This document shows, piece by piece, positions 1 through 64,000 of a stretch of 64,000 bases of DNA. The stretch covers positions 96,001 through 160,000 of the forward strand of contig JAWBAI010000001.1 in NCBI GenBank assembly GCA_038816475.1, written 5' to 3'. The first letter of the stretch is position 1. Each line of letters opens with the position of its first letter. This stretch comes from Desulfurococcaceae archaeon. Its GTDB lineage: Archaea > Thermoproteota > Thermoprotei_A > Sulfolobales > Desulfurococcaceae. The notes under the pieces are model-generated. The model was not told the DNA's origin. It saw only the letters and a list, made by a program, of their open reading frames with translations, and made no database searches. Made by a program: the position numbers and the translations under genes.

Positions 1-1
1 A

Positions 2-280
2 AAGTATAGTGTAGAGAACAATGTTATGAAGCTATTGGAAACCTATGTTCCTCAGCAGTACAGAGGCAGAGGGTTAGCTAAGCAACTGGTAGAGTACGCG
101 ATTGAAATGGCAAAGAGCAGTGGGCTTGTCATCGAGCCTGTGTGTAGCTATGCGATCTACTACTTCATGAAAAACCCCGAGAAAAGGCATATTTTGCATG
201 AAGCATTCAGTATGCTGAACGACGAAGAATGGCAAAAACTTTACGAGGAAGCGCGAAAGAGGGAAGCGATGAAGGGGTAA
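2..280 (+). CDS. GNAT/YjdJ-type acetyltransferase (5' truncated by window edge)
   Basis: TYVP..RGRGLA acetyl-CoA motif and PVCSY motif; frame is open back to position 2. Confidence 0.8.
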   Translation, partial: KYSVENNVMKLLETYVPQQYRGRGLAKQLVEYAIEMAKSSGLVIEPVCSYAIYYFMKNPEKRHILHEAFSMLNDEEWQKLYEEARKREAMKG

Positions 281-282
281 CG

Positions 283-555
283 TTGAACGTCAAGGTTAAG
301 TACTACTTGTGGCTTACATCGAAGACCGGTGTTACAGAGGACGTGTACGTTCTACCAGATAACGCCTCAATAAAGGATCTGCTAAGGGAAATTGCAAAAA
401 CAAGGCGGGAACTCGGAGATCTCATCGAAAAAGTTCTAGGTGGGAAAAGCGAACTCGTGATACTGTTAAATTCTAAGCATCCGCACAAGGGTCTGGAAAC
501 TCCTCTCCATGACAACGATGTAGTTGAACTACTACCTCCTGTTTCAGGAGGCTGA
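283..555 (+). CDS. MoaD/ThiS/SAMP-family ubiquitin-like sulfur carrier
   Basis: C-terminal LHDNDVVELLPPVSGG; probable TTG start at 283 (ORF track starts at 229). Confidence 0.85.
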   Translation: MNVKVKYYLWLTSKTGVTEDVYVLPDNASIKDLLREIAKTRRELGDLIEKVLGGKSELVILLNSKHPHKGLETPLHDNDVVELLPPVSGG

Positions 556-595
556 ATTGATTTTAAACCCCTACGACTAATAGTTTTAAAGAGAA

Positions 596-696
596 GCCGC
601 CGTAGCTCAGCCCGGTAGAGCGCCGGCCTTGTAAGCTTGGGTCTTTAGGCCCGTTAAGATAGCCGGTGGACGCGGGTTCAAATCCCGCCGGCGGCT
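596..696 (+). tRNA. tRNA-Thr(TGT) with 27-nt intron at 37/38 (634-660)
   Basis: GCCGCCG acceptor stem, CCGGC/GCCGG anticodon stem, TGT at 630-632, GGTTCAAATCC T-arm; BHB helix CTTG/TAAG. Confidence 0.93.
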
Positions 697-1868
697 TTGC
701 TCTGATCGGTGACTTCTTCGTTGCTCAATTTGATGTTTTCGGTGGAACCTTGTTTTTTCTTCAGCTTTCTAACTGCGTACTTGTAGACAGTAACTGGGTT
801 TCTTCCACCTGGGCATTGATCGCTTATAGGGCATAATCCAGATGCTTTGAGATTACTGCATCCATAAGGCATGTACCTTTTCCTACTACCACGCATTCCG
901 AGAATGTGCTCTATCTGGTATCGTGCGATCTTTTCATCGTAATCAGCGGTTTTCCTGAAGTACTCTAGTATTTCGTCTACGGTTAACCCTACCTGACCGA
1001 GGAAAGCAGCTAGTGTAAATCTTTCGAGGTGACTTGGGTTGCTTCCAGTATTTATAGTGTCTATTATTCTTCTGATGCAGGGCGGAAATAGAGATTCTAC
1101 AACTTTTTCCTCGGTTTCAGTAGGGGGTTCTACAGCTGTTGTAGTCTCGGTGTATTCTGGCTTCTTGACTGTTCTGTAGTACTCCTCGAGAACTTTCTCT
1201 TTTACAGTGTTCAAGATCGCGTTAACCTTGTCGGATCGAACTTGTGGTGTGTTTTCCGTGAGCTGAAGTACGTAGTAATATATGTACTCTTCCAACACGC
1301 GCTGATATGTTTGTTTATCAAGGTACACGTGCCCATTTGAGACAATGGTGTTTGTCAATGAGTATGAAGCATCATGCATTAACCTCTTTGCCACTATCTT
1401 AACGTACTCTTCTACTGGAAGAATAAACTTGAGTGGTCTAAACTCGAGCACCTCCTTATCGCCAAGCTTCACGATGCGTGGTATTTTAGGTGGAAAACGT
1501 TCATAGGATACTCTTAGTCCTATCTTAACTCCGAGCATTAGTAGAACTTCCTCATCTTCGTTCTCAAAGAAGCTAGCTGCCGACTTAGCAAACGCTAACG
1601 ATAAACGATTGCTGATCCTCTTATCACCCAGTAACTTTACGAGTTCGAGGAGAGCATGGTAGAGAAGAACGCTCTCCTCGTAGTCTCTGAATACACTAAA
1701 GTCTACTCTACTTTTCTTTACAATGGTGCTTAAAACTTCGATGAGCTTTTCAGCTAAGTGCGAACTACTAGCAACAGCTACGAGGGGGTTTTCTACGAAT
1801 AAGTGTGGAAAATCGCTAGGTACTGCTGCAAAGGGGTACTTTCTGTAGTGATCAAGACTCCACAACAT
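678..1868 (-). CDS. priL: DNA primase large subunit
   Basis: KYPF N-terminus, FPPCI, HLERF, RYQIEHI and Cys-rich Fe-S C-terminal domain. Confidence 0.9.
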   Translation of the reverse strand: MLWSLDHYRKYPFAAVPSDFPHLFVENPLVAVASSSHLAEKLIEVLSTIVKKSRVDFSVFRDYEESVLLYHALLELVKLLGDKRISNRLSLAFAKSAASFFENEDEEVLLMLGVKIGLRVSYERFPPKIPRIVKLGDKEVLEFRPLKFILPVEEYVKIVAKRLMHDASYSLTNTIVSNGHVYLDKQTYQRVLEEYIYYYVLQLTENTPQVRSDKVNAILNTVKEKVLEEYYRTVKKPEYTETTTAVEPPTETEEKVVESLFPPCIRRIIDTINTGSNPSHLERFTLAAFLGQVGLTVDEILEYFRKTADYDEKIARYQIEHILGMRGSRKRYMPYGCSNLKASGLCPISDQCPGGRNPVTVYKYAVRKLKKKQGSTENIKLSNEEVTDQSKAAGGI

Positions 1869-1878
1869 ACGCAGAGAC

Positions 1879-1934
1879 CCTTCAGCGTGATTCGGGCTTA
1901 CTCACCGATCGTCCGATGGCGTATTCATCAACGG
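1879..1934 (-). ncRNA. C/D-box sRNA (candidate)
   Basis: Minus strand: C TTGATGA, 12-nt guide, D' ACGA, C' GTGAGTA, 13-nt guide, D CTGA. Confidence 0.65.
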
Positions 1935-1947
1935 TTACTACTTAAGC

Positions 1948-2016
1948 TCAGGGTCAGCGCTTTGGCCCCACATCACAAATCAGAGTTCCTTCGAGGTCCC
2001 CCCACATCATCCGAGT
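1948..2016 (-). ncRNA. C/D-box sRNA, D guide predicted for tRNA-Gln(UUG) Um34
   Basis: Minus strand: C ATGATGT, D' CTGA, C' GTGATGT, guide GGGGCCAAAGCG, D CTGA; terminal stem CTCGG/CTGAG. Confidence 0.8.
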
Positions 2017-2036
2017 ATGCTATGAGCCTGCTTCCC

Positions 2037-2043
2037 TTATAAA
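2037..2043 (-). promoter_or_regulatory. TATA box for the tandem sRNAs
   Basis: TTTATAA on the minus strand about 26 nt upstream of the C box. Confidence 0.5.
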
Positions 2044-2077
2044 CACGCAATCGTAGTACTTGGCTTCGTTTTCTACT

Positions 2078-2602
2078 CTAGTAGAGCTCGAACTCTATTC
2101 TCTCGTATCCTCTTAGGAAAGTACCGGTTTTAACACAGAAGCTCAGAATTCTTCCCCTATTCAGAAGCGAATAGGGGACATCGAGGTCAGCTCTGATTAC
2201 CCTTGCTCTGGATGGGAAAAACCAGTAGACTCTGTAATCATATTCTGTGGTTTCAGGTTCGTATCTATCTTCGTACACGTTTAACCCCTTACGGAGCACG
2301 CCTTGGAATACTATGAAGAAAGCTATGTAGGGGTGTTTGTAGTCTCCGCGGAAGCTGATCTCGACATCTACAACCTTGGGATACGTGGGCTCGTTGTTTA
2401 GCCTGACATCCTCCTGGTCTAGGAAGTGCTGCATGTTAGTAGCTAACATGCTCTTTTCATTCTCCAGCTTTTCTGGGTCTTTGACAATACTTTTGTATTC
2501 TTCGAGCTCATCGTAGTAATCGAAAATAACCACTTGTTCGACCAGGCCTGTATCTCTGACGAAGAACAGCCCTAAACCATAAACAGGCTTCAAACTTATC
2601 AC
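2078..2602 (-). CDS. hypothetical protein
   Basis: 174-aa ORF translationally coupled to the upstream membrane-wHTH gene. Confidence 0.7.
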   Translation of the reverse strand: MISLKPVYGLGLFFVRDTGLVEQVVIFDYYDELEEYKSIVKDPEKLENEKSMLATNMQHFLDQEDVRLNNEPTYPKVVDVEISFRGDYKHPYIAFFIVFQGVLRKGLNVYEDRYEPETTEYDYRVYWFFPSRARVIRADLDVPYSLLNRGRILSFCVKTGTFLRGYERIEFELY

Positions 2603-3624
2603 CTCTTGCTTGACTCTTCACTCACTATTCTCCTGTACATACTTAGTCCTTTTGGTGTTAGTAGAACATAGTTGTACTTGCCCAAAGTTTTCACTTCGAC
2701 CAAGCCTTCGTTTTGTAAACGACGTATTTTACGGCTAACACTGGATTTCGGTAACCCTGTTCTTCTTGCTAGATCCGACTGAGTGAGACCTTGTTCACCA
2801 GCTTCGCCAAGGGCTTTTATTATGAGCCTTAAAGCGGGATCCTTGTGTGGTTCTATGTATTCAAGAAATAAGCGTGTTCTTTTGAAACGTAAGACATAAA
2901 ATAGAGCTACTGCAACTGCTATCGTGGTAGCGGCGGATACTGCAATTATCAAAGCAGGTTGATTGTATTGAGCCTGAGTTGGTACAACCGGCGCGGTTTC
3001 TAGTGCAGGCTCTAGTTCTAACCTAAAGACTAGTTCTAGCCATGCAAATCCAGAGATCAACACCCTTGTGACATCGCCTTCGATGCTTGTACTTACATCG
3101 GCTTTTCCGTAGATCACAACTCTACTAACATCGTAGACACCTGCTATTATCAGCTCTACGGTTATATCAGAGGCGATATTCCGTAGGGTAGTAGTATCCA
3201 GCGATACCGTATACGTCATGGGGAGTTCTTCTTCGAAAAGATCCCTAACATGGAATAAGGCTTCGAACGTCCCTCTGCCGTTGATTAGGACTACTAGATA
3301 ACCTGTTTCATGGTTGAAATCAGACCCTAGTACTCGTAGTCCTGGTGAAGCAGTGTAGTTCAGGTACTCGAACCAACCTTTCTCGGTTACTATTAATGGA
3401 ACAGTTAAATTGTACACGTCTTCACCTGTATCAACGTAAAACCTGATGATCATTAAGCCCTCGTTACTCATGGGGTCGTAAAATACCACGTAGGTTATCT
3501 TATCCGTGATAACGCTTTGCGCGTTGGAACCTGTAATGTAAAGTGATAGAAGTAGTGTTGCAACTACAGCAATGATGAACCCAGCACAGCGTTTTTTCGC
3601 TGAGAAGCACATGTAAATACCCAT
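2599..3624 (-). CDS. Membrane protein with extracellular domain, TM helix and C-terminal winged HTH (COG2512-like)
   Basis: N-terminal hydrophobic signal, TM ALIIAVSAATTIAVAVALFYVL, then LTQSDLARRTGLPKSSVSRKIRRLQNEGLV. Confidence 0.8.
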   Translation of the reverse strand: MGIYMCFSAKKRCAGFIIAVVATLLLSLYITGSNAQSVITDKITYVVFYDPMSNEGLMIIRFYVDTGEDVYNLTVPLIVTEKGWFEYLNYTASPGLRVLGSDFNHETGYLVVLINGRGTFEALFHVRDLFEEELPMTYTVSLDTTTLRNIASDITVELIIAGVYDVSRVVIYGKADVSTSIEGDVTRVLISGFAWLELVFRLELEPALETAPVVPTQAQYNQPALIIAVSAATTIAVAVALFYVLRFKRTRLFLEYIEPHKDPALRLIIKALGEAGEQGLTQSDLARRTGLPKSSVSRKIRRLQNEGLVEVKTLGKYNYVLLTPKGLSMYRRIVSEESSKR

Positions 3625-3690
3625 ATAAGCAAACCTTCATTTCATTGTAATAGTAGTAAGGTTTTATTTAAACTACTGAAGGTTGAGAAG

Positions 3691-4329
3691 TTGTGGATGT
3701 ACAAGGAGCTATACAGCTGTCCTCTTGTTATTCACCTGTACAGGTTTGAGTACAAGGATTTAAAGGGTTGCACGGTTCTACCGGTGATGAACTATAGAGT
3801 GAGCATTCTCGTGGACCACGATGGAGGTATTCGCGTTGTATCGAACATACCCTTCGAATCTTGGAAAAAACGCGTAAAGAAAATATGCATGATGATACTA
3901 CAGGGCAGAATACACGAGCTGGATCGACTAGAGAAGGTAGAAGCTTTTGCTATGTTTTACGGAGGAATAGGTAGCTACGCATGGTCAGAGAATGAACTGT
4001 ACACTGTGTTGTTGGATTTTGTGAACCGAGCTAAGGTGTGTTTTTACATTCAACCGCGAGATTTTGCGGAAAACGTTCAGTGGCTGGATCTCAGGGATGT
4101 TGTACTGAGCCATTTAGCATTTAGAGAGGGGTTGATTAATCTACTTAAGCAAACATGCAAATCTATGGACATAGAAGGTTTCTTGTGCGGATTTGAGACG
4201 AGCCATGGTTATCTCTACGTGACAGGTAGACCCATTAAAGAGATTCACGGACTACTACGCATTGTTCCTGATAATGCTCCGTTAAGGCATGTTGTATCAT
4301 TCATGGAACTTACTGACCGGTTCCAGTAA
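3691..4329 (+). CDS. hypothetical protein
   Basis: 212-aa ORF filling the gap between neighbours; no motif recognised. Confidence 0.65.
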   Translation: MWMYKELYSCPLVIHLYRFEYKDLKGCTVLPVMNYRVSILVDHDGGIRVVSNIPFESWKKRVKKICMMILQGRIHELDRLEKVEAFAMFYGGIGSYAWSENELYTVLLDFVNRAKVCFYIQPRDFAENVQWLDLRDVVLSHLAFREGLINLLKQTCKSMDIEGFLCGFETSHGYLYVTGRPIKEIHGLLRIVPDNAPLRHVVSFMELTDRFQ

Positions 4330-4852
4330 CACTGCAGACGATGTCTAGCGCTTTTTCGAGTGCTTCTACAGGGTCCAAGCCTTTGTTAAATATCATGTCG
4401 TAGATGAGAGCGTAGTGTTCTCTGACTTCAACGAGATAGTACTTGAGATCAGCCCATGGGGGATCAGAGGGAGAGCCTTTGCCTAATCCTGGGCACCTTG
4501 TTGATAGCTCTAGTACTGTCTCCTTAGTGGGTGACACCGGTATAAATGGGTAGAGACGACACCTCATAGGTCTTGCCGGGTAAATCGTGCATGTCGGTAA
4601 GCCATTAACGGTCTTCAGGAACACACACTTGTCGTTTACACCCTGTAGCACTAGTATAGGAATGTAGTCTGCTATGATGGCGTAAAAACCTCTTCCAATG
4701 AGCTCTCTCCAGTTCTTGTTTAGGAACCTGGCTATTCTACATGCATCGAAAATCGTTAAAGCTACATTGGGTCCACTACTACAGCATTTACCACACCGTA
4801 CACACATAAAATTTACTCTTTGACCCTGGTTGATGTACGGATTATTCAACAC
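4310..4852 (-). CDS. YkgJ-family Cys-cluster (Zn/Fe-chelating) protein
   Basis: CxxCGxCC...CVFL...CTIYPARPMRCRLYPF. Confidence 0.85.
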   Translation of the reverse strand: MLNNPYINQGQRVNFMCVRCGKCCSSGPNVALTIFDACRIARFLNKNWRELIGRGFYAIIADYIPILVLQGVNDKCVFLKTVNGLPTCTIYPARPMRCRLYPFIPVSPTKETVLELSTRCPGLGKGSPSDPPWADLKYYLVEVREHYALIYDMIFNKGLDPVEALEKALDIVCSVTGTGQ

Positions 4853-5007
4853 CCATCACTTCGACTCCACGCTGATGATTCTTTTGAAAATTACTCACAA
4901 GCGATATCACTTAGAGTTTGTCTTGTACAGTGATTTATAGCTTACTATAAAAATGAGTTGCTCAAAGAAATATACAGTTTAATTGCAGAAAGCACTTAAC
5001 TGGTGGT

Positions 5008-5832
5008 TTGTTGCGAATCGATATGGTCTACGATGCGAGCGACTACAAGTACATAGGTTCTGATAAGGTGTCCTCCATAGGCTTAGGAACCTACGGTATT
5101 AGATCTTACAGTCAAGCTCTGAAAGCAATGATCTACGCGATTACGCAGGGTATAAACCTGATCGATACAGCTGAGATGTACGATGGTGGAAGAGCTGAAG
5201 AGCTTGTAGGTAGAGTAATCAAGGAGGTGGGAAGGGACAGCGTCTTCATAACAACAAAAATGCTCCCGGAGAGGCTCAACGACCCAGAGAAGATAATTAG
5301 AGCTGCAGAGGGTTCTCTAAGAAGATTAGGTGTTAAATATGTAGATCTTTTCCTAATACACTGGCCTAGTGGGAATCTGAGCATAGAAAAGCAGGTACAG
5401 AACTTTGAGTTGGTTGCTGAAAGGGGTTTCACAAGATACATCGGTGTAAGCAACTTCGATGCATCAGAGCTCCAAATAGCAATGCATTCGACTAGGAAGC
5501 ACGAGATAGTTGCAAACCAGGTTCACTACAGTGTTATAAACAGGCATCGCGTTGAAAAAGAGCTTCTTCCACTCTGCATACAGTACAGAGTTACTATTCA
5601 AGCTTATACTCCGCTGGAGAGGGGAGCAGTAGCGTATAATCCCGTTGTTGTCTCAGTAGCAAGTAAGTATGGTAAAACGCCTATTCAGGCTGCGTTGAAC
5701 TACCTAATAAGCCATAAGAACGTAGTTGCAATACCAAAATCTGAGCGGGTGGAGCATGTGAAAGAGATACTGGGCTCCACGGGTTGGAGACTTGGGCTTG
5801 AAGACCTGGAGTACATTAAGATGCACGCTTAG
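5008..5832 (+). CDS. Aldo/keto reductase
   Basis: IGLGT, IDTAEMY, DLFLIHWP, IGVSNF and IPKS motifs. Confidence 0.92.
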   Translation: MLRIDMVYDASDYKYIGSDKVSSIGLGTYGIRSYSQALKAMIYAITQGINLIDTAEMYDGGRAEELVGRVIKEVGRDSVFITTKMLPERLNDPEKIIRAAEGSLRRLGVKYVDLFLIHWPSGNLSIEKQVQNFELVAERGFTRYIGVSNFDASELQIAMHSTRKHEIVANQVHYSVINRHRVEKELLPLCIQYRVTIQAYTPLERGAVAYNPVVVSVASKYGKTPIQAALNYLISHKNVVAIPKSERVEHVKEILGSTGWRLGLEDLEYIKMHA

Positions 5833-6947
5833 TAGGCATTACCGAGCAGGAAAACGTTTTCTATCCAGACGTTTTTAAGTCCGTTCTCTCTCGCGATCTT
5901 CAATGCTTTTTCAGCGTGATTCCAGCTCGTTGTAGGTAGGTCTATCAGCATGTAATCTGGGTGGAATCCAAGGAGTATGTACGGAATCTCAGGATTTATG
6001 CTTGCTATGTACCTCGTTATTTGATCCACCTCGTATTCATCAACGTAACCTGGTACTAGAAGCGTTGAAACAACGAGTATAGGGGGTTCTTGCCTGGCCT
6101 TTGTGTACTTTGCAACTAACTTGATGTTATCCCTGATAATTCTCACGTGTTTTTCCTCAATACCGCATAGAACACTGTAAACCTCTGGACTCCAAGCTTT
6201 AAAGTCTATTTTGACTATGCCACCTGTTACTAGGCTAAGCTCGGCAGCCTTCTCCAGTAGTATAGGGTTCCACAAGCCGTTTGTTTCCCAGCATACTCTA
6301 AAAACGCGTAAACCAATACTCTTAGCGCGTTCAATCATCATCCTGGAGGAGATTATAGCATGGGGAGCGAAAGGACCCGGATCTCCGCCAAAGTAGCATA
6401 CACACGTGGTTCTCTGGTTAACAGCTGATACGAGGTCGCTTATTGAGAGAACAGGCTTTGCTTTGTAAGCCATTTCTCTATACTCCCAATTTTGGCAGTA
6501 AAGGCAGTCCAAGTTGCATCCACCATAGAAAACGGCTATGTTGTAGTATCCTCTTTCCCCCCTGGGGTGGAGCGCGTAATGAGGATATCCGAGCCCCGTG
6601 GCAGCTGGACATACAGGAAGTGCAACGCAGTTGGTTGGATGTGGATCGTAGTAGTACATGCCTACAGCTCTGTCTGGTGCTAGCGTGGAAACAGAAATTT
6701 TTCCTTCACGATTGACTCTGTAACCGCAGAAACCACGTGAATTTATAGGTATTGTGCACTCTCTGCCGCAAACCTTACACTTATAGCCATCTTCAATGAT
6801 GAACTCTACGGGAAGCTTAAACCTTGATCGAGACTCCATATGCGGATCTCTATGCGGTTTTAGACCTCTTCGCACGCAGGAAACACATAAACCCACAATG
6901 TCGCTCACTGTAGTACTACGAATATTACAGCTCCTGCATGTACCCAT
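5829..6947 (-). CDS. Radical SAM protein (PFL-activating enzyme-like)
   Basis: GCNLDCLYCQN CxxxCxxC, ETNG, N-terminal Cys clusters. Confidence 0.88.
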   Translation of the reverse strand: MGTCRSCNIRSTTVSDIVGLCVSCVRRGLKPHRDPHMESRSRFKLPVEFIIEDGYKCKVCGRECTIPINSRGFCGYRVNREGKISVSTLAPDRAVGMYYYDPHPTNCVALPVCPAATGLGYPHYALHPRGERGYYNIAVFYGGCNLDCLYCQNWEYREMAYKAKPVLSISDLVSAVNQRTTCVCYFGGDPGPFAPHAIISSRMMIERAKSIGLRVFRVCWETNGLWNPILLEKAAELSLVTGGIVKIDFKAWSPEVYSVLCGIEEKHVRIIRDNIKLVAKYTKARQEPPILVVSTLLVPGYVDEYEVDQITRYIASINPEIPYILLGFHPDYMLIDLPTTSWNHAEKALKIARENGLKNVWIENVFLLGNAY

Positions 6948-7031
6948 TACTACACCGACTTACTGTTTCTCATATCACCCTAATTTGAGAATCGAATAGT
7001 GTAACTTATTAATAGGGTTTATACCTATTCA

Positions 7032-7574
7032 TTGTTCATGGTGCTGAACTTGGGGAATAATTCGCTGAGAAATCCGAAGACCATTGCTATCTTAAAAGAA
7101 CTTGCTAGAAATCCACGTGTAAGCATAAGATTCTTATCACTGAAACTAGGCATAAACTACTTAACAGCTAGACATAGAGTACTTTCGTTACTAAGAAAGA
7201 ACAAGATATCTTTTGGTTTACTGGTTTCAGCTGATATAGTAGGTAGGGAAGTTGCACTTGTACGTATTAAAACAGATAACCCGGATTACCTAAGCGCGGC
7301 GCTCTCAAGCTGTGCTAGGGTTCTACTAACCATAAGAACAGGTAATGATGAAGTCCTAGTTATCATGAGAGGTCGTAGTAAGCATGAAATATCCTTCATA
7401 GTGGAGTCCTTGAGGAAAAATCTTGGAGAAAGCATAAGAGAATTCTCCATAGACTATGGTGCTTTACATCAAGATGCACTTGTGATTTACAAAAGCAATC
7501 ACGTTATTGACAACAATGGAGAACTGGATTGCGACCCCGAGCACATGTGCGAGAACTGCATAAGATTAGCATAG
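7032..7574 (+). CDS. Lrp/AsnC-family transcriptional regulator
   Basis: ILKELARNPRVSIRFLS HTH plus RAM-like domain and Cys-rich tail. Confidence 0.72.
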   Translation: MFMVLNLGNNSLRNPKTIAILKELARNPRVSIRFLSLKLGINYLTARHRVLSLLRKNKISFGLLVSADIVGREVALVRIKTDNPDYLSAALSSCARVLLTIRTGNDEVLVIMRGRSKHEISFIVESLRKNLGESIREFSIDYGALHQDALVIYKSNHVIDNNGELDCDPEHMCENCIRLA

Positions 7575-7921
7575 TCGAGAGTTCAGGATTTAGATCGTCT
7601 CCAGGATTGTTTAGTTTTTTAGTTTTCTGATTATCCGAGTTGTTTAGGGAATCAACGCGAAGGTATGTAGGAGCACCCGGTGTTCAGTACTCGGGCAGCA
7701 ACATTCGCGAATTCGAGTCTAGTAGTATTTTATTGACCTAATCTTGTTCTCTCGAATTGATCACAGGGATTAATTGCTTCGGCTTTTACAATGTATCTCC
7801 GACCTTTTAACGATGGAGGCTTGAGGAAAGCACCTCTATTCCTTGAGTCTACGATCCCTCATCAAAGAGGCTTCAGCGTGCTATTACATGTTTGGAAAGC
7901 GTTTTGTGAAATCTTCCATTT

Positions 7922-8242
7922 TTACGAATCTGGAATCTCGAAGCATTTACTCAATGATGTTTTGCAGCTTTGTTCGATGGAATACAAATGTTGTAGTAAG
8001 TCCGAGAGGACCTTAGCGGTGTTCTCATATTCTGGGTTATCCCTGATTTTGTTGACAAATCTTGTAACTTGTATCCTCTTATTTGATAAAACCTTTACTA
8101 TTACACCGATCTTCTTCCAACCCTCGCTGTTAAGGTATCCCTTTGAAAAGTATTCGTGTGAGCTTTCTAGTAGGTCCTTTATAAGGTTTTCAACATACGA
8201 TATAGTCTTACATAAGTTACTGTCCACTTGTGTGTTAAGCAT
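7922..8242 (-). CDS. hypothetical protein
   Basis: 106-aa helical ORF directly downstream of adk on the same strand. Confidence 0.45.
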   Translation of the reverse strand: MLNTQVDSNLCKTISYVENLIKDLLESSHEYFSKGYLNSEGWKKIGVIVKVLSNKRIQVTRFVNKIRDNPEYENTAKVLSDLLQHLYSIEQSCKTSLSKCFEIPDS

Positions 8243-8261
8243 TCACATAAACCCTTAATTG

Positions 8262-8936
8262 TTACATGTAAACTTCTCTGCAAGGTTTCAATTTCAGTAT
8301 ACCTGATTCTACTAGTACTTTCTCGAGGACAGGCAGGACTTCTTTGAGAGATTTGTCAGCATTTACTTCAAGTAGTCTTCTGGTCTGCTTATAGTAGTTT
8401 ATTACGGGTTTAAGGGTTTCGTAGAACACTCTATACCTCTCCTTTACTACGTTTGGGTCATCATCTTTTCTCCTAATCAATCTAGCATTATCGTAATCGC
8501 ACAGTTCATCGTTCTTCGGTTTAGGCTCGTAGTATATATTGTAAACTCTGCCGCATACAGGACATACTCGTCTTCCCCCGAGTCTTCTCACAGCAACCTC
8601 CTCTGATACCACGAGATGTACAACAACGTCGATTTTAGCAATCTCGTCGAGCGCTTTAGCTTGTTCAAGTGTTCTCGGGAAACCGTCGAGTATGAATCCA
8701 TTTACCGTATCTGGCTGATTAATTCTTTTCTTCACAACATCCACGACGATATCGTCTGGAACAAGCAGACCCTGTTCAACGTAGTGCTTTATTTTCTTAC
8801 CGAGCTCGCTTTCCTTAGCTATCTCCTCCCTGAAAATATCACCTGTACTGATGTGTGGTACACAGTATTTATCCCTGAAGTACTGAGCGTATACACCTTT
8901 ACCAGCTCCTGGGGCTCCTATCAGGACTATTCTCAC
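8262..8936 (-). CDS. adk: Adenylate kinase, bacterial-type with Zn-binding LID
   Basis: GAPGAGKG, HISTGDIFR, LDGFPRT, CPVC..CDYD LID. Confidence 0.93.
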   Translation of the reverse strand: MRIVLIGAPGAGKGVYAQYFRDKYCVPHISTGDIFREEIAKESELGKKIKHYVEQGLLVPDDIVVDVVKKRINQPDTVNGFILDGFPRTLEQAKALDEIAKIDVVVHLVVSEEVAVRRLGGRRVCPVCGRVYNIYYEPKPKNDELCDYDNARLIRRKDDDPNVVKERYRVFYETLKPVINYYKQTRRLLEVNADKSLKEVLPVLEKVLVESGILKLKPCREVYM

Positions 8937-8968
8937 CTAAGACACCTTCATGAATTTCCATTGAGAGC

Positions 8969-10126
8969 TCAGTCTCTCGGGTCCTTAATACCAACCCATT
9001 TTAATAGTAGGTCGTAGGCTTTAACCTTGGATATAGCTTTGCTTCCTGGAGGTCCTGGCCTCTTCATGTAGAAAGCGTTTACCTCGTATGCTGTTCCATA
9101 GTACCCCTTTTCCACAGCAAGTTTACCTAGTCTAACTAAGTCCACTAGTAAACCAGCTAGTGCAGGACTATCGTTTATTCTCATAATGATGTAGAGTTCG
9201 TCTTTGAACTCGCCAAAGCTCATGTACTCTATTATCATTGCAACAAACTTCTTGTCTCCTAGAGGTTCCAGGTAACCCGTTGGCCTAATGTAGTTCGGAA
9301 CACTGTATCCGAGTATGTCCTTGATCATCGAGCTCTTAGTCTTCGTCTTCATAACATTTCTTTCTGGTAGAGTAAGTGAGTAAAAGTCCGTATTTCCACC
9401 GATGTTGAACTGTGCTATGTCAATGACTCTTCTGTTCCTCTGGTAAAGGTGCTCGAGAAGATCAGCTGTTAGCGGTGTTGCTCCAGTTGCTCCATCATCA
9501 CCGAGAATAACTCCACGGCTCTGTTTGTAGAGTTCCACGAATGCTTTGTCATTAGCTAGTGGAGAGGGTATAGCGTTGATGAATGCGGAGCTCTTGTACT
9601 TCGCTGAGTATACTGCTCCAGCGTACGCGTATGCTTGTGAAGCTGTTAGATCACCCGATTTAAACCTCTCATGCAAATGCTCTACGTTATTTACAGGCTC
9701 GACAGGCTCTGTTGTCATTATGTTGACTATTACATCAACGTTGAGTTGCCTCCACTCATCTACCAACTCGTAAACAGCTTGTTCTAAGCCGACTTGTTCT
9801 TCGCGTCCATGAGCTTTAAGAGGCATTCCCTTTAAACTTCCTAGGTGAATACCTCTTCTAACTACTAGATCCTTGAGTTTTCCAGGGATAGGTCCAGGTC
9901 CGTTGTAGTCCCTTTTAGCTAGCTCGTAAACGCTTTTACCAACTTTGGAGTCATCTACATCGTAGGTTGCAACAATCTCAATGTCACTGTACTTGTATGG
10001 TAGGTTGTTTCTCAAAGGTACACCATAGTCTGGTATTTCGCCGTTCTTAAGCTTCTCAAGACCAACTTCGAAGTGTAGTGCCACGAGACCTTGTCCTACA
10101 ATGGCTACTCTAATCACGTGGATCAC
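8969..10126 (-). CDS. ino1: myo-inositol-1-phosphate synthase
   Basis: GDDGATGAT, QFNIGGNTDF, DSPALAG. Confidence 0.92.
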   Translation of the reverse strand: MIHVIRVAIVGQGLVALHFEVGLEKLKNGEIPDYGVPLRNNLPYKYSDIEIVATYDVDDSKVGKSVYELAKRDYNGPGPIPGKLKDLVVRRGIHLGSLKGMPLKAHGREEQVGLEQAVYELVDEWRQLNVDVIVNIMTTEPVEPVNNVEHLHERFKSGDLTASQAYAYAGAVYSAKYKSSAFINAIPSPLANDKAFVELYKQSRGVILGDDGATGATPLTADLLEHLYQRNRRVIDIAQFNIGGNTDFYSLTLPERNVMKTKTKSSMIKDILGYSVPNYIRPTGYLEPLGDKKFVAMIIEYMSFGEFKDELYIIMRINDSPALAGLLVDLVRLGKLAVEKGYYGTAYEVNAFYMKRPGPPGSKAISKVKAYDLLLKWVGIKDPRD

Positions 10127-10449
10127 CCGTGGAGTTTGAGTTTTGCAAGCACTTCTTCAATTAACACCAGGCCTTTTCTGTATGCTTCTAACCCCCTATC
10201 GGTAGGTGTGTATAGCACTTCTCCGTTCTTGCTCTTCTTTTCCAGTAAACCGTCTCTAACCATTCTGTAGAGAACGGTATATACTGTGATAGCTGGAGGA
10301 TTCACATCGAAGAGTTCTCTAAGCTTTACCTTAATATCATAGGCCTTTAGTGGTTTATTCTCTCCCTTTAGGATGCATATAATGTACAACCAAAGGTTTT
10401 CAACAGTAAGCTTCCTTTTGAGTCTAGCTAGTGCTCTTGGCTCCGACAC
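10123..10449 (-). CDS. PadR-family transcriptional regulator
   Basis: AYDI...TVYTVLYRMVRDGLL...YTPTDRG; coupled to ino1. Confidence 0.85.
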   Translation of the reverse strand: MSEPRALARLKRKLTVENLWLYIICILKGENKPLKAYDIKVKLRELFDVNPPAITVYTVLYRMVRDGLLEKKSKNGEVLYTPTDRGLEAYRKGLVLIEEVLAKLKLHG

Positions 10450-10516
10450 GCAACCCCTAGATTACATATTTACGATCACAAATATATACTTACCTGGAAA
10501 AATCGTCACGTGGGTT

Positions 10517-11773
10517 TCAAGGTATGAGCCGAGTTCTATCTCTTACGAACATTATCGCTTCTCTGATATTTTCAAGGTTTAGGAGCTTCATGAGTAGCCT
10601 TTCCACGCCGAGACCGAATCCACCGTGGGGCGGCATACCGTACTTGAACGCTTCTAAGTAGAATTCGAAGTCAGCTGGGTTCAACCCTTTCTCGCGCAAA
10701 GCTTCAACGAGCTTTTCATACCTGTGTTCTCTTTGTCCACCACTCGCTATTTCTAGACCCTTGAAGTCTAGATCGAACTTTCTTGTGTAAATACCATCAT
10801 CTTCTTTCATGTAGTAGAATGCTGTTGATGTCCACGGAAAACCAACTATGAAGTACAATGGGTGTTTTTTCTCGGCCATGATTTCCCCTAGTTTTCTCTC
10901 AGCGTAGTCGCTCAGGTCCTCGTACTCGCTTACCTCGATGCCTTCGCTCAGCAGAATGTCTACGGCCTCCGTGAATTTCAACCTCTTGAAGGGTGTAGTT
11001 ACCTTGATCGGCTCTACTCCCAGGAGTTCGAGCTCATCACGGTAGTACTTGTTAATGTAGTCTATGATGTACGCTATGAGGTTCTCCAAGGTGTGCATGA
11101 CATCTTCAACACCAGTAATGAACCCTTGTTCTACGTCTATACCCCATGACTCATTCAAGTGCCTTGTAGTATTGAATTTTTCAGCTCTAAAGTATGGTGT
11201 AATCTCGTATACTCTCTCGAAACTAGAGATGAGCATTTGCTTGTACAACTGTGGACTTTGACTTAAATAAGCTGTGCTTTCAAAGTATTGTACTTTAAAC
11301 AGCGTTGCACCTCCTTCAGCACCAGCCGCAACTATTTTCGGTGTTTGCACTTCGATGAAGCCGTTGGACTCTAGATATTCTCGAGCGGCTTTTAGGATCC
11401 CTGATCTGATCCTGAAGATTGCCTTTTCAGCAGGATTTCTTGCAAGTAGCCACCTGTACCTGATTCTCGTATCAAGTAACGTGAGTACTTTACCCACAAG
11501 GTCAACGGGTAGTGGTTCAATGGGTTTAGCGTAAACTTCTATTTTCTTAATAACGTATTCCACTCCACGCTTGCTTTTCTGCTCCTCTGAGGGTTCCCCT
11601 TCAAAGCATATAGCTGAGCCTATATCGAGTTCGCGGACAAGAGGTATGAGCTCGTCATCACGTCCTTTCTTTAGAACCAAAACCTTGATCTTTGGGCTAT
11701 TACCACTAACTTCTAGGATAAGGACCTTTCCAACTTCTACTTTCCTAATAATCCATCCACACTCTCTTACCAA
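10517..11773 (-). CDS. aspS: Aspartyl-tRNA synthetase (archaeal type)
   Basis: [35 protein letters not shown]; GGTG SD upstream of TTG. Confidence 0.95.
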
Positions 11774-11888
11774 GTATGCAACACCTGCGAGGTGTACAAG
11801 TACTCACTATACGCCACTCCATTATTTTAACCTGGTGGAGAAGTAGTCCTGGGAAATAGGAAGTGGCGGGGCCCGCTTTGACGCGGGA

Positions 11889-11962
11889 TAGCGGGGGGTG
11901 GATTTGAACCACCGACCTCGGGGTTATGAGCCCCGCGGGCTACCAGGCTGCCCTACCCCGCT
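11889..11962 (-). tRNA. Initiator tRNA-Met(CAT)
   Basis: AGCGGGG...CCCCGCTA with A1-U72 pair, consecutive G-C pairs in the anticodon stem, CAT anticodon. Confidence 0.95.
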
Positions 11963-12067
11963 ACTTAGCCCCGCCGTTTTAAACTTATATTACTAATTTG
12001 GACTTTTAAAGCTTCCGATATAAGCATCCATGAATGTAGAGAGGTGAATTAACTAAGAAAAATTGGT

Positions 12068-13009
12068 TTAAATGAGATTTCTCTTCTTGAAGTAATCTAT
12101 CAGCTTCTCTGCTACTTGTATTCCAGCTCTTTCCTGTGCTTCGTGCGTGCTTGCACCTATATGTGATGTTAGTACAACGTTGTCTAATTCTGTTAATGGG
12201 TGGCCTGGTGGCAACGGTTCTTCTTCAAATACGTCGAGTCCAGCACCAGCTATCCAGCCTTCTTTCAGAGCTTTGATGAGAGCCTTGGTATCTACAACGG
12301 GTCCTCTAGAAGTGTTTATTAATATAGCAGTCCTCTTCATCAACTTTAGCCTTTCCTCGTTGATTAGGTGTACTGTTTCTGGAAGCAATGGTACATGTAT
12401 GCTTACAACATCTGATGTTCTAAGCAACTCCTCAAGGGAAACATACTTTGCTCCAAGCTCCTCTTCCAGCTTGTAGTTTCTGACTACGTCGTAGTACACT
12501 ATTTCCATGTTAAAACCATGCTTGGCTATTTTTGCAACGGTTGAACCTATTCTACCAGCTCCAATGATCCCCAGGATTTTACCGTACAGTTCTACACCTT
12601 CAGCGTATTTTTTGGGCCACTTGCCTTTCCTAATCTCTCTGTCACAGTATGCGATTTTTCTTGCAACAGCTATCATTAAACCGATGGTTAGTTCAGCAAC
12701 GCTCTGCGTGGTTGATTCAGGTACTGTTATCACATCTATACCCTTAGCTTTAGCTGCTTCAACATCTATGTTATCCACTCCTACACCAGCACGTGCTATT
12801 ACAAGTAAGCTGTCAGCGCTATTAATTACACGCTTAGTTACAAGCGGTTTGCTTCTAACTATAAGCCCGTGAACACCCTTAATAAGGTTGATAAGCTCGT
12901 CCTCCGGCGGTTCCTCCTTAAACAGCACTTCGACTCCAGATCTCCTCAGAAGCTCTATTCCCTTCTCATGAATTCTACTAGCAACTAGAACCTTTACCAC
13001 GGGTTTCAC
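12068..13009 (-). CDS. serA: D-3-phosphoglycerate/2-hydroxyacid dehydrogenase
   Basis: RAGVGVDNID, GAGRIG, INTSRG, LDVFEEEP, HIGAST. Confidence 0.8.
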   Translation of the reverse strand: MKPVVKVLVASRIHEKGIELLRRSGVEVLFKEEPPEDELINLIKGVHGLIVRSKPLVTKRVINSADSLLVIARAGVGVDNIDVEAAKAKGIDVITVPESTTQSVAELTIGLMIAVARKIAYCDREIRKGKWPKKYAEGVELYGKILGIIGAGRIGSTVAKIAKHGFNMEIVYYDVVRNYKLEEELGAKYVSLEELLRTSDVVSIHVPLLPETVHLINEERLKLMKRTAILINTSRGPVVDTKALIKALKEGWIAGAGLDVFEEEPLPPGHPLTELDNVVLTSHIGASTHEAQERAGIQVAEKLIDYFKKRNLI

Positions 13010-13047
13010 CCGTGTTTTATAACAACAGTGTGCTTTGTATAAACCCT

Positions 13048-14211
13048 TTAACTCGGTGGCTTATGTCCAAGGCTTATTAACACCTCTCTGAGGTTGCTGA
13101 AAAGTAGATCTATGTCTTCGTCGGTTATGTAGCCCATGTGCCCAATTCTGAACGTAATGTCTCTAACTTTACCATATCCTCTCGCGATCTCTATACCACG
13201 TTTTTTCATCTCCTCGTAGATTACCGGTCCTCTAATTCCAGGTGGATTGTAAACCACTGTTATAGTTGGACTGTAGTAACCTGGTTCTGCGAAAAGCTGA
13301 AGTCCAAGATCTAGTATACCTTTTCTTATCTTTTCAGCTCTCTCCTCGTACATTCTTAACCATGCTTCTTTTCCACCCATGCGTTCAATGATTCTGAGAA
13401 CCACGTTTAACGCGGCGATCTGCGGTATTGGTGGTGTAGTTGGCGTAGACCACTCTCTTTGCAGGAACTCTCTGATCTCCAGGAGATCAAAGTACAAGCC
13501 TCTATCCGGGATCTTCTTGGCCACTTCAAAAACACGCTCGCTTACAGCAGCCATAGCTAATCCTGGTGGTAATCCAAAAGCTTTCTGACTGCTTGCGAAC
13601 ACTAGGTCTAACCCCCATTCATCCACCTTTATCTCTGCAGCCCCCATCGCTGACACGGCATCTACGAATACTAGCTTATCTCTCTCCTTAGCAACCTTGG
13701 CTAGTTCCCTAAGCGGGTTCAGAACACCAGTGCTGGTCTCATTGTAGGTTATGGTTACGGCTTCGACATCCGGGTTCTTCTTCAAAGCATCGTCCAGTTC
13801 TTCGGGGAGAACAGGTTTACCCAGGGGCTTCTCTAGGACAATGGGCACTCTACCGTTCCTTTCCACGGCTTCCTTATACCTATTACCGAATTCCCCGATG
13901 ATGGTAACTAGTACCTTACCTTTCGGCGAGACAGCGTTTCTAATACTAGCCTCCATGAATCCGGTTCCACTAGCTGGGATTAGTAGGACGGTTGATTTTC
14001 TAGCCTCTAAGAACTTGGCGAGTCTCTCAACGGTATCCCTGTGTAAAGATCTGTACTCAGCAGATCTATGGCTTAGCATCTGTACTTTCATAATCTCTAG
14101 AACTTCTGGAAAACAAGCAACAGGACCAGCTGTAAACAGTTTTAGTGGACGTGGCCACAGTATTTTCTCCACTTCTTTCACGACATCAGGGTATTTCACG
14201 CTGAACACCAT
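13048..14211 (-). CDS. Class V aminotransferase (serine-pyruvate/alanine-glyoxylate type)
   Basis: NETSTG, VDAVS, SSQKAFGLPPG, FRIGHMG; upstream of the serA-like gene. Confidence 0.9.
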   Translation of the reverse strand: MVFSVKYPDVVKEVEKILWPRPLKLFTAGPVACFPEVLEIMKVQMLSHRSAEYRSLHRDTVERLAKFLEARKSTVLLIPASGTGFMEASIRNAVSPKGKVLVTIIGEFGNRYKEAVERNGRVPIVLEKPLGKPVLPEELDDALKKNPDVEAVTITYNETSTGVLNPLRELAKVAKERDKLVFVDAVSAMGAAEIKVDEWGLDLVFASSQKAFGLPPGLAMAAVSERVFEVAKKIPDRGLYFDLLEIREFLQREWSTPTTPPIPQIAALNVVLRIIERMGGKEAWLRMYEERAEKIRKGILDLGLQLFAEPGYYSPTITVVYNPPGIRGPVIYEEMKKRGIEIARGYGKVRDITFRIGHMGYITDEDIDLLFSNLREVLISLGHKPPS

Positions 14212-14564
14212 AGTTAAGTATATTCAGCACAGCTAAAATATTAAATCGCAGCTTTACCCCGGAATTACCTGTATAACCCGCAAACGTGTCTTGATTTTCG
14301 CTAGGAGAGGTAGAGTGTAGTTGAAGAAATATTGAAAAGACTGAAAGCGTACTAAGTGTTTGCACTCCTTGAGCTGATCGATGAGCATGGTGATCAGAGG
14401 AACCAAGGTACTCTGTGCAAGGAGACGTTAAACGCGAATTAGTAATCAATGATTCGTAAGAGATAGTAGGAAGCAAGGGATGAAAATATCTCTTGAATCA
14501 TCGCCGCGAACTAAGCTTTTTCATCATGTTCCTTGGCTAAATGGAATAACAATAGTGCTCTATA

Positions 14565-14637
14565 AGATCAGTTCTCGCGGTCCCCGTCGCTCCACCTTAC
14601 ATCATACGTCAGCACGTTCCTGCTAGGTCATCCCAAT
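14565..14637 (-). ncRNA. C/D-box sRNA (candidate, long D spacer)
   Basis: Minus strand: C-like GGGATGA (14634-14628), D' CTGA (14612-14609), C' ATGATGT (14605-14599), D CTGA (14571-14568). Confidence 0.6.
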
Positions 14638-14737
14638 ACAATATATCTTAATAGTTTCCTAAAATATCCTGAATCTAGGGTATTCGCTCTTTAGGAAACA
14701 CCAGAGAGTAATCATGCAAGAAGCTACGGTGTAAACG

Positions 14738-15100
14738 ATGAGAATTTACGTGAAGCTTAGGAACGGAAAGTGGATACTTGTTAGCAGTAAATTAGAGTAC
14801 GTTATAACGTCTGGTAAGAGAAAAGTAGTTAAACATGTTCTTGCTGGTGAAACCGTGGAAAATACTCCTAAGCTCAAACAAGCTAAAACGGTACTTGTAC
14901 CATCAGGTAGTGTTAGTAAACTGGTATCGCGAATTCTGGATAAAAGCAAAAGTGCCAATGGAGTGATTATTGTGGAACCTCGTGACGAGGAACACTACGC
15001 GGTGAAAGCAGAACCATCTGTAATAGGCTTAGTAGAGCAGATCGTAAGAGAACTTGCGAAGAGCAAAAAGGGAACTAAGAGTAAAGCAGAACCCTCTTGA
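14738..15100 (+). CDS. hypothetical basic protein
   Basis: 120-aa Lys-rich ORF with GGTG SD. Confidence 0.7.
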   Translation: MRIYVKLRNGKWILVSSKLEYVITSGKRKVVKHVLAGETVENTPKLKQAKTVLVPSGSVSKLVSRILDKSKSANGVIIVEPRDEEHYAVKAEPSVIGLVEQIVRELAKSKKGTKSKAEPS

Positions 15101-15293
15101 TACTTATAGCTCCATTGTCTTTCAGTACTTCTATTTCAAGCCTCTCAAGATCTCTCCTGTAATTACACGTTGAGCACTTATAATACATCGTTACTCTAGT
15201 TAAACCATTCGAGAGCTTTTCGGACTCGTAGATTAATACTAGTGGGTTTCCGTCTTTAGGGCATTTCAGTTGCTCAGTGGTCATCCAGTGCAC
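15075..15293 (-). CDS. Small zinc-ribbon protein
   Basis: CPKD...CSTC. Confidence 0.65.
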   Translation of the reverse strand: MHWMTTEQLKCPKDGNPLVLIYESEKLSNGLTRVTMYYKCSTCNYRRDLERLEIEVLKDNGAISIKRVLLYS

Positions 15294-15361
15294 CGGACTC
15301 CTAGATTACCAACAATGCCTTATTATTCTTAAGTTACTTTTAATCCTACCGGTGAGACCCC

Positions 15362-16474
15362 TTGAAACATCAACTAGAGAAACTGCAGAAACTGACGGAA
15401 AACAAGAACCTGGATTTGATCATCATTCACGCACCGGACAACATAGAGTACTTCACAGGCATACCCTCAATTGGAGATATAGTAGCACTACTGATTCACA
15501 GTAGAATGGACAATAAGACCTACCTATACGTGCCTGTGTTAGAATACCATAGGTACAGGGTTAACTTACCGGACTCCGTTGAAGTTTACGCGGTTTCAAA
15601 AACAATTAAACCAGAAGACATACCCGTTGTTGAACTAGATTGGAAGGATATAATTGCTAAGCACTCAGAGAATAAGGATAAGATCGGTGCAGACGTTCAT
15701 CACCCGGGACCACTACAGTTAACCATTGCAAGAGCTCTGGATGAACGTGTGTTAAACGTGTCAGAGGATATATGGAACCTCAGAGCAATAAAGGAGGAGC
15801 ACGAGATAAAGGCTATTGAAAAAGCAATAGAAATAACGCAGCGAGGTATTCAGGCCATACTAGCAGAGCTACGCGAAGGTGTAACAGAGTTGGAGTTAGC
15901 AGGAGTTTTTGAGTACACAGCGAGGAAACACGGCGCTGAAAAAACAGCCTTCGATCCCATAGTAGCATTTAAACCAAATAACGCTTACCCTCACACAGCA
16001 CCAGGAGCAAGACCTCTCAAAAAAGATGACCTTGTACTCGTGGATGTTGGAGTTAAATATGGGGGAAGATGTAGCGACATAACAAGGATGATCATATGGG
16101 GAAAAATCACGAATGAGGAGAAACAAGCTCTGGAAGCTCTCATAGAAGCTGTTAACTCCTCCATAGACTACGCGAAGCCTGGTGTTACGGCACAGGAGGT
16201 GTACAACGCTGCAGTAGCGGTTCTTGAGAAGTACGGGTTAAAGGAAAAATTCATACACGGACTAGGTCACGGTATAGGAGTAGTTGTCCACGAACCACCT
16301 TTCCTAAGACCATTATCAGGGAAAACCCTTGAACCCGGAATGGTGTTCACCATTGAACCAGGAGTTTACATCCCAGGTTCCTACGGTGTGAGAATAGAAG
16401 AAGACGTTCTAATAACGAAAACTGGTGCTAAAGTACTTTCGAGTAAGCTTAGCCGCGTTCTTGAAACACTATAG
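15362..16474 (+). CDS. Xaa-Pro peptidase (M24B)
   Basis: PH, VDVG, SDITR, HGLGHGIG..HEPP, EPGVY, GVRIEED. Confidence 0.93.
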   Translation: MKHQLEKLQKLTENKNLDLIIIHAPDNIEYFTGIPSIGDIVALLIHSRMDNKTYLYVPVLEYHRYRVNLPDSVEVYAVSKTIKPEDIPVVELDWKDIIAKHSENKDKIGADVHHPGPLQLTIARALDERVLNVSEDIWNLRAIKEEHEIKAIEKAIEITQRGIQAILAELREGVTELELAGVFEYTARKHGAEKTAFDPIVAFKPNNAYPHTAPGARPLKKDDLVLVDVGVKYGGRCSDITRMIIWGKITNEEKQALEALIEAVNSSIDYAKPGVTAQEVYNAAVAVLEKYGLKEKFIHGLGHGIGVVVHEPPFLRPLSGKTLEPGMVFTIEPGVYIPGSYGVRIEEDVLITKTGAKVLSSKLSRVLETL

Positions 16475-17284
16475 CTCAAGTCGTTCTACAACTTCAATTA
16501 AGCCACTGCTTTTGGTTGTTATAACAACCTTCCTAATGGTTTGCACACTGATCAATTCCAATGTGTCTACGTGAGGATCCGTGTAAACCTCCTTACCAAG
16601 TATAAATGCAATTGCAAGCCCAACGGGAATATCCACAGTTCTAATTCTACCTGTGATATGTACGAAGTGACCTATTAAACCAAGAGCAGCATAGGCGGCT
16701 TCAAGAGCAGCTGAACCCATTGTTCGCGTTTTTACGCTAGAACTCTTTTCTCTTAACTTATTGATAATAGCACTAACTTGGTGAGCTTTTTCGGCGTAAA
16801 TTGAGATCACATCGTTCCCTCTATTTAGGTTACTTTTAATGGGTACGTTGTTTAAAAGGACAACACCATTGCATACTTCGATCACATCATTAGAGAAAAT
16901 GCTGCGAACAACACCGTAGAAGGGCTCGGTGATCCTTGAGTTTTTCTTGTAGACAGTTATGGATACAGACGCGAATGGTATACCCAGGTAGTAGTTCAAG
17001 CTACCGTCAAGGGGGTCTACGAGAACCACTATGTCTGGTTCTTCGTGAAGTTTCCAAGTTCCACGCTCTTCACTTACAATCCACGCTTTATAGTCGAGTT
17101 TTCTAATTTCGTCAACGATATAGTTCTCAGCTTCAATATCAACTCTTCTCGAAATATCTCCTGTTACATTAGTACCTACAACTTCCGAGTAATAAGGGCT
17201 ACCAGAGATTCTTCTTAGCATGTCAGCTGTTTTTTCAGCGATATTTCTGAAGTCTATACACATCTTGCTCTTCTCCGCATGCAT
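16469..17284 (-). CDS. Inositol monophosphatase / FBPase family
   Basis: VSEE, VDPLDGSLNY, RTMGSAALE. Confidence 0.88.
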   Translation of the reverse strand: MHAEKSKMCIDFRNIAEKTADMLRRISGSPYYSEVVGTNVTGDISRRVDIEAENYIVDEIRKLDYKAWIVSEERGTWKLHEEPDIVVLVDPLDGSLNYYLGIPFASVSITVYKKNSRITEPFYGVVRSIFSNDVIEVCNGVVLLNNVPIKSNLNRGNDVISIYAEKAHQVSAIINKLREKSSSVKTRTMGSAALEAAYAALGLIGHFVHITGRIRTVDIPVGLAIAFILGKEVYTDPHVDTLELISVQTIRKVVITTKSSGLIEVVERLEL

Positions 17285-17344
17285 AGAACGTGGGCACCTT
17301 GTGATTTTTACTGCTTAGTTTAAAGCAATAATGGTGTAAAAGCA

Positions 17345-17845
17345 TTGACTATGGAACCACGACTAATTGTAACCTGCAGAGCTGGAAACGAAGAACTGTG
17401 CATACACGAAGTTTGTAATGTTCTGTTTTCCAAGGATCCCGATGTGAAAGCAGAGAAATCCAGGTACAGTGGTTTGATCTACGTGTATACATCAATTGAT
17501 GTAGATAAAGCCTACAGAATTGCTTCTTTCAGGGAGTACGGTTTCGTTGAGAACATTATCCCCGTACACTGTGTACTTGAATACCCCTTGGATCCATCCG
17601 TGGTTGAAGCCTGTCTAACTAGCATAGTTAAAACAAAGTCGGTTAAACTGAAGGTTAAGTCCAGAGGCGTGCGGGGAGCGAGCTCAGGGCTTTTCGCCTT
17701 GTTTAGTCGCCTGTTGCTTAAGTCTAGGGTAAAACATGATTCCACAGCAAAAACTTGTTTATTCGTTGAACTTCTTGATTCAAAAGTTTATGTTGGATTA
17801 GGTGATTGTCACCCCGTTTTTAAGGCTAGCTTAATGTATGGATGA
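17345..17845 (+). CDS. THUMP-domain protein
   Basis: LIVTCRAGNE N-terminus, KVKSRG. Confidence 0.65.
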   Translation: MTMEPRLIVTCRAGNEELCIHEVCNVLFSKDPDVKAEKSRYSGLIYVYTSIDVDKAYRIASFREYGFVENIIPVHCVLEYPLDPSVVEACLTSIVKTKSVKLKVKSRGVRGASSGLFALFSRLLLKSRVKHDSTAKTCLFVELLDSKVYVGLGDCHPVFKASLMYG

Positions 17846-19104
17846 GTGAAAGTTTCGGTGTAACAATGATAGTGAACGACACCTGGAGGATCATAGAGGA
17901 GGAGTTGAGTAGACCATCAATATTCAAGAGCAGAGAGAGCCTTATGCCTGAGCATTTACCAGACAAGCTCCCACATAGGGAGAATGAGCTTAGAAGCCTC
18001 GTATCCTACTTCAAACACCTTATAACGAGTCCTGGAAGTATATCACAGAGAGTTCTGATAATAGGGGGAGTAGGAACCGGAAAAACAGCGCTATCGAAGC
18101 TTTTTGGTAAAACATTTACGAGGTTAGCTAGGGAGAAGGGCTACAGTATATCCTATGTTCACGTGAACTGCCACAGGAATAGAACACTGTTCAACATCGT
18201 GTACGATATAGCAAGACAACTCGCTATACCACTACCCCCTAGAGGGTTATCGGCTAAAGAAATGTTCGATGCTGTTTTATCCTACATAGAGGAGTCTGAT
18301 AGCTACGTAATAGTAGCACTGGATGAGTTTCACTACTTCGCAAACGTGTCTGGAAGCGAAGCCGTGTACTTCATTACGAGATCGTATGATGTACACGAAG
18401 GTACTAAAAGACTGAATTTCATATTCATAGCTTCTGATGCATCAAAATTAGCTTTCTTAGACCCTGTTACAGAGGGCTATTTGCTTAGACACGTGATTAA
18501 GCTAGACCCGTACACATCCAGTCAGTTGTTTGACATACTAGACTACCGAGCTAGTATTTCGCTACATGATGGAGCTTACGATAAGGATGTACTAAGGTTT
18601 ATCGCTGACTACGAGGGTGTAGACAAGGGTGGGGGAGGTAATGCTAGACACTCGCTCGAAATACTGCTAATGGCAGGTGACATCGCGGAGAAGGAAGGGA
18701 GGCGAAGAATAGAGCTTGAGCACGTTAGGAAAGCTATTATGAGCTTGTCTAGAGATATTGTGAGTATGAGTGATGCATTAAAATTCAGTACACTGCATGA
18801 ATTGATAGTTCTTCTGAGCATCATTAGACTACTAAGAAGAACAGGTAAGCGAGAGGTTAAAATGGGAGAAGTTGAAGAAGAATACAAAATGGTTTGTGAA
18901 ATGATTGGAGAATTACCGAGAAAACATACACAGCTGTACGAGTACGTGCAGAATCTAGGCAAAGCAGGCATCGTGCAGGTTTCTCCTAGTGGAAAGGGTT
19001 ACCGTGGACGTACAACGCTTATCTCGATACACTACGGTCCACTCGATGTACTAGAGAAGTATGTAGCAGATTTAGTGAGGAAAAGGCGAGAACTTGGCTT
19101 CTAG
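17842..19104 (+). CDS. cdc6: Orc1/Cdc6 AAA+ protein (resembles Orc1-2 subtype)
   Basis: LPHRE, GGVGTGKT Walker A, LDEF Walker B, GNAR, C-terminal wHTH GYRGRTT. Confidence 0.93.
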   Translation: MSESFGVTMIVNDTWRIIEEELSRPSIFKSRESLMPEHLPDKLPHRENELRSLVSYFKHLITSPGSISQRVLIIGGVGTGKTALSKLFGKTFTRLAREKGYSISYVHVNCHRNRTLFNIVYDIARQLAIPLPPRGLSAKEMFDAVLSYIEESDSYVIVALDEFHYFANVSGSEAVYFITRSYDVHEGTKRLNFIFIASDASKLAFLDPVTEGYLLRHVIKLDPYTSSQLFDILDYRASISLHDGAYDKDVLRFIADYEGVDKGGGGNARHSLEILLMAGDIAEKEGRRRIELEHVRKAIMSLSRDIVSMSDALKFSTLHELIVLLSIIRLLRRTGKREVKMGEVEEEYKMVCEMIGELPRKHTQLYEYVQNLGKAGIVQVSPSGKGYRGRTTLISIHYGPLDVLEKYVADLVRKRRELGF

Positions 19105-19312
19105 TAGAAAGGTGGACAAGGCTTCGATCATCATAAGGACATTGGAGAAGTATGGTGAGTGTAACTTAAACACTATTAGGAAGGAGACAGGATTGAACTA
19201 CTACTCTCTCGTGAGAATCCTAGAGGAGCTGATCGCCAAGGGAGTAGTTGCGGAGAAGAGAATTGGTAGGTTAAGGCTCTTTAAGCTAGTTGAGAATCAA
19301 CGTAAAGCTTAA
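19094..19312 (+). CDS. Small winged-HTH protein
   Basis: CNLNTIRKETGLNY..LEELIAKGVV.EKRIGRLRLF. Confidence 0.75.
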   Translation: MASSRKVDKASIIIRTLEKYGECNLNTIRKETGLNYYSLVRILEELIAKGVVAEKRIGRLRLFKLVENQRKA

Positions 19313-19526
19313 GGGGGCAGGTTCTCCAGTAATCAACGCACTTCTTCGCTGACGATCTGATCAAGTAGCGATTAATGGCATTACACTTAGCAATGCAAAC
19401 CACCTCGTGTTCTTTCTCGATTCGTACAACCTCGTAGTAGTTGCATTCGCTCACAACGTTGCATGAATCAAGCACGTGAACTGGTAAGTAGACCTCTCTC
19501 GGCTTCGAGGAAGACACTTGATGCAC
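19281..19526 (-). CDS. Small Cys-rich hypothetical protein
   Basis: C..Y...C....KC..YWRTCP pattern. Confidence 0.6.
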   Translation of the reverse strand: MHQVSSSKPREVYLPVHVLDSCNVVSECNYYEVVRIEKEHEVVCIAKCNAINRYLIRSSAKKCVDYWRTCPLKLYVDSQLA

Positions 19527-19635
19527 CCTACTAGTGCTAGGTCTTTAAGGGATTATTAACCCTTGGAAGTATGAAGTAGAAACGGGCCCGATCTGCGTTT
19601 CGTGATGAGCTCAGGCCACGTGGACTCCCCAAAGT

Positions 19636-19734
19636 GGCCCGGGTAGCTCAGCCTGGTAGAGCGCCGGGCTGTGGACCCCCGAGATGATGGGGGCAGGTAC
19701 CCGGAGGTCCCGGGTTCAAATCCCGGCCCGGGCC
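19636..19734 (+). tRNA. tRNA-His(GTG) with encoded G-1 and 24-nt intron at 37/38 (19675-19698)
   Basis: G-1 GCCCGGG acceptor, C73, GTG at 19671-19673, BHB helix CTGT/GCAG. Confidence 0.93.
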
Positions 19735-19826
19735 CTTACGCTTAATTCTGCTGGAGACTTTATTGAAACCTCTTTAAACCCCAAATACATTCAACTAATG
19801 ACTGAAAGCTGGAGCTGTAAATCTGG

Positions 19827-20189
19827 GTGCTTACTATGCCTACCGCAAAGCAGGCTTATATAATGAGCGTTTTAGCTAAGAAACACGGAGTTATAGGTTC
19901 AGTTGCTGGTCGCTACGTTGGTGCGGGGTACTCGGTTACGCTGAATCACAACACGAGGTATGGAACAATCGATATCGTAGCACGTAGAGGAAACGAAGTA
20001 CTAGCGGTTAAGGTGTTCAGCAAGAGTGGCAAAATTTCGGTTGAAGATGTAAAAGTACACGTTGAGAAAGCTAAGTTGCTGAAAGCTAAACCCATCGTAG
20101 TGCTTTACGGTAGGGATGTTCAGCTCTCGGAGGAGGCGAAAAAGTTCTGCGACGAAAACTCGGTTAGGGTCAGAAGAGTTATCCCGTAA
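19827..20189 (+). CDS. Mrr/PD-(D/E)xK-fold protein
   Basis: AGYSV...GTIDIVARRG..VLAVKV; canonical E-x-K not present. Confidence 0.7.
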   Translation: MLTMPTAKQAYIMSVLAKKHGVIGSVAGRYVGAGYSVTLNHNTRYGTIDIVARRGNEVLAVKVFSKSGKISVEDVKVHVEKAKLLKAKPIVVLYGRDVQLSEEAKKFCDENSVRVRRVIP

Positions 20190-20247
20190 AACAGTTCCAA
20201 CAACTGCTTGAACACCACGCTCTAAGCAAAATAGAACATTGTGTTGA

Positions 20248-20321
20248 AGCCGCCGCCGGGATTCGAACCCGGGACCTCTGCCTTACCAGGGCAGCGCTCT
20301 ACCAGGCTGAGCTACGGCGGC
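20248..20321 (-). tRNA. tRNA-Thr(GGT)
   Basis: GCCGCCG acceptor, CTGCC-CTGGTAA-GGCAG anticodon arm, GGTTCGAATCC. Confidence 0.96.
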
Positions 20322-20365
20322 ATCTAGTTTAACTAAGTTACGAGGGGTTTAAATTACTCATTATA

Positions 20366-22501
20366 CTAGCTCGAGGGCTTGTAACCCATTTCTTCAAGTT
20401 GCTTGAATATCTCCTCAACTACTCTGGGGCCGAATGAAGGTAAACTAAGTAGTTTTCTACGCGGAGTTTTAGCAAGGTCCTCTAAGGTTTTAATGCCTTG
20501 TTCGATGAGAATTCTTGCTCTAACTCTACCAATGTACCTTAGTGATGCTAGTTCAAGCGCGTCTGGTTTAACTCCCTTATCTAACCTCTGTGAGAGCTTT
20601 AGTAATTCTCTATGGTATACAACGTCTCCGAGGATCCCCGAGATCTTAGCTAGAGAGCTGGCGATCCAGCTAGCAGTATCCTTAATGTTGTACAGGTCTC
20701 CGGGTCCTATGCTGTACTTCTCGTAAATTTCATCTTCTCTCTTCTCCAATATCCAGTCGCTCAGTGCTAGAGCTATCACAAAGCTCTTTATCCACTCCTT
20801 GTAACCATAGTTATGTATTTCCATTGGTGGTACTAGATCGCTTTCGTGATACGCTTCAGCTAGGTCCTCGTACGCGTGAATAATCCTGCTTGGAATGTAT
20901 GGGCTACTTCTGGCGAAATCCGGCGTTAGAGCGATCAGGTGCAGTACGTAGAGATCACTGTAGTTCTTAGGCTTGTAGCTCAAGAACATGCTAACAGATA
21001 TGGGGTCTAAGTAGCTATACGAAGTCACTTTACCAAGTCTCGTAACGATTAACCGAGAACCCCTTCTAGTTATCATTCTAAGCTGTTCTAGAACATCAAT
21101 TGTCGAGCTTATTAAACTGGCTATGTCAAGGTTCGAGCTTCTCGAGGAAAAGGTTTCTTTAAGTAATTCTACGAGCTCATCTAGTGTTTCCGCGTCGGAG
21201 GAAGCTAGCAGGGATAGTACATGTATTCTCGTATTCCTTTCGTCTTCGAAGAACTTGCCTCTAACAGGTTCCGGATGCGAGGTTATGTACTTTAATCCCT
21301 CGCTTAGTGAGTCAGCATCAATTATTATGGATTCGCCAAGCTCGTCAAACTGTGGTCTTCCAGCTCTACCGCTCATCTGCTTGTACTCAGCTACGCTAAC
21401 ACCAACTTTTCTACCCTCAACAGGATCGTATCTCTTAATAGACACTAGAACTCTTCTTGCTGGTAGATTTACACCGGCTGCTAGAGTAGGTGTTGCATAA
21501 ACAACTTTCAAAAGTCTCCTCCTGAAGGCTTCCTCCACGACTTTCCGAGCTACGTACGATAAACCTGCGTGGTGAAAACCCACCCCCCTCTCCATGGATT
21601 CTCTGAGTACCTCCTTTTCAAGGTGCGTGGGAGCCTCTTCGAGCTCGCTTAGTAGCATTTCAAGTTCTCTGCTTCCCGATGCTCTAAGCTCCTTTGATAG
21701 CATCATTGATAATTCTTCTACGCGTTTTCTATTGTGAACGAATACGAGGGTTTGATAGTTGTGCTTAATGTTGTGTAGTGCTAAGTCTATAGCTGGATCC
21801 TCCTCGAAGACTTCAACCTTCTCTACTCTGCCATCAACAAACTTTACAGCTTCATCTTTATCAACGAATACCCCCTCGACTAGCTTGACAGGTCTCCAGC
21901 TAGACAGTACCAGTGTACTGTTCAACCAAGTTGCCAGCTCCTCGGGGTTTCCCACCGAAGCCGAAAGCCCAATTATTCTAACCTTCGATCTCCTAGCACG
22001 CGCTACTATCATCTCGATGACGGGCCCTCGCTCAGGATCGTTGATGTTGTGGAACTCGTCTATTACAATGATGGACAGTTTTGAGAGCCATGAAGGCTTT
22101 AATCTGAGTAGGCTGTCGAACCTCTCGTACGTTGAAACAACGATGTCGGCATCTCTCAGGTATTCGGCTGGTTGATCGTAATCACCTGTCGAGATCTCAA
22201 CCTTGACGCCCGTTATCTCCTCAAGGTTTTTAAACTCGCTGTATTTTTCGTTTGCAAGTGCCTTGAGTGGTGAAAGGTAAACTCCCATTCCTTTGTTTAA
22301 AGCGTATTTTAAGAGTGCAAGCTCTGCTATAAGTGTTTTTCCGCTGGCTGTAGGCGCAACGATAACCATGTTTTTATCCTCCAGTAATCCATGGCGGAGG
22401 GCTTCTACCTGTACTGGATTAAGTCTTACTATACCTCTCTGCTTGAGGTACTCAATGTATTTGCTCGGGTAGCCGTGCTGAGATAGCACTTCAATATCCA
22501 T
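20366..22501 (-). CDS. hel308: Ski2-like DNA helicase Hel308/Hjm
   Basis: APTASGKT, DEFH, TLAAGVNLPAR, QMSGRAGRP, C-terminal HhH. Confidence 0.92.
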   Translation of the reverse strand: MDIEVLSQHGYPSKYIEYLKQRGIVRLNPVQVEALRHGLLEDKNMVIVAPTASGKTLIAELALLKYALNKGMGVYLSPLKALANEKYSEFKNLEEITGVKVEISTGDYDQPAEYLRDADIVVSTYERFDSLLRLKPSWLSKLSIIVIDEFHNINDPERGPVIEMIVARARRSKVRIIGLSASVGNPEELATWLNSTLVLSSWRPVKLVEGVFVDKDEAVKFVDGRVEKVEVFEEDPAIDLALHNIKHNYQTLVFVHNRKRVEELSMMLSKELRASGSRELEMLLSELEEAPTHLEKEVLRESMERGVGFHHAGLSYVARKVVEEAFRRRLLKVVYATPTLAAGVNLPARRVLVSIKRYDPVEGRKVGVSVAEYKQMSGRAGRPQFDELGESIIIDADSLSEGLKYITSHPEPVRGKFFEDERNTRIHVLSLLASSDAETLDELVELLKETFSSRSSNLDIASLISSTIDVLEQLRMITRRGSRLIVTRLGKVTSYSYLDPISVSMFLSYKPKNYSDLYVLHLIALTPDFARSSPYIPSRIIHAYEDLAEAYHESDLVPPMEIHNYGYKEWIKSFVIALALSDWILEKREDEIYEKYSIGPGDLYNIKDTASWIASSLAKISGILGDVVYHRELLKLSQRLDKGVKPDALELASLRYIGRVRARILIEQGIKTLEDLAKTPRRKLLSLPSFGPRVVEEIFKQLEEMGYKPSS

Positions 22502-22582
22502 ACTGATACACGCGTCTTGGATATTTATCGAGCGTTGGGTATTAAATAACGATACTCATAATGATACTTAGAGCAGACAGGG

Positions 22583-24550
22583 TTGATCATGTCGGCTAAG
22601 ATCTTTCATAAGCTAATGAGCGTTGATGACGCAATTAGAGAAGTCTTGGCAAAGCTTAAGCCCTCACCTAGAGGGGTGGAGATAGTTAAACTCGAGGACG
22701 CTGTTTACAGAGTCCTCGCTGCAGACATATACGCTCCTCTTGATTACCCACCCTTTGATAGATCCGAGGTTGATGGTTATGCTGTGTTAAGTCACGCTGT
22801 GTCAAAAGCAACAGAGCTGAATCCCGTAGAGCTAAAGGTTGCTGGTAAGGTATCTCCGGGCGAATACCCGGAGAATCTGTTCTGCGATGAGAAATCAGCT
22901 GTTCAGGTATCAACAGGTTCAGCTGTACCTGCGAACTGCGATGCAGTGATCATGGAGGAGTACACAGAGAGAAGGGAGGATACCGTAAGAATCTACAGGT
23001 CTGTTGCACCGGGCGAAGGAGTATCCACAACAGGGAGCGATGTTTCAGCAGGAGACCTTGTGCTACCACATGGAGTACTCATTAAACACAAGGAGATAGC
23101 AGTACTGGCTGGGTTGGGCTTCCATGAAATACCCGTTAACGTTAAACCACGCATCGCTGTGTACTCAACGGGAGCAGAGGTAGTTGAGCCTGGAAAGCAT
23201 CTTGCACTTGGTGAAGTCTACGATGTGAATGGCTACTTGATCACCACATTCCTGCGAGAGCTGGGCGCGAACGCAGAGTACAAGGGGATTCTACCGGATG
23301 ACTACACTGTTATTAAGAACACAATTGAAAGAGACCTGGATTACTACGATGTCATTGTAACTAGTGGTGGCACAAGTGCTGGTGTAGCAGATACTGTGTA
23401 CAGAGTGTTCGAATCGCTAGGGGATGTAATAGTTCATGGACTGAAAGCTAAACCCGGTAAACCAACGGTTATAGCTATATCGGGCAAAAAGCTCTTAATG
23501 GGCTTACCCGGGTTTCCACTGTCAGCCTACATGATCTTGGTAAGAGTAGTAAAGCCCATAATATCTGCTCTAACAGGCTTAAGATACTACGAGAAACCCT
23601 TATTTGTGAGATTCCCCTTTAAACTCAGGAAGAACATTGGAATAACATGGCTTTTACCATCAATAATTCTTAGCTCTAATGGTAGCTACGTAGCGTATCC
23701 CGCATCGTTCAGTAGTGGTAGTATATATGCGATAACGTATAGTGATGGTTTTGTCGAGTTAAGCGAAGAGAAGGAGGTTGTTGAAGGAGATGAACTAGTA
23801 CCCTTTTACTCATTCATGGAGCTTGCTGATGTCGATAAACTGGTGATCATCGGAAGCAACGATCCATTACTAGAGTTCATCCTGAAGAAAACAGGACTTG
23901 TGTATGCTAGTAAAGTGCTCAATGTGGGTAGTATGGGTGGATGGAGAGCTATTGAACGGGGAGAAGCGGATATAGCACCCACGCATTTACTTGACCCGGA
24001 TACAGGTAAGTACAATACGCCGTTCTTGAGTAAGTTCAAGCTTGAGAATAAAGCAGTGGTCGTGAGAGGCTACAGCAGGTTAATAGGGTTCATTGTGGCA
24101 AAAGGGAACCCCAAGAACATTAAAAGCTTTGAATGCTTTTTCAGAAGTGATGTTAAGATAGTAAACAGAAACAAGGGGTCGGGCATTAGAACATTAATAG
24201 ACACGAACCTTGTTAGGATTGCACGTGAAAAGGGGTTAAACCCCGATAGCATACCCAGACTTATCAAGGGTTATACGTACGAGGTGAAAACACACACGGC
24301 TGTTGGATATGCTGTTAAAACCGGTAAAGCTGATGTAGGAGTTGCTGTAGGATATGTATCAGAAATGTACGATCTTGATTTCATACCGGTGGGATGGGAG
24401 GAGTACGATTTCGTTGTGTTAAAGAGTAGGCTTAGGAAACCCCTTGTCGAGGATTTCGTAAAGTTCTTACGTAGTGGTATTTCCGTCGACGATTTCAAGT
24501 ACGCCAAGTACTACAGGATACCAGAAAACGCAGGTACAATAATTGCTTAG
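22583..24550 (+). CDS. moeA: Molybdopterin biosynthesis MoeA fused to PBP domain
   Basis: PPFDRSEVDGYAV, SGGTSAG, KPGKPT, GLPGFP; C-terminal NRNKGSG PBP domain. Confidence 0.92.
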   Translation: MIMSAKIFHKLMSVDDAIREVLAKLKPSPRGVEIVKLEDAVYRVLAADIYAPLDYPPFDRSEVDGYAVLSHAVSKATELNPVELKVAGKVSPGEYPENLFCDEKSAVQVSTGSAVPANCDAVIMEEYTERREDTVRIYRSVAPGEGVSTTGSDVSAGDLVLPHGVLIKHKEIAVLAGLGFHEIPVNVKPRIAVYSTGAEVVEPGKHLALGEVYDVNGYLITTFLRELGANAEYKGILPDDYTVIKNTIERDLDYYDVIVTSGGTSAGVADTVYRVFESLGDVIVHGLKAKPGKPTVIAISGKKLLMGLPGFPLSAYMILVRVVKPIISALTGLRYYEKPLFVRFPFKLRKNIGITWLLPSIILSSNGSYVAYPASFSSGSIYAITYSDGFVELSEEKEVVEGDELVPFYSFMELADVDKLVIIGSNDPLLEFILKKTGLVYASKVLNVGSMGGWRAIERGEADIAPTHLLDPDTGKYNTPFLSKFKLENKAVVVRGYSRLIGFIVAKGNPKNIKSFECFFRSDVKIVNRNKGSGIRTLIDTNLVRIAREKGLNPDSIPRLIKGYTYEVKTHTAVGYAVKTGKADVGVAVGYVSEMYDLDFIPVGWEEYDFVVLKSRLRKPLVEDFVKFLRSGISVDDFKYAKYYRIPENAGTIIA

Positions 24551-24598
24551 CCTTGGGCATTTTTACACGACCAGGTACTCAATTTTAATCGGTGAGGT

Positions 24599-25417
24599 GT
24601 GTTGAACGAGCTTGTCGTTGGCATCGTTCAAGCAGAGTTCGGTGTTAATCCTGCAGACAACGCGGATAAGGTTCACCAGTATGTAAGAAAAGGCTACAAG
24701 GAAGCCGACATAATAGTGCTACCCGAGTACAGTATGTTCAATCCTCTGCTCCTCAGAGACCCCAGTAGCGTTTACGAGCGATCTGAGAGACTAGTTGAAA
24801 GCAAATACCTGATCAGTCTTTCCAAGCTAGCTGAAAGCCTCGGAGCAGGTGTAGTTGCTCATTTCATCGAAAAAACCGAAACACCACCACTCTCCAGGAG
24901 TACAACGGTGCTCATTACCGGTAGAGGAGAGGTTGTACCAGTCTACAGTAAAATGCACTTATTCGACGCCTACGGTTACAGGGAATCAAGCTTCTTCGAG
25001 CCCGGTAAAGCCCCGGGAAAAATAGTGATGGTTGAAAACACCGAGGTAGCTTTTGTCATATGCTATGATTTGAGGTTTCCGGAACTCTTCAGAACATACG
25101 CTCAGCTGGGTGCAAAGGTAATAATTGTTCAAGCAGGATGGGTAAAAGGACCACTGAAAGAAGAGGTTCTCGATATGCTGGCGGCAGCAAGAGCTCACGA
25201 GAACACAGTTTACGTTGTTGTAGCTAATCAAACCGGAGAAATGTTCACCGGAAGAAGCGGAGTGTTCAACCCGTGGGGTTACAAGGAGTTAGACCTTGGA
25301 TTCGAGGAGAAGTATGTTGAGTACACACTGTTCATTGATGAAGTTGTAAAGGCTAGAACGTTCATCCCGGTTCTAGCGCAGTCATCTAGCAGATGGGAAA
25401 TAAGAGTTAAAACTTAG
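24599..25417 (+). CDS. Carbon-nitrogen hydrolase (nitrilase family)
   Basis: LPE, YSKMHLFD, ICYDLRFPE catalytic triad. Confidence 0.92.
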   Translation: MLNELVVGIVQAEFGVNPADNADKVHQYVRKGYKEADIIVLPEYSMFNPLLLRDPSSVYERSERLVESKYLISLSKLAESLGAGVVAHFIEKTETPPLSRSTTVLITGRGEVVPVYSKMHLFDAYGYRESSFFEPGKAPGKIVMVENTEVAFVICYDLRFPELFRTYAQLGAKVIIVQAGWVKGPLKEEVLDMLAAARAHENTVYVVVANQTGEMFTGRSGVFNPWGYKELDLGFEEKYVEYTLFIDEVVKARTFIPVLAQSSSRWEIRVKT

Positions 25418-25460
25418 CTCTAAACCCAGCTTGTAAAGCTCTCGTGAAGCTTAGGCGACT

Positions 25461-26132
25461 TTACTCAACCAAGTGCTCAAGAACATCTGGAAGCTCAAGT
25501 AAACTCTTCACGGTTATGTGCCACTTATACCCTAGTGCTCTGTCAACGAGCAGGGTTTTAGCACCAAGTTTACTTGCAGGTATTAAGTCGTACTCAGGGT
25601 AAGCTGACACGTGTACAACGTTCTCGGGATTTATAGCAAGCACCTCGTAAGCCTTTGTGAAGGCTTCCAGCTTCGGTTTATAGGTTTTCAAATCTTCAGC
25701 CGTTATAACGTAGTCGAAGAGCTCTCGAATACCCGCTAGCGTAATATCGGCAAGATCCCTGTCCGTGTTTGAAAGTATGCATGTCCCGTAGGATAACCTC
25801 CTAATTAGCCTTAAACCGTATATCACATCTGGAAAAGGTGGAGACTTAGCAAAGGTAATTATAAACGACTTAACCAGGTCTTCGCTTAGAACAACGTTGT
25901 ACTTTTCAGCAGTAGTGATAAGGCATTCTTTAAGTATCTGCTTGTAAGGTTGGTACCTCCTGGATACCAGCTCTATATCGCATTTAAAGAACTCTTCTAC
26001 AGCTTCATGTGATATGTAGAACTCTATAAACCTCGAAATAGAGTGTCTCCAGTCAACGAGTGTACCGTAGAGATCAAATACAACAACAACCTTCTTTCTT
26101 TCTTCATTACACAGTTGGCACTTAGATGACAT
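25461..26132 (-). CDS. HAD-superfamily hydrolase (haloacid dehalogenase-like)
   Basis: FDLYGTLVD, LSN, YKP. Confidence 0.88.
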   Translation of the reverse strand: MSSKCQLCNEERKKVVVVFDLYGTLVDWRHSISRFIEFYISHEAVEEFFKCDIELVSRRYQPYKQILKECLITTAEKYNVVLSEDLVKSFIITFAKSPPFPDVIYGLRLIRRLSYGTCILSNTDRDLADITLAGIRELFDYVITAEDLKTYKPKLEAFTKAYEVLAINPENVVHVSAYPEYDLIPASKLGAKTLLVDRALGYKWHITVKSLLELPDVLEHLVE

Positions 26133-26157
26133 GGAGTAGCACCCTGCACTATAAGTA

Positions 26158-27300
26158 CTACTGCCTTTTAGTTCTTATTTTAACACACGCCATAAACATG
26201 GATCTAAGTAATTCTTCGGCAAACCTGGGTTCGCAGTTTGCACAGTCAGCATCAATGGTAATTAACCACTTATTGAAGACTACTCTGTGAACTTTAGCAC
26301 CCATTTGTTCAAGGATTCTACGTACTTCTCTGGGAGAAGGCTTCTCGAGGTTTTCACCCTTAAGGCCATAGTATGTCATTCTCCAGCATACAACGCCGTG
26401 AGTGTAAAGGTTTGCCATGCACGCCGATGGAAAGAACAGGAGTCCTTTTTTCTTGGCGTACGCGGCTATCATGGTCTTAATGTCACTTGTTTCAACATCG
26501 TACTGAATACCAGGCTTCATCTTGTCAATGGGTACTTTCATTCTTCTGGTTATCTCGTTGACATTGATACCGGCTTCCTTGAGGCTCTCGAGGATTCTCT
26601 TGGTAACTCTTAGTGAACCGGCAACAACACCTACAGCTTTATATTCTACGGCTAGGTCTATCAACCTGGTGTACTCCTTCTCCGTTAAACCAGGAATTAT
26701 TGGTCGCAGAAACAGGAATGGCTTTAACCCGGCTTCTCTGAGGTTCCTAATGGTTTCAAATCTCTTCTCGGGATCTGGTGAGTATGGTTCTAGTTGCTCA
26801 GTAGCTACGACTGTTACAATGGTTACTAGAGGTGAGATCCTTCCCTTACTAAGGTTGTAGAGCTTTTCAGCATCCGCTTGGTTTATGTATAGCTTCGTTG
26901 AGAACTGAACGGGGTTACCAAGGTACTTATACACGTGCTCGATGTATTCGAAGGTCTTGTTCTTTGCTATCGGGTGAAAGGGTTCGCTTATGCTACCAAA
27001 GGCAAGGTATGTTCCCCGTAAACCCGGGATGAAGTACTTGCTTGAAAGTAGTGCATAGAGTAGCTGTAGACCGGTTAAAGGATATGGTTCCATCACCGGT
27101 TCAAACCCCATATCGTAGATGTAGCAGTACTTGCACCGGTATACACATCCAACAGCAGTATGAACCGTTAATCCGCAGGGTCTTGGAGGTCTCTTTGCAT
27201 GGTAGTCTCTTAGGGCAGAAGCTTTCTCGGACTCCGATAGTTTAGACCCCACTTCTTCTCTGAGTCTACGCTTAAGCTCAAGCAGCCTCTGAGCATCCAT
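26158..27300 (-). CDS. Radical SAM protein (SplB-like)
   Basis: GCVYRCKYCY, SEPF, LRPIIPG. Confidence 0.85.
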   Translation of the reverse strand: MDAQRLLELKRRLREEVGSKLSESEKASALRDYHAKRPPRPCGLTVHTAVGCVYRCKYCYIYDMGFEPVMEPYPLTGLQLLYALLSSKYFIPGLRGTYLAFGSISEPFHPIAKNKTFEYIEHVYKYLGNPVQFSTKLYINQADAEKLYNLSKGRISPLVTIVTVVATEQLEPYSPDPEKRFETIRNLREAGLKPFLFLRPIIPGLTEKEYTRLIDLAVEYKAVGVVAGSLRVTKRILESLKEAGINVNEITRRMKVPIDKMKPGIQYDVETSDIKTMIAAYAKKKGLLFFPSACMANLYTHGVVCWRMTYYGLKGENLEKPSPREVRRILEQMGAKVHRVVFNKWLITIDADCANCEPRFAEELLRSMFMACVKIRTKRQ

Positions 27301-27352
27301 GCACTTAGACCTTACCAGAGTGATTTAAGGACTGCAATAGGGATAAATATAA

Positions 27353-27420
27353 TGTGGATGAGGAAAAGCTGGCGAAGCGAGAAGTGAGCGCAAACCTCCT
27401 CACCGACGAGCTGAGAACAC
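27353..27420 (+). ncRNA. C/D-box sRNA (candidate)
   Basis: C-like TGGATGA 27355-27361, D' GCGA, C' GTGAGCG, D CTGA 27411-27414; TTTAA about 27 nt upstream. Confidence 0.45.
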
Positions 27421-27507
27421 CACTATTACTTACACGCTGTCTGACAGCTCTCTTGGATTTCACGTGCATTATATTTAAACGCCACTCACTCATATAAAAT
27501 GTACGGT

Positions 27508-27592
27508 GCGGGGGTGCCCGAGCTTGGTCAAAGGGGCCGGGTTGAGGACCCGGTGGCGTAGGCCTGCGTGGGTTCAAATCCCACCCCCCGCA
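27508..27592 (+). tRNA. tRNA-Leu(GAG)
   Basis: GCGGGGG acceptor, CCGGG-TTGAGGA-CCCGG anticodon arm, long variable arm, A73. Confidence 0.96.
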
Positions 27593-27865
27593 CTCCTTGT
27601 TGAGCACTGTTAAGTGAAAGAGAACTACTTATTCGAACGCGGGGAACACTGAAACGTATGAGCTTTCTATTGAAAGTATAGTTAACCCTCCTTCCTAATG
27701 ACCACTTATAAGCATTTCCTAAAAACCTCAAGAAGAAAACTGCCCACGCTAACTGATAAATTCCTTGAGCTGGAACGATCTGGAACAATCCGAGATTATT
27801 CACGACATTGTTTCAACTGTGAGGATTTAAATTGAACAGCAGATTTGTCTTGACTAGGATGGATT

Positions 27866-28222
27866 ATGGCAAGAAAGCTCAACAGTAAACTAGTATTGAT
27901 GTACATTGTTTTCGTCACAATGACACTAGCTGGAGTAGTTAGTACATTCTCCGGAATAGTACTTTTGCTTAGCAGTACCAGTAATGGATTTGGTGGAGAA
28001 CGAGCGAGAGGAGAACTTGAAGGGGGTCTAAGAGTAAACACAAGGGATGTCACTCTGGGATTGAAAAGAAGTGAGTGGAAATACATACATGTAGTTTCAT
28101 CACTCCTATGTGTAACCCTAGTTGCAGTACATGTGGTGCTTAATTGGAGATGGATTGTTAATGTATCCAAGGTTGTTTTGGGCAATGGCGTGCCTACTGA
28201 AGTAAAACACCATGGTTGGTAA
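27866..28222 (+). CDS. DUF4405-type membrane protein
   Basis: Two TM helices; WKYIH...VHVVLNWRWI. Confidence 0.75.
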   Translation: MARKLNSKLVLMYIVFVTMTLAGVVSTFSGIVLLLSSTSNGFGGERARGELEGGLRVNTRDVTLGLKRSEWKYIHVVSSLLCVTLVAVHVVLNWRWIVNVSKVVLGNGVPTEVKHHGW

Positions 28223-28341
28223 AATCACTGTTTTCTCCTATAGTGATGAACGGTGATCATTCGTTCGTACCCGGTTTATGTAGTTAGCGGGAGTCAAGCT
28301 TTTATTTGCAGATAGCCTAACTAATTACATGCTAGTGGTGC

Positions 28342-29406
28342 ATGGTCTTGCTACCAGAGGAGAAGACAGGTATCGTGGGTTGGGGTGTTTACGTACCAAG
28401 ATGGAGGCTAAAGCTCTCTGAGATAGCAAGGGTGTGGGGGTTTAACCCGAAGGAACCCGAAGAGCTCAATGTTACGGAGAAGAGCGTTGCTGGAATAGAT
28501 GAAGACGCTGTTACCATGGGCTGGGAAGCAGCTAGAAATGCTCTTAAGAGAGCAGGTGTAAACCCCAAGGACATTGGTGCTGTGTGGTTTGGAACCGAGA
28601 GTAAACCGTACGCTGTTAAACCCTCAGCAACTATTATAGCGGAGGCTCTTGGAATAACACCCTACACTATGGCTACTGATTTGGAGTTTGCATGTAGAGC
28701 GGCAAGTGAGGCTATACGAATAAGCATAGGCGCGGTTGCATCGGGACTTGTAAAGTATGCGCTCGTGATCGGAAGCGATACAGCGCAAGCAAATCCCGGT
28801 GATGTATTGGAGTTTACAGCTTCTTCAGCTGCCACAGCTCTCATCATAGGTAGAAGGGACGAAGCTGCAGCGTACTTCGAGGCGAGTGCAACATTTGTAA
28901 CGGATACACCCGATTTCTGGCGAAGAGATACAGTTAAGTACCCTCTTCACGGCGAGGCTTTTACGGGTGAACCAGCCTATTTCAGGCATATTGTGGGTGC
29001 TGTGAAAGCTCTTCTAGAGAGAACAGGGCTGAAACCGGAGGACTTCGACTACGCTGTGTTTCACCAGCCCAATGGTACATTTCCGCTTAGAGTAGCAAGA
29101 ATGCTTAACATTCCACGAGAAAAGGTCTTACCGGGCTTGATAACACCGCTGATAGGCAACAGCTACAACTCTTCAGCACTTATAGGACTTGCAAGAGTGC
29201 TGGAGATAGCCAAGCCTGGTCAACGCATACTTCTAGCACCATTCGGTAGTGGCGCTGGTGCAGATGCTTTCAGCATCGTTGTTGCAGATTTGGTTGAGGA
29301 GAAAAAGAACAAGGCTCCAACCGTGGAAGATTACTTAAACAGAAAGTACTATGTGGATTACGCGGTTTACGCCAAGAACAGGGAGCTTATACGTAGGATT
29401 GAGTAG
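28342..29406 (+). CDS. Hydroxymethylglutaryl-CoA synthase (archaeal)
   Basis: [30 protein letters not shown]. Confidence 0.93.
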
Positions 29407-29844
29407 ATGGTGATGCTGATGGTGAGGATCACGATTCCTCCCTACTGGAGAACAAGGCTCTGCAGGTACAAGCTCATAGCCACGAAGTGCAGAAAGTGCG
29501 GTAGATCAGCCTATCCACCGTCGAATCTATGTAGACACTGTGGTTCAAAAGAAGTTGAACAGGTAGAACTGATAAACGAGAAAGCCAGACTATTAACCTG
29601 GACCCTCATTTACAACGCCATGGAAGGGTTCGAAGATAGAAGACCACTACTACTTGGAGTAGTTGAAACCATTGAAACTGGCGTAAGAATAATGGCGCCG
29701 TTAACCGATGTTCTCCCAGAGGAGCTGAAGCCTGGAATGCTCATGGAACCCGTGTTGAGGAGAGTTAGAGAAGAATGCGAAGCTGGGCTCATATACTACG
29801 GTATAGCATATAGACCCGTACTCAAGGTAGAGAGTTTTTTGTAG
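29407..29844 (+). CDS. DUF35 Zn-ribbon/OB-fold scaffold protein
   Basis: CRKCG..YPP..CRHCG, GLIYYG; abuts HMG-CoA synthase. Confidence 0.9.
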   Translation: MVMLMVRITIPPYWRTRLCRYKLIATKCRKCGRSAYPPSNLCRHCGSKEVEQVELINEKARLLTWTLIYNAMEGFEDRRPLLLGVVETIETGVRIMAPLTDVLPEELKPGMLMEPVLRRVREECEAGLIYYGIAYRPVLKVESFL

Positions 29845-31400
29845 ACTTCGTACTGCGCTCTTAAAACTTCGTTTACACGGTCTCCTAGGTGGATTCTATC
29901 CCATGGGAGTTCTTCATCTATGTTGTAGCCTGTAAACACGTATTTGAAGTTTACGACAAGCTCGCGCACAGCACGTCTCCAACCTGCAAGTCCACCACCG
30001 TGCTGAGCCCACTTGACTATGAACTCTCCCAGGGGCTCTTTGGATAAGGATAGTTGTGCTTGAACTATTGCCCAATCAACATCGTACGCTCTGTAGTCAA
30101 CATGGGATCCGAGCTTACTTCTGTACTCTCTGAGAATGCTCATAAGCTCTTCGCGGCTCATCATACCAATATACTGGAATATTGTTCTAGGCTTCGGAAC
30201 AAGGGGGTTGAGTGTGATACTTACTCTACGACCTAGCGATTTTGCCAGCTTAAGAAGATTGTTCATGACAGTTACATTCTCGGATATGACATTGCTCGAC
30301 TCTAATCCCTTAAACCCGTAGACAATGTAAAGCTTTAAGTTAAACCCTTTCCTGAGTAGTTCTTCTATCAAGTCTAGAACGTAACCCAGAACCCCTGGAT
30401 ACTTGAATATAGAACGCTGAATAATGCTTGAAAACGACTCTGGTGCTATAGTGAGAGATCTTTGTCCAAGTTGCTTAATTGTGTCAAGGGCTTTCAAGAG
30501 CAACGGGGTCAACCTAATGGACGGAAGCGATGCTTTAAAACCTTCGTGAGCCAGATACTCAAGAAGCTTAAGGTTATTATTGCTTACTGGAAACGCTAAA
30601 GAGTAAAGCACAAGTCGCTTACCACTAACAGAGTGGGCTACACCTTCCTCAATTATCTTGACCAGTTTAGTATATGATCTTTCGCGGTAGGGTTGAAAAG
30701 CCCTTGTCTCTATGCAAAAGGAACACCAGTAGGGGCATCCTCTTGAAACTTCCAGCTTAAACCCTCTTCCGTATATAGGTTCAACGGAGAGGTTTTCGAC
30801 CTGGCGTATTGGATAAAACGCTGAGTCAAGATCTGGAACATACTTCTTTTCGACATGCTTATCCTCATACATGGAAACGTACGTGTACCTTAGCTGAGAA
30901 ACAGCTTCCAGGAAACTTTTCTTGCTATCTCCGTACTGCAACCACAAGTTAACGATCTCAGGTAGTGTAACCTCGGCTTCTCCAACAACGCATACGTCTA
31001 TGATATCACTAAAGGGTACAGGGTTTTCAATACACACGGGTCCTCCAGCTACAACTACATGTTTTTCTCTACCCTTAGATAGAACACCTATTCCAGAAGC
31101 TAGGAGAATTCTGGCGAGATTAACAATATCTGGTTCGTAGTGCAGAGATGTAAGTATTAGCTTGAAATCTCTCAGCGGACTTCCTGTTTCAAGGCTTTTC
31201 GGAGGATCTTCGGGTCCATAAAGCCTAGAGCACGAGAACCTCTCAACGTACACCTCCTCTATGGAGTTTAGCATTGAGTACACGATGTCAGGGGCTAAAC
31301 TCGAGATCATCGCTTTGTACAAACTTGGGTAAACATATGCTACTCTAGCACTAACCCTACTGATGTTCTTACGAAACACGTTTACTTCCATGATCAGCAT
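29796..31400 (-). CDS. Radical SAM protein with N-terminal B12-binding-like domain
   Basis: AGGP..ENP, VGEAE, EVSRGCPYWCSFC, LPWD. Confidence 0.85.
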   Translation of the reverse strand: MLIMEVNVFRKNISRVSARVAYVYPSLYKAMISSLAPDIVYSMLNSIEEVYVERFSCSRLYGPEDPPKSLETGSPLRDFKLILTSLHYEPDIVNLARILLASGIGVLSKGREKHVVVAGGPVCIENPVPFSDIIDVCVVGEAEVTLPEIVNLWLQYGDSKKSFLEAVSQLRYTYVSMYEDKHVEKKYVPDLDSAFYPIRQVENLSVEPIYGRGFKLEVSRGCPYWCSFCIETRAFQPYRERSYTKLVKIIEEGVAHSVSGKRLVLYSLAFPVSNNNLKLLEYLAHEGFKASLPSIRLTPLLLKALDTIKQLGQRSLTIAPESFSSIIQRSIFKYPGVLGYVLDLIEELLRKGFNLKLYIVYGFKGLESSNVISENVTVMNNLLKLAKSLGRRVSITLNPLVPKPRTIFQYIGMMSREELMSILREYRSKLGSHVDYRAYDVDWAIVQAQLSLSKEPLGEFIVKWAQHGGGLAGWRRAVRELVVNFKYVFTGYNIDEELPWDRIHLGDRVNEVLRAQYEVYKKLSTLSTGLYAIP

Positions 31401-31444
31401 CTACCTGTATAAACACTTATATACCCTACATACTTATACAGGTC

Positions 31445-32674
31445 ATGGGATTTGCTTTGGTGGACTACTCTAAGTTCTACAGTAATCTAGCGCGAGCTAT
31501 TAAGGCATCAGAGATAAGAGAACTACTAGCCGTTATTAGCAGGAGAAGAGACATAATAAGTTTTGCTGGAGGAATACCAGATCCTGCTCTTTTTCCCAGA
31601 AAAGAACTAGCCGAGATCGCAAAAGAAATTATCGAGGTTTACGGTGATCAGGCTTTACAGTACAGTGAAACAAAAGGTGTACTTGCGGTTAGAGAGGAAA
31701 TTTGCAAATACATGAAGACCAGAAAACACTTCAACTGCGATCCAGAGGATCTGATTATCACAGCAGGTAGTCAATCAGCGCTAGACATTGTTGCTAGAAC
31801 CCTGATCAACCCGGGAGATATTGTTATAACTGAGAATCCAACGTATCTAGCAGCAATTGGTGCATTCAAGAATGCTGGCGCCAGACTTGTGGGAATACCG
31901 GTGGACGACAACGGCATGAAGACCCATGTCTTAGAGGAAAAGCTTAGAAGTTTTTCAACCGAGGAAAGAAGTAAACTGAAATTCATATACACAGTACCTA
32001 TTGCTCAAAACCCAGCTGGAGTGTCTATGAGCTACGATAGGAAAAAGCATCTTCTGGAGATAGCATCAAAGTACGATCTTCTCGTAGTAGAGGATGACCC
32101 TTACAGTTACCTAATTTTCGAAGAGGGTGTTGACAAAACTAATCTGAAAGCTCTAGATAGTGAGAACAGAGTTCTGTACATGAGTACTATTAGTAAAATC
32201 TTAGCTCCAGGTCTCAGAATAGGCTGGGTAGTAGCTGGTCATGAGCTATCCAGGAAAATTGAGTTACTAAAGCAGTACGTTGACTTACACACGTCAACTT
32301 TAACTCAGTTCATTGTAGGTGAAGCTATCAGAAGAGGAGTTGTTGATCAGGTTATAAGTAGGGCCTTAATTCACTATAAGGCTAAGAGAGATACGATGTT
32401 GAAGGCCATTGGGGAAAACTTCCCAGATTATACATGGTACTCTAAACCGGTTGGAGGATTGTTCATATTTGTTTATGTATACAAACAGGGTTTCAACGCA
32501 GGGGTTTTGCTAAGTAAGGCTATTGACGAGTACAAGGTAGCATACGTACCAGGTGGAAGCTTTCACGTTGATGGAACAGGGGAGAACAGTATGAGGTTAA
32601 ACTTTAGTTACCCATCGCATGAGCAAATAGTTCTAGGTATATCGAGGATCGCAAAGCTAATAAAGGAAGCTTAG
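31445..32674 (+). CDS. PLP aminotransferase class I/II (aromatic/2-aminoadipate type)
   Basis: SFAGGIP, QNPAG, EDDPY, SKILAPGLRIGW, RLNFS. Confidence 0.92.
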   Translation: MGFALVDYSKFYSNLARAIKASEIRELLAVISRRRDIISFAGGIPDPALFPRKELAEIAKEIIEVYGDQALQYSETKGVLAVREEICKYMKTRKHFNCDPEDLIITAGSQSALDIVARTLINPGDIVITENPTYLAAIGAFKNAGARLVGIPVDDNGMKTHVLEEKLRSFSTEERSKLKFIYTVPIAQNPAGVSMSYDRKKHLLEIASKYDLLVVEDDPYSYLIFEEGVDKTNLKALDSENRVLYMSTISKILAPGLRIGWVVAGHELSRKIELLKQYVDLHTSTLTQFIVGEAIRRGVVDQVISRALIHYKAKRDTMLKAIGENFPDYTWYSKPVGGLFIFVYVYKQGFNAGVLLSKAIDEYKVAYVPGGSFHVDGTGENSMRLNFSYPSHEQIVLGISRIAKLIKEA

Positions 32675-33564
32675 CTCTTCAGAGAGATCACTGTACCTAG
32701 TCCTCGCGGAGGTATAAGTCCAACGGTTTTTTCAACATCTTGAACGTCGATTACTTTGATAACTTTCTCTAGTTCTCTTAGGACGTTTTTCACGTGTTCA
32801 GCATTGTAGTTGTTGCTTTTCCACAGGAATGTGACTTTGATGGAACCTTTCCTACCTGATGGTATAGGTATCCATCTGGTAAGCGACAAGGGTGTGACAA
32901 TAACATGATGCACTTCTGTTGTTGAAAGTAGTGTGTACTTGGAAAAAGCATTGGTACTCGTCAACACAAGAGTACGCCATCTGCTACTAAGGCTTCCAGT
33001 GTGCTTGTAAACTTGGAAATCGAACATTAGTGCTCTACGAAGTCCTTCTTCGCAGTAGAACACTGGTTCAACCCCTATTTTCCTCAGCATTAACCCGGTT
33101 GCTACTCCAATGAGACCGCATCCCTCTATCAAAACGGGCTCTTCGCAGAGAGATGCCACTTCGGAGACATGTTTAACTAACGGTTTCAGCGAATCAAAAG
33201 GGGTGTACTGAATTAGCTCCTCGTCAAGATAGGAAGAAGTTAGACTTGCGTAGCTGGATAGTAATCCGTGAATATCTACACCTAGGATACCCTTATCCCC
33301 CAGCGGTGTTACACTATAGACTTTACCCGTATACTCGGTTGGACCGTCGAACACTTCTATGACTTTAACAATCCCCACCGAACCTAGAATCGTTGGCTTC
33401 GCTAACGGTACAACACCGTTCACAATACCGCGCTCTAAGTCCCCTATGTACACGTACATCGGTTTAACGAGAATGTTCTCGTGAACAGGTACCACGGGGT
33501 ATTCAACTACCTCTACTCGACCACTGTAAACCAGGGCTTTCTGCTTCAACAGTAAAACACCCAT
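32671..33564 (-). CDS. Divergent medium-chain dehydrogenase (GroES-like) protein
   Basis: KALVY, PTILG, GCGLIG Rossmann motif; Zn ligands not evident. Confidence 0.65.
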   Translation of the reverse strand: MGVLLLKQKALVYSGRVEVVEYPVVPVHENILVKPMYVYIGDLERGIVNGVVPLAKPTILGSVGIVKVIEVFDGPTEYTGKVYSVTPLGDKGILGVDIHGLLSSYASLTSSYLDEELIQYTPFDSLKPLVKHVSEVASLCEEPVLIEGCGLIGVATGLMLRKIGVEPVFYCEEGLRRALMFDFQVYKHTGSLSSRWRTLVLTSTNAFSKYTLLSTTEVHHVIVTPLSLTRWIPIPSGRKGSIKVTFLWKSNNYNAEHVKNVLRELEKVIKVIDVQDVEKTVGLIPPRGLGTVISLKS

Positions 33565-33640
33565 TTGTGGTGAGAGTATAGTACTTCAAAATTTAATAAT
33601 GAGGATTCCTAAACTAAAGTCTCCAGGCTAGAGGTGTTTA

Positions 33641-33988
33641 TTGTTGAGTGGGGAACCGGAGAAAAAAGAGTTTCCAATTCACTGGATAAGCAAGGATGCT
33701 AGGTACAAAGTAATAGAGTTCATGCTGTCCACTAGAAGTGTGACAGAGCTTGCTAGGCAACTAGGTGTTTCACCAACAGCCGTTAGAAAATACATTAAAA
33801 GGCTGTCACATCCTAGCGATGAAGTGTTTGAAAGAGCTATAAAGTCCCTTGCACCCTACGAGATGGAGCCAATACTGGAAATAATAACCGATGACTTAGC
33901 TACCGCTATACGCAAGCTCTATGCAGCTGTGGATGATAACTACAAGGAAACAATAAGAAGAAAGCTGAGAGAAATAATTGGGTTGTAG
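33641..33988 (+). CDS. HTH (Xre-like) DNA-binding protein
   Basis: SVTELARQLGVSPTAVRKY..HPSD. Confidence 0.8.
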   Translation: MLSGEPEKKEFPIHWISKDARYKVIEFMLSTRSVTELARQLGVSPTAVRKYIKRLSHPSDEVFERAIKSLAPYEMEPILEIITDDLATAIRKLYAAVDDNYKETIRRKLREIIGL

Positions 33989-33990
33989 TT

Positions 33991-34368
33991 TTGTCTAGTG
34001 ATAAGCCTTTTTTATCGAGTAGCAAGATCATAGAAGACTACAAACTACTTTTAAAGTACATGGAGAAGTGTAGATTAACTGGAGCTGAGTGCGAGAAACT
34101 TCTTCCAACATCTCAGATTCTAGCTAAAATTAAAGCACTCATAGAATCACGTGTAGCAACCTTTGAAGATGTATTAGGCTTTGTTGAGAAGGAGTTCTAC
34201 AACGAGATAAACTGCGAGATCTGCGTAGACGCGTTCAAGGAAGTGTATGGTATTAGTGTTGACTGTGATAAGGCTAGAAGAGCTCTAATAGTGCAGATCA
34301 CTGGGTGGTTCATCGAAATACTGGATACACTCGGCTACGTTAAAATAAAGTACTCGTGGAAACCATAA
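33991..34368 (+). CDS. hypothetical protein
   Basis: 125-aa ORF 2 nt after the HTH gene. Confidence 0.65.
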   Translation: MSSDKPFLSSSKIIEDYKLLLKYMEKCRLTGAECEKLLPTSQILAKIKALIESRVATFEDVLGFVEKEFYNEINCEICVDAFKEVYGISVDCDKARRALIVQITGWFIEILDTLGYVKIKYSWKP

Positions 34369-34520
34369 AGCTAAAGTAGCACGTGTTATCCGCGTAATGT
34401 TATTCTGCAGTAAGTGTTGTTAGGTTACATTAATATCGATGGTAACCGAAAATACGGAGCATGGGAATGTACGTAGCGATATTATGTACTGAGTACTCTG
34501 GATTATATGGGTGTTCGTGA

Positions 34521-35516
34521 ATGAAAATTAGGACTAGCCATGTAGGTAGCTTTCCGCTCTCTTACTCAGAGGAGAACGTAGTTAGAGCATTGAAAGACAT
34601 GTGGAGTATAAACATAGATGCTCCTCCGTATCCTCAGTTGAGGAGTTTTATTGAAATTTACTTGAATCCCCTGGTATCTCAGGGGGTCTTACACAGAGTA
34701 AAAGACATCTTTGTTGCTGAAAAAAGCAAACTCGAGCTATCCAATGTTAGGTTTACCGGAATACCCGAGGCCGAGGTTACCATTAGGGTTGTCAAGAATA
34801 AGGGTTTAAAGTTTAAGTGGTTGAGAGCACCTGTTACTGGCGCTTTTACATTGGCTTCAAGAGTTTATCTTCATGAAGACTTTACAAAAGGGATTTCAGC
34901 AACAGCTTTAGCGGACAAAGGCTTAGTTAAGGAGTTTTTCGCCGCGTTTGTGAAGGAAGCTGTTAAATACTTATCCAACTTGGGTTACAACATAGTGTTC
35001 ATAGATGAACCATCGTTAACCCTTGTTGTTGGAAAGAAACGACTGCTGTTTGACTACAAAGAAGATGAAATAATAGAGGTTCTAGACGATGTTGGTAAAT
35101 CGACCAGTAGCGATGTAGGTATACATGTTTGTGGTTTGCTTCACCGCAGATTACTGGAGCTAATCGTACGAGTTCCCAGTATAAAGTACATCAGCATAGA
35201 GCTTCACGATACTCCCGAAAACTTTGAATTAATAGAGAAGAGTCTTCTCGAGCTCTACGATAAGGTATTGAGTCCAGGAATAGTTAGTTCCAAGAAGCCT
35301 GTTGTGGAAGACCTGAACGATGCATTGAATGTTCTAAGGGTGGCCTACGAGAGATCAGCGGGGAGAATAGACCTGGTATCGGGTGATTGCGGTTTCAGAG
35401 GTCTAAGGAGTTCTCTCGGGGATGAGGAACGCGAGTACAGTATTTCACTAGAGAAGCTAAGTGTTATTGCAAAAGCAGTTAGGCTTTTTGAGGAGACTAT
35501 CTCAAGGATGAGCTGA
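34521..35516 (+). CDS. Single-domain ('core') methionine synthase, MetE C-terminal type
   Basis: HVGSFP, PVTGAFTLA, IDEP, Zn ligands HVC, E, DCGF; 331 aa with no folate-binding half. Confidence 0.82.
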   Translation: MKIRTSHVGSFPLSYSEENVVRALKDMWSINIDAPPYPQLRSFIEIYLNPLVSQGVLHRVKDIFVAEKSKLELSNVRFTGIPEAEVTIRVVKNKGLKFKWLRAPVTGAFTLASRVYLHEDFTKGISATALADKGLVKEFFAAFVKEAVKYLSNLGYNIVFIDEPSLTLVVGKKRLLFDYKEDEIIEVLDDVGKSTSSDVGIHVCGLLHRRLLELIVRVPSIKYISIELHDTPENFELIEKSLLELYDKVLSPGIVSSKKPVVEDLNDALNVLRVAYERSAGRIDLVSGDCGFRGLRSSLGDEEREYSISLEKLSVIAKAVRLFEETISRMS

Positions 35517-35517
35517 A

Positions 35518-37359
35518 TTGCCAGTAGTTGAGCTTTATCCTGGCTACATTAGGGTAGAAGTCGAGAAAGGCTCTACACTGCTTCTAGCTGTGCAAAAAGC
35601 TGGCGTGCCCTTCACAAGCTACTGTGGCGGACTAGGCTCGTGTGGTAAATGCCGAGTTGTAGTGAGCAAGGGAGTTCAAAACTTAAATGCTCCAACTAGA
35701 GCAGAGTTAAGGTTTTTGAACCAGCAGGATCTCGAGAAGAACATTAGATTAGCGTGTCAAGCTAGGGTCTTTGGGGACTACGTACTGATTCGTATACCAG
35801 AGGAGTCAATGGCTGTATCGGGAGGAAGGCTTGTACCCGCAATCGCTTTGAGAGATGACCTGTACCCTCTTAACCCGGTTGTCAGAAAAATACATGTTGT
35901 GTTACCCCCACCAACCCTTGAAGACAATAGATCAGACCTTGATAGACTTACAGGTGCTGTTATCGAAAAAGGGATTGCAGTAAAAGAGCTACACGTTCCA
36001 TTAAAAATACTCCGTGAACTACCAGCTATCCTTAGAAGTAGTAACTGGAATGTGACAGTTGTTTTATACGGAGATGAAGTAATCACTGTAGAACCCGGAG
36101 ACACATCTAGCTACCTATACGGCGTTGCGGTTGACATAGGTACTTCTAAGATCATCGCTGAACTCGTGGACCTAAATAGTGGTGAAACACTTGCGCGAGA
36201 CTTCGTTGAAAACCCTCAACTGGTTTACGGTGCAGATGTTGTTTCCCGAGCTGTATACGCTCAGAGGAGTGCTGAGAACCTGGCTGAGCTACAACGAGTA
36301 GTCGTTAAAGCCATTAACAGTCTGGTGGATAAGCTTGCGGAGAAAAGTGGTGTGAATAAGAAGTACGTGTACGAAGTGGTAGTTGTAGGGAACTCTGTAA
36401 TGCTCCACTTGCTCTACGGCATACCCCCAGATCCTATCATACGATCTCCCTACGTACCTGTTGTTTCTCGCATTCAGAGTTATCGAGCCGAGGACTTAGG
36501 TCTTTCAATAAACCATCTGGGTTACGTATCTTCTCTTCCCATAGTCGGAGGCTTTGTTGGAGCCGATGCGGTAGCCGATATTCTCGCTACACAGATGCAC
36601 AGGAAAAGCGAGTTGTCTCTACTCATCGATATAGGCACAAACACTGAGGTTTTGCTTGGAAACTCCGAGCTGATACTTGCAGCATCAGCGCCTTCAGGAC
36701 CAGCGTTCGAGGGTGCTCACGTATCGCACGGTATGAAGGCTGTTCACGGAGCAATAGAGTCCGTTAGGATTAAGGGTTTAGACGTCGAGTACGAGACCAT
36801 TGGTGGAGTAAAACCTAGAGGAATATGTGGAACAGGGTTGGTGGATACTGTAGCCGAACTTTACAGAAACGGTATTATAGATCATCAAGGTAAGTTCATG
36901 GACGTTAAACACCCGAGGATTGTTAGAGAAAAGAACACTCTCAGATTCATTCTAGCATACGCCAAGGAAACGGCAACAGGAGAAGATATCTACGTTACAC
37001 CAAAAGACATAGAGGCTGTTCTGCTAGCGAAAGCGGCGATAAGGTCCGCGTGGACTCTTCTCATGAGAAAGCTCAATGTAAAAACCTCGGATATAACCTG
37101 GGTCTACGTTGCAGGTTCTTTTGGTACACGTTTAAACATTGACAACGCCATTGAAATAGGCTTGCTTCCCCGTATTGACACAGGTAGAGTAGTATTCGTG
37201 GGAGAATGCGCTATCGTAGGAGCGAAAATGGCTTTGAAATCCACCGAAGCTCGGAGAGAAGTAGAGGAGCTAGTGAAAACGAAAGTCAAGTATGTTGAGC
37301 TTTCAGCCGATCCAGAGTTTCGCAAGGAGTATCTTCGATCACTAGGACTCGGCGTGTAG
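35518..37359 (+). CDS. RACo-type ATP-dependent reductive activator of corrinoid proteins (2Fe-2S + ASKHA)
   Basis: CGGLGSCGKC..RLACQ ferredoxin; VDIGT, YGADVVSR, IDIGTNTE, GPAFEG, GICGTG, AGSFG. Confidence 0.92.
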   Translation: MPVVELYPGYIRVEVEKGSTLLLAVQKAGVPFTSYCGGLGSCGKCRVVVSKGVQNLNAPTRAELRFLNQQDLEKNIRLACQARVFGDYVLIRIPEESMAVSGGRLVPAIALRDDLYPLNPVVRKIHVVLPPPTLEDNRSDLDRLTGAVIEKGIAVKELHVPLKILRELPAILRSSNWNVTVVLYGDEVITVEPGDTSSYLYGVAVDIGTSKIIAELVDLNSGETLARDFVENPQLVYGADVVSRAVYAQRSAENLAELQRVVVKAINSLVDKLAEKSGVNKKYVYEVVVVGNSVMLHLLYGIPPDPIIRSPYVPVVSRIQSYRAEDLGLSINHLGYVSSLPIVGGFVGADAVADILATQMHRKSELSLLIDIGTNTEVLLGNSELILAASAPSGPAFEGAHVSHGMKAVHGAIESVRIKGLDVEYETIGGVKPRGICGTGLVDTVAELYRNGIIDHQGKFMDVKHPRIVREKNTLRFILAYAKETATGEDIYVTPKDIEAVLLAKAAIRSAWTLLMRKLNVKTSDITWVYVAGSFGTRLNIDNAIEIGLLPRIDTGRVVFVGECAIVGAKMALKSTEARREVEELVKTKVKYVELSADPEFRKEYLRSLGLGV

Positions 37360-37451
37360 AGTAAAAACATGGTGAAACACTTAGCTAATGTAATGGTGAA
37401 CAAAGGAGTTCCCATGAGTAAAGCAGACTGGTCTATATGGTTAAGAGAGTT

Positions 37452-38735
37452 CTAGTAGGAACCATATTTCAGCACGGCATTAATGTATGCTTTTACACTA
37501 GCTGGGTTTACATCTGCTGGAAGTTCTGCAACTCCAGGTGCTATCATGAACCCCCCTTCGGGTTTAATCTTCTGAAGGATGTTTTTAACGTACTCTTCGA
37601 CTTTCTCAGGAGACTGGTAGAATAAAGATGGTGGAATACCACCTGCAACAGCTGTATGACCCTTCAGCTTGTCCCATACGTTTTTAACAAAATCCCTTGG
37701 TCTTTCAAACCACGCTATACCCCAGCCCTTCGGTAGCTCGAGTATAGTGTCCACGTGAGGAGAGTGATCTCCCTCGAAGAAAACGAATCCCTTGTACCCT
37801 TTGCTCACCAGGGTTTCTATGATCTTCCTCAGGTAAGGCCAGTAGAACTCTACGTAGAGTTTAGGTGGCAACATCTCGTTCAAGTGTAGAGGAATGAAGA
37901 ACAGCGTTAAAGGTTGCATCGGTGGTATGGCTGTAGCAACTCTCAGTATGGCATTCATTAGTGCGTCACAAGATGCTTTGAAATCCTCAGGGTATCTTCT
38001 GATGTCCACCATAGCTCCTGTCGGGTGTCTGAGGAAATCTCCGATCAAGTCAGCTGGAACATAAGCGTTGGTTAATGGAATTAACGGATACCACTTAAGC
38101 TGTGATAGTATTTCAACCATGAAGCTAATTGTCCTCTGAACAGCTATTCCAGCTCTTATCAACATACCGTTCCAATGCGTAGTACCCGGTGTACCCAGCC
38201 CTGGACAAGCTCTCGGCAGGATCACGTTGTGTATGAACTCAACAGGGTTCTCAGCCAGCTTCTTATATTCATTCGGCTCCATGAACGCTCCTCCGACGAA
38301 CTGTGGATGCATGTGGTCGTCTAACTCTCTTCCAGGCCATTTGCTCCACTTGTCTCTTAGCACATCGTGTAGTGGACCGGAGATGAACCTTATGAGGTTG
38401 GAGAAGTCGGGGAAGTCGGAGAAGGCTACAGCCAGTATGAAGCCCTCGAGAAGGTAAGGAACGAAGATCAGTCCAAAGTCAGATGGATATTCAAGAGTGT
38501 ATTTCAAAACAGCATTCTTCGCTCTGGGAGTTAACTCGTAGGAGAGCTCGTACCACGTTAAACCTGTTTGAGTTATCATGAAATCTCCACTGGGTGCAAG
38601 AAGTGGTACCCTATCGGGTGTTCTAAGTTCAATTATATTCATAATTCTCGTTAGTTTTTCCTTGGCTACAACCTCTGGTTCTCTTCTATGCTCCTCCATC
38701 CATTTAGTCAAATGCTCGAACCGGGTACAGCTCAT
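37452..38735 (-). CDS. UroD-fold substrate:corrinoid methyltransferase (MT1-like)
   Basis: PDRVP, FIPLH..EM..P..Y.EFYWP, FFEGD, GGIP, GGFMIAPG, NVKAY-like C-terminus. Confidence 0.8.
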   Translation of the reverse strand: MSCTRFEHLTKWMEEHRREPEVVAKEKLTRIMNIIELRTPDRVPLLAPSGDFMITQTGLTWYELSYELTPRAKNAVLKYTLEYPSDFGLIFVPYLLEGFILAVAFSDFPDFSNLIRFISGPLHDVLRDKWSKWPGRELDDHMHPQFVGGAFMEPNEYKKLAENPVEFIHNVILPRACPGLGTPGTTHWNGMLIRAGIAVQRTISFMVEILSQLKWYPLIPLTNAYVPADLIGDFLRHPTGAMVDIRRYPEDFKASCDALMNAILRVATAIPPMQPLTLFFIPLHLNEMLPPKLYVEFYWPYLRKIIETLVSKGYKGFVFFEGDHSPHVDTILELPKGWGIAWFERPRDFVKNVWDKLKGHTAVAGGIPPSLFYQSPEKVEEYVKNILQKIKPEGGFMIAPGVAELPADVNPASVKAYINAVLKYGSY

Positions 38736-38739
38736 ATTT

Positions 38740-39393
38740 TTACCCCTTACGCTTGGATTTTTCTTCTACCCAGTTCAGCATTATCTTAATACCTTCTCCT
38801 GCGTCGTTAGCCCAAGCGTCTGCACCTACGTACTCGCAGATGTACTGATCCACTCTTCCTCCTCCAATGATCACCTTTATTCTTCTTCTGAGGCCAGCCT
38901 CTCTAATTGCATCAATGGTCTTTTTCATTGACTCTATTCCGCTTGTTAGTAAGCATGACAATCCCACTATATCTGGGTTGTGTTGCTTAATTGCCTCAAT
39001 AAACCTGTGAGGTGACACATCAACGCCAAGGTCTACTACCTCAAAGCCTGCAGCTTCAGCCAACGCTACTACGATGTTTTTGCCAATATCGTGTATATCT
39101 CCTTCAACGGTTCCAATAACGAGTTTACCTAAAACCTCCCTTGGTTTACCCAGTGTTTTCAGCTTTTCTCTAGCCATGCTAGAGATGGTTTTCATTATCT
39201 CAGCTGCCATAACCAAATCAGCAACGAAAAACTCTCCCTTTTCGTATTTTTCTCCAACAACTTCGGCAGCTCTCCTCAGATCCTCGAGGAGAAGACGCGG
39301 ATCCTCTACCTCTAACCGTCTCTTAGCCAATTCAATCGCTTTAACCTCATCGAGCTCGACAATGGCGTTCACAAGCTCTTCCGATAAACTCAT
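38740..39393 (-). CDS. Corrinoid (cobalamin-binding) methyl-carrier protein, MtaC-like
   Basis: Cap domain VGEKYEKGEFF, GTVEGDIHDIGKN (DxHxxG), DLGVDV, GLSCL, IIGG; ATG start at 39393. Confidence 0.93.
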   Translation of the reverse strand: MSLSEELVNAIVELDEVKAIELAKRRLEVEDPRLLLEDLRRAAEVVGEKYEKGEFFVADLVMAAEIMKTISSMAREKLKTLGKPREVLGKLVIGTVEGDIHDIGKNIVVALAEAAGFEVVDLGVDVSPHRFIEAIKQHNPDIVGLSCLLTSGIESMKKTIDAIREAGLRRRIKVIIGGGRVDQYICEYVGADAWANDAGEGIKIMLNWVEEKSKRKG

Positions 39394-39639
39394 ACAACCC
39401 ATCCTCAGACTACAAGCAATAGAATTCCCATGCTTAAAGCTTTTCTTTAAGAATGCAACCACTTAACTTAGCAGATTGTCCTAACCAATGGATAGCCGGT
39501 GAACCCAGCAATGTGTAGAGTACTGCATGATTAAACTACCTCGCACACATGTGAACAAGCGCCGTGCGCCTCGATTTGTGCTGAGCCATATTGGTCGATA
39601 TGTAACTGTGAAAGAATTCATAACACCTGGGGGACGGGT

Positions 39640-39945
39640 TTGCTTAATGTAGCAAAGCTTGTGGAAAACACTGTTAAGTATCTTAGAGGAGAAGGCATTT
39701 ATGTACTAGAATGTAGAATAAAGGAGAAAGCTACAAAGTTCGAGATTAACATGAAACTGGATAAAAATCCTGCCGGCCTAAGCTATGTTAAAATACAAAT
39801 TAGTAAGGATGGAAAAAAGATAAGGGTTTTTACTCGGAGAACTAGTTTTGACTTAAGAATAAAGAGGTTCATAAGAAGAGAACTGGAGAAAATGGCGGGT
39901 TACTTTGAAACTACCTCACAAGAAGAGGATACAGGTAGCAGTTGA
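39640..39945 (+). CDS. hypothetical protein
   Basis: 101-aa basic ORF overlapping the next gene. Confidence 0.65.
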   Translation: MLNVAKLVENTVKYLRGEGIYVLECRIKEKATKFEINMKLDKNPAGLSYVKIQISKDGKKIRVFTRRTSFDLRIKRFIRRELEKMAGYFETTSQEEDTGSS

Positions 39946-40687
39946 GCTTTTGAGTGAGTTTATGAAGAACCTGGACAGCATTGATAGAAGTAAAGCTGTT
40001 GAAATGCTTAGAAGAATGTACGGTATTAGGAAGCTTCAGCCTATAAAGGGAAAAGCGAATCCACCAGATATATTCGACAAAGAAATGGCAACCTTGTACG
40101 TGATCGGGAAATACGGCTTAAAGCTCGATAGTGAATTCCCGGAGCTCTTCGACAAGGTATTCTACATTGAAAAAATACTAGACGATGCTGTAGGAGACGT
40201 ACTGGAAGGGAGGATCGAGGAGGTTAAAGAGAAACTTAAGAAGAGTTCACATAGCGGAGTCGTGGACAGTAACATAGTAGCAAGAATGCTCAGAATACCC
40301 TTAACAAAGTTCATTCTCGGATTTACTAACGAGAACGAACTAAGAGAGGTTCTGCAAAAAACCGCTAAAGCTTTACCGGATGAGGAGCGAACCGTTAATA
40401 ACTACGCGAAGTTCTTTGTTAGTTTAAAGCTTGCTGAAATGATCTATAAGGGTGAGGTCAAGTCCAAGGAGGAGAAAGAGGCGTTTAAGAAAGCACTAGC
40501 TATAAGGGTAGGCTTCCCGAGAGCAACTCCTAGTGATGACTACGTGAGAGTTATTGCGAAAAACGTTTTCGGAATAAGTGATGAGGTTCTTGATAAGCTT
40601 TTAACGAAGCCCCATGAACGCCATGGAACGACTGCTACTGTTGAGAAGAGAGCTGAACCAGAACACCGCGATCTTGGAGCTTCTTGA
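39905..40687 (+). CDS. DUF2192-like conserved crenarchaeal protein
   Basis: PPDIFDKEMATLYVIGKYGL, ARMLR. Confidence 0.7.
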   Translation: MKLPHKKRIQVAVELLSEFMKNLDSIDRSKAVEMLRRMYGIRKLQPIKGKANPPDIFDKEMATLYVIGKYGLKLDSEFPELFDKVFYIEKILDDAVGDVLEGRIEEVKEKLKKSSHSGVVDSNIVARMLRIPLTKFILGFTNENELREVLQKTAKALPDEERTVNNYAKFFVSLKLAEMIYKGEVKSKEEKEAFKKALAIRVGFPRATPSDDYVRVIAKNVFGISDEVLDKLLTKPHERHGTTATVEKRAEPEHRDLGAS

Positions 40688-43286
40688 TAACCATATCGTG
40701 TAGTCTAGCTAGAAGCTTCCTCATATCTTCCATCAAAACGACATCGGTATACCCGTGAACAACTATGCTATGAGCGAATGGTGATGGAGCATCCTGCGAG
40801 TAGATCTGAACCACATCAATACTTCCGTTCTGAACAGCTCTAAGTACCTCAACAGCTTCATCTATGTGCATGTAGTCCATCAGTATTTCCCTGTAGGTTT
40901 CCTTCAGAACAGGAAAGTTGGGTATTTCTTCAACAGCTTTAAGTAGCTCCTCGGCATTCAGCTGAAGCTTGTAAAGTGATTTCTCAGCGTCCTTGTACCT
41001 TCTAAGTAACATAAAGCTTCTAACAGCAACATGCCTGAACCTTCTCTTTATCAGATCCGTTTTCCTGACAACCTTTACCAGGATGTCCCATGCATTGTCA
41101 ACAGGTATGGACTTGAATAATCTTACATAATCAGCGTTTGGATGTCCGGGGATACTCAGCATAAAGCCGTTGTCTGTGACAGTGATTTTAACATTTACTC
41201 CGAGAGATGAGCCAACAACGTAAGCGTATAGCCTCGCAAGGGCTTCGTTTGCTTTTCTCCCAAATATGGAGTGCACAATTATATTTCGCCTACTCGGTTC
41301 ATCGAATATTTCTATTGCTATAAGCTTATCTGAAGGCACAACGTTATTGGTATATAGCTTCTGCTCCAAAATATAGTTATATATTGCTTCGGCGGCGTGG
41401 GATTCTAACCGGTACTCTTTGACCAAGAACTTTATAACCTCTTCTTTACTGTACTTGTCTATGAGCTCTGATACCAAGCGCCTAAACTTACCCACTTCTA
41501 CTGCAGAATCATATGCTAACGGCAACATCTCGCTAAACCAGACAGGAACAGTAGGTCTTTGTCCATCAGCTCTCTTAACGATAGCTGTGAACCCCCTACT
41601 ACCTATGAACTCGTATACACGACCACCCAGTATGAACAAGTCTCCTGGTGTTAAGTACTCGACAAAACCCTCTTCTAGGTCACCCACGTATCTACCCTCC
41701 GTAGTGAAAACTCTAACTTTGCTCTCATCTGGTATTACACCCAGGTTCAAGTAGTAGATCATTCTAGTAGTCTTCTTTCTTCCGAACACGCTTTTCTCCT
41801 CATCAAGCCATATCTTTGCGTATACTCGCTGATGCTCGTAAAAGTCTCCGAGCCTACCAGCTAAGTAGTACACAACGTTAAGAAAGTCCTGGTAGCTTAG
41901 ATCGTGGAACGTATAGGTTCTTTTAATAAGCCTGTAGGCTTCCTTCAATCCCCAGTCTTTTTCAAGTGCTAAACCAACTATGTGCTGCGCGAGAACGTCT
42001 AGTGAGATCTTAGGAATCCTGATTCTATCGATCCTCCTTTCGGAGGCTAACTTGCATAGAACTGCACACTCTATTAGGTCATCCCTGTCAACGGCTATTA
42101 CTCTGCCCTTACTCACTTCGCGTATATGGTGCCCTGATCTTCCAACTCTCTGTAACAATCTTGTTGCACTCTTAGGGCTACTCAGTAGTACAACTAGGTC
42201 TATGTAGCCTATGTCTATACCTAGTTCAAGGGAAGTAGAGCTAACTACGGCTTTCAACTCGCCTCTCTTTAGCTTGTTCTCTATTTCTAGTCTTTGTTCT
42301 CTACTCAAACTACTGTGATGAGCTTCTATTTCATCAACATTTACTATTTTCTCCTTCTCCATGATCTTTCTAAGTTTGAATACTACTCTCTCGGTAGCGC
42401 TCCTCGTGTTTGTGAATATTAGTGTTGTTCTATGTCTCTTTACAAGCTCCACGATCTTCTTGTATATAGATTCGTTGATGACATCAGCTGGCGTGTGCAC
42501 TAAGTCTGTAACTGGTGCAATTACACGTATATCAGCTCTTTTATCGAATCTCGCATCTACTATATAGCAATCTCTCGGAGTGTCGTCATCGTTGAATCCT
42601 ACAAGGAATAAAGCGACTTCCTCGAGTGGAGCAATAGTTGCACTAAGCCCTATTCTTTGAATAGGTCTACCAACGAGGTTTTCCAACCTCTCGATACTAA
42701 CAGATAGATGACTTCCACGCTTACTTGATGCTAGGTCGTGTATTTCATCAACTACTACAACTCGAACATTTCTAAGAGCTTCTCTAAACCTGGGCGCGTT
42801 GAGAGCTAGTGCTAAACTTTCAGGGGTTGTTATCAGAATATGAGGCGGGTTTTTACTCATCTTCTGCTTCTCGTGTGGTGAGGTATCACTGGTGCGAACA
42901 GCTATTCTTATTTCGGGGAGTTCTAATCCCATGGACTTCGCTGTTTCAACAATACCCTGAACAGGTTCGTATAGGTTTTTCTTCATGTCGTTGTTGAGAG
43001 CTCTTAAGGGACTAACATATACTACGTATACGCCACTTGGCAGTTCTCCATGCTTTTCGTAGTACTCGTACATGTTGTCAATTATTCCTAGAAATACCGC
43101 GAGAGTTTTACCAGTTCCAGTAGGGCTTGAAACTAGAACATTGTACCCTTTCTTAACCAGTGGAATAGTTTTTCTCTGAACAGGCGTCATTTCTGTGTAC
43201 TTTCTTTTAAACCACTCAGACACGTATGGTCTTAAGAATCCAAGAACGCTTTTTTCATCGGGTTCATCGTTGCTGTAGATAAGCAC
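40635..43286 (-). CDS. lhr: Lhr-family ATP-dependent helicase
   Basis: SPTGTGKT, SPLRALNND, DEIH, SLELGID, LLQRVGRSGH, PSPFA. Confidence 0.92.
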   Translation of the reverse strand: MLIYSNDEPDEKSVLGFLRPYVSEWFKRKYTEMTPVQRKTIPLVKKGYNVLVSSPTGTGKTLAVFLGIIDNMYEYYEKHGELPSGVYVVYVSPLRALNNDMKKNLYEPVQGIVETAKSMGLELPEIRIAVRTSDTSPHEKQKMSKNPPHILITTPESLALALNAPRFREALRNVRVVVVDEIHDLASSKRGSHLSVSIERLENLVGRPIQRIGLSATIAPLEEVALFLVGFNDDDTPRDCYIVDARFDKRADIRVIAPVTDLVHTPADVINESIYKKIVELVKRHRTTLIFTNTRSATERVVFKLRKIMEKEKIVNVDEIEAHHSSLSREQRLEIENKLKRGELKAVVSSTSLELGIDIGYIDLVVLLSSPKSATRLLQRVGRSGHHIREVSKGRVIAVDRDDLIECAVLCKLASERRIDRIRIPKISLDVLAQHIVGLALEKDWGLKEAYRLIKRTYTFHDLSYQDFLNVVYYLAGRLGDFYEHQRVYAKIWLDEEKSVFGRKKTTRMIYYLNLGVIPDESKVRVFTTEGRYVGDLEEGFVEYLTPGDLFILGGRVYEFIGSRGFTAIVKRADGQRPTVPVWFSEMLPLAYDSAVEVGKFRRLVSELIDKYSKEEVIKFLVKEYRLESHAAEAIYNYILEQKLYTNNVVPSDKLIAIEIFDEPSRRNIIVHSIFGRKANEALARLYAYVVGSSLGVNVKITVTDNGFMLSIPGHPNADYVRLFKSIPVDNAWDILVKVVRKTDLIKRRFRHVAVRSFMLLRRYKDAEKSLYKLQLNAEELLKAVEEIPNFPVLKETYREILMDYMHIDEAVEVLRAVQNGSIDVVQIYSQDAPSPFAHSIVVHGYTDVVLMEDMRKLLARLHDMVIKKLQDRGVLVQLSSQQ

Positions 43287-43363
43287 GTAAGCATCACCTA
43301 GTATTAAAATTGATTGTTGTTAAGATTTAAACCAAGAATTCCGTGCTAGCGTAGATCGAGCTA

Positions 43364-44803
43364 TCACCTGTAGAACACGTCCTTTCTAAATCTCAGTGTT
43401 ACATAGAGGAATGGAAGCATAAACATGCACAGAGTAATGCTTGTTAAGTGGTACCCTTTCATAAAGGATGGAATGGCTCCAAACGCAAAGTATACTCCAA
43501 GAGCTAATTCTAGTGGAAACCTAGGGGATCTGTACATTTTCTGGTAAAGCCCTTTCGGAGTACGCTTGTACTCTTCCTTTACTCTGAGAAGAGCTTTAAT
43601 AGTAGATACTGCAACATAGGGTGAAGACGCTGTTCCCAAAGCTGTGAGTCTACCTGATAACGTGAGGAACTCTCTAACACTCTTTCTACGGGACTCGAAA
43701 TACATCAGTAGCGTGTATATGATCATTGTGAAGAACCAGGCTAAGAATAGTGGAAACACACGTTCAACGTAATCAGCAGGGTTAAGCGCTGTGATGGTGG
43801 ATAGTACCACAGCACCAGTAAAGGACAGAGCTGAAGGAACATACTGAAGAAGGTATAACAGAGCTTCCAGTTTTACGATCAACGGTGACTTCGAGAAGAT
43901 GAAGCACTTTAACCTTGATAATGCTGCATCCAGTGCACCATAGGCCCATCTTGATTGCTGAACCCTGAAGCTTTTATACGTTGAGGGGTTTTCCACCTTA
44001 ATTGCGTACTCATCTAGATACACTACTCTATATCCTTTGTAAAGTAACCTTGCTCCAAGCTCAGCATCGTCTTGTATTCTCGCTGGATCCCAGCCTTTCA
44101 AAACTTCTTTTAATTGATAGGCTTTGTAGAGCGTGCCCGTTCCGAGAGGGTATATGTGAAAGCCGAGTCTACTTCGAGCATCAAATAGTATCTTCCTGAT
44201 AAACTCCAACCCGAACGCAAGTGCCTCGCTTACTCTACTATCGAGATTTAGAGGTTCCCAGCGTCCCACTACTCCTAAACACGTATCGCACTCCTCCAGC
44301 AAGCTTACTGCCTTGTAGAAAAAGTCTCGTTCAGGCATAGTGTCAACATCGTAAACATAGATGTAACGGCCGATCGATGCATATAAGCCTACGTTAAGAG
44401 CACCTGTTCTCATTCCAACGGGTTCACTTCGCCAAATAAACCACACGTTAATACCTTCTTTTCTCGCGTTCTCAACTATCTTCAGGATCTGCTCTTTGTC
44501 TTCTTCACTATCGTCAGATACAAGAATGATCTCGTAGTTTGGCAACCCCAGAGATTTAACGTGGTTTAGAGCTCTAGATATGTACTCAAGCGGTTCTTTT
44601 CTCACAGGTAGAATGAAAGAGATTTCGCTTGAAGTTGAAGTAATATCTTTTGCTTGAACTACAGTTCTCTTACGCTTATTCACCCTACTCATCACAATGT
44701 AGAATGTGTGAACAAGAAAAGTGCATATTTGAGGTGCAAGAACAAGCACAGCTGCTACTACTCCAATGATGTACAGCGAGTTCAAGTTCGTAGACCCCTT
44801 CAT
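43364..44803 (-). CDS. Membrane GT2 glycosyltransferase (cellulose-synthase-like)
   Basis: SDD, DVD, QDD, QQSRW motifs; several TM helices; RTPK. Confidence 0.88.
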   Translation of the reverse strand: MKGSTNLNSLYIIGVVAAVLVLAPQICTFLVHTFYIVMSRVNKRKRTVVQAKDITSTSSEISFILPVRKEPLEYISRALNHVKSLGLPNYEIILVSDDSEEDKEQILKIVENARKEGINVWFIWRSEPVGMRTGALNVGLYASIGRYIYVYDVDTMPERDFFYKAVSLLEECDTCLGVVGRWEPLNLDSRVSEALAFGLEFIRKILFDARSRLGFHIYPLGTGTLYKAYQLKEVLKGWDPARIQDDAELGARLLYKGYRVVYLDEYAIKVENPSTYKSFRVQQSRWAYGALDAALSRLKCFIFSKSPLIVKLEALLYLLQYVPSALSFTGAVVLSTITALNPADYVERVFPLFLAWFFTMIIYTLLMYFESRRKSVREFLTLSGRLTALGTASSPYVAVSTIKALLRVKEEYKRTPKGLYQKMYRSPRFPLELALGVYFAFGAIPSFMKGYHLTSITLCMFMLPFLYVTLRFRKDVFYR

Positions 44804-44878
44804 CCGAGAGTACGGTTGCTACATAAGCTCTTTACATATATATGTGCCTTCTCTAATTTAGATAATGGGGATTGGATT

Positions 44879-45517
44879 TTGATTATAACGTGGCATGGAC
44901 ACGCTTGTATATCATTAACGATCAACGGCTACACAGTCGTAGTAGACCCTCACGATGGTACTAGTATCGGAATTAAAAGACCTGAGGTCAAAGCCGACCT
45001 TGTACTCGTTACGCACGATCACTTCGACCATAATGCGGTTAAGGTTGTCGCTAAGGAACGTACACGCGTTTTCAAAATGTTCTACGGAGAGTCGCTTGTA
45101 GACAATATCAGGATCACTGGCCTAAGAACATACCACGACAAGTTCAAAGGCAGGAGAAGGGGTGAAAACGCTATATATGTTATTGAGGCGGAAGGCTACA
45201 GAATAGCTCACTTAGGTGACCTCGGTGAAATACCGAGCGACGACGTGCTGTCGAAGATCAAAGGTGTTCACTTACTTGCCGTACCAGTCGGTGGTACCTT
45301 TACGATAGAGCCTGAGGAAGCTTGGCTCATCGTTGAGAAAACGCAACCCCTTAATGTTCTACCAATGCACTACTGGATACCTGGATCAACACTTCCGCTT
45401 AAACCAGTTGAAGAATTTCTCAAGCACGTTAAGAACTACGATGTGGTAAAACTGACCAAGAATTCGTTCAACATAGCCGATTACGCGAACAAGGTTATAG
45501 TACTTGCGCCTCCCTAG
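44879..45517 (+). CDS. Metallo-beta-lactamase-fold hydrolase
   Basis: WHGHAC, THDHFDH, HLGDLG, PMHY; TTG start at 44879 (track ORF starts at 44654). Confidence 0.9.
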   Translation: MIITWHGHACISLTINGYTVVVDPHDGTSIGIKRPEVKADLVLVTHDHFDHNAVKVVAKERTRVFKMFYGESLVDNIRITGLRTYHDKFKGRRRGENAIYVIEAEGYRIAHLGDLGEIPSDDVLSKIKGVHLLAVPVGGTFTIEPEEAWLIVEKTQPLNVLPMHYWIPGSTLPLKPVEEFLKHVKNYDVVKLTKNSFNIADYANKVIVLAPP

Positions 45518-45691
45518 CGGACCTACTGGTGTAAGACACGAAGAGGCTGTTTTAGCGGAGCTTAAATCCTTGAGAGAGCTTTCGAAAAAGTTCCTAAAGA
45601 AGTACTATGGGATGTTCAGCTACGAAGCAGAGGCTTTAATAAATAAAACTCTAATTACGTTTAGTATAGCTAGAGAAGTTTCTATGAGAAA

Positions 45692-45746
45692 ACTGTGATG
45701 AAACTTTAGGCCCCTGATGGATGAGGAGGGATCAACCGGCTGAGAG
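45692..45746 (+). ncRNA. C/D-box sRNA with two 16S rRNA guides
   Basis: C GTGATGA 45695-45701, guide AACTTTAGGCCC, D' CTGA, C' ATGAGGA, guide GGGATCAACCGG, D CTGA 45740-45743. Confidence 0.92.
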
Positions 45747-45757
45747 AGGGAAATACT

Positions 45758-46042
45758 TTGGCTTATACCTGGGAACCTCGATGGGAAGTTTTAGAGGTGA
45801 ACTACGAGGGTATAAGGTTCAAGACATGTAGAGATAAGACAACAGGCTTAATAGCATGCCCTATATGTATTCACGCGGCATCTAAGTGCTTAGGTGAAAG
45901 GCCCCCATCTAGCTACGAATACGAAAACACGTTCTTCTATAGTGTTGAGGACTTAATAGAGCATCTTAAAGGTTACCACATTCATGGCTTGAATAAGAAG
46001 ATTATGAAGCTTCTAAGCAAGAAAACAGAAGGCGAAGAATAG
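45758..46042 (+). CDS. Small C2H2-like zinc-finger protein
   Basis: GLIACPIC...F.SVEDLIEHLKGYH. Confidence 0.75.
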   Translation: MAYTWEPRWEVLEVNYEGIRFKTCRDKTTGLIACPICIHAASKCLGERPPSSYEYENTFFYSVEDLIEHLKGYHIHGLNKKIMKLLSKKTEGEE

Positions 46043-46044
46043 AA

Positions 46045-46881
46045 GTGAAAAAATTCTGTGTTTATGGTAATCCAACGATAGATGTAATTGAGCTGGAAAC
46101 GAGTGAAAAGTACGTAGCTTACGGTGGAGGAGCATACTACTCTTCACTACCACTACTGGAAGCTCGCGAAGAAGTAAGCATTTATTCAGTGTACAGTCCA
46201 CTCTTAGTTAAACATCCTGTTTCCCGGTTTTTAGTTAAAAAGCAGTACTCACCTAGAGCGAACATTTTCATTCTTGAATACAAACATGGTACTAGAAGAA
46301 TTAAGGTACTGGATGTAGCACCACCTCTGTATCCGTGGAATGTGCAGGAAGAAGAGTGCTACGCGATAGTAAACCCTGTTTTAGGTGAAGTAGGAGTAGG
46401 CATACTAAAGGAGCTTAGTTGTAGATCTCCGGCTGTAGCTATGGATGTTCAAGGATTCCTCAGAGAGGTGATCAAGGGCTACATTGAGATAAGGCCTTCG
46501 GCCGAAGCTCTGCTGGCGATTTCCATGGTTGAAGTTGTTCACTTGGATATCGAAGAACTATGCGCGCTTATGGGGTATACGGAGATTAAAGAAGCTCTTA
46601 GCAAGCTATCTCGATATGTAAAAAGAGTAGCTGTGGTAACAGTAAGACCCAACCATGCGTTTATAGTTACTCAGCATGGCTATAAAAGCGTAAGTTTCGA
46701 GAACACCCCTATAGTAAAGGATAAGACGGGATCTGGAGATTATTATCTTTCTTCTTACTTTTACAATTACATACTGCATGGAGATGAAGTAGAAGCAGCG
46801 TACAAAGCACACGAGCGCACGTCAGCGTGGTTGGCACGGCGTGGTAAGCAAACTCCAATAGCTAACTGTGGCTTAAATTAA
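46045..46881 (+). CDS. PfkB/ribokinase-family kinase
   Basis: GNPTID, GGGAYY, DVQGFLR, DKTGSGD. Confidence 0.85.
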   Translation: MKKFCVYGNPTIDVIELETSEKYVAYGGGAYYSSLPLLEAREEVSIYSVYSPLLVKHPVSRFLVKKQYSPRANIFILEYKHGTRRIKVLDVAPPLYPWNVQEEECYAIVNPVLGEVGVGILKELSCRSPAVAMDVQGFLREVIKGYIEIRPSAEALLAISMVEVVHLDIEELCALMGYTEIKEALSKLSRYVKRVAVVTVRPNHAFIVTQHGYKSVSFENTPIVKDKTGSGDYYLSSYFYNYILHGDEVEAAYKAHERTSAWLARRGKQTPIANCGLN

Positions 46882-47238
46882 CGCAACCTCCGGAAATCCA
46901 CCATCGAAGTTTACTTTACCCAGTATAAGAGTAGGCTGTTGCTCTCTCCTCTGGGGCAGACCCACATGGCTCATTATAGCTTCCTTGAGCTCTTTTCTCG
47001 AGGGAGCTCTACCAATGAACCTTAGTTTACCGTTGATGAATATTTTTGGAAGGTCAGCGATTTCCGATTCAAAAGGATCCGCAAGCCAGACGTGTATTGG
47101 AATTATTTCAACCCATGTATTGTACTTGTCGAGTAGTTCTTCAGCTACATCAAATAGAGTTTTGAGAGCTTTATCGCTTTCTACGCTAAAGTCGAGTTGA
47201 ATTTCAACAACAACCTTTTCCACGTCGCTTAGTTCCAT
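46873..47238 (-). CDS. Thioredoxin-like fold hypothetical protein
   Basis: LPKIFING..FIGRAPS; no CxxC. Confidence 0.6.
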   Translation of the reverse strand: MELSDVEKVVVEIQLDFSVESDKALKTLFDVAEELLDKYNTWVEIIPIHVWLADPFESEIADLPKIFINGKLRFIGRAPSRKELKEAIMSHVGLPQRREQQPTLILGKVNFDGGFPEVALI

Positions 47239-47287
47239 TAAATCCCTTTAGAGCTATCCACCTAGGTTTTACTTAAAAATCAAAAGT

Positions 47288-48673
47288 CTAAGTAATACTA
47301 CTTTCCTTCTTGTAAGGGTGTATGTAGTCTTTTGGTGCTCTGCTGAACACTTCAAGGTATTTTCTGAGGACTCTTGGAATGGTGATTGTTCCATCCTCAT
47401 TCTGGAAGTTCTCCAGTATGGCGGTTATTGTTCTTGTGCTAGCTATAGCAGTACTGTTTAGCGTGTGAACATACTCTTTAATCATCCCCTTTCTCCTTAC
47501 AAGCCTTATCTTTAGCCTGTAGCTTTGCCAATCCGTTGTATTACTGCAGCTCACCATCTCTCTGTAGAGACCCTGGGCGGGCATCCACACCTCAAGATCG
47601 TACTTCTTAGCAGCAGGTGCACCTAGGTCTCCGCTTGCTATGTTAACTACTCTGTAAGGTAGTTCAAGTCCTTGGAAAAGCTCCTCAGCATTCCTAATAA
47701 GCTCCTCCATCAGGTCCCAGCTTTCCTCGGGTTTAGCAAATACGTATTGTTCAACCTTGTGAAACTGATGAACTCTGAATATCCCCTTCAAGTCCCTAGA
47801 ACCAGCACCAGCTTCTTTTCTAAAACATGGAGATACTCCAACGTACTTTATTGGGAGCTCTTCTTCTGGTATATCCTCGAACGCGTGTAGCGCGGCCAAC
47901 GAGTGCTCAGCTGTAGCTATCAGGTAGAGGTCTTCCCCTTCGATCTTGTATATCGCATCTTTGAAGGTGTTTAAGTCTATTACACCCATCATCACTTTAT
48001 GTCTAAGCATGTAAGGTGGAAGAACAAGCCTGTAGCCTTTACTCGTAAGGTGATCTATAGCATACATCAGCAGAGCCATGTCGAGGAACACTATGTCGTC
48101 GAATAAGTAATAGAACCTGCTACCAGCTACTTCGCCTGCTTTGATGGTGTTTCCAAGGCCTAACACGTTCTCAAGCATATCAGCATGGCCTACAGGCTTG
48201 CGCTCTATAAGCTCATACTCTACTTTGAAACCGTACTTCTCGGTTTGTTGCTTAAACTGCTCTAGGTAGCCAATCCAGACTTTAGGTTTACCCCAGAATC
48301 TTATAGGAACATTGAATGAGTCGTCGGGTCCTATTGGTACACTTTCGTGAACTATATTAGGAAGAGCGAGAAGAGCTTCTTCTCTTTCATCTTCAATTTT
48401 CCTCAGCTCGGATTCTAGCTTTGCTAGTTCCTCAAGTGTTCTTTTCGCTTCCTCGATAGCTTGTTGTCTCATTTCACCGGTTAACTTGGCTATTTGTCTA
48501 CTGATCTCGTTGTGTCTATGTCTCAGCTCCTGAACAATAGTTAACAGCTTTCTCCACTTTACGTCAAGCTCGTAGGCTTTGTCTACGATGCTCGAATCCA
48601 TGAACCTTTTTTTCACGTGCTCTTTCAGTGTATCCGGGCTTGTTCTGAGCAGGCTCAGTATACTCCAGCTCAT
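47288..48673 (-). CDS. serS: Seryl-tRNA synthetase
   Basis: [35 protein letters not shown]; ATG at 48673. Confidence 0.95.
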
Positions 48674-48689
48674 TAAAGTCCACCAGAAC

Positions 48690-49088
48690 TTAGCCTTTTT
48701 CCTCCTGCTCTCTACGAAGGGTGCTCTGGTACATCTCAACTATATCGTATCCGAATCTTTCTTTAAAGAGTTGCCTTCCTTTCTCGGTCATTCTTAGTGG
48801 TGTCCAGGGCGGATCGTAGATTATATCAATGTCAGCGTCTATTCTTAGCTTTTCCTTAAGCTGATCAATTATCATTAGAGGAATTATAGATGCTAGGGGG
48901 CAAAACGGTGTTGTAAGAGTCATAGTTATCTTAACATGCTTATCGTCGATCACGTCAATATTGTACACAAGTCCTAAATTGTACACGTCTACGCCCAGCT
49001 CGGGATCTACGATGGTTTCAAGGATTTCTACGATTCTTTGTTTAATTGTATCTTTGTTTACCGGGATCTCAGTCAAATAAATCACCAC
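48690..49088 (-). CDS. DUF59/SufT-like Fe-S assembly protein
   Basis: [22 protein letters not shown]. Confidence 0.9.
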
Positions 49089-49118
49089 TACTAAGAGGGA
49101 AATAGTGGTTTAGGAATT

Positions 49119-49418
49119 TTAATAGCTTGTAAACAGCTCTCTGTACTCTACGAGAAGTTCGGCGGGCGATTTGCTTGAAAGCTTCTTGGCGATCTTGTGA
49201 AGTACTTTAACCTCCTCGGGTGAAGCATAATCTATTGGGCGACCCTGCTTACCACTTCTTTCCCATTTATCCATAACCTTACTCATTATCTCTTGAACCT
49301 CGTCAAGAGAGTAAAACACAACTTTGTAGATGGCTTCATTACTTTCATCTATTAACCTTACAACTTCATTACGAAGTTTTTCAATGTCCTCCTTGTGTTT
49401 TCTTACCTTAAATATCAT
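49119..49418 (-). CDS. hypothetical protein
   Basis: 99-aa ORF in the operon; W...GRPIDYAS.EE. Confidence 0.7.
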   Translation of the reverse strand: MIFKVRKHKEDIEKLRNEVVRLIDESNEAIYKVVFYSLDEVQEIMSKVMDKWERSGKQGRPIDYASPEEVKVLHKIAKKLSSKSPAELLVEYRELFTSY

Positions 49419-49471
49419 GGTTGCACTCCGCGAATACTATGTAGTTCGTCCTTAAAATTGTTCAGCTCACA

Positions 49472-50473
49472 TTACTCGGCCAGTTCTTCTAGGAATGCGG
49501 CAAAGTCGTATGTGTGCACAGCTTTAACGGTATCAAGAGCCCATCCAAGCTTGTCTATCAGTATTAAAACTGCTGCTTGTGGTGGTATAACACCATACTC
49601 TGTTACTATGGCATCAATGTACTCTGGAGGTGTTACGTCGAATACTGGGTTTAATACCTTGACACGTGGATGCGATTTTAGCCAGTCGGATGGTACAACT
49701 TCTTCTTCGCTTCTGAACTCTATTTTGACGAGTTCTCCGAAGAGCGTTAGTGGTGAAAACTTGTACGATTCAGCTGCTACGTAAAACCTAACTCTAGCCT
49801 CCTTGGCTGCAAGAGCAACCTGGCTTGTTCCAATCTTGTTCACCACGGCACCATTACTGGCAACAGCGTCGGCGCCCACGATCACGTAGTCTACTTCATG
49901 CATGAGGTATCTAACAGCGCTATCTGGAATCTGCTCAGCGGGTATACCGTACTTCAGGAGATGCGCCATTGTAATTCTGCCTTGCATAAATGGCCTGGTC
50001 TCTGTACTGTAGACTTTTTCGATTCTGCCTTGTCTATAGGCTTCTGCTATTAGCTCTACAGCAGCTGTACTATGGCAGTGGGTGAGCACGATGGAACCGG
50101 GTTTTATCCTCTTGGCACCTATTTCGCTTATCTTTTTGACGGCTTCTCTGGAGTTTTTCACGAACTCTTCAGAGGCTGTTACAACAGCTTCTCTTGCTTC
50201 ATCAAAGTTCGTTTTACCCTTCAGAGACCTGAGAACGTACACGACAGCGTTCGGTAAACTTACGGCTGTGGGTCTCGTCGTGATCAGCATATCTCCGATC
50301 TTCACCATATACTTCTTGAAGTCCTCAACCGAGCGCAGACCACTGTAGCTTAGAGCAGCTATCTTGAGAGCGTTTGCAGCAGCTCTGGCTATTTCACCAG
50401 CGCCCCTTATTCTCATAGTTCTTATGCCATCTGCTATCTCGAGAACCTGCTCAGGGATGATAGCTCCGTTCAC
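49472..50473 (-). CDS. Ribose-1,5-bisphosphate isomerase (eIF2B-like)
   Basis: MRIRGAG, RPTAVSL, THCHS, ETRP, VGAD, NKIGT, NPVFDVTP. Confidence 0.9.
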   Translation of the reverse strand: MNGAIIPEQVLEIADGIRTMRIRGAGEIARAAANALKIAALSYSGLRSVEDFKKYMVKIGDMLITTRPTAVSLPNAVVYVLRSLKGKTNFDEAREAVVTASEEFVKNSREAVKKISEIGAKRIKPGSIVLTHCHSTAAVELIAEAYRQGRIEKVYSTETRPFMQGRITMAHLLKYGIPAEQIPDSAVRYLMHEVDYVIVGADAVASNGAVVNKIGTSQVALAAKEARVRFYVAAESYKFSPLTLFGELVKIEFRSEEEVVPSDWLKSHPRVKVLNPVFDVTPPEYIDAIVTEYGVIPPQAAVLILIDKLGWALDTVKAVHTYDFAAFLEELAE

Positions 50474-51387
50474 GTCTTGCTCACCAGTGAGAGAATATCC
50501 TCGATGGGTGTAACCTGCGGTGGGTACGAGCCGTAGATTAGTCTAAGGAGAATCGGAACAGCCTGCGGTGCATAGAGGCCATACTCTGTTATTATAGCAT
50601 CAACGTACTCTGGTGGTGTTACATCATATATTGGGACACGAGCTTTGTAGCCGCTTGGCAATTTCGCGATATCCTCCGAACTTACTAAAGCTGAGAAGTC
50701 CTTCTCGGGAACCCGTAGAAGCTCGCCGTGTACAGTTTCATAACTTAGCTTGAACGAAGGTGCAATCACAAAAATCCTTTTTCTGGCTTCCTTTGCTACA
50801 AGGGATATCAAGCTTGTTCCAACCTTTGATACTACAGCACCGTTTGATGCTATGGCCTCAGCCCCAACGAAGACCTTGTCAATGTCTTTCATGAAGAACC
50901 TTGCGGCGGAATCCACTATTAGGTGAACACTATAACCAAGATTTTCCGCGTACTCTGCCATGAGTAGTCCCTCGTTTCCGGGTCTGGACTCCGTTACGTA
51001 GAGAACAACCTCTTTCCCCTGGTCATGCAGAGTCTTTAGTAGTCTTCTAACAGCTAGGCTATTGCTGTTGGTTAACACCTTCTCTCCGCTTAAAACTCTC
51101 CTAGAGGCCATTTCAGCGGCTCTCCACAGCGAATGATCGTACCTGCTTCTCAAATCAGCTACGAAACCGCTAATGCCGTTGAACCCGTGTTCAATGTAGC
51201 GCAGAAGTACAGCTCTAAGTATGTTTATAGCACTCATACATGCTGGTCTCTCAGTTAGTACTTCCCTGGTAAGCTCTATGAGTTTACTTCGAAAGAGCTC
51301 TTCGTCTCCCTTGAGTGCGTATTCATGTAGCTCATTAAGGATGGAGAACGCTAGCTCCGAACCTGTAAGTCTAAAACGAGTGGTCAT
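50470..51387 (-). CDS. eIF2B alpha/beta/delta-family paralog
   Basis: TNSNS, ESRPGNEG, VGAE, SKVGT, YDVTP. Confidence 0.85.
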   Translation of the reverse strand: MTTRFRLTGSELAFSILNELHEYALKGDEELFRSKLIELTREVLTERPACMSAINILRAVLLRYIEHGFNGISGFVADLRSRYDHSLWRAAEMASRRVLSGEKVLTNSNSLAVRRLLKTLHDQGKEVVLYVTESRPGNEGLLMAEYAENLGYSVHLIVDSAARFFMKDIDKVFVGAEAIASNGAVVSKVGTSLISLVAKEARKRIFVIAPSFKLSYETVHGELLRVPEKDFSALVSSEDIAKLPSGYKARVPIYDVTPPEYVDAIITEYGLYAPQAVPILLRLIYGSYPPQVTPIEDILSLVSKT

Positions 51388-51496
51388 GCACCCCCCATTT
51401 AACCACTGCTTTATTATTACTTCTCTAACTGAACTCAGGGGTTTATATATACCTTCTCAGCAATTTCTGTTTCTGACAATAGTGAGAGGTGAACAC

Positions 51497-52963
51497 ATGT
51501 ACTTCGAGAGAAACCGCATACTTGTAATTGCACTTGTGGTTTTAGTGCTAGTCGCCACCTTAAGAACAGAAGCTCTACAGGGGGAGGATGAACCAAGCAG
51601 TATCTTCTTCGTTTATGCTCCATATGCTAATTTAACAGCGATCGCCGATAGACTTAAAAACTACAACGTATCAAGCGAAGTGCTGACAGCACTACCAGAT
51701 ATACCCGAACCAGATTACTTTATACTATGGGTGTTAACCGGTCACAGACCTCCCGAGAAAGCAACGATGCTTGATCCTCAGGACGAGCTCATTGAAAGAA
51801 CCATTAACGTATGGTACAATGCCGCACTGGTCGATATTCCACTAGCAGATCCCACGAGGCATAACTACTCCCTAAATCCTTTATTCAGAATCACGCTACA
51901 TTTACCACCACAAGTACTAACAGTACCTATAAATGGCTCAGATTACTGGGAGCTATTGAATACTACAATTACCACAACACTGAGCGACGTGAAACTCGAA
52001 GTAAAACTGGATAACTACGGAGTTACCTTAGTTTCTCTAAACATAACTACAATACGCGAACTGGGACCAAGACCCATTAAAATCAATGTATCAGACGAAG
52101 AATCCTACGATTACTACATATCGTTCTATCTGCTAGAGGTCAACGGAGATTATCTAAAGTTGTTCTTTCCAGGTGCTCTTAGCACCTCAGGATATATGTC
52201 ACAAGCTGTAAAGCCCATCGAAGGATTGAACATACACTGGTATGTTCCACTGGTTAAGTATAGGGACATTTTAACCAACCTTACAGCGGATGCAAAAACC
52301 TGGTGGATAACAAGGTCTATGGACTACTCGAGTAGAATCGTGATGAGAGCTGTATCAGATATCAACGTACCAGTATACCACATATACTTGCCTCATTTAG
52401 CTCTTGCAAGAACGCTTGAACTCGATGATGAAACTATGAATAACGTTGTTAGTAGGTTTGAAGACCTGGTGGTTGACGTGGTTTATCAATTTATCCTCTT
52501 AGAGAAAAAGCATTCGGTTGTAGTTGTTATTGGATACGCTGAGAAGGAAAACGTACTAGTAGCAGGTGCAATAGAGGGTTTTGAAGAGATTGGAGTAGAG
52601 TTAACCATGACGATGTTAGCTGGCATGATACTCTCGTACTCAGCGGCATCTCCGTTCCCCAACGCAAGGCTTTTGAGTGTAGCTGATAGAGCTAGGAACC
52701 TGGAAACAGAGCTTAGCGATGTTAAAACCAGGTTGTTTTCCATAGAATTCGAGCTCAACGATACAAGAAAGCAACTAAGAACTTGTGAAGGTGATCTTAA
52801 CTTAGCTCAATCAAGGTTGGCGAATTTAAACGAGCTGGAGAGTAAAGCGAGAGAGATCTACAATACCGCATTATTCTACCTATCAACCGGGCTGATTGCA
52901 ACAATCGTAGTCAGCTGTTCGCTCGGTTACCTAGCGTACAAGGTAGCATCTAAGAAAAAGTAA
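51497..52963 (+). CDS. Secreted, C-terminally anchored protein with coiled-coil stalk
   Basis: Signal-like N-terminus after GAGGTGA SD, many N-x-S/T sequons, heptad region, C-terminal TM + KKK. Confidence 0.75.
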   Translation: MYFERNRILVIALVVLVLVATLRTEALQGEDEPSSIFFVYAPYANLTAIADRLKNYNVSSEVLTALPDIPEPDYFILWVLTGHRPPEKATMLDPQDELIERTINVWYNAALVDIPLADPTRHNYSLNPLFRITLHLPPQVLTVPINGSDYWELLNTTITTTLSDVKLEVKLDNYGVTLVSLNITTIRELGPRPIKINVSDEESYDYYISFYLLEVNGDYLKLFFPGALSTSGYMSQAVKPIEGLNIHWYVPLVKYRDILTNLTADAKTWWITRSMDYSSRIVMRAVSDINVPVYHIYLPHLALARTLELDDETMNNVVSRFEDLVVDVVYQFILLEKKHSVVVVIGYAEKENVLVAGAIEGFEEIGVELTMTMLAGMILSYSAASPFPNARLLSVADRARNLETELSDVKTRLFSIEFELNDTRKQLRTCEGDLNLAQSRLANLNELESKAREIYNTALFYLSTGLIATIVVSCSLGYLAYKVASKKK

Positions 52964-53044
52964 ATGGTAGGCTCTGCATCTGCAACTCTCTACTCGTCTT
53001 ACATCTGAATTGTTCGTTATTTTGGAGGTGATTCAACTACGAGG

Positions 53045-54043
53045 ATGGGAGCAACCAAGAGAAACAGACTATTTATAGTAAGAAATCTAGCATTGGTGCT
53101 TTCTGTACTGTCAATAATTGCACTTGTACTATATGTTGTTCCTGTTCCGGAAGTAGGAGAACCTGTAACTAGTATAGCACTACCTGATAGTAGATTCGTG
53201 GAAGTAGATGGTGTATTAGTTCACTACGTAGACCATGGCGGAGGAGATGTTCTGTTCGTTCTTCTCCACGGTTTCGGAGCAAGCTTTTTCACTTGGCGCG
53301 AGTTAATACCTGAACTATCAAGGATAGGCAGAGTTGTTGCTTTCGACAGACCCGGATTCGGCTTGACAGAGCGAGTGGACCCTAGCAAATTAGGTTTTAA
53401 TCCCTATCACGTTGACGGAGCTGTTCGGTTAACGTGCAACTTCGTTAAACAAGTTCGTAGAAACGAGTCCAGATTAGTAGTTATAGGTCACTCGGCTGGA
53501 GGAGGACTAGCTCTTTTGCTCCCATTAATGTGCGATTTGAACATATCAGCTCTAGTTCTTATCGCTCCAGCGTGGAAACAGCTAAGGAAACAGTGGCATG
53601 AACACGTTCTTTACGGTACACCACTCGCTGACAAGTATGGACCATTACTAGCAAGAGCTATGGTTAACCGTCTAGAAGAGATTCTCTACAGAGCATGGTA
53701 CAACAAGTCATTGATAACCCCCAGCATCCTGGAAGGATACAAGTACCCGCTCAGAGCAAGAAACTGGGATAAAGGACTATACTGGCTGATGAAATACAGA
53801 GAATATCCCGATATAAGAGACGATTTGAGCGAGATCAAAGCCCCCGTCTTGATCATACATGGAGTCAACAATGAAATAATTCCACTAAGCAGTAGTATTG
53901 AACTATACGAGTTACTTTCTACTCACACGTTCACGGATTTGGTTATAATCAACGAATGCGGGCATCTTCCACACGAGGAAAAACCAAACTTAGTACTAGA
54001 TGTAGTAAAGAGGTTCTTGAAAAATACTATTAATAATGGTTAA
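53045..54043 (+). CDS. Membrane-anchored alpha/beta hydrolase
   Basis: LHGFG, FDRPGFG, GHSAG, CGHLPHEE. Confidence 0.9.
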   Translation: MGATKRNRLFIVRNLALVLSVLSIIALVLYVVPVPEVGEPVTSIALPDSRFVEVDGVLVHYVDHGGGDVLFVLLHGFGASFFTWRELIPELSRIGRVVAFDRPGFGLTERVDPSKLGFNPYHVDGAVRLTCNFVKQVRRNESRLVVIGHSAGGGLALLLPLMCDLNISALVLIAPAWKQLRKQWHEHVLYGTPLADKYGPLLARAMVNRLEEILYRAWYNKSLITPSILEGYKYPLRARNWDKGLYWLMKYREYPDIRDDLSEIKAPVLIIHGVNNEIIPLSSSIELYELLSTHTFTDLVIINECGHLPHEEKPNLVLDVVKRFLKNTINNG

Positions 54044-54154
54044 GGGTTTGCTACCGTTTTGAGTGCTGGGTTTTGTGGGTTTTCATGGATGCTTAGAGCT
54101 CTTGACGTGATCATGTTTAGCAATGTTTATAGATCAATGAGTAGTAATTGCTCC

Positions 54155-54275
54155 CGGTGACCCTGGGTTTCCGAGACCCACAGCAGACCGTGGGGAGGGA
54201 GCTCAGGGAAACCGTGATGATCAGCCCTAGGAAAACCTAGAGCGGGAAACGGTTCCTCAAAGAGAGGCAACATAA
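54155..54275 (+). ncRNA. Unassigned structured RNA (candidate)
   Basis: GC-rich intergenic island with three stem-loops, G-U pairs favouring the + strand, TTTATAG about 25 nt upstream. Confidence 0.6.
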
Positions 54276-54294
54276 TCAGCCGCGTGTAGGGTGT

Positions 54295-54720
54295 TCATAG
54301 CGTGGTTCTCAAGCTTATCAAAGCAACTGATAGTGCTGAGAGCAGAAAGTTGCATGCAAAACTATTGGATCTGCACAATCCAATTTTGAATCCTCGATTG
54401 GAGAAGGGGTAGAACATGTAAACACCTTTTACAGTGAGAGCATCCAGTAGTATATGGCTTAGCCACCCTAAGACGAATGCTGAAACGTACAGCTCTATTC
54501 CACTGAACTTCGAAAATACTATAATGAGTAGTACAGCGATTATGAACGGTACGAATAAATTGTGAAGAGCTTTTCGATGCTTAAACCTTAGGTCTAGATC
54601 TGGAACTGTAGATCCTATTCCTGACAGCACCGAGAGGAGGGCGATCGCGAGGGGGTCCCGCACCGGGTATAGCCAAAGGATTAGTGCTACCGAAAAGAGG
54701 ACATGAGTACTACCTAGCAC
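54295..54720 (-). CDS. YdjM-like membrane metal-dependent hydrolase
   Basis: TH, PDLD..HR..H, SHILLD, YPF. Confidence 0.85.
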   Translation of the reverse strand: MLGSTHVLFSVALILWLYPVRDPLAIALLSVLSGIGSTVPDLDLRFKHRKALHNLFVPFIIAVLLIIVFSKFSGIELYVSAFVLGWLSHILLDALTVKGVYMFYPFSNRGFKIGLCRSNSFACNFLLSALSVALISLRTTL

Positions 54721-55441
54721 TATTGCTCACCACTTTCTTTTCCAATTCGATTACTCGGTCCTCGTAACCAACGATCACGACGTCTACCAGCAGATCCGAT
54801 GGAAACAACCCTGTTTCAACAACACCGTGCATGAACTTAAGTTCTTGGTGAGCCTTCAAGGGATTGGTGATTGGTTGCAGAGGTTTTAGGTCTACTATGT
54901 AGTTTCCGTTGTCAGTTACCAGGGGACCCAGTTTTCCACCAGAAGTTCTAACTGTAGGCTCGTAAACACCCAGCTTATTAATGTTTTTGAGAAAGTACCC
55001 AAGAGCAAAGGGAACGACTTCAACGGGTATCGGCTTCCTGTAGAGATATTCCAGTCCAGTGTACTTCGAGTAGTCTACAATGTAAATTCTCCAGTTCGAC
55101 ATGTAAGCTAGAGTTTTCTCTCTCAGCAATGCTCCACCGTGTCCTTTAACCATGTCCAGTCTAGTACTTACTTCGTCGGCTCCATCCACGTAGAGGTCCA
55201 GTGCGTCAACGCTGGTTATATCCACTGTAAGTAGATTGTGTTCGAGTTTAGCGTAAAGCGCTGTATCAATAGATGAAGCTACTAATATGTGATTTCTCAA
55301 AAACTCTGAGCATACATCCAAGAAGACCTTTACTGTGGAGCCGCTTCCAATACCTATAAAGCTCTTCTTCTCAAGCTCGCCTCTAAGTTTATCACAGAGC
55401 TTCTTTGCAGCATTGTATTTTGAGATCTCCTGAGAATTCAC
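54710..55441 (-). CDS. rpiA: Ribose-5-phosphate isomerase A
   Basis: GIGSGST, DGADEV, KGHGGALLREK, TDNGN, GVVETGLF. Confidence 0.94.
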   Translation of the reverse strand: MNSQEISKYNAAKKLCDKLRGELEKKSFIGIGSGSTVKVFLDVCSEFLRNHILVASSIDTALYAKLEHNLLTVDITSVDALDLYVDGADEVSTRLDMVKGHGGALLREKTLAYMSNWRIYIVDYSKYTGLEYLYRKPIPVEVVPFALGYFLKNINKLGVYEPTVRTSGGKLGPLVTDNGNYIVDLKPLQPITNPLKAHQELKFMHGVVETGLFPSDLLVDVVIVGYEDRVIELEKKVVSNSAR

Positions 55442-55591
55442 CCTACCAACCCGTTAAAACCTACTGATATATGTTGCACTTTAGCTCAAAAGTAGTTTTA
55501 CTCGAGACATTCTACAAGCTGATCATTATCACCTCCACACATGTTACCAATGCTCAGGAATAATAGGCTCCGGGTTTAGAGTATATTGAAG

Positions 55592-55653
55592 GAAATGATG
55601 ATATGCACCTCAGCGGACGATTAGCCCGTGAAGAAGCTGGCCTGGACTGATGT
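55592..55653 (+). ncRNA. C/D-box sRNA
   Basis: C ATGATGA 55595-55601, D' CGGA or ACGA, C' GTGAAGA 55628-55634, 12-nt guide, D CTGA 55647-55650. Confidence 0.82.
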
Positions 55654-55716
55654 GTGATCGTAGAAAACCGCTACAAGGTGTAAGCTACGTAGGTTTGCTC
55701 TACTAAAAACGATTTT

Positions 55717-56577
55717 CTACCTTAGGTTTGCTTTGAAGCTCTCTATTGCATATCCCACTAGAGATGCTATTTCTATTACATTGAAGAGCTTCCCAGCCGT
55801 ATCAGCTGTAAACCTTAAGGTGTAAGCATCTATTCTCTCCATTATATCCCAGTTCTCAAGCACGTCTGCAACCAAAGATTCTCTGAAGACGAGTTCAACA
55901 CGGTACGGCTTGTTGAACTTGACTGTTCGAAGTTCCCCCTTCTTAAGCTTTTCGCAGGCTTCTCTAACACCAGCTCTAAGCATCTCTTCGACTTTGGCAA
56001 GTCCAGGGCTAATAGCAGAAAACCTTGAAACACCCTTTTTAAGAGGAACGAACACTGCCCATGGTGCATGGTCTTCTACTTCTCGTCTAAGATGATCGTC
56101 GCCTGCTAGCAACGCCACGGGAACACCGAGCTCTCCAGCGTATAGAGAGTTTATCAAGAACTCGCTGGATCTAACACCGTTCACTCTTATTTCAAAGAAT
56201 ACCCTTCCACTATAGGTATGTTCTAGGATACCGTGCCTAGTTCCAGCAGCTGCATGGTAACCTAGAAAGAATATAGCAGCGAACTGATCATCAAGCATTG
56301 ACACCATTGAGAACGGTCTTGGGTAACCTTGAATAATAGTTGCTCTACTATCCAGCTCAAGGTATTCAATGTTTGTCATCAGCCCGTGACTATCGGCTAC
56401 GTAAACCTCGCTAAAACCGTTCTTGAAGAGCTCATCCACCACGATATTCGTTAGCTTGGTCATAACCTTGGATGCTCTAGCAAACTGACTACTCCAAGGA
56501 CTCAGCATTGTACCGGAAACAACACCGGGCAAACCCTCAACATCTACTGAAACATAGGCTTTCATTGAATGCACCAA
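55717..56577 (-). CDS. dppA: D-aminopeptidase (M55, DppA-like)
   Basis: SVDVEG, ADSHG, GYHA, HTYS, AGDD. Confidence 0.88.
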   Translation of the reverse strand: MVHSMKAYVSVDVEGLPGVVSGTMLSPWSSQFARASKVMTKLTNIVVDELFKNGFSEVYVADSHGLMTNIEYLELDSRATIIQGYPRPFSMVSMLDDQFAAIFFLGYHAAAGTRHGILEHTYSGRVFFEIRVNGVRSSEFLINSLYAGELGVPVALLAGDDHLRREVEDHAPWAVFVPLKKGVSRFSAISPGLAKVEEMLRAGVREACEKLKKGELRTVKFNKPYRVELVFRESLVADVLENWDIMERIDAYTLRFTADTAGKLFNVIEIASLVGYAIESFKANLR

Positions 56578-56762
56578 AAGTTAATACATCAGGGTACGCA
56601 AATAAAAAGCCCAAGACACCACGGCATTTGTACGACGCGAAATCTGGCTTTGTTCGGTAAACAGCATCCTTATTCCATGTTATTGCATAATATGCAGTTC
56701 AATAGAGTAAGGGTGAAAGATAAAAGCAACGCGTGCTCTACTTCATTCGGCGTGGTGATTTA

Positions 56763-57740
56763 ATGAAAGTCGTCTACATGTTTGAACCGCACAAAGCGGG
56801 TCTTGAAATACTAAAGAATCATGGAATCAATTTCGTATTCTACCCTGGCAGAGAAGCCTCTAGACCATGGCTCGAGAAAGAAATAGGTGATGCATCTGTT
56901 TTAGTCGTAGCTCCGTGGAATAAGGTGGATAAATCCTTGATAGAGCTCGGTAAAATGCTTAAGCTCATATTTGTTCACGGGTCTGGACTTGACAAGGTAG
57001 ATGTATCGGAAGCCACTCGAAGAGGGATTCTTGTAGCAAACGCTCCTGACTTCATAGCCGAAAGCGTAGCTGATCATATATTAGCCTTGATCTTAGCGCA
57101 TTACAGGAACATTGTTAGAGGAGATAAGTACATTAGGCAGAGAAAATGGACCGGCGGCACACCTTCCGACCTGGTGGGGCATGTCCTACGTGGAAAACGC
57201 GTAGGGATAATTGGGTTAGGTAGAATTGGAGCTGCTGTAGCAAGAAGACTGAAGCCCTTTGGTGCTGAAGTGTACTACTGGGATAGGAAAGTTAAACCTG
57301 AGATGGAGCACGCGCTAGAGATATCTAGACTAAACATTGATCAGTTAATCGAAACGTCTGATATCATAGTAGTGTCTGTGGCGTTAACTCCTGAAACCCA
57401 AGGGTTGATCAACAAGGAGAGGATATATAGAATTAAGAAGGGCGCTTTACTGGTTAACGCAGCTAGAGGTCAAATAATTGATGAAGAAGCATTGATCGAA
57501 AGGTTAAGGCAAGGTGAAATTTACGCTGCACTTGATGTTTTCAAGGAAGAACCTCTTTCACCCAACAGTCCTCTCATAGAACTAGAAAATGTTATTCTAA
57601 CTCCACATATAGGCGGTCTCTCCTGGGAAGCCTTAGAGGAGACCTCGAAGTTCGTTGCAGAAGCTATTGTCAAGTACATAAAGGAGGGTCAACTTCCAGC
57701 AACAGTTGTCAACAAAGAACTTGCTTCTTTCAGTTGGTAG
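56763..57740 (+). CDS. D-2-hydroxyacid dehydrogenase (glyoxylate reductase-like)
   Basis: GLGRIG, VNAARG, LDVFKEEP, TPHIGG; ATG 56763 after GGTGA SD. Confidence 0.9.
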   Translation: MKVVYMFEPHKAGLEILKNHGINFVFYPGREASRPWLEKEIGDASVLVVAPWNKVDKSLIELGKMLKLIFVHGSGLDKVDVSEATRRGILVANAPDFIAESVADHILALILAHYRNIVRGDKYIRQRKWTGGTPSDLVGHVLRGKRVGIIGLGRIGAAVARRLKPFGAEVYYWDRKVKPEMEHALEISRLNIDQLIETSDIIVVSVALTPETQGLINKERIYRIKKGALLVNAARGQIIDEEALIERLRQGEIYAALDVFKEEPLSPNSPLIELENVILTPHIGGLSWEALEETSKFVAEAIVKYIKEGQLPATVVNKELASFSW

Positions 57741-57878
57741 TTAAACAATAGGATTCTATTAACACGTTAATCAACAACGTGCAACTTGTACCATGTAGAT
57801 ACCCCTTGAGTTTTTCGGAGCCTCGATTAGAGCTATCTTTTAGTAGTGTTCGATGCAAGCATACTATGAACTTTTAAG

Positions 57879-59102
57879 TCATCCTGTAGACGTCTTCTGC
57901 GGATGTGTGTTTTCAAGGAACTCTTTCATTAACTTAAATCCTTCAACTAGTTCTTCTTCCTCCATTGTTACAAATGTTATTCTCAGATGTCCTGCACCGG
58001 CTTTACCAAATATTGAACCTGGTAGTACTACAACACCTTTTGACTCTGCGAGTTTAATGGTGAATTCGAGGTCGTTTAATCCCAGCACTTCCAGGTATGG
58101 TCTTATATCTGGGAACAAGTACATACTAGCAGTAGGCTTGTGAACTCTTGCTTCAGTAAAGAGTTTCCTGAACGCTTCGTAAGCAACATCCCTTCTTCTT
58201 CTGTATATGGGTATTACTTCGCGGAGATACTTCTCCTTGAAGCCCTGTGCAAGGTAGTAGTAAGCTAACCATTGCATTGGAACAGGTGATACTATACCAA
58301 ACAACGCTTTGAGCTTAACGATCTCTGTTACTACATCTCTTGGACCGTAAATATAGCCTAGTCTACCACCTGGGATTGCTATATCCTTGCTGAAGGAGCC
58401 GCAAACAAGCATGTAGTCAAGTGAAGGTGCGTACTTCTCCATCCACACGTGCTCACCTTCGTAAACAAGATGCTTGTAGGCAACGTCGTAGACTATCCAA
58501 GCTTTCTTCTCGTAGGCCACATCTACGATGGTTTTAGCCACTTCGTCGCTTATGACTCTCGATGTTGGGTTGTCAGGGCTAGCTAGTATTATGGCTTTTG
58601 CTCTAGACCCAAGCTTCTCCTTTATGCACTCGGGATCTGGGTTAAAACCTCGCTCAAAGGTTTGCTCGCAGGTTTCAACTCTGAGTTTGGCGAGCTTAGC
58701 TTGATCCCAGTACACGCTATACGAAGGGTCTAGAAGCAGAATGGTGTCTCCTTCGTCGAGAAGAGCGTACATGGATAAGAGAAGTGCTTCAGCGCCCCCA
58801 GTTGTAATAACGATCTGATCCGGCGAGACATCTACCCCTCCGTATTTTTTGATGTCCATGCTTATGGCTTCTCTGAGTTCTGGTAATCCCTGTGTAGGCA
58901 TGTACCTGAAGTGGTCGAAAGGATTTCTTCTAACCATCTCCATGAAGTATTCTAGAGCATCCCTATCTGGAGGAAGACCGGGTTGACCAGCAGTGTAATC
59001 GTACACTCTTACGCCTCTTCTTCTGAGTTCGTGTGCTTTAGCAATGAGAATTCTGTGAGGGTTCTGAGGGATCTCCCTAACTCTTCTCGAAGCACGGTTC
59101 AT
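57879..59102 (-). CDS. PLP aminotransferase class I/II (aspartate aminotransferase-like)
   Basis: GQP, GLPELR, SPDNPT, SFSK..PGGRLG; probable ATG at 59102. Confidence 0.9.
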   Translation of the reverse strand: MNRASRRVREIPQNPHRILIAKAHELRRRGVRVYDYTAGQPGLPPDRDALEYFMEMVRRNPFDHFRYMPTQGLPELREAISMDIKKYGGVDVSPDQIVITTGGAEALLLSMYALLDEGDTILLLDPSYSVYWDQAKLAKLRVETCEQTFERGFNPDPECIKEKLGSRAKAIILASPDNPTSRVISDEVAKTIVDVAYEKKAWIVYDVAYKHLVYEGEHVWMEKYAPSLDYMLVCGSFSKDIAIPGGRLGYIYGPRDVVTEIVKLKALFGIVSPVPMQWLAYYYLAQGFKEKYLREVIPIYRRRRDVAYEAFRKLFTEARVHKPTASMYLFPDIRPYLEVLGLNDLEFTIKLAESKGVVVLPGSIFGKAGAGHLRITFVTMEEEELVEGFKLMKEFLENTHPQKTSTG

Positions 59103-59244
59103 ACATACACCTTCGTAACATACATACATGTATCTTCTGGGGTGCAAATGTACTTATACATGTTTACAGTATAAATAAATCCAAGAGAAGTACGCATTGA
59201 AGCAGTTATTGTACTTTGCTTCATTGGTTTTAGAGAAAGCAATG

Positions 59245-60594
59245 CTATGCCAACTTGACGACAACATCGTATTTTACTTGTCCATCAAAACCAGCTTTCT
59301 CCTTACCAAACCTCTCAATGGGTTTCATTAAATGTTTAAAAGCCGAATAGGGTGGTTGATACCAACCAGGCTTTAGATCACGTGGTAGTGTCACAGAGAC
59401 CTTTGACGCAGAAGCATCCTTGTACTTGCACTTACGACAACGGTAACCTTTATTCTTACCCATGCTCTCCATGCGAGAACCACAGAGAGGACACCTAGGG
59501 TTTTCGAAAACAACGACTTCGGTCAATTCAATAACCCTGAGTTTTTCGAGGTTTAGTGTTATTCCATGGGTCGGACCTGGTGGTCTTATGCATCCATAGA
59601 CTTCGACGAGATCTCCAGGATAAAGTTTCTCGGCTATGTTCCTGAAACCCTTCGTTGGTTCATAAACAGCAACAGTTATGCAGCAATTCTCGTCGCAGAG
59701 TTCGAAGAAGACATGTCCTCCAGTACTTCTTCGGGGTTTACTCTTTACTCTTCCTACGACCTTGACGCAGGTATAGGGTCTTACACGGCATATGGTGTTA
59801 ACAGGGTGTATATGGCTGTCCGTGTGCTGATTTGTTCTAAAAATAGCGATGTACTCGATGGGCTCATATACTTTAACCAGTTTAAACGCCTCTGCGAGAA
59901 CACCGGGATCTTCTCCTCTCAAGCCGAGTAGAACCGGGTCTGAACCACGCGGAGTTACTAGGATTCGTCCAGTTTGGGGGTCGTAGTTGAGTATCATCAG
60001 GTTACCGTAGAGCTTATCGAGTTCAATAATGCTGTGGGGATCAACAAGCCTCGGTGCCCCCCAGTACTCTCTCTTCCTGTAGGCGATGAGTTCGTAGGTG
60101 TGGTCGATGTTAAGCATTGTGTAGCCTATAGAAGCCAGTGCTCCCACTAGTCCACGCTTTAAACCCTTGGGAGCATAGTACTTGATATTAGTTTTCTCTG
60201 CAACCCGAAACGCGAGATCCAGCGGTACAATGTCGAACAGAGCTTTCTCAGCTAATCTAGACAATTCCTCGTTAACATCTCCTTCCAGTAAAGCTATAAC
60301 CGGCTGGTGCTTTGGATCTTTTAGCTCAGACGTATAATCGTACACCATTTGCTTTGCGATCTCCCATATCTCCGAAACATCATCCTCTGACTCTACCGCG
60401 ACTCTTATCGCAACGGCACCATTACCTCGCGTTTTATAGGGAACAGAAGGGTTTAATCTAACGAGATTCAAGTAGTCCAGGAATTCAACGTTAACCTCCC
60501 GCTTCAGTCTATAGGCTAATATCGTTGAAAAATGAGTTGTACAGCCCCCTTGTATAGAGTCAACGTCGTCTACTCCTATGTGTACTCTGATCAA
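59245..60594 (-). CDS. tiaS: tRNA(Ile2) agmatinylcytidine synthetase
   Basis: GVDDVDS..GCTT, RLNP.VPYKTRGN, TNQHTD, OB fold, CPLC..CRKC, FKHLMKP. Confidence 0.93.
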   Translation of the reverse strand: MIRVHIGVDDVDSIQGGCTTHFSTILAYRLKREVNVEFLDYLNLVRLNPSVPYKTRGNGAVAIRVAVESEDDVSEIWEIAKQMVYDYTSELKDPKHQPVIALLEGDVNEELSRLAEKALFDIVPLDLAFRVAEKTNIKYYAPKGLKRGLVGALASIGYTMLNIDHTYELIAYRKREYWGAPRLVDPHSIIELDKLYGNLMILNYDPQTGRILVTPRGSDPVLLGLRGEDPGVLAEAFKLVKVYEPIEYIAIFRTNQHTDSHIHPVNTICRVRPYTCVKVVGRVKSKPRRSTGGHVFFELCDENCCITVAVYEPTKGFRNIAEKLYPGDLVEVYGCIRPPGPTHGITLNLEKLRVIELTEVVVFENPRCPLCGSRMESMGKNKGYRCRKCKYKDASASKVSVTLPRDLKPGWYQPPYSAFKHLMKPIERFGKEKAGFDGQVKYDVVVKLA

Positions 60595-61562
60595 AAGCTA
60601 GACCCCAAATAACAGAGTGCACCTGTAACTATCAATGGAAGAACTATTGTTGCATCACCGTAAACAACAACACTTTTTCCAGAGGCTTTCACTTTACCCC
60701 AGCTAATGGCTTCTCGTGGATGCGCGCCACTAAGGCTTCCATCGTACTCTACAGCCGTTGTTACATAAACAGCATAGTCTAACCCCTCTTTGAGCTGAGC
60801 CCACCAGATCGTGTGATGTTTACTGATACCTCCACCGATTATGAGAGCCCCCAGTTTCTTTGACGATACTACAAGCTCGATGATCTTTTTTTCATCGGTG
60901 ATTAAGTCGAGTTCTACTCCAAGTGTGCTATGATTGAACACTACTTGTGAACCGAAGGCTCCATCGTAGATACCGGGAACGAACACGGGTGTAGAAGTTT
61001 CATACGCTGAGCGAAGAATACTGTTCTCGTCATTAAGCCTTTTTCCTACCTCGTGCAAGATCTCACTAACACTCCACTTTTTCTTAATCTTTGCTAGCTC
61101 TTCCAGTAGACCACGCGTGAATTTCTCAATAGCTACCCCGTAGTTTTCAACAGGAATGAGCACGTTTCCGAGTCTATGAATCCCAAGGCTGTATAGCATA
61201 GCATCGTCATACATCCATTCACCCTTAAAGTACTTGTGCTTAGTGCTTCTAGCAATGTCGTGGTCTATGGTACCACATGTTGTAACTATTGCGTGAAACC
61301 ACCTGCTTTTAACAATCTGAGCGAGAACACCTCGAAGCCCCGTGGACACAATATTCCCTGTAAATGACAGAATTCTTGTTGTATCAGGATCCTTGAGCAT
61401 CTCAGCTAGAACAACAGAGGCTTTATACACATGTCCAGCCATGAATCCATGAGCTTTGCCGAAAGATTCTATCAGCTCGCAAACACTCATATCTGCGCGG
61501 ACTCTGTAGTCCACAACTTCTTCCATGAGAACTCTATGTTTAACTTCCTCGATGAACTCCAT
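60591..61562 (-). CDS. dys: Deoxyhypusine synthase
   Basis: TGNIVSTGLR, GGGISKHH, DGSLSGA, EAISWGK, GDATI. Confidence 0.94.
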   Translation of the reverse strand: MEFIEEVKHRVLMEEVVDYRVRADMSVCELIESFGKAHGFMAGHVYKASVVLAEMLKDPDTTRILSFTGNIVSTGLRGVLAQIVKSRWFHAIVTTCGTIDHDIARSTKHKYFKGEWMYDDAMLYSLGIHRLGNVLIPVENYGVAIEKFTRGLLEELAKIKKKWSVSEILHEVGKRLNDENSILRSAYETSTPVFVPGIYDGAFGSQVVFNHSTLGVELDLITDEKKIIELVVSSKKLGALIIGGGISKHHTIWWAQLKEGLDYAVYVTTAVEYDGSLSGAHPREAISWGKVKASGKSVVVYGDATIVLPLIVTGALCYLGSSF

Positions 61563-61656
61563 TCTCCGAGCTACACCCCTATGCCCATGATTTTAACATA
61601 GAGAACTATTATTTAGTAAGCTTATTCAACAAATGCTAATTGGATAGGGACTTAAA

Positions 61657-62325
61657 TTGACTCTTGAGACAAAAGTACTGTATACAATGCTAAAACACAG
61701 AAAGCTTTTAATCGAAGAAATATCCATGTTAACTAATGCTTCAATCGAAGTTGTCGAGAATATCATAGATAGGTACAGAGCGTATTTCAAAACTCTCAGA
61801 GAAGAGATTGTACTAGTTAAACCTGTTGAACTAGCACTTGTACTTATAAGCAGAGGTATCGAACCAGCAAAAGTCTGTGAAACTCTGAACTGGAGGGACT
61901 TCGAGGAGATTTCTCTACGCATCCTCTTGGAATCAGGATATGAAGCTGTGCACAGGTTGATGCTTACAAGCCCCGTAAGATTAGAAATTGACGTATTTGG
62001 TGTTGAGCCGGTTAGCGGCATAGGAGTAGCTATAGATTGTAAGCATTGGTCTGCGAACTCCGAGGCTAAGCTCGTGGAGGCTGCAAGTAAGCACATTGAG
62101 CGCATGAACAAGCTACTGAGATACTATACATGGTTAAAAGCAAGGTACAGAGAGCTAGCTAAGGCTAAGTACGTTCTACCAGCTTTAGTGACGCTGTTCA
62201 AACCTCCACTAAGAGTATATGGCAACGTTCTAGTGCTAGGCATTGAGGAAATGCCACAGATCCTCAGAGATATACGTGTTGTAATAGACGCCTTTAGCTT
62301 AGAGCTGATCAAACTACCCACGTAG
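61657..62325 (+). CDS. Restriction-endonuclease-like (Mrr/PD-(D/E)xK) protein
   Basis: LNWRDFE, EIDV, IDCKHW. Confidence 0.8.
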   Translation: MTLETKVLYTMLKHRKLLIEEISMLTNASIEVVENIIDRYRAYFKTLREEIVLVKPVELALVLISRGIEPAKVCETLNWRDFEEISLRILLESGYEAVHRLMLTSPVRLEIDVFGVEPVSGIGVAIDCKHWSANSEAKLVEAASKHIERMNKLLRYYTWLKARYRELAKAKYVLPALVTLFKPPLRVYGNVLVLGIEEMPQILRDIRVVIDAFSLELIKLPT

Positions 62326-62370
62326 AAGCATCCGGAGTTTTAAAATACAGCCAAGGATTCTATATTAGGG

Positions 62371-63123
62371 GTGTTAGCAGTGACACGCGTTGTACTCCCT
62401 GAGGCAAAGCTTTTCAAGGAAATAGTGGAAGCTATAGGGAACATAGCCGAGGAAGTAGCATTAAACCTTACACCTGAAGGTTTAAAGCTCAGCGCGTTCG
62501 ATGTGGATCAGTCTTCATTGTTCATGGTGAATTTTCCACCAGAGATGTTCATTGAGTACGATGTCGGGGAACCAGTTAAAATAGGAGTTTCGGTAAGCAA
62601 CCTGAAGAAAATACTTAAGCATATTAAGAAAGGTGAAAACCTGGTTATAGAGCCGGAAGGTGACTATGTAAAATTCACCATTGGCGCTGGAGCAGTAGCT
62701 ACAAGCATGTACAGGTTTAGAAACCTGGATGTACCAGTTCAAGAGATCTCGGAGCTAGAGTTAAACTTCACGGTAACAGCTAAACTAATGGCGCAGGCAT
62801 TGAAGAGAGTCATAGAGGATATAGAAGCAACCGGTGGAAACACTGAGTTCAGCGCTGATGAGAACGCTCTTGTAATAAGAGCCGTGGGTGCAGGAAGACT
62901 TGAAGCAAAGTTCACCAAGGGCTCTCTCGCGCTAATATCCTTTGAGCTGCAGGAACAGGCTAAAGCTACATACGACACAGCAAAGCTAGTCAACATTCTA
63001 GCCGTAGCTAAGGTCTCAGACACCGTTACAATACAGTTTGCAAACAAAATGCCACTTAAAGCGGAGTTTGTCGTAGGACCTGGCAAAATAGTGTACTTGC
63101 TCGCACCATTCGAAGTATCCTAG
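62371..63123 (+). CDS. pcn: DNA polymerase sliding clamp (PCNA)
   Basis: AKLFKEIVEAI, EGLKLSAFD, MPLK, YLLAP; 250 aa. Confidence 0.92.
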   Translation: MLAVTRVVLPEAKLFKEIVEAIGNIAEEVALNLTPEGLKLSAFDVDQSSLFMVNFPPEMFIEYDVGEPVKIGVSVSNLKKILKHIKKGENLVIEPEGDYVKFTIGAGAVATSMYRFRNLDVPVQEISELELNFTVTAKLMAQALKRVIEDIEATGGNTEFSADENALVIRAVGAGRLEAKFTKGSLALISFELQEQAKATYDTAKLVNILAVAKVSDTVTIQFANKMPLKAEFVVGPGKIVYLLAPFEVS

Positions 63124-63148
63124 GATAAAGCACCTAACCTGGATAGGG

Positions 63149-63799
63149 GTGAACAAGACCATAGGTTCTTTGATAGTTGAAAAAGTATTGAATACACTGA
63201 GTGAAGTCTACAGAAAGCACAAAAGCTGTAAATACGCTGTTCTAAACGATGTATCGGTAGTACTCTACGGGCTAGTAAAACCGATCGAAGAGGTTAGAAT
63301 TGTTTCAAAGAGAGATTGCGCTGAGGAACTACTATACACGCTGCTAAAAGCATTCAATGTCGAGGAAAACTATGCTGAAGCTGTCAAAAACCTCAGAGAT
63401 CATGGTGTAGTTGCTGTATCAACAATATTCTACCCATTGGTCGTGGTTGAAACCGCTAGATCAAGCATAGATGAGCTACTAGTAGAAAACACCATTGATG
63501 TAGAACTGGATAACTACTTTTTGAGAATACCTAAACTACAGCACCTAATAGCGAAGCTTATTCACATTGGAGTTTACCCATATACCGAGTACGCTTACGC
63601 TCTATTAGTTCAGTGGTTAAAGCGAATCGACACGGACGAGCTCATTTCCCTCTTCGTGAAGTCTGAAATAGACCTTGAGAAAGTAGTGAGTAAGCTCAGA
63701 ACCATACTGGAACTCTTCACGGGATTTCCAGATCTTACGGAGGAGTTTAAACTTGGAATGAGCTTGATAGATAAGCTTCAAAGAAAACAAACCCAATAA
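63149..63799 (+). CDS. Hypothetical protein, degenerate nucleotidyltransferase-like
   Basis: YAVLND.SVVLYG..PIEEVRI and IP..HLIAKL resemble the NTase fold without GG/DxD. Confidence 0.55.
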   Translation: MNKTIGSLIVEKVLNTLSEVYRKHKSCKYAVLNDVSVVLYGLVKPIEEVRIVSKRDCAEELLYTLLKAFNVEENYAEAVKNLRDHGVVAVSTIFYPLVVVETARSSIDELLVENTIDVELDNYFLRIPKLQHLIAKLIHIGVYPYTEYAYALLVQWLKRIDTDELISLFVKSEIDLEKVVSKLRTILELFTGFPDLTEEFKLGMSLIDKLQRKQTQ

Positions 63800-63998
63800 C
63801 TGTTTCAATCGAAGTCTTGAAGACCTTGAGGCACGGAGATCCAAGACAGAGTTTACAGCCGACACTAGGCATTCTTAAAGTGATGCTTACTGAATACAGC
63901 ACTATAACTTTGTTCTTCTTTAAGGCGCATACGTCACCGGACTTTTTCCATCCTAGGATATTCTGCTGGAAGATTTTACTTAATAGAACCGTTGCAAA
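63747..63998 (-). CDS. Possible 3' part of a gene running in from beyond the window
   Basis: Frame open from the window end to a TAA at 63747-63749 (83 codons); no motif recognised. Confidence 0.3.
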   Translation of the reverse strand, partial: FATVLLSKIFQQNILGWKKSGDVCALKKNKVIVLYSVSITLRMPSVGCKLCLGSPCLKVFKTSIETVIGFVFFEAYLSSSFQV

Positions 63999-64000
63999 AT

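Follow-up and report, generated by a model that had tools for sequence, protein, structure and literature searches.

The window, the whole analysed stretch of 64,000 nucleotides from a Desulfurococcaceae archaeon, encodes four intact genes of a putative corrinoid methyl-transfer system, and the listing of its open reading frames agrees with the original prediction in their coordinates and spacings. The forward strand carries the gene of a 331-residue protein that corresponds to the C-terminal half of MetE (positions 34521 to 35516; Pfam Meth_synt_2), called the synthase below and proposed to act as methyltransferase II (MT II), and the gene of a 613-residue RACo-type reductive activase (35518 to 37359), whose frame starts 1 nt past the synthase stop codon. 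On the reverse strand, the gene of a 217-residue corrinoid protein (38740 to 39393) ends 4 nt before the start of the gene of a 427-residue UroD-fold methyltransferase (37452 to 38735), a putative methyltransferase I (MT I). The two pairs are convergent and do not form one operon, either in the window or at the near-identical locus L002, where the layout is the same and the synthase is 98% identical. The frame of the corrinoid protein is open from a GTG at 39462 (ORF 38740 to 39462, reverse strand); the ATG at 39393, residue 24 of the open frame, yields 217 residues, equal to the length of the homologs. An HTH gene and a small ORF upstream of the synthase (33641 to 34368) are also found at L002; they were rejected as regulators of the module because they are absent from the related loci L003 and L004. 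Contigs from an RNA library (X1) are 95-99% alike and cover 26 of 30 bins, which does not show transcription. Raw-read metatranscriptomes (X3-X5) contain 0 reads at the locus, and the organism is not shown to be present in those runs.

The synthase matches Meth_synt_2 weakly (30.4 bits against a cut-off of 21) and is the only protein to do so in a Pfam profile search of the genome. Its zinc ligands, noted from the start as an intact H-x-C/E/C set, are invariant in 24 family members (H202, C204, E227, and C290) and align with the HMC (HxC), SIE (E), and DCG motifs of T. maritima MetE. Residues S10, Q39, and D162 are likewise invariant among the 24 members. In the alignment with MetE, which starts at position 18, Q39 corresponds to the HGE motif and D162 to the IDEP motif, while S10 is part of an invariant GSFP motif of the family that we take to be the counterpart of the GSFP motif of MetE. 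The homocysteine-binding Ser, Glu/Gln, and Asp (S433, E484, and D599 in E. coli) are matched by S10, Q39, and D162. An AlphaFold2 model of the protein is a single barrel (pLDDT 95.4), and its top structural matches are the C-terminal halves of MetE enzymes (1xdj, TM-score 0.70). Neither the protein itself nor a split partner elsewhere in the genome supplies an N-terminal folate-binding domain; Meth_synt_1 gives a sub-cut-off cross-match of 20.4 bits on the synthase gene itself.

The best NCBIfam scores of the synthase are 64.1 bits for PRK06052 (cut-off 387) and 45.8 bits for PRK00957 (cut-off 258); all 36 family members scanned (matching the window protein at E <= 1e-10) likewise stay below the cut-offs of the methionine synthase models. 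Relatives at E <= 0.001 comprise 100 cluster representatives of 1.84 billion. As the protein is weak against Pfam and below the NCBIfam cut-offs, its specificity for homocysteine rests on the conserved residues and the fold, and we propose on these grounds that it is a core methionine synthase with a predicted methylcorrinoid:homocysteine methyltransferase activity. Like MesA, MesB, and MesC, it consists of one MetE catalytic barrel, lacks the folate-binding half, and keeps the zinc- and homocysteine-binding residues; as in MesA and MesC, a Gln occupies the E484 position. Unlike MesA, MesB, and MesC, it appears to form a separate sequence family by NCBIfam scores, the comparison with MesA-MesD being made through NCBIfam models.

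The weak scores against methionine synthase models, together with the structural match to MtaA, a CoM methylase (4ay7, TM-score 0.64), could also fit an MT II for another thiol, or an enzyme acting in reverse, with methionine or another thioether methylating the corrinoid. This reading is very improbable: MetE enzymes rank above MtaA in the fold search, the window protein is the sole candidate methionine synthase in the genome, and moving a methyl group off a thioether and onto a pterin runs uphill, as the energetics of MetH and Mtr indicate. The Gln at the middle position, moreover, is as reported for MesA and MesC in the available text of Price et al. (PMC7857596).

The activase consists of a 2Fe-2S ferredoxin domain, a linker, a middle domain, and an ASKHA ATPase, and matches all four RACo Pfam domains (Fer2, RACo_linker, Raco_middle, and RACo_C_ter, the last at 277.5 bits). 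Its score with the AcsV-like NCBIfam model is 492.6 bits, under the cut-off of 800, and it is the only RACo_C_ter match in a profile search of the genome. The corrinoid protein matches B12-binding_2 (53.3 bits) and B12-binding (99.2 bits) in Pfam, as well as the NCBIfam methyltransferase cognate corrinoid protein model (161.5 bits), and thus combines a cap domain with a DxHxxG-bearing Rossmann domain. Its DxHxxG motif (D99, H101, and G104), present as originally described, is invariant in 11 corrinoid proteins, and it is the single methyltransferase-type corrinoid protein of the genome.

The 427-residue methyltransferase is, by profile search, the only URO-D member of the genome (61.7 bits in Pfam). 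It matches CdmB over its full length (PDB ID: 9rui, E 1.4e-55), gives no match to NCBIfam models of the MtaA/MtbA type, and has orthologs with 59-78% identity in congeners, Ignisphaera, Nezhaarchaeales, and Bathyarchaeia. According to the available part of its description (PMC13222342), CdmB is the chloromethane:corrinoid MT I of Acetobacterium dehalogenans, is devoid of zinc, and is closest to the O-demethylase MtoB. The window protein differs from CdmB in that its identity, counted on the alignment, is about 32%, against at least 40% in the group of that paper, and in that its clade-invariant C177 is a Tyr in CdmB. Judged by its sequence, it is a putative methyl-loading MT I of the CdmB/MtoB/OdmB group. 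An MFS transporter adjoins the genes of the corrinoid protein and MT I in two of three Ignisphaera loci examined; it was dismissed as a hint to the substrate, having no homolog in the window genome or at L002-L004.

Taken together, the four genes probably encode a self-contained corrinoid methyl relay with methionine as its output, to which we assign a probability of about 0.65. RACo, spending ATP and a low-potential electron, would reduce inactive Co(II) corrinoid protein to the Co(I) state. The CdmB-like MT I would then present an external methyl donor (a methoxylated aromatic or a methyl halide, judged by the MT I family) to Co(I), giving the CH3-Co(III) protein, from which the MetE-like synthase, with homocysteine activated on its zinc, would take the methyl group to yield methionine and regenerate Co(I). 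The genome encodes S-adenosylhomocysteine hydrolase; with homocysteine supplied by this enzyme, the relay would close the SAM methyl cycle without methyl-pterin. The analysis establishes the genes and their families, the conserved catalytic residues, the conservation of the unit, its genome-wide co-occurrence, and the absence of other partners in the genome; the protein-to-protein methyl transfer, its direction, and the donor are inferred.

At L003 and L004, which belong to two other species, the genes of the synthase (62-64% identity), RACo, the corrinoid protein, and MT I are closely spaced and all point the same way; the genes that flank the module in the window were found at neither locus. 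In a tree of 67 synthase homologs, the four-gene arrangement constitutes one clade (support 100/99). More broadly, at 44 of 74 related loci the synthase adjoins a corrinoid protein, RACo, and/or a donor methyltransferase (of the MtrH, MttB, or UroD type). Within the available flank, a corrinoid protein is encoded at 38 of these 74 loci, RACo at 34, a donor methyltransferase at 37, and MTHFR at 4, with a median synthase-to-corrinoid-protein gap of 148 bp; of the 30 loci without a partner, 14 have at least 5 kb of flank on both sides. The adjacency on which the original prediction was built is thus conserved, both as a recurring four-gene unit and as a wider linkage to corrinoid genes. The window-type MT I adjoins the synthase in only 3 of 19 sampled genomes and lies apart from it in 16. 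Outside the order, RACo is found in 19 of 20 and the corrinoid protein in 18 of 20 synthase genomes; as these counts have no synthase-negative comparison group, they are not taken as support.

The pair of corrinoid protein and MT I lies far from the synthase in Ignisphaera, and no partner was found within 8 kb of the synthase at any of 20 loci outside the order. These observations, along with the convergent layout of the window and L002, could indicate adjacency without function, in which the synthase would obtain its methyl group elsewhere, or lie idle in a methionine-importing peptide fermenter, and the corrinoid module would serve another acceptor. Such a situation seems distinctly improbable, given that the L003 and L004 arrays are co-directional and tightly spaced in unrelated contexts, that components of the corrinoid system are essentially confined to synthase-positive genomes in the order sample, and that no other zinc/thiol MT II, CoFeSP, or pterin methyltransferase was found in the genome.

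Among 251 genomes of the order, which are related so that the counts overstate independent support, the synthase is present in 69, RACo in 64 (63 of them synthase-positive), and B12-binding_2, marking the corrinoid protein, in 69 (65 synthase-positive). The methyltransferases always occur with the synthase: MtrH in 53 of 53 genomes, MttB in 25 of 25, and the window-type (CdmB-like) MT I in 19 of 19. In 177 of the 251 genomes, none of the synthase, RACo, B12-binding_2, MtrH, MttB, and window-type MT I is present. Most relatives carry an MtrH-type (pterin) methyltransferase as the donor module, and 11 genomes have MttB only. Across the wider order, the core of synthase, carrier, and activase would mostly receive its methyl groups from an MtrH-type methyl-pterin methyltransferase and, in some lineages, from MttB-type enzymes. 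The MtrH-fed form is a MetH analogue assembled from separate parts, and the window shows a variant with the CdmB-like protein as the sole remaining loader. The pterin-independent route of the original prediction therefore stands for the window genome and the 11 MttB-only genomes, and not for most relatives, with their MtrH-type donor module.

In profile searches of the window genome (92.03% complete), MtrH, Pterin_bind (PF00809), and MTHFR were not found, nor were S-methyl_trans (PF02574, the homocysteine domain of MetH), above-cut-off Meth_synt_1 or CdhD (CoFeSP), or an MT II of the MtrH/MtoA, MeTr/CdmA, or MtaA type. The competing partners named along with the original prediction (a pterin MT II, CoFeSP, MtrH, and the N-terminal half of MetE) are thus all missing from the assembled genome, and routes through split MetE, CoFeSP, or MetH are unsupported, as their genes were not found. 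Searches of the genome for CobS and CbiB came up empty, and no B12 transporter is encoded within the window. With 8% of the genome missing from the assembly, the genes of a pterin branch may lie in the part not recovered. The four genes might then belong to an ordinary catabolic methyl-transfer module, whose real MT II would be an MtrH-type enzyme acting on H4MPT (as in Mto) and encoded in the unassembled part, the synthase being a side branch of the carrier. Clusters of mtrH, mttB, mttC, and an activase in Culexarchaeia are so interpreted in the available part of PMC9723716. Two congeners with the four-gene array (G184 and G247) also carry MtrH elsewhere, within an H4MPT island, and of the 19 genomes that encode the window-type MT I, 18 have MtrH as well. 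In the window genome, however, 7 of 10 genes of one congener's island (Ftr, Fwd-like genes, Mch, and MtrH) have no counterpart at E <= 0.01, while the genes flanking the island map to the middle of contig C6, with no N there. A catabolic module of this kind is therefore unlikely, and its existence would leave the link between synthase and carrier untouched. That the core synthase takes the MT II slot, as originally predicted, is supported by the recurrence of the array, the linkage at 44 of 74 loci, the co-occurrence, the MT I-type UroD protein, and the lack of alternatives in the genome.

Core methionine synthase was reportedly first described by Schroeder and Thauer in 1999. Deobald 2020 (PMC7005905) and Price 2021 (PMC7857596), in their available texts, still regard the natural methyl donor of these enzymes as unknown. 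MtrA and CoFeSP, which the original prediction had taken as established donors, are presented as a prediction in the latter, whose available text contains no mention of Desulfurococcales-type archaea, where the window synthase family occurs. A methyl-corrinoid protein is the expected donor of the window synthase as it is of MesA, MesB, and MesC; unlike theirs, it is predicted to be a MetH-type corrinoid protein reserved for this purpose and served by its own RACo, in place of MtrA or CoFeSP.

The relay resembles several known systems in part. Like MtoABCD, it is an archaeal four-part set of a UroD-type MT I, a corrinoid protein, a RACo-like activase, and an MT II. In MtoABCD, which is said to serve methoxydotrophy in Methermicoccus and Archaeoglobus, the MtrH-type MtoA reportedly passes the methyl group to H4MPT, whereas MtrH was not found in the window genome and the synthase is in its place. 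As in MetH, Co(I) would accept the methyl group from a donor, homocysteine activated by zinc would take it over from CH3-Co(III), and cobalt that lapses to Co(II) would be repaired. Unlike in MetH, the parts are four separate proteins of different ancestry, repair would depend on the ATP-dependent RACo instead of SAM and flavodoxin, and the donor in the window genome would not be methyl-folate. The Cdm system (CdmB/CdmC/CdmA), as far as described in the available part of PMC13222342, likewise has a UroD-superfamily MT I beside its corrinoid protein and a separate activating enzyme. It differs in its MT II, the pterin-binding CdmA, of which no gene was found in the window genome and whose counterpart here would be the MetE-type synthase; the host of the window system is, besides, archaeal and thermophilic. 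In MtgBCDE of Ruegeria pomeroyi and the three-part MetH of Phaeobacter (PMC12478193, in its available part), the corrinoid protein is also a hub, placed between MttB-/pterin-type loaders and a homocysteine methyltransferase and reactivated by a RamA/RACo-type enzyme. MttB-linked relatives of the window system (e.g., L011 and L028) closely parallel this arrangement, whereas the window itself has a homocysteine module of the MetE type and not of the MetH type (PF02574), a CdmB-like loader, and no pterin module found in its genome. The comparison suggests a variant of known corrinoid methyl-transfer systems, of which the pterin-free, CdmB-like version appears specific to the window genome.

Because carrier, activase, and loader are encoded alongside the synthase, all four proteins lend themselves to joint purification and assay. 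The co-occurrence pattern further suggests what stand-alone MtrH, whose role is called unclear in the available text of PMC6421429, may do in non-methanogenic archaea, and the window variant may dispense with pterin C1 carriers entirely. A more far-reaching view, tentative and at somewhat less than even odds, is that the H4MPT C1 branch was lost and that the methyl group of methionine, and via SAM that of all methylations, is drawn from an environmental methyl compound (a methyl halide or methoxylated aromatic) by a pterin-free, four-protein B12 relay. More broadly, the synthase would represent a fifth core family, with a MetH-type corrinoid protein of its own, maintained in the active state by RACo, as physiological donor. 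If this is true, methionine supply would be tied to an external methyl compound handled by a CdmB relative, which would constitute a new link from methylated and halogenated C1 compounds of hot springs to core metabolism, and the orphan MtrH genes of Desulfurococcales would gain a job as methyl-pterin loaders of the corrinoid carrier.

The locus consists of four intact open reading frames, and the ORF listing reproduces the coordinates and spacings of the original prediction. On the forward strand, the core methionine synthase (331 aa, 34521-35516), an ORF with a weak match to Pfam Meth_synt_2, is followed by the reductive activase RACo (613 aa, 35518-37359), which starts 1 nt past the synthase and carries all four RACo domains (Pfam). 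The reverse strand encodes the corrinoid protein (CP, 38740-39393; Pfam B12-binding_2 and B12-binding) and, 4 nt downstream of its gene, the UroD-fold methyltransferase MT I (427 aa, 37452-38735; Pfam URO-D). The two gene pairs are convergent. The CP reading frame is open up to 39462; with the ATG at 39393 as start, the protein is 217 aa long and matches its homologs in length. Base composition is uniform across the window, and the remaining genes have housekeeping functions; none is a pterin gene or encodes a B12 transporter. Just upstream of the synthase (33641-34368, forward strand) are genes for a 115-aa HTH protein and a family-less ORF of 125 aa; they are present in the nearly identical relative L002, are absent from L003 and L004, loci of two other species, and therefore fall outside the conserved unit. 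Elsewhere in the window, two neighbouring genes (49472-51387, reverse strand; 297.6 and 173.3 bits) belong to the IF-2B family, which includes methylthioribose-1-phosphate isomerase (methionine salvage) and ribose-1,5-bisphosphate isomerase. An aldo/keto reductase beside a radical SAM gene (5008-6947) is located ~28 kb from the synthase, and the same pairing occurs directly downstream of the synthase in Thermogladius (L049:9058-11147); its presence near the synthase in both may be chance.

By its defining features, among them residues and a fold that match MetE, the window protein is predicted to be a core methionine synthase, yet with scores below the cut-offs it is not demonstrably a member of the families covered by the NCBIfam models. 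Its Meth_synt_2 score is only 30.4 bits, and the best NCBIfam model gives 64 bits vs a cut-off of 387. The 36 scanned representatives matching the protein at E <= 1e-10 all fall short of every NCBIfam methionine-synthase cut-off; of 12 remoter ones scanned, three (P0204, P0205, and P0212) exceed the cut-off of PRK00957, and P0214 nearly reaches that of PRK06052 (360.6 bits vs 387). The family is small and distinct: an exhaustive phmmer search over 1.84 billion cluster representatives found only 100 with E <= 0.001, of which 36 reach E <= 1e-30. A word-indexed search matched 197 proteins, with named relatives in Desulfurococcaceae, Ignisphaera, Zestosphaera, Staphylothermus, and Thermogladius. 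Ser10, Gln39, Asp162, His202, Cys204, Glu227, and Cys290 are invariant in a 24-member alignment, whose profile has MetE as its only solved-structure match and places Gln39, Asp162, the HxC pair, Glu227, and Cys290 on the HGE, IDEP, HMC, SIE, and DCG motifs of T. maritima MetE; the H-x-C/E/C zinc ligands are thus intact, as had been predicted. MesA and MesC carry the same glutamine, according to Price et al. 2021 (PMC7857596). In a Foldseek search with the confident AlphaFold2 model (pLDDT 95.4), the top matches are MetE enzymes (e.g., PDB ID: 1xdj, a structure containing zinc and homocysteine, TM 0.70) and the MesD-type 3rpd, which outrank the CoM methylase MtaA and UroD.

The link of the synthase to the other three genes was examined through conservation of the unit, adjacency of partners, and co-occurrence across genomes. 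The unit is conserved: L002 has the gene layout of the window, with a 98% identical synthase, and in L003 (64%) and L004 (62%) the synthase, RACo, CP, and MT I genes are co-directional and closely spaced, with none of the window's flanking genes at either locus. Two further loci, L078 (genome G184) and L079 (genome G247), repeat the values of L004 and L003, respectively, and were not recounted. In the fetched flanks, at least one partner is found near the synthase in 44 of 74 loci (CP in 38, RACo in 34, a donor methyltransferase in 37, and MTHFR in 4), with a median synthase-CP gap of 148 bp. A partner is absent in 30 loci, 14 of them with flanks of 5 kb or more on each side. According to Pfam, the donor type varies by locus: MtrH-like genes (L036, L049, L061, L040, L027, and L015), MttB family genes (L011, L028, and L014), and URO-D genes (the window clade and L015). 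In a synthase tree of 67 homologs, from which 8 of 75 rows with a match covering <85% of the query were dropped, the UroD-adjacent rows form one clade (support 100/99), nested in a 27-row group with MttB-adjacent and dispersed Ignisphaera types; the MtrH-adjacent rows occupy the remaining lineages.

Some observations on MT I and on more distant genomes count against the reading of a synthase fed by the module. MT I adjoins the synthase in only 3 of 19 genomes with a window-type MT I. In Ignisphaera the CP-MT I pair is located away from the synthase, twice followed by an MFS transporter gene. Outside the order, where the synthase homologs are 27-42% identical, no partner occurs within 8 kb in any of 20 loci. 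Genome-wide, RACo is encoded in 19 and a CP in 18 of these 20 genomes, a sample that is synthase-positive throughout.

Across 251 genomes of the order, which are mutually related so that counts are not independent, the synthase, RACo, CP, and donor methyltransferases track each other despite patchiness within families (f1 24/38, f3 13/39, and f2 1/29). The synthase is encoded in 69 genomes; synthase-positive are 63 of 64 genomes with RACo, 65 of 69 with B12-binding_2, and all of those with MtrH (53/53), MttB (25/25), or a window-type MT I (19/19). Synthase, RACo, CP, and a donor methyltransferase occur together in 60 genomes, and 177 have none of them. RACo and MtrH each divide into two classes, in step with the type of cluster: a short RACo (~520-570 aa, linker domain absent, 110-195 bits) and a low-scoring MtrH (85-190 bits) adjoin the synthase, and a long RACo (~600-660 aa, >250 bits) and a high-scoring MtrH (>230 bits) occur with MttB/UroD modules or dispersed.

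MT I is predicted to be a methyl-loading enzyme. It matches CdmB of Acetobacterium (PDB ID: 9rui) over its full length (E 1.4e-55, ~32% identity counted in the alignment), and no MtaA/MtbA-type match was found with NCBIfam. CdmB, described in 2026 (PMC13222342), is a zinc-free chloromethane:corrinoid MT I in which haloalkanes are guided via hydrophobic channels; among characterised enzymes, the archaeal O-demethylase MtoB is closest to it (31%). The window protein belongs to a populous clade without a characterised member, whose representatives in Ignisphaera, Nezhaarchaeales, and Bathyarchaeia are 59-67% identical to it and those in thermophilic Bacillota ~45%. Invariant residues particular to this clade include Cys177, which corresponds to Tyr in CdmB; the substrate is not deducible from CdmB. 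Two Ignisphaera-type genomes encode an MT I ortholog, a CP, and an MFS transporter as a co-directional triad (L121:6384-9847 and L122:5808-9334), which hints at an imported solute as the substrate there; the window's genome has no homolog of that transporter. Two other genomes encode three MT I paralogs in tandem, with 37-38% identity to the window protein (G121:C34:9902-13877 and G128:C15:14473-18457). Comparable sets of MT I paralogs are carried by acetogens that use many methoxylated substrates. In the single-contig genome G004, the MT I ortholog (C1:1065781-1067700) has two in-frame stops and the CP match beside it sits in a 72-aa open frame, so that the pair looks decayed; the genome keeps the synthase, RACo, MtrH, and another CP.

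In the proposed mechanism, RACo would hold the carrier CP at Co(I), the CdmB-like MT I would methylate it from an external donor, and the synthase would move the methyl group onto homocysteine freed by SAH hydrolase. In most relatives MtrH would act as the loader, sometimes with MTHFR beside it (L041, L045, L047, and L061), and this form would be an analogue of MetH with its functions spread over separate proteins; loaders of the MttB and CdmB-like types would be alternative or additional inputs. In genomes with MtrH, the carrier may act as a hub and supply the pterin pool as well.

The route had been proposed to be pterin-independent, and a check of the window's genome (G000; 1.15 Mb, 18 contigs, 92.03% complete) agrees: family searches and tblastn found no MtrH, Pterin_bind, or MTHFR, a MetH-type homocysteine domain was not found, and neither an N-terminal MetE half nor CoFeSP scored above cut-off. 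Meth_synt_2, SAH hydrolase, methyltransferase-type corrinoid proteins, and URO-D are each represented in the genome by one gene. Searches for CobS and CbiB found neither, so the corrinoid cofactor is presumably imported. Of the 69 genomes with the synthase, this is the only one with a CdmB-like enzyme as sole donor methyltransferase (MttB only, 11; MtrH only, 31). Both congeners with the same four-gene array (G184 and G247) carry MtrH. In G184 it is located in an island (L076:91-10128) with Ftr, three Fwd-like genes (molybdopterin, amidohydrolase, and GXGXG), Mch, a RimK-type ATP-grasp ligase, and thymidylate-synthase-like and F420-ligase-like genes; on the short contig of G247 (L077:350-3015) only the latter two lie beside MtrH. 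Loss of the H4MPT methyl branch from G000 is the likelier reading, because 7 of 10 tested island genes have no match there at E <= 0.01 and the genes flanking the island map mid-contig on its contig C6, with no N at that place.

Corrinoid methyl-transfer systems that combine an MT I, a carrier, an activase, and an MT II are well known. Methylcobalamin serves core synthases as a methyl donor in vitro, and a corrinoid protein has been hypothesised as their donor (PMC7005905 and PMC7857596); PMC12478193 reports genetic evidence for a bacterial hub carrier shared by the demethylation of glycine betaine and the synthesis of methionine. A literature search, with most subscription journals outside its reach, found no published account of these archaea encoding a MetE-type core synthase together with a CP of its own, a RACo, and a loader that varies. 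The predicted feeding of the core synthase by a corrinoid module is supported by comparative genomics, i.e., by the conserved unit, the adjacency of partners, and their co-occurrence in the order. The locus makes the methyl-donor question for core synthases directly testable, and the window's genome may represent a pterin-free route to methionine fed by a relative of a chloromethane enzyme.
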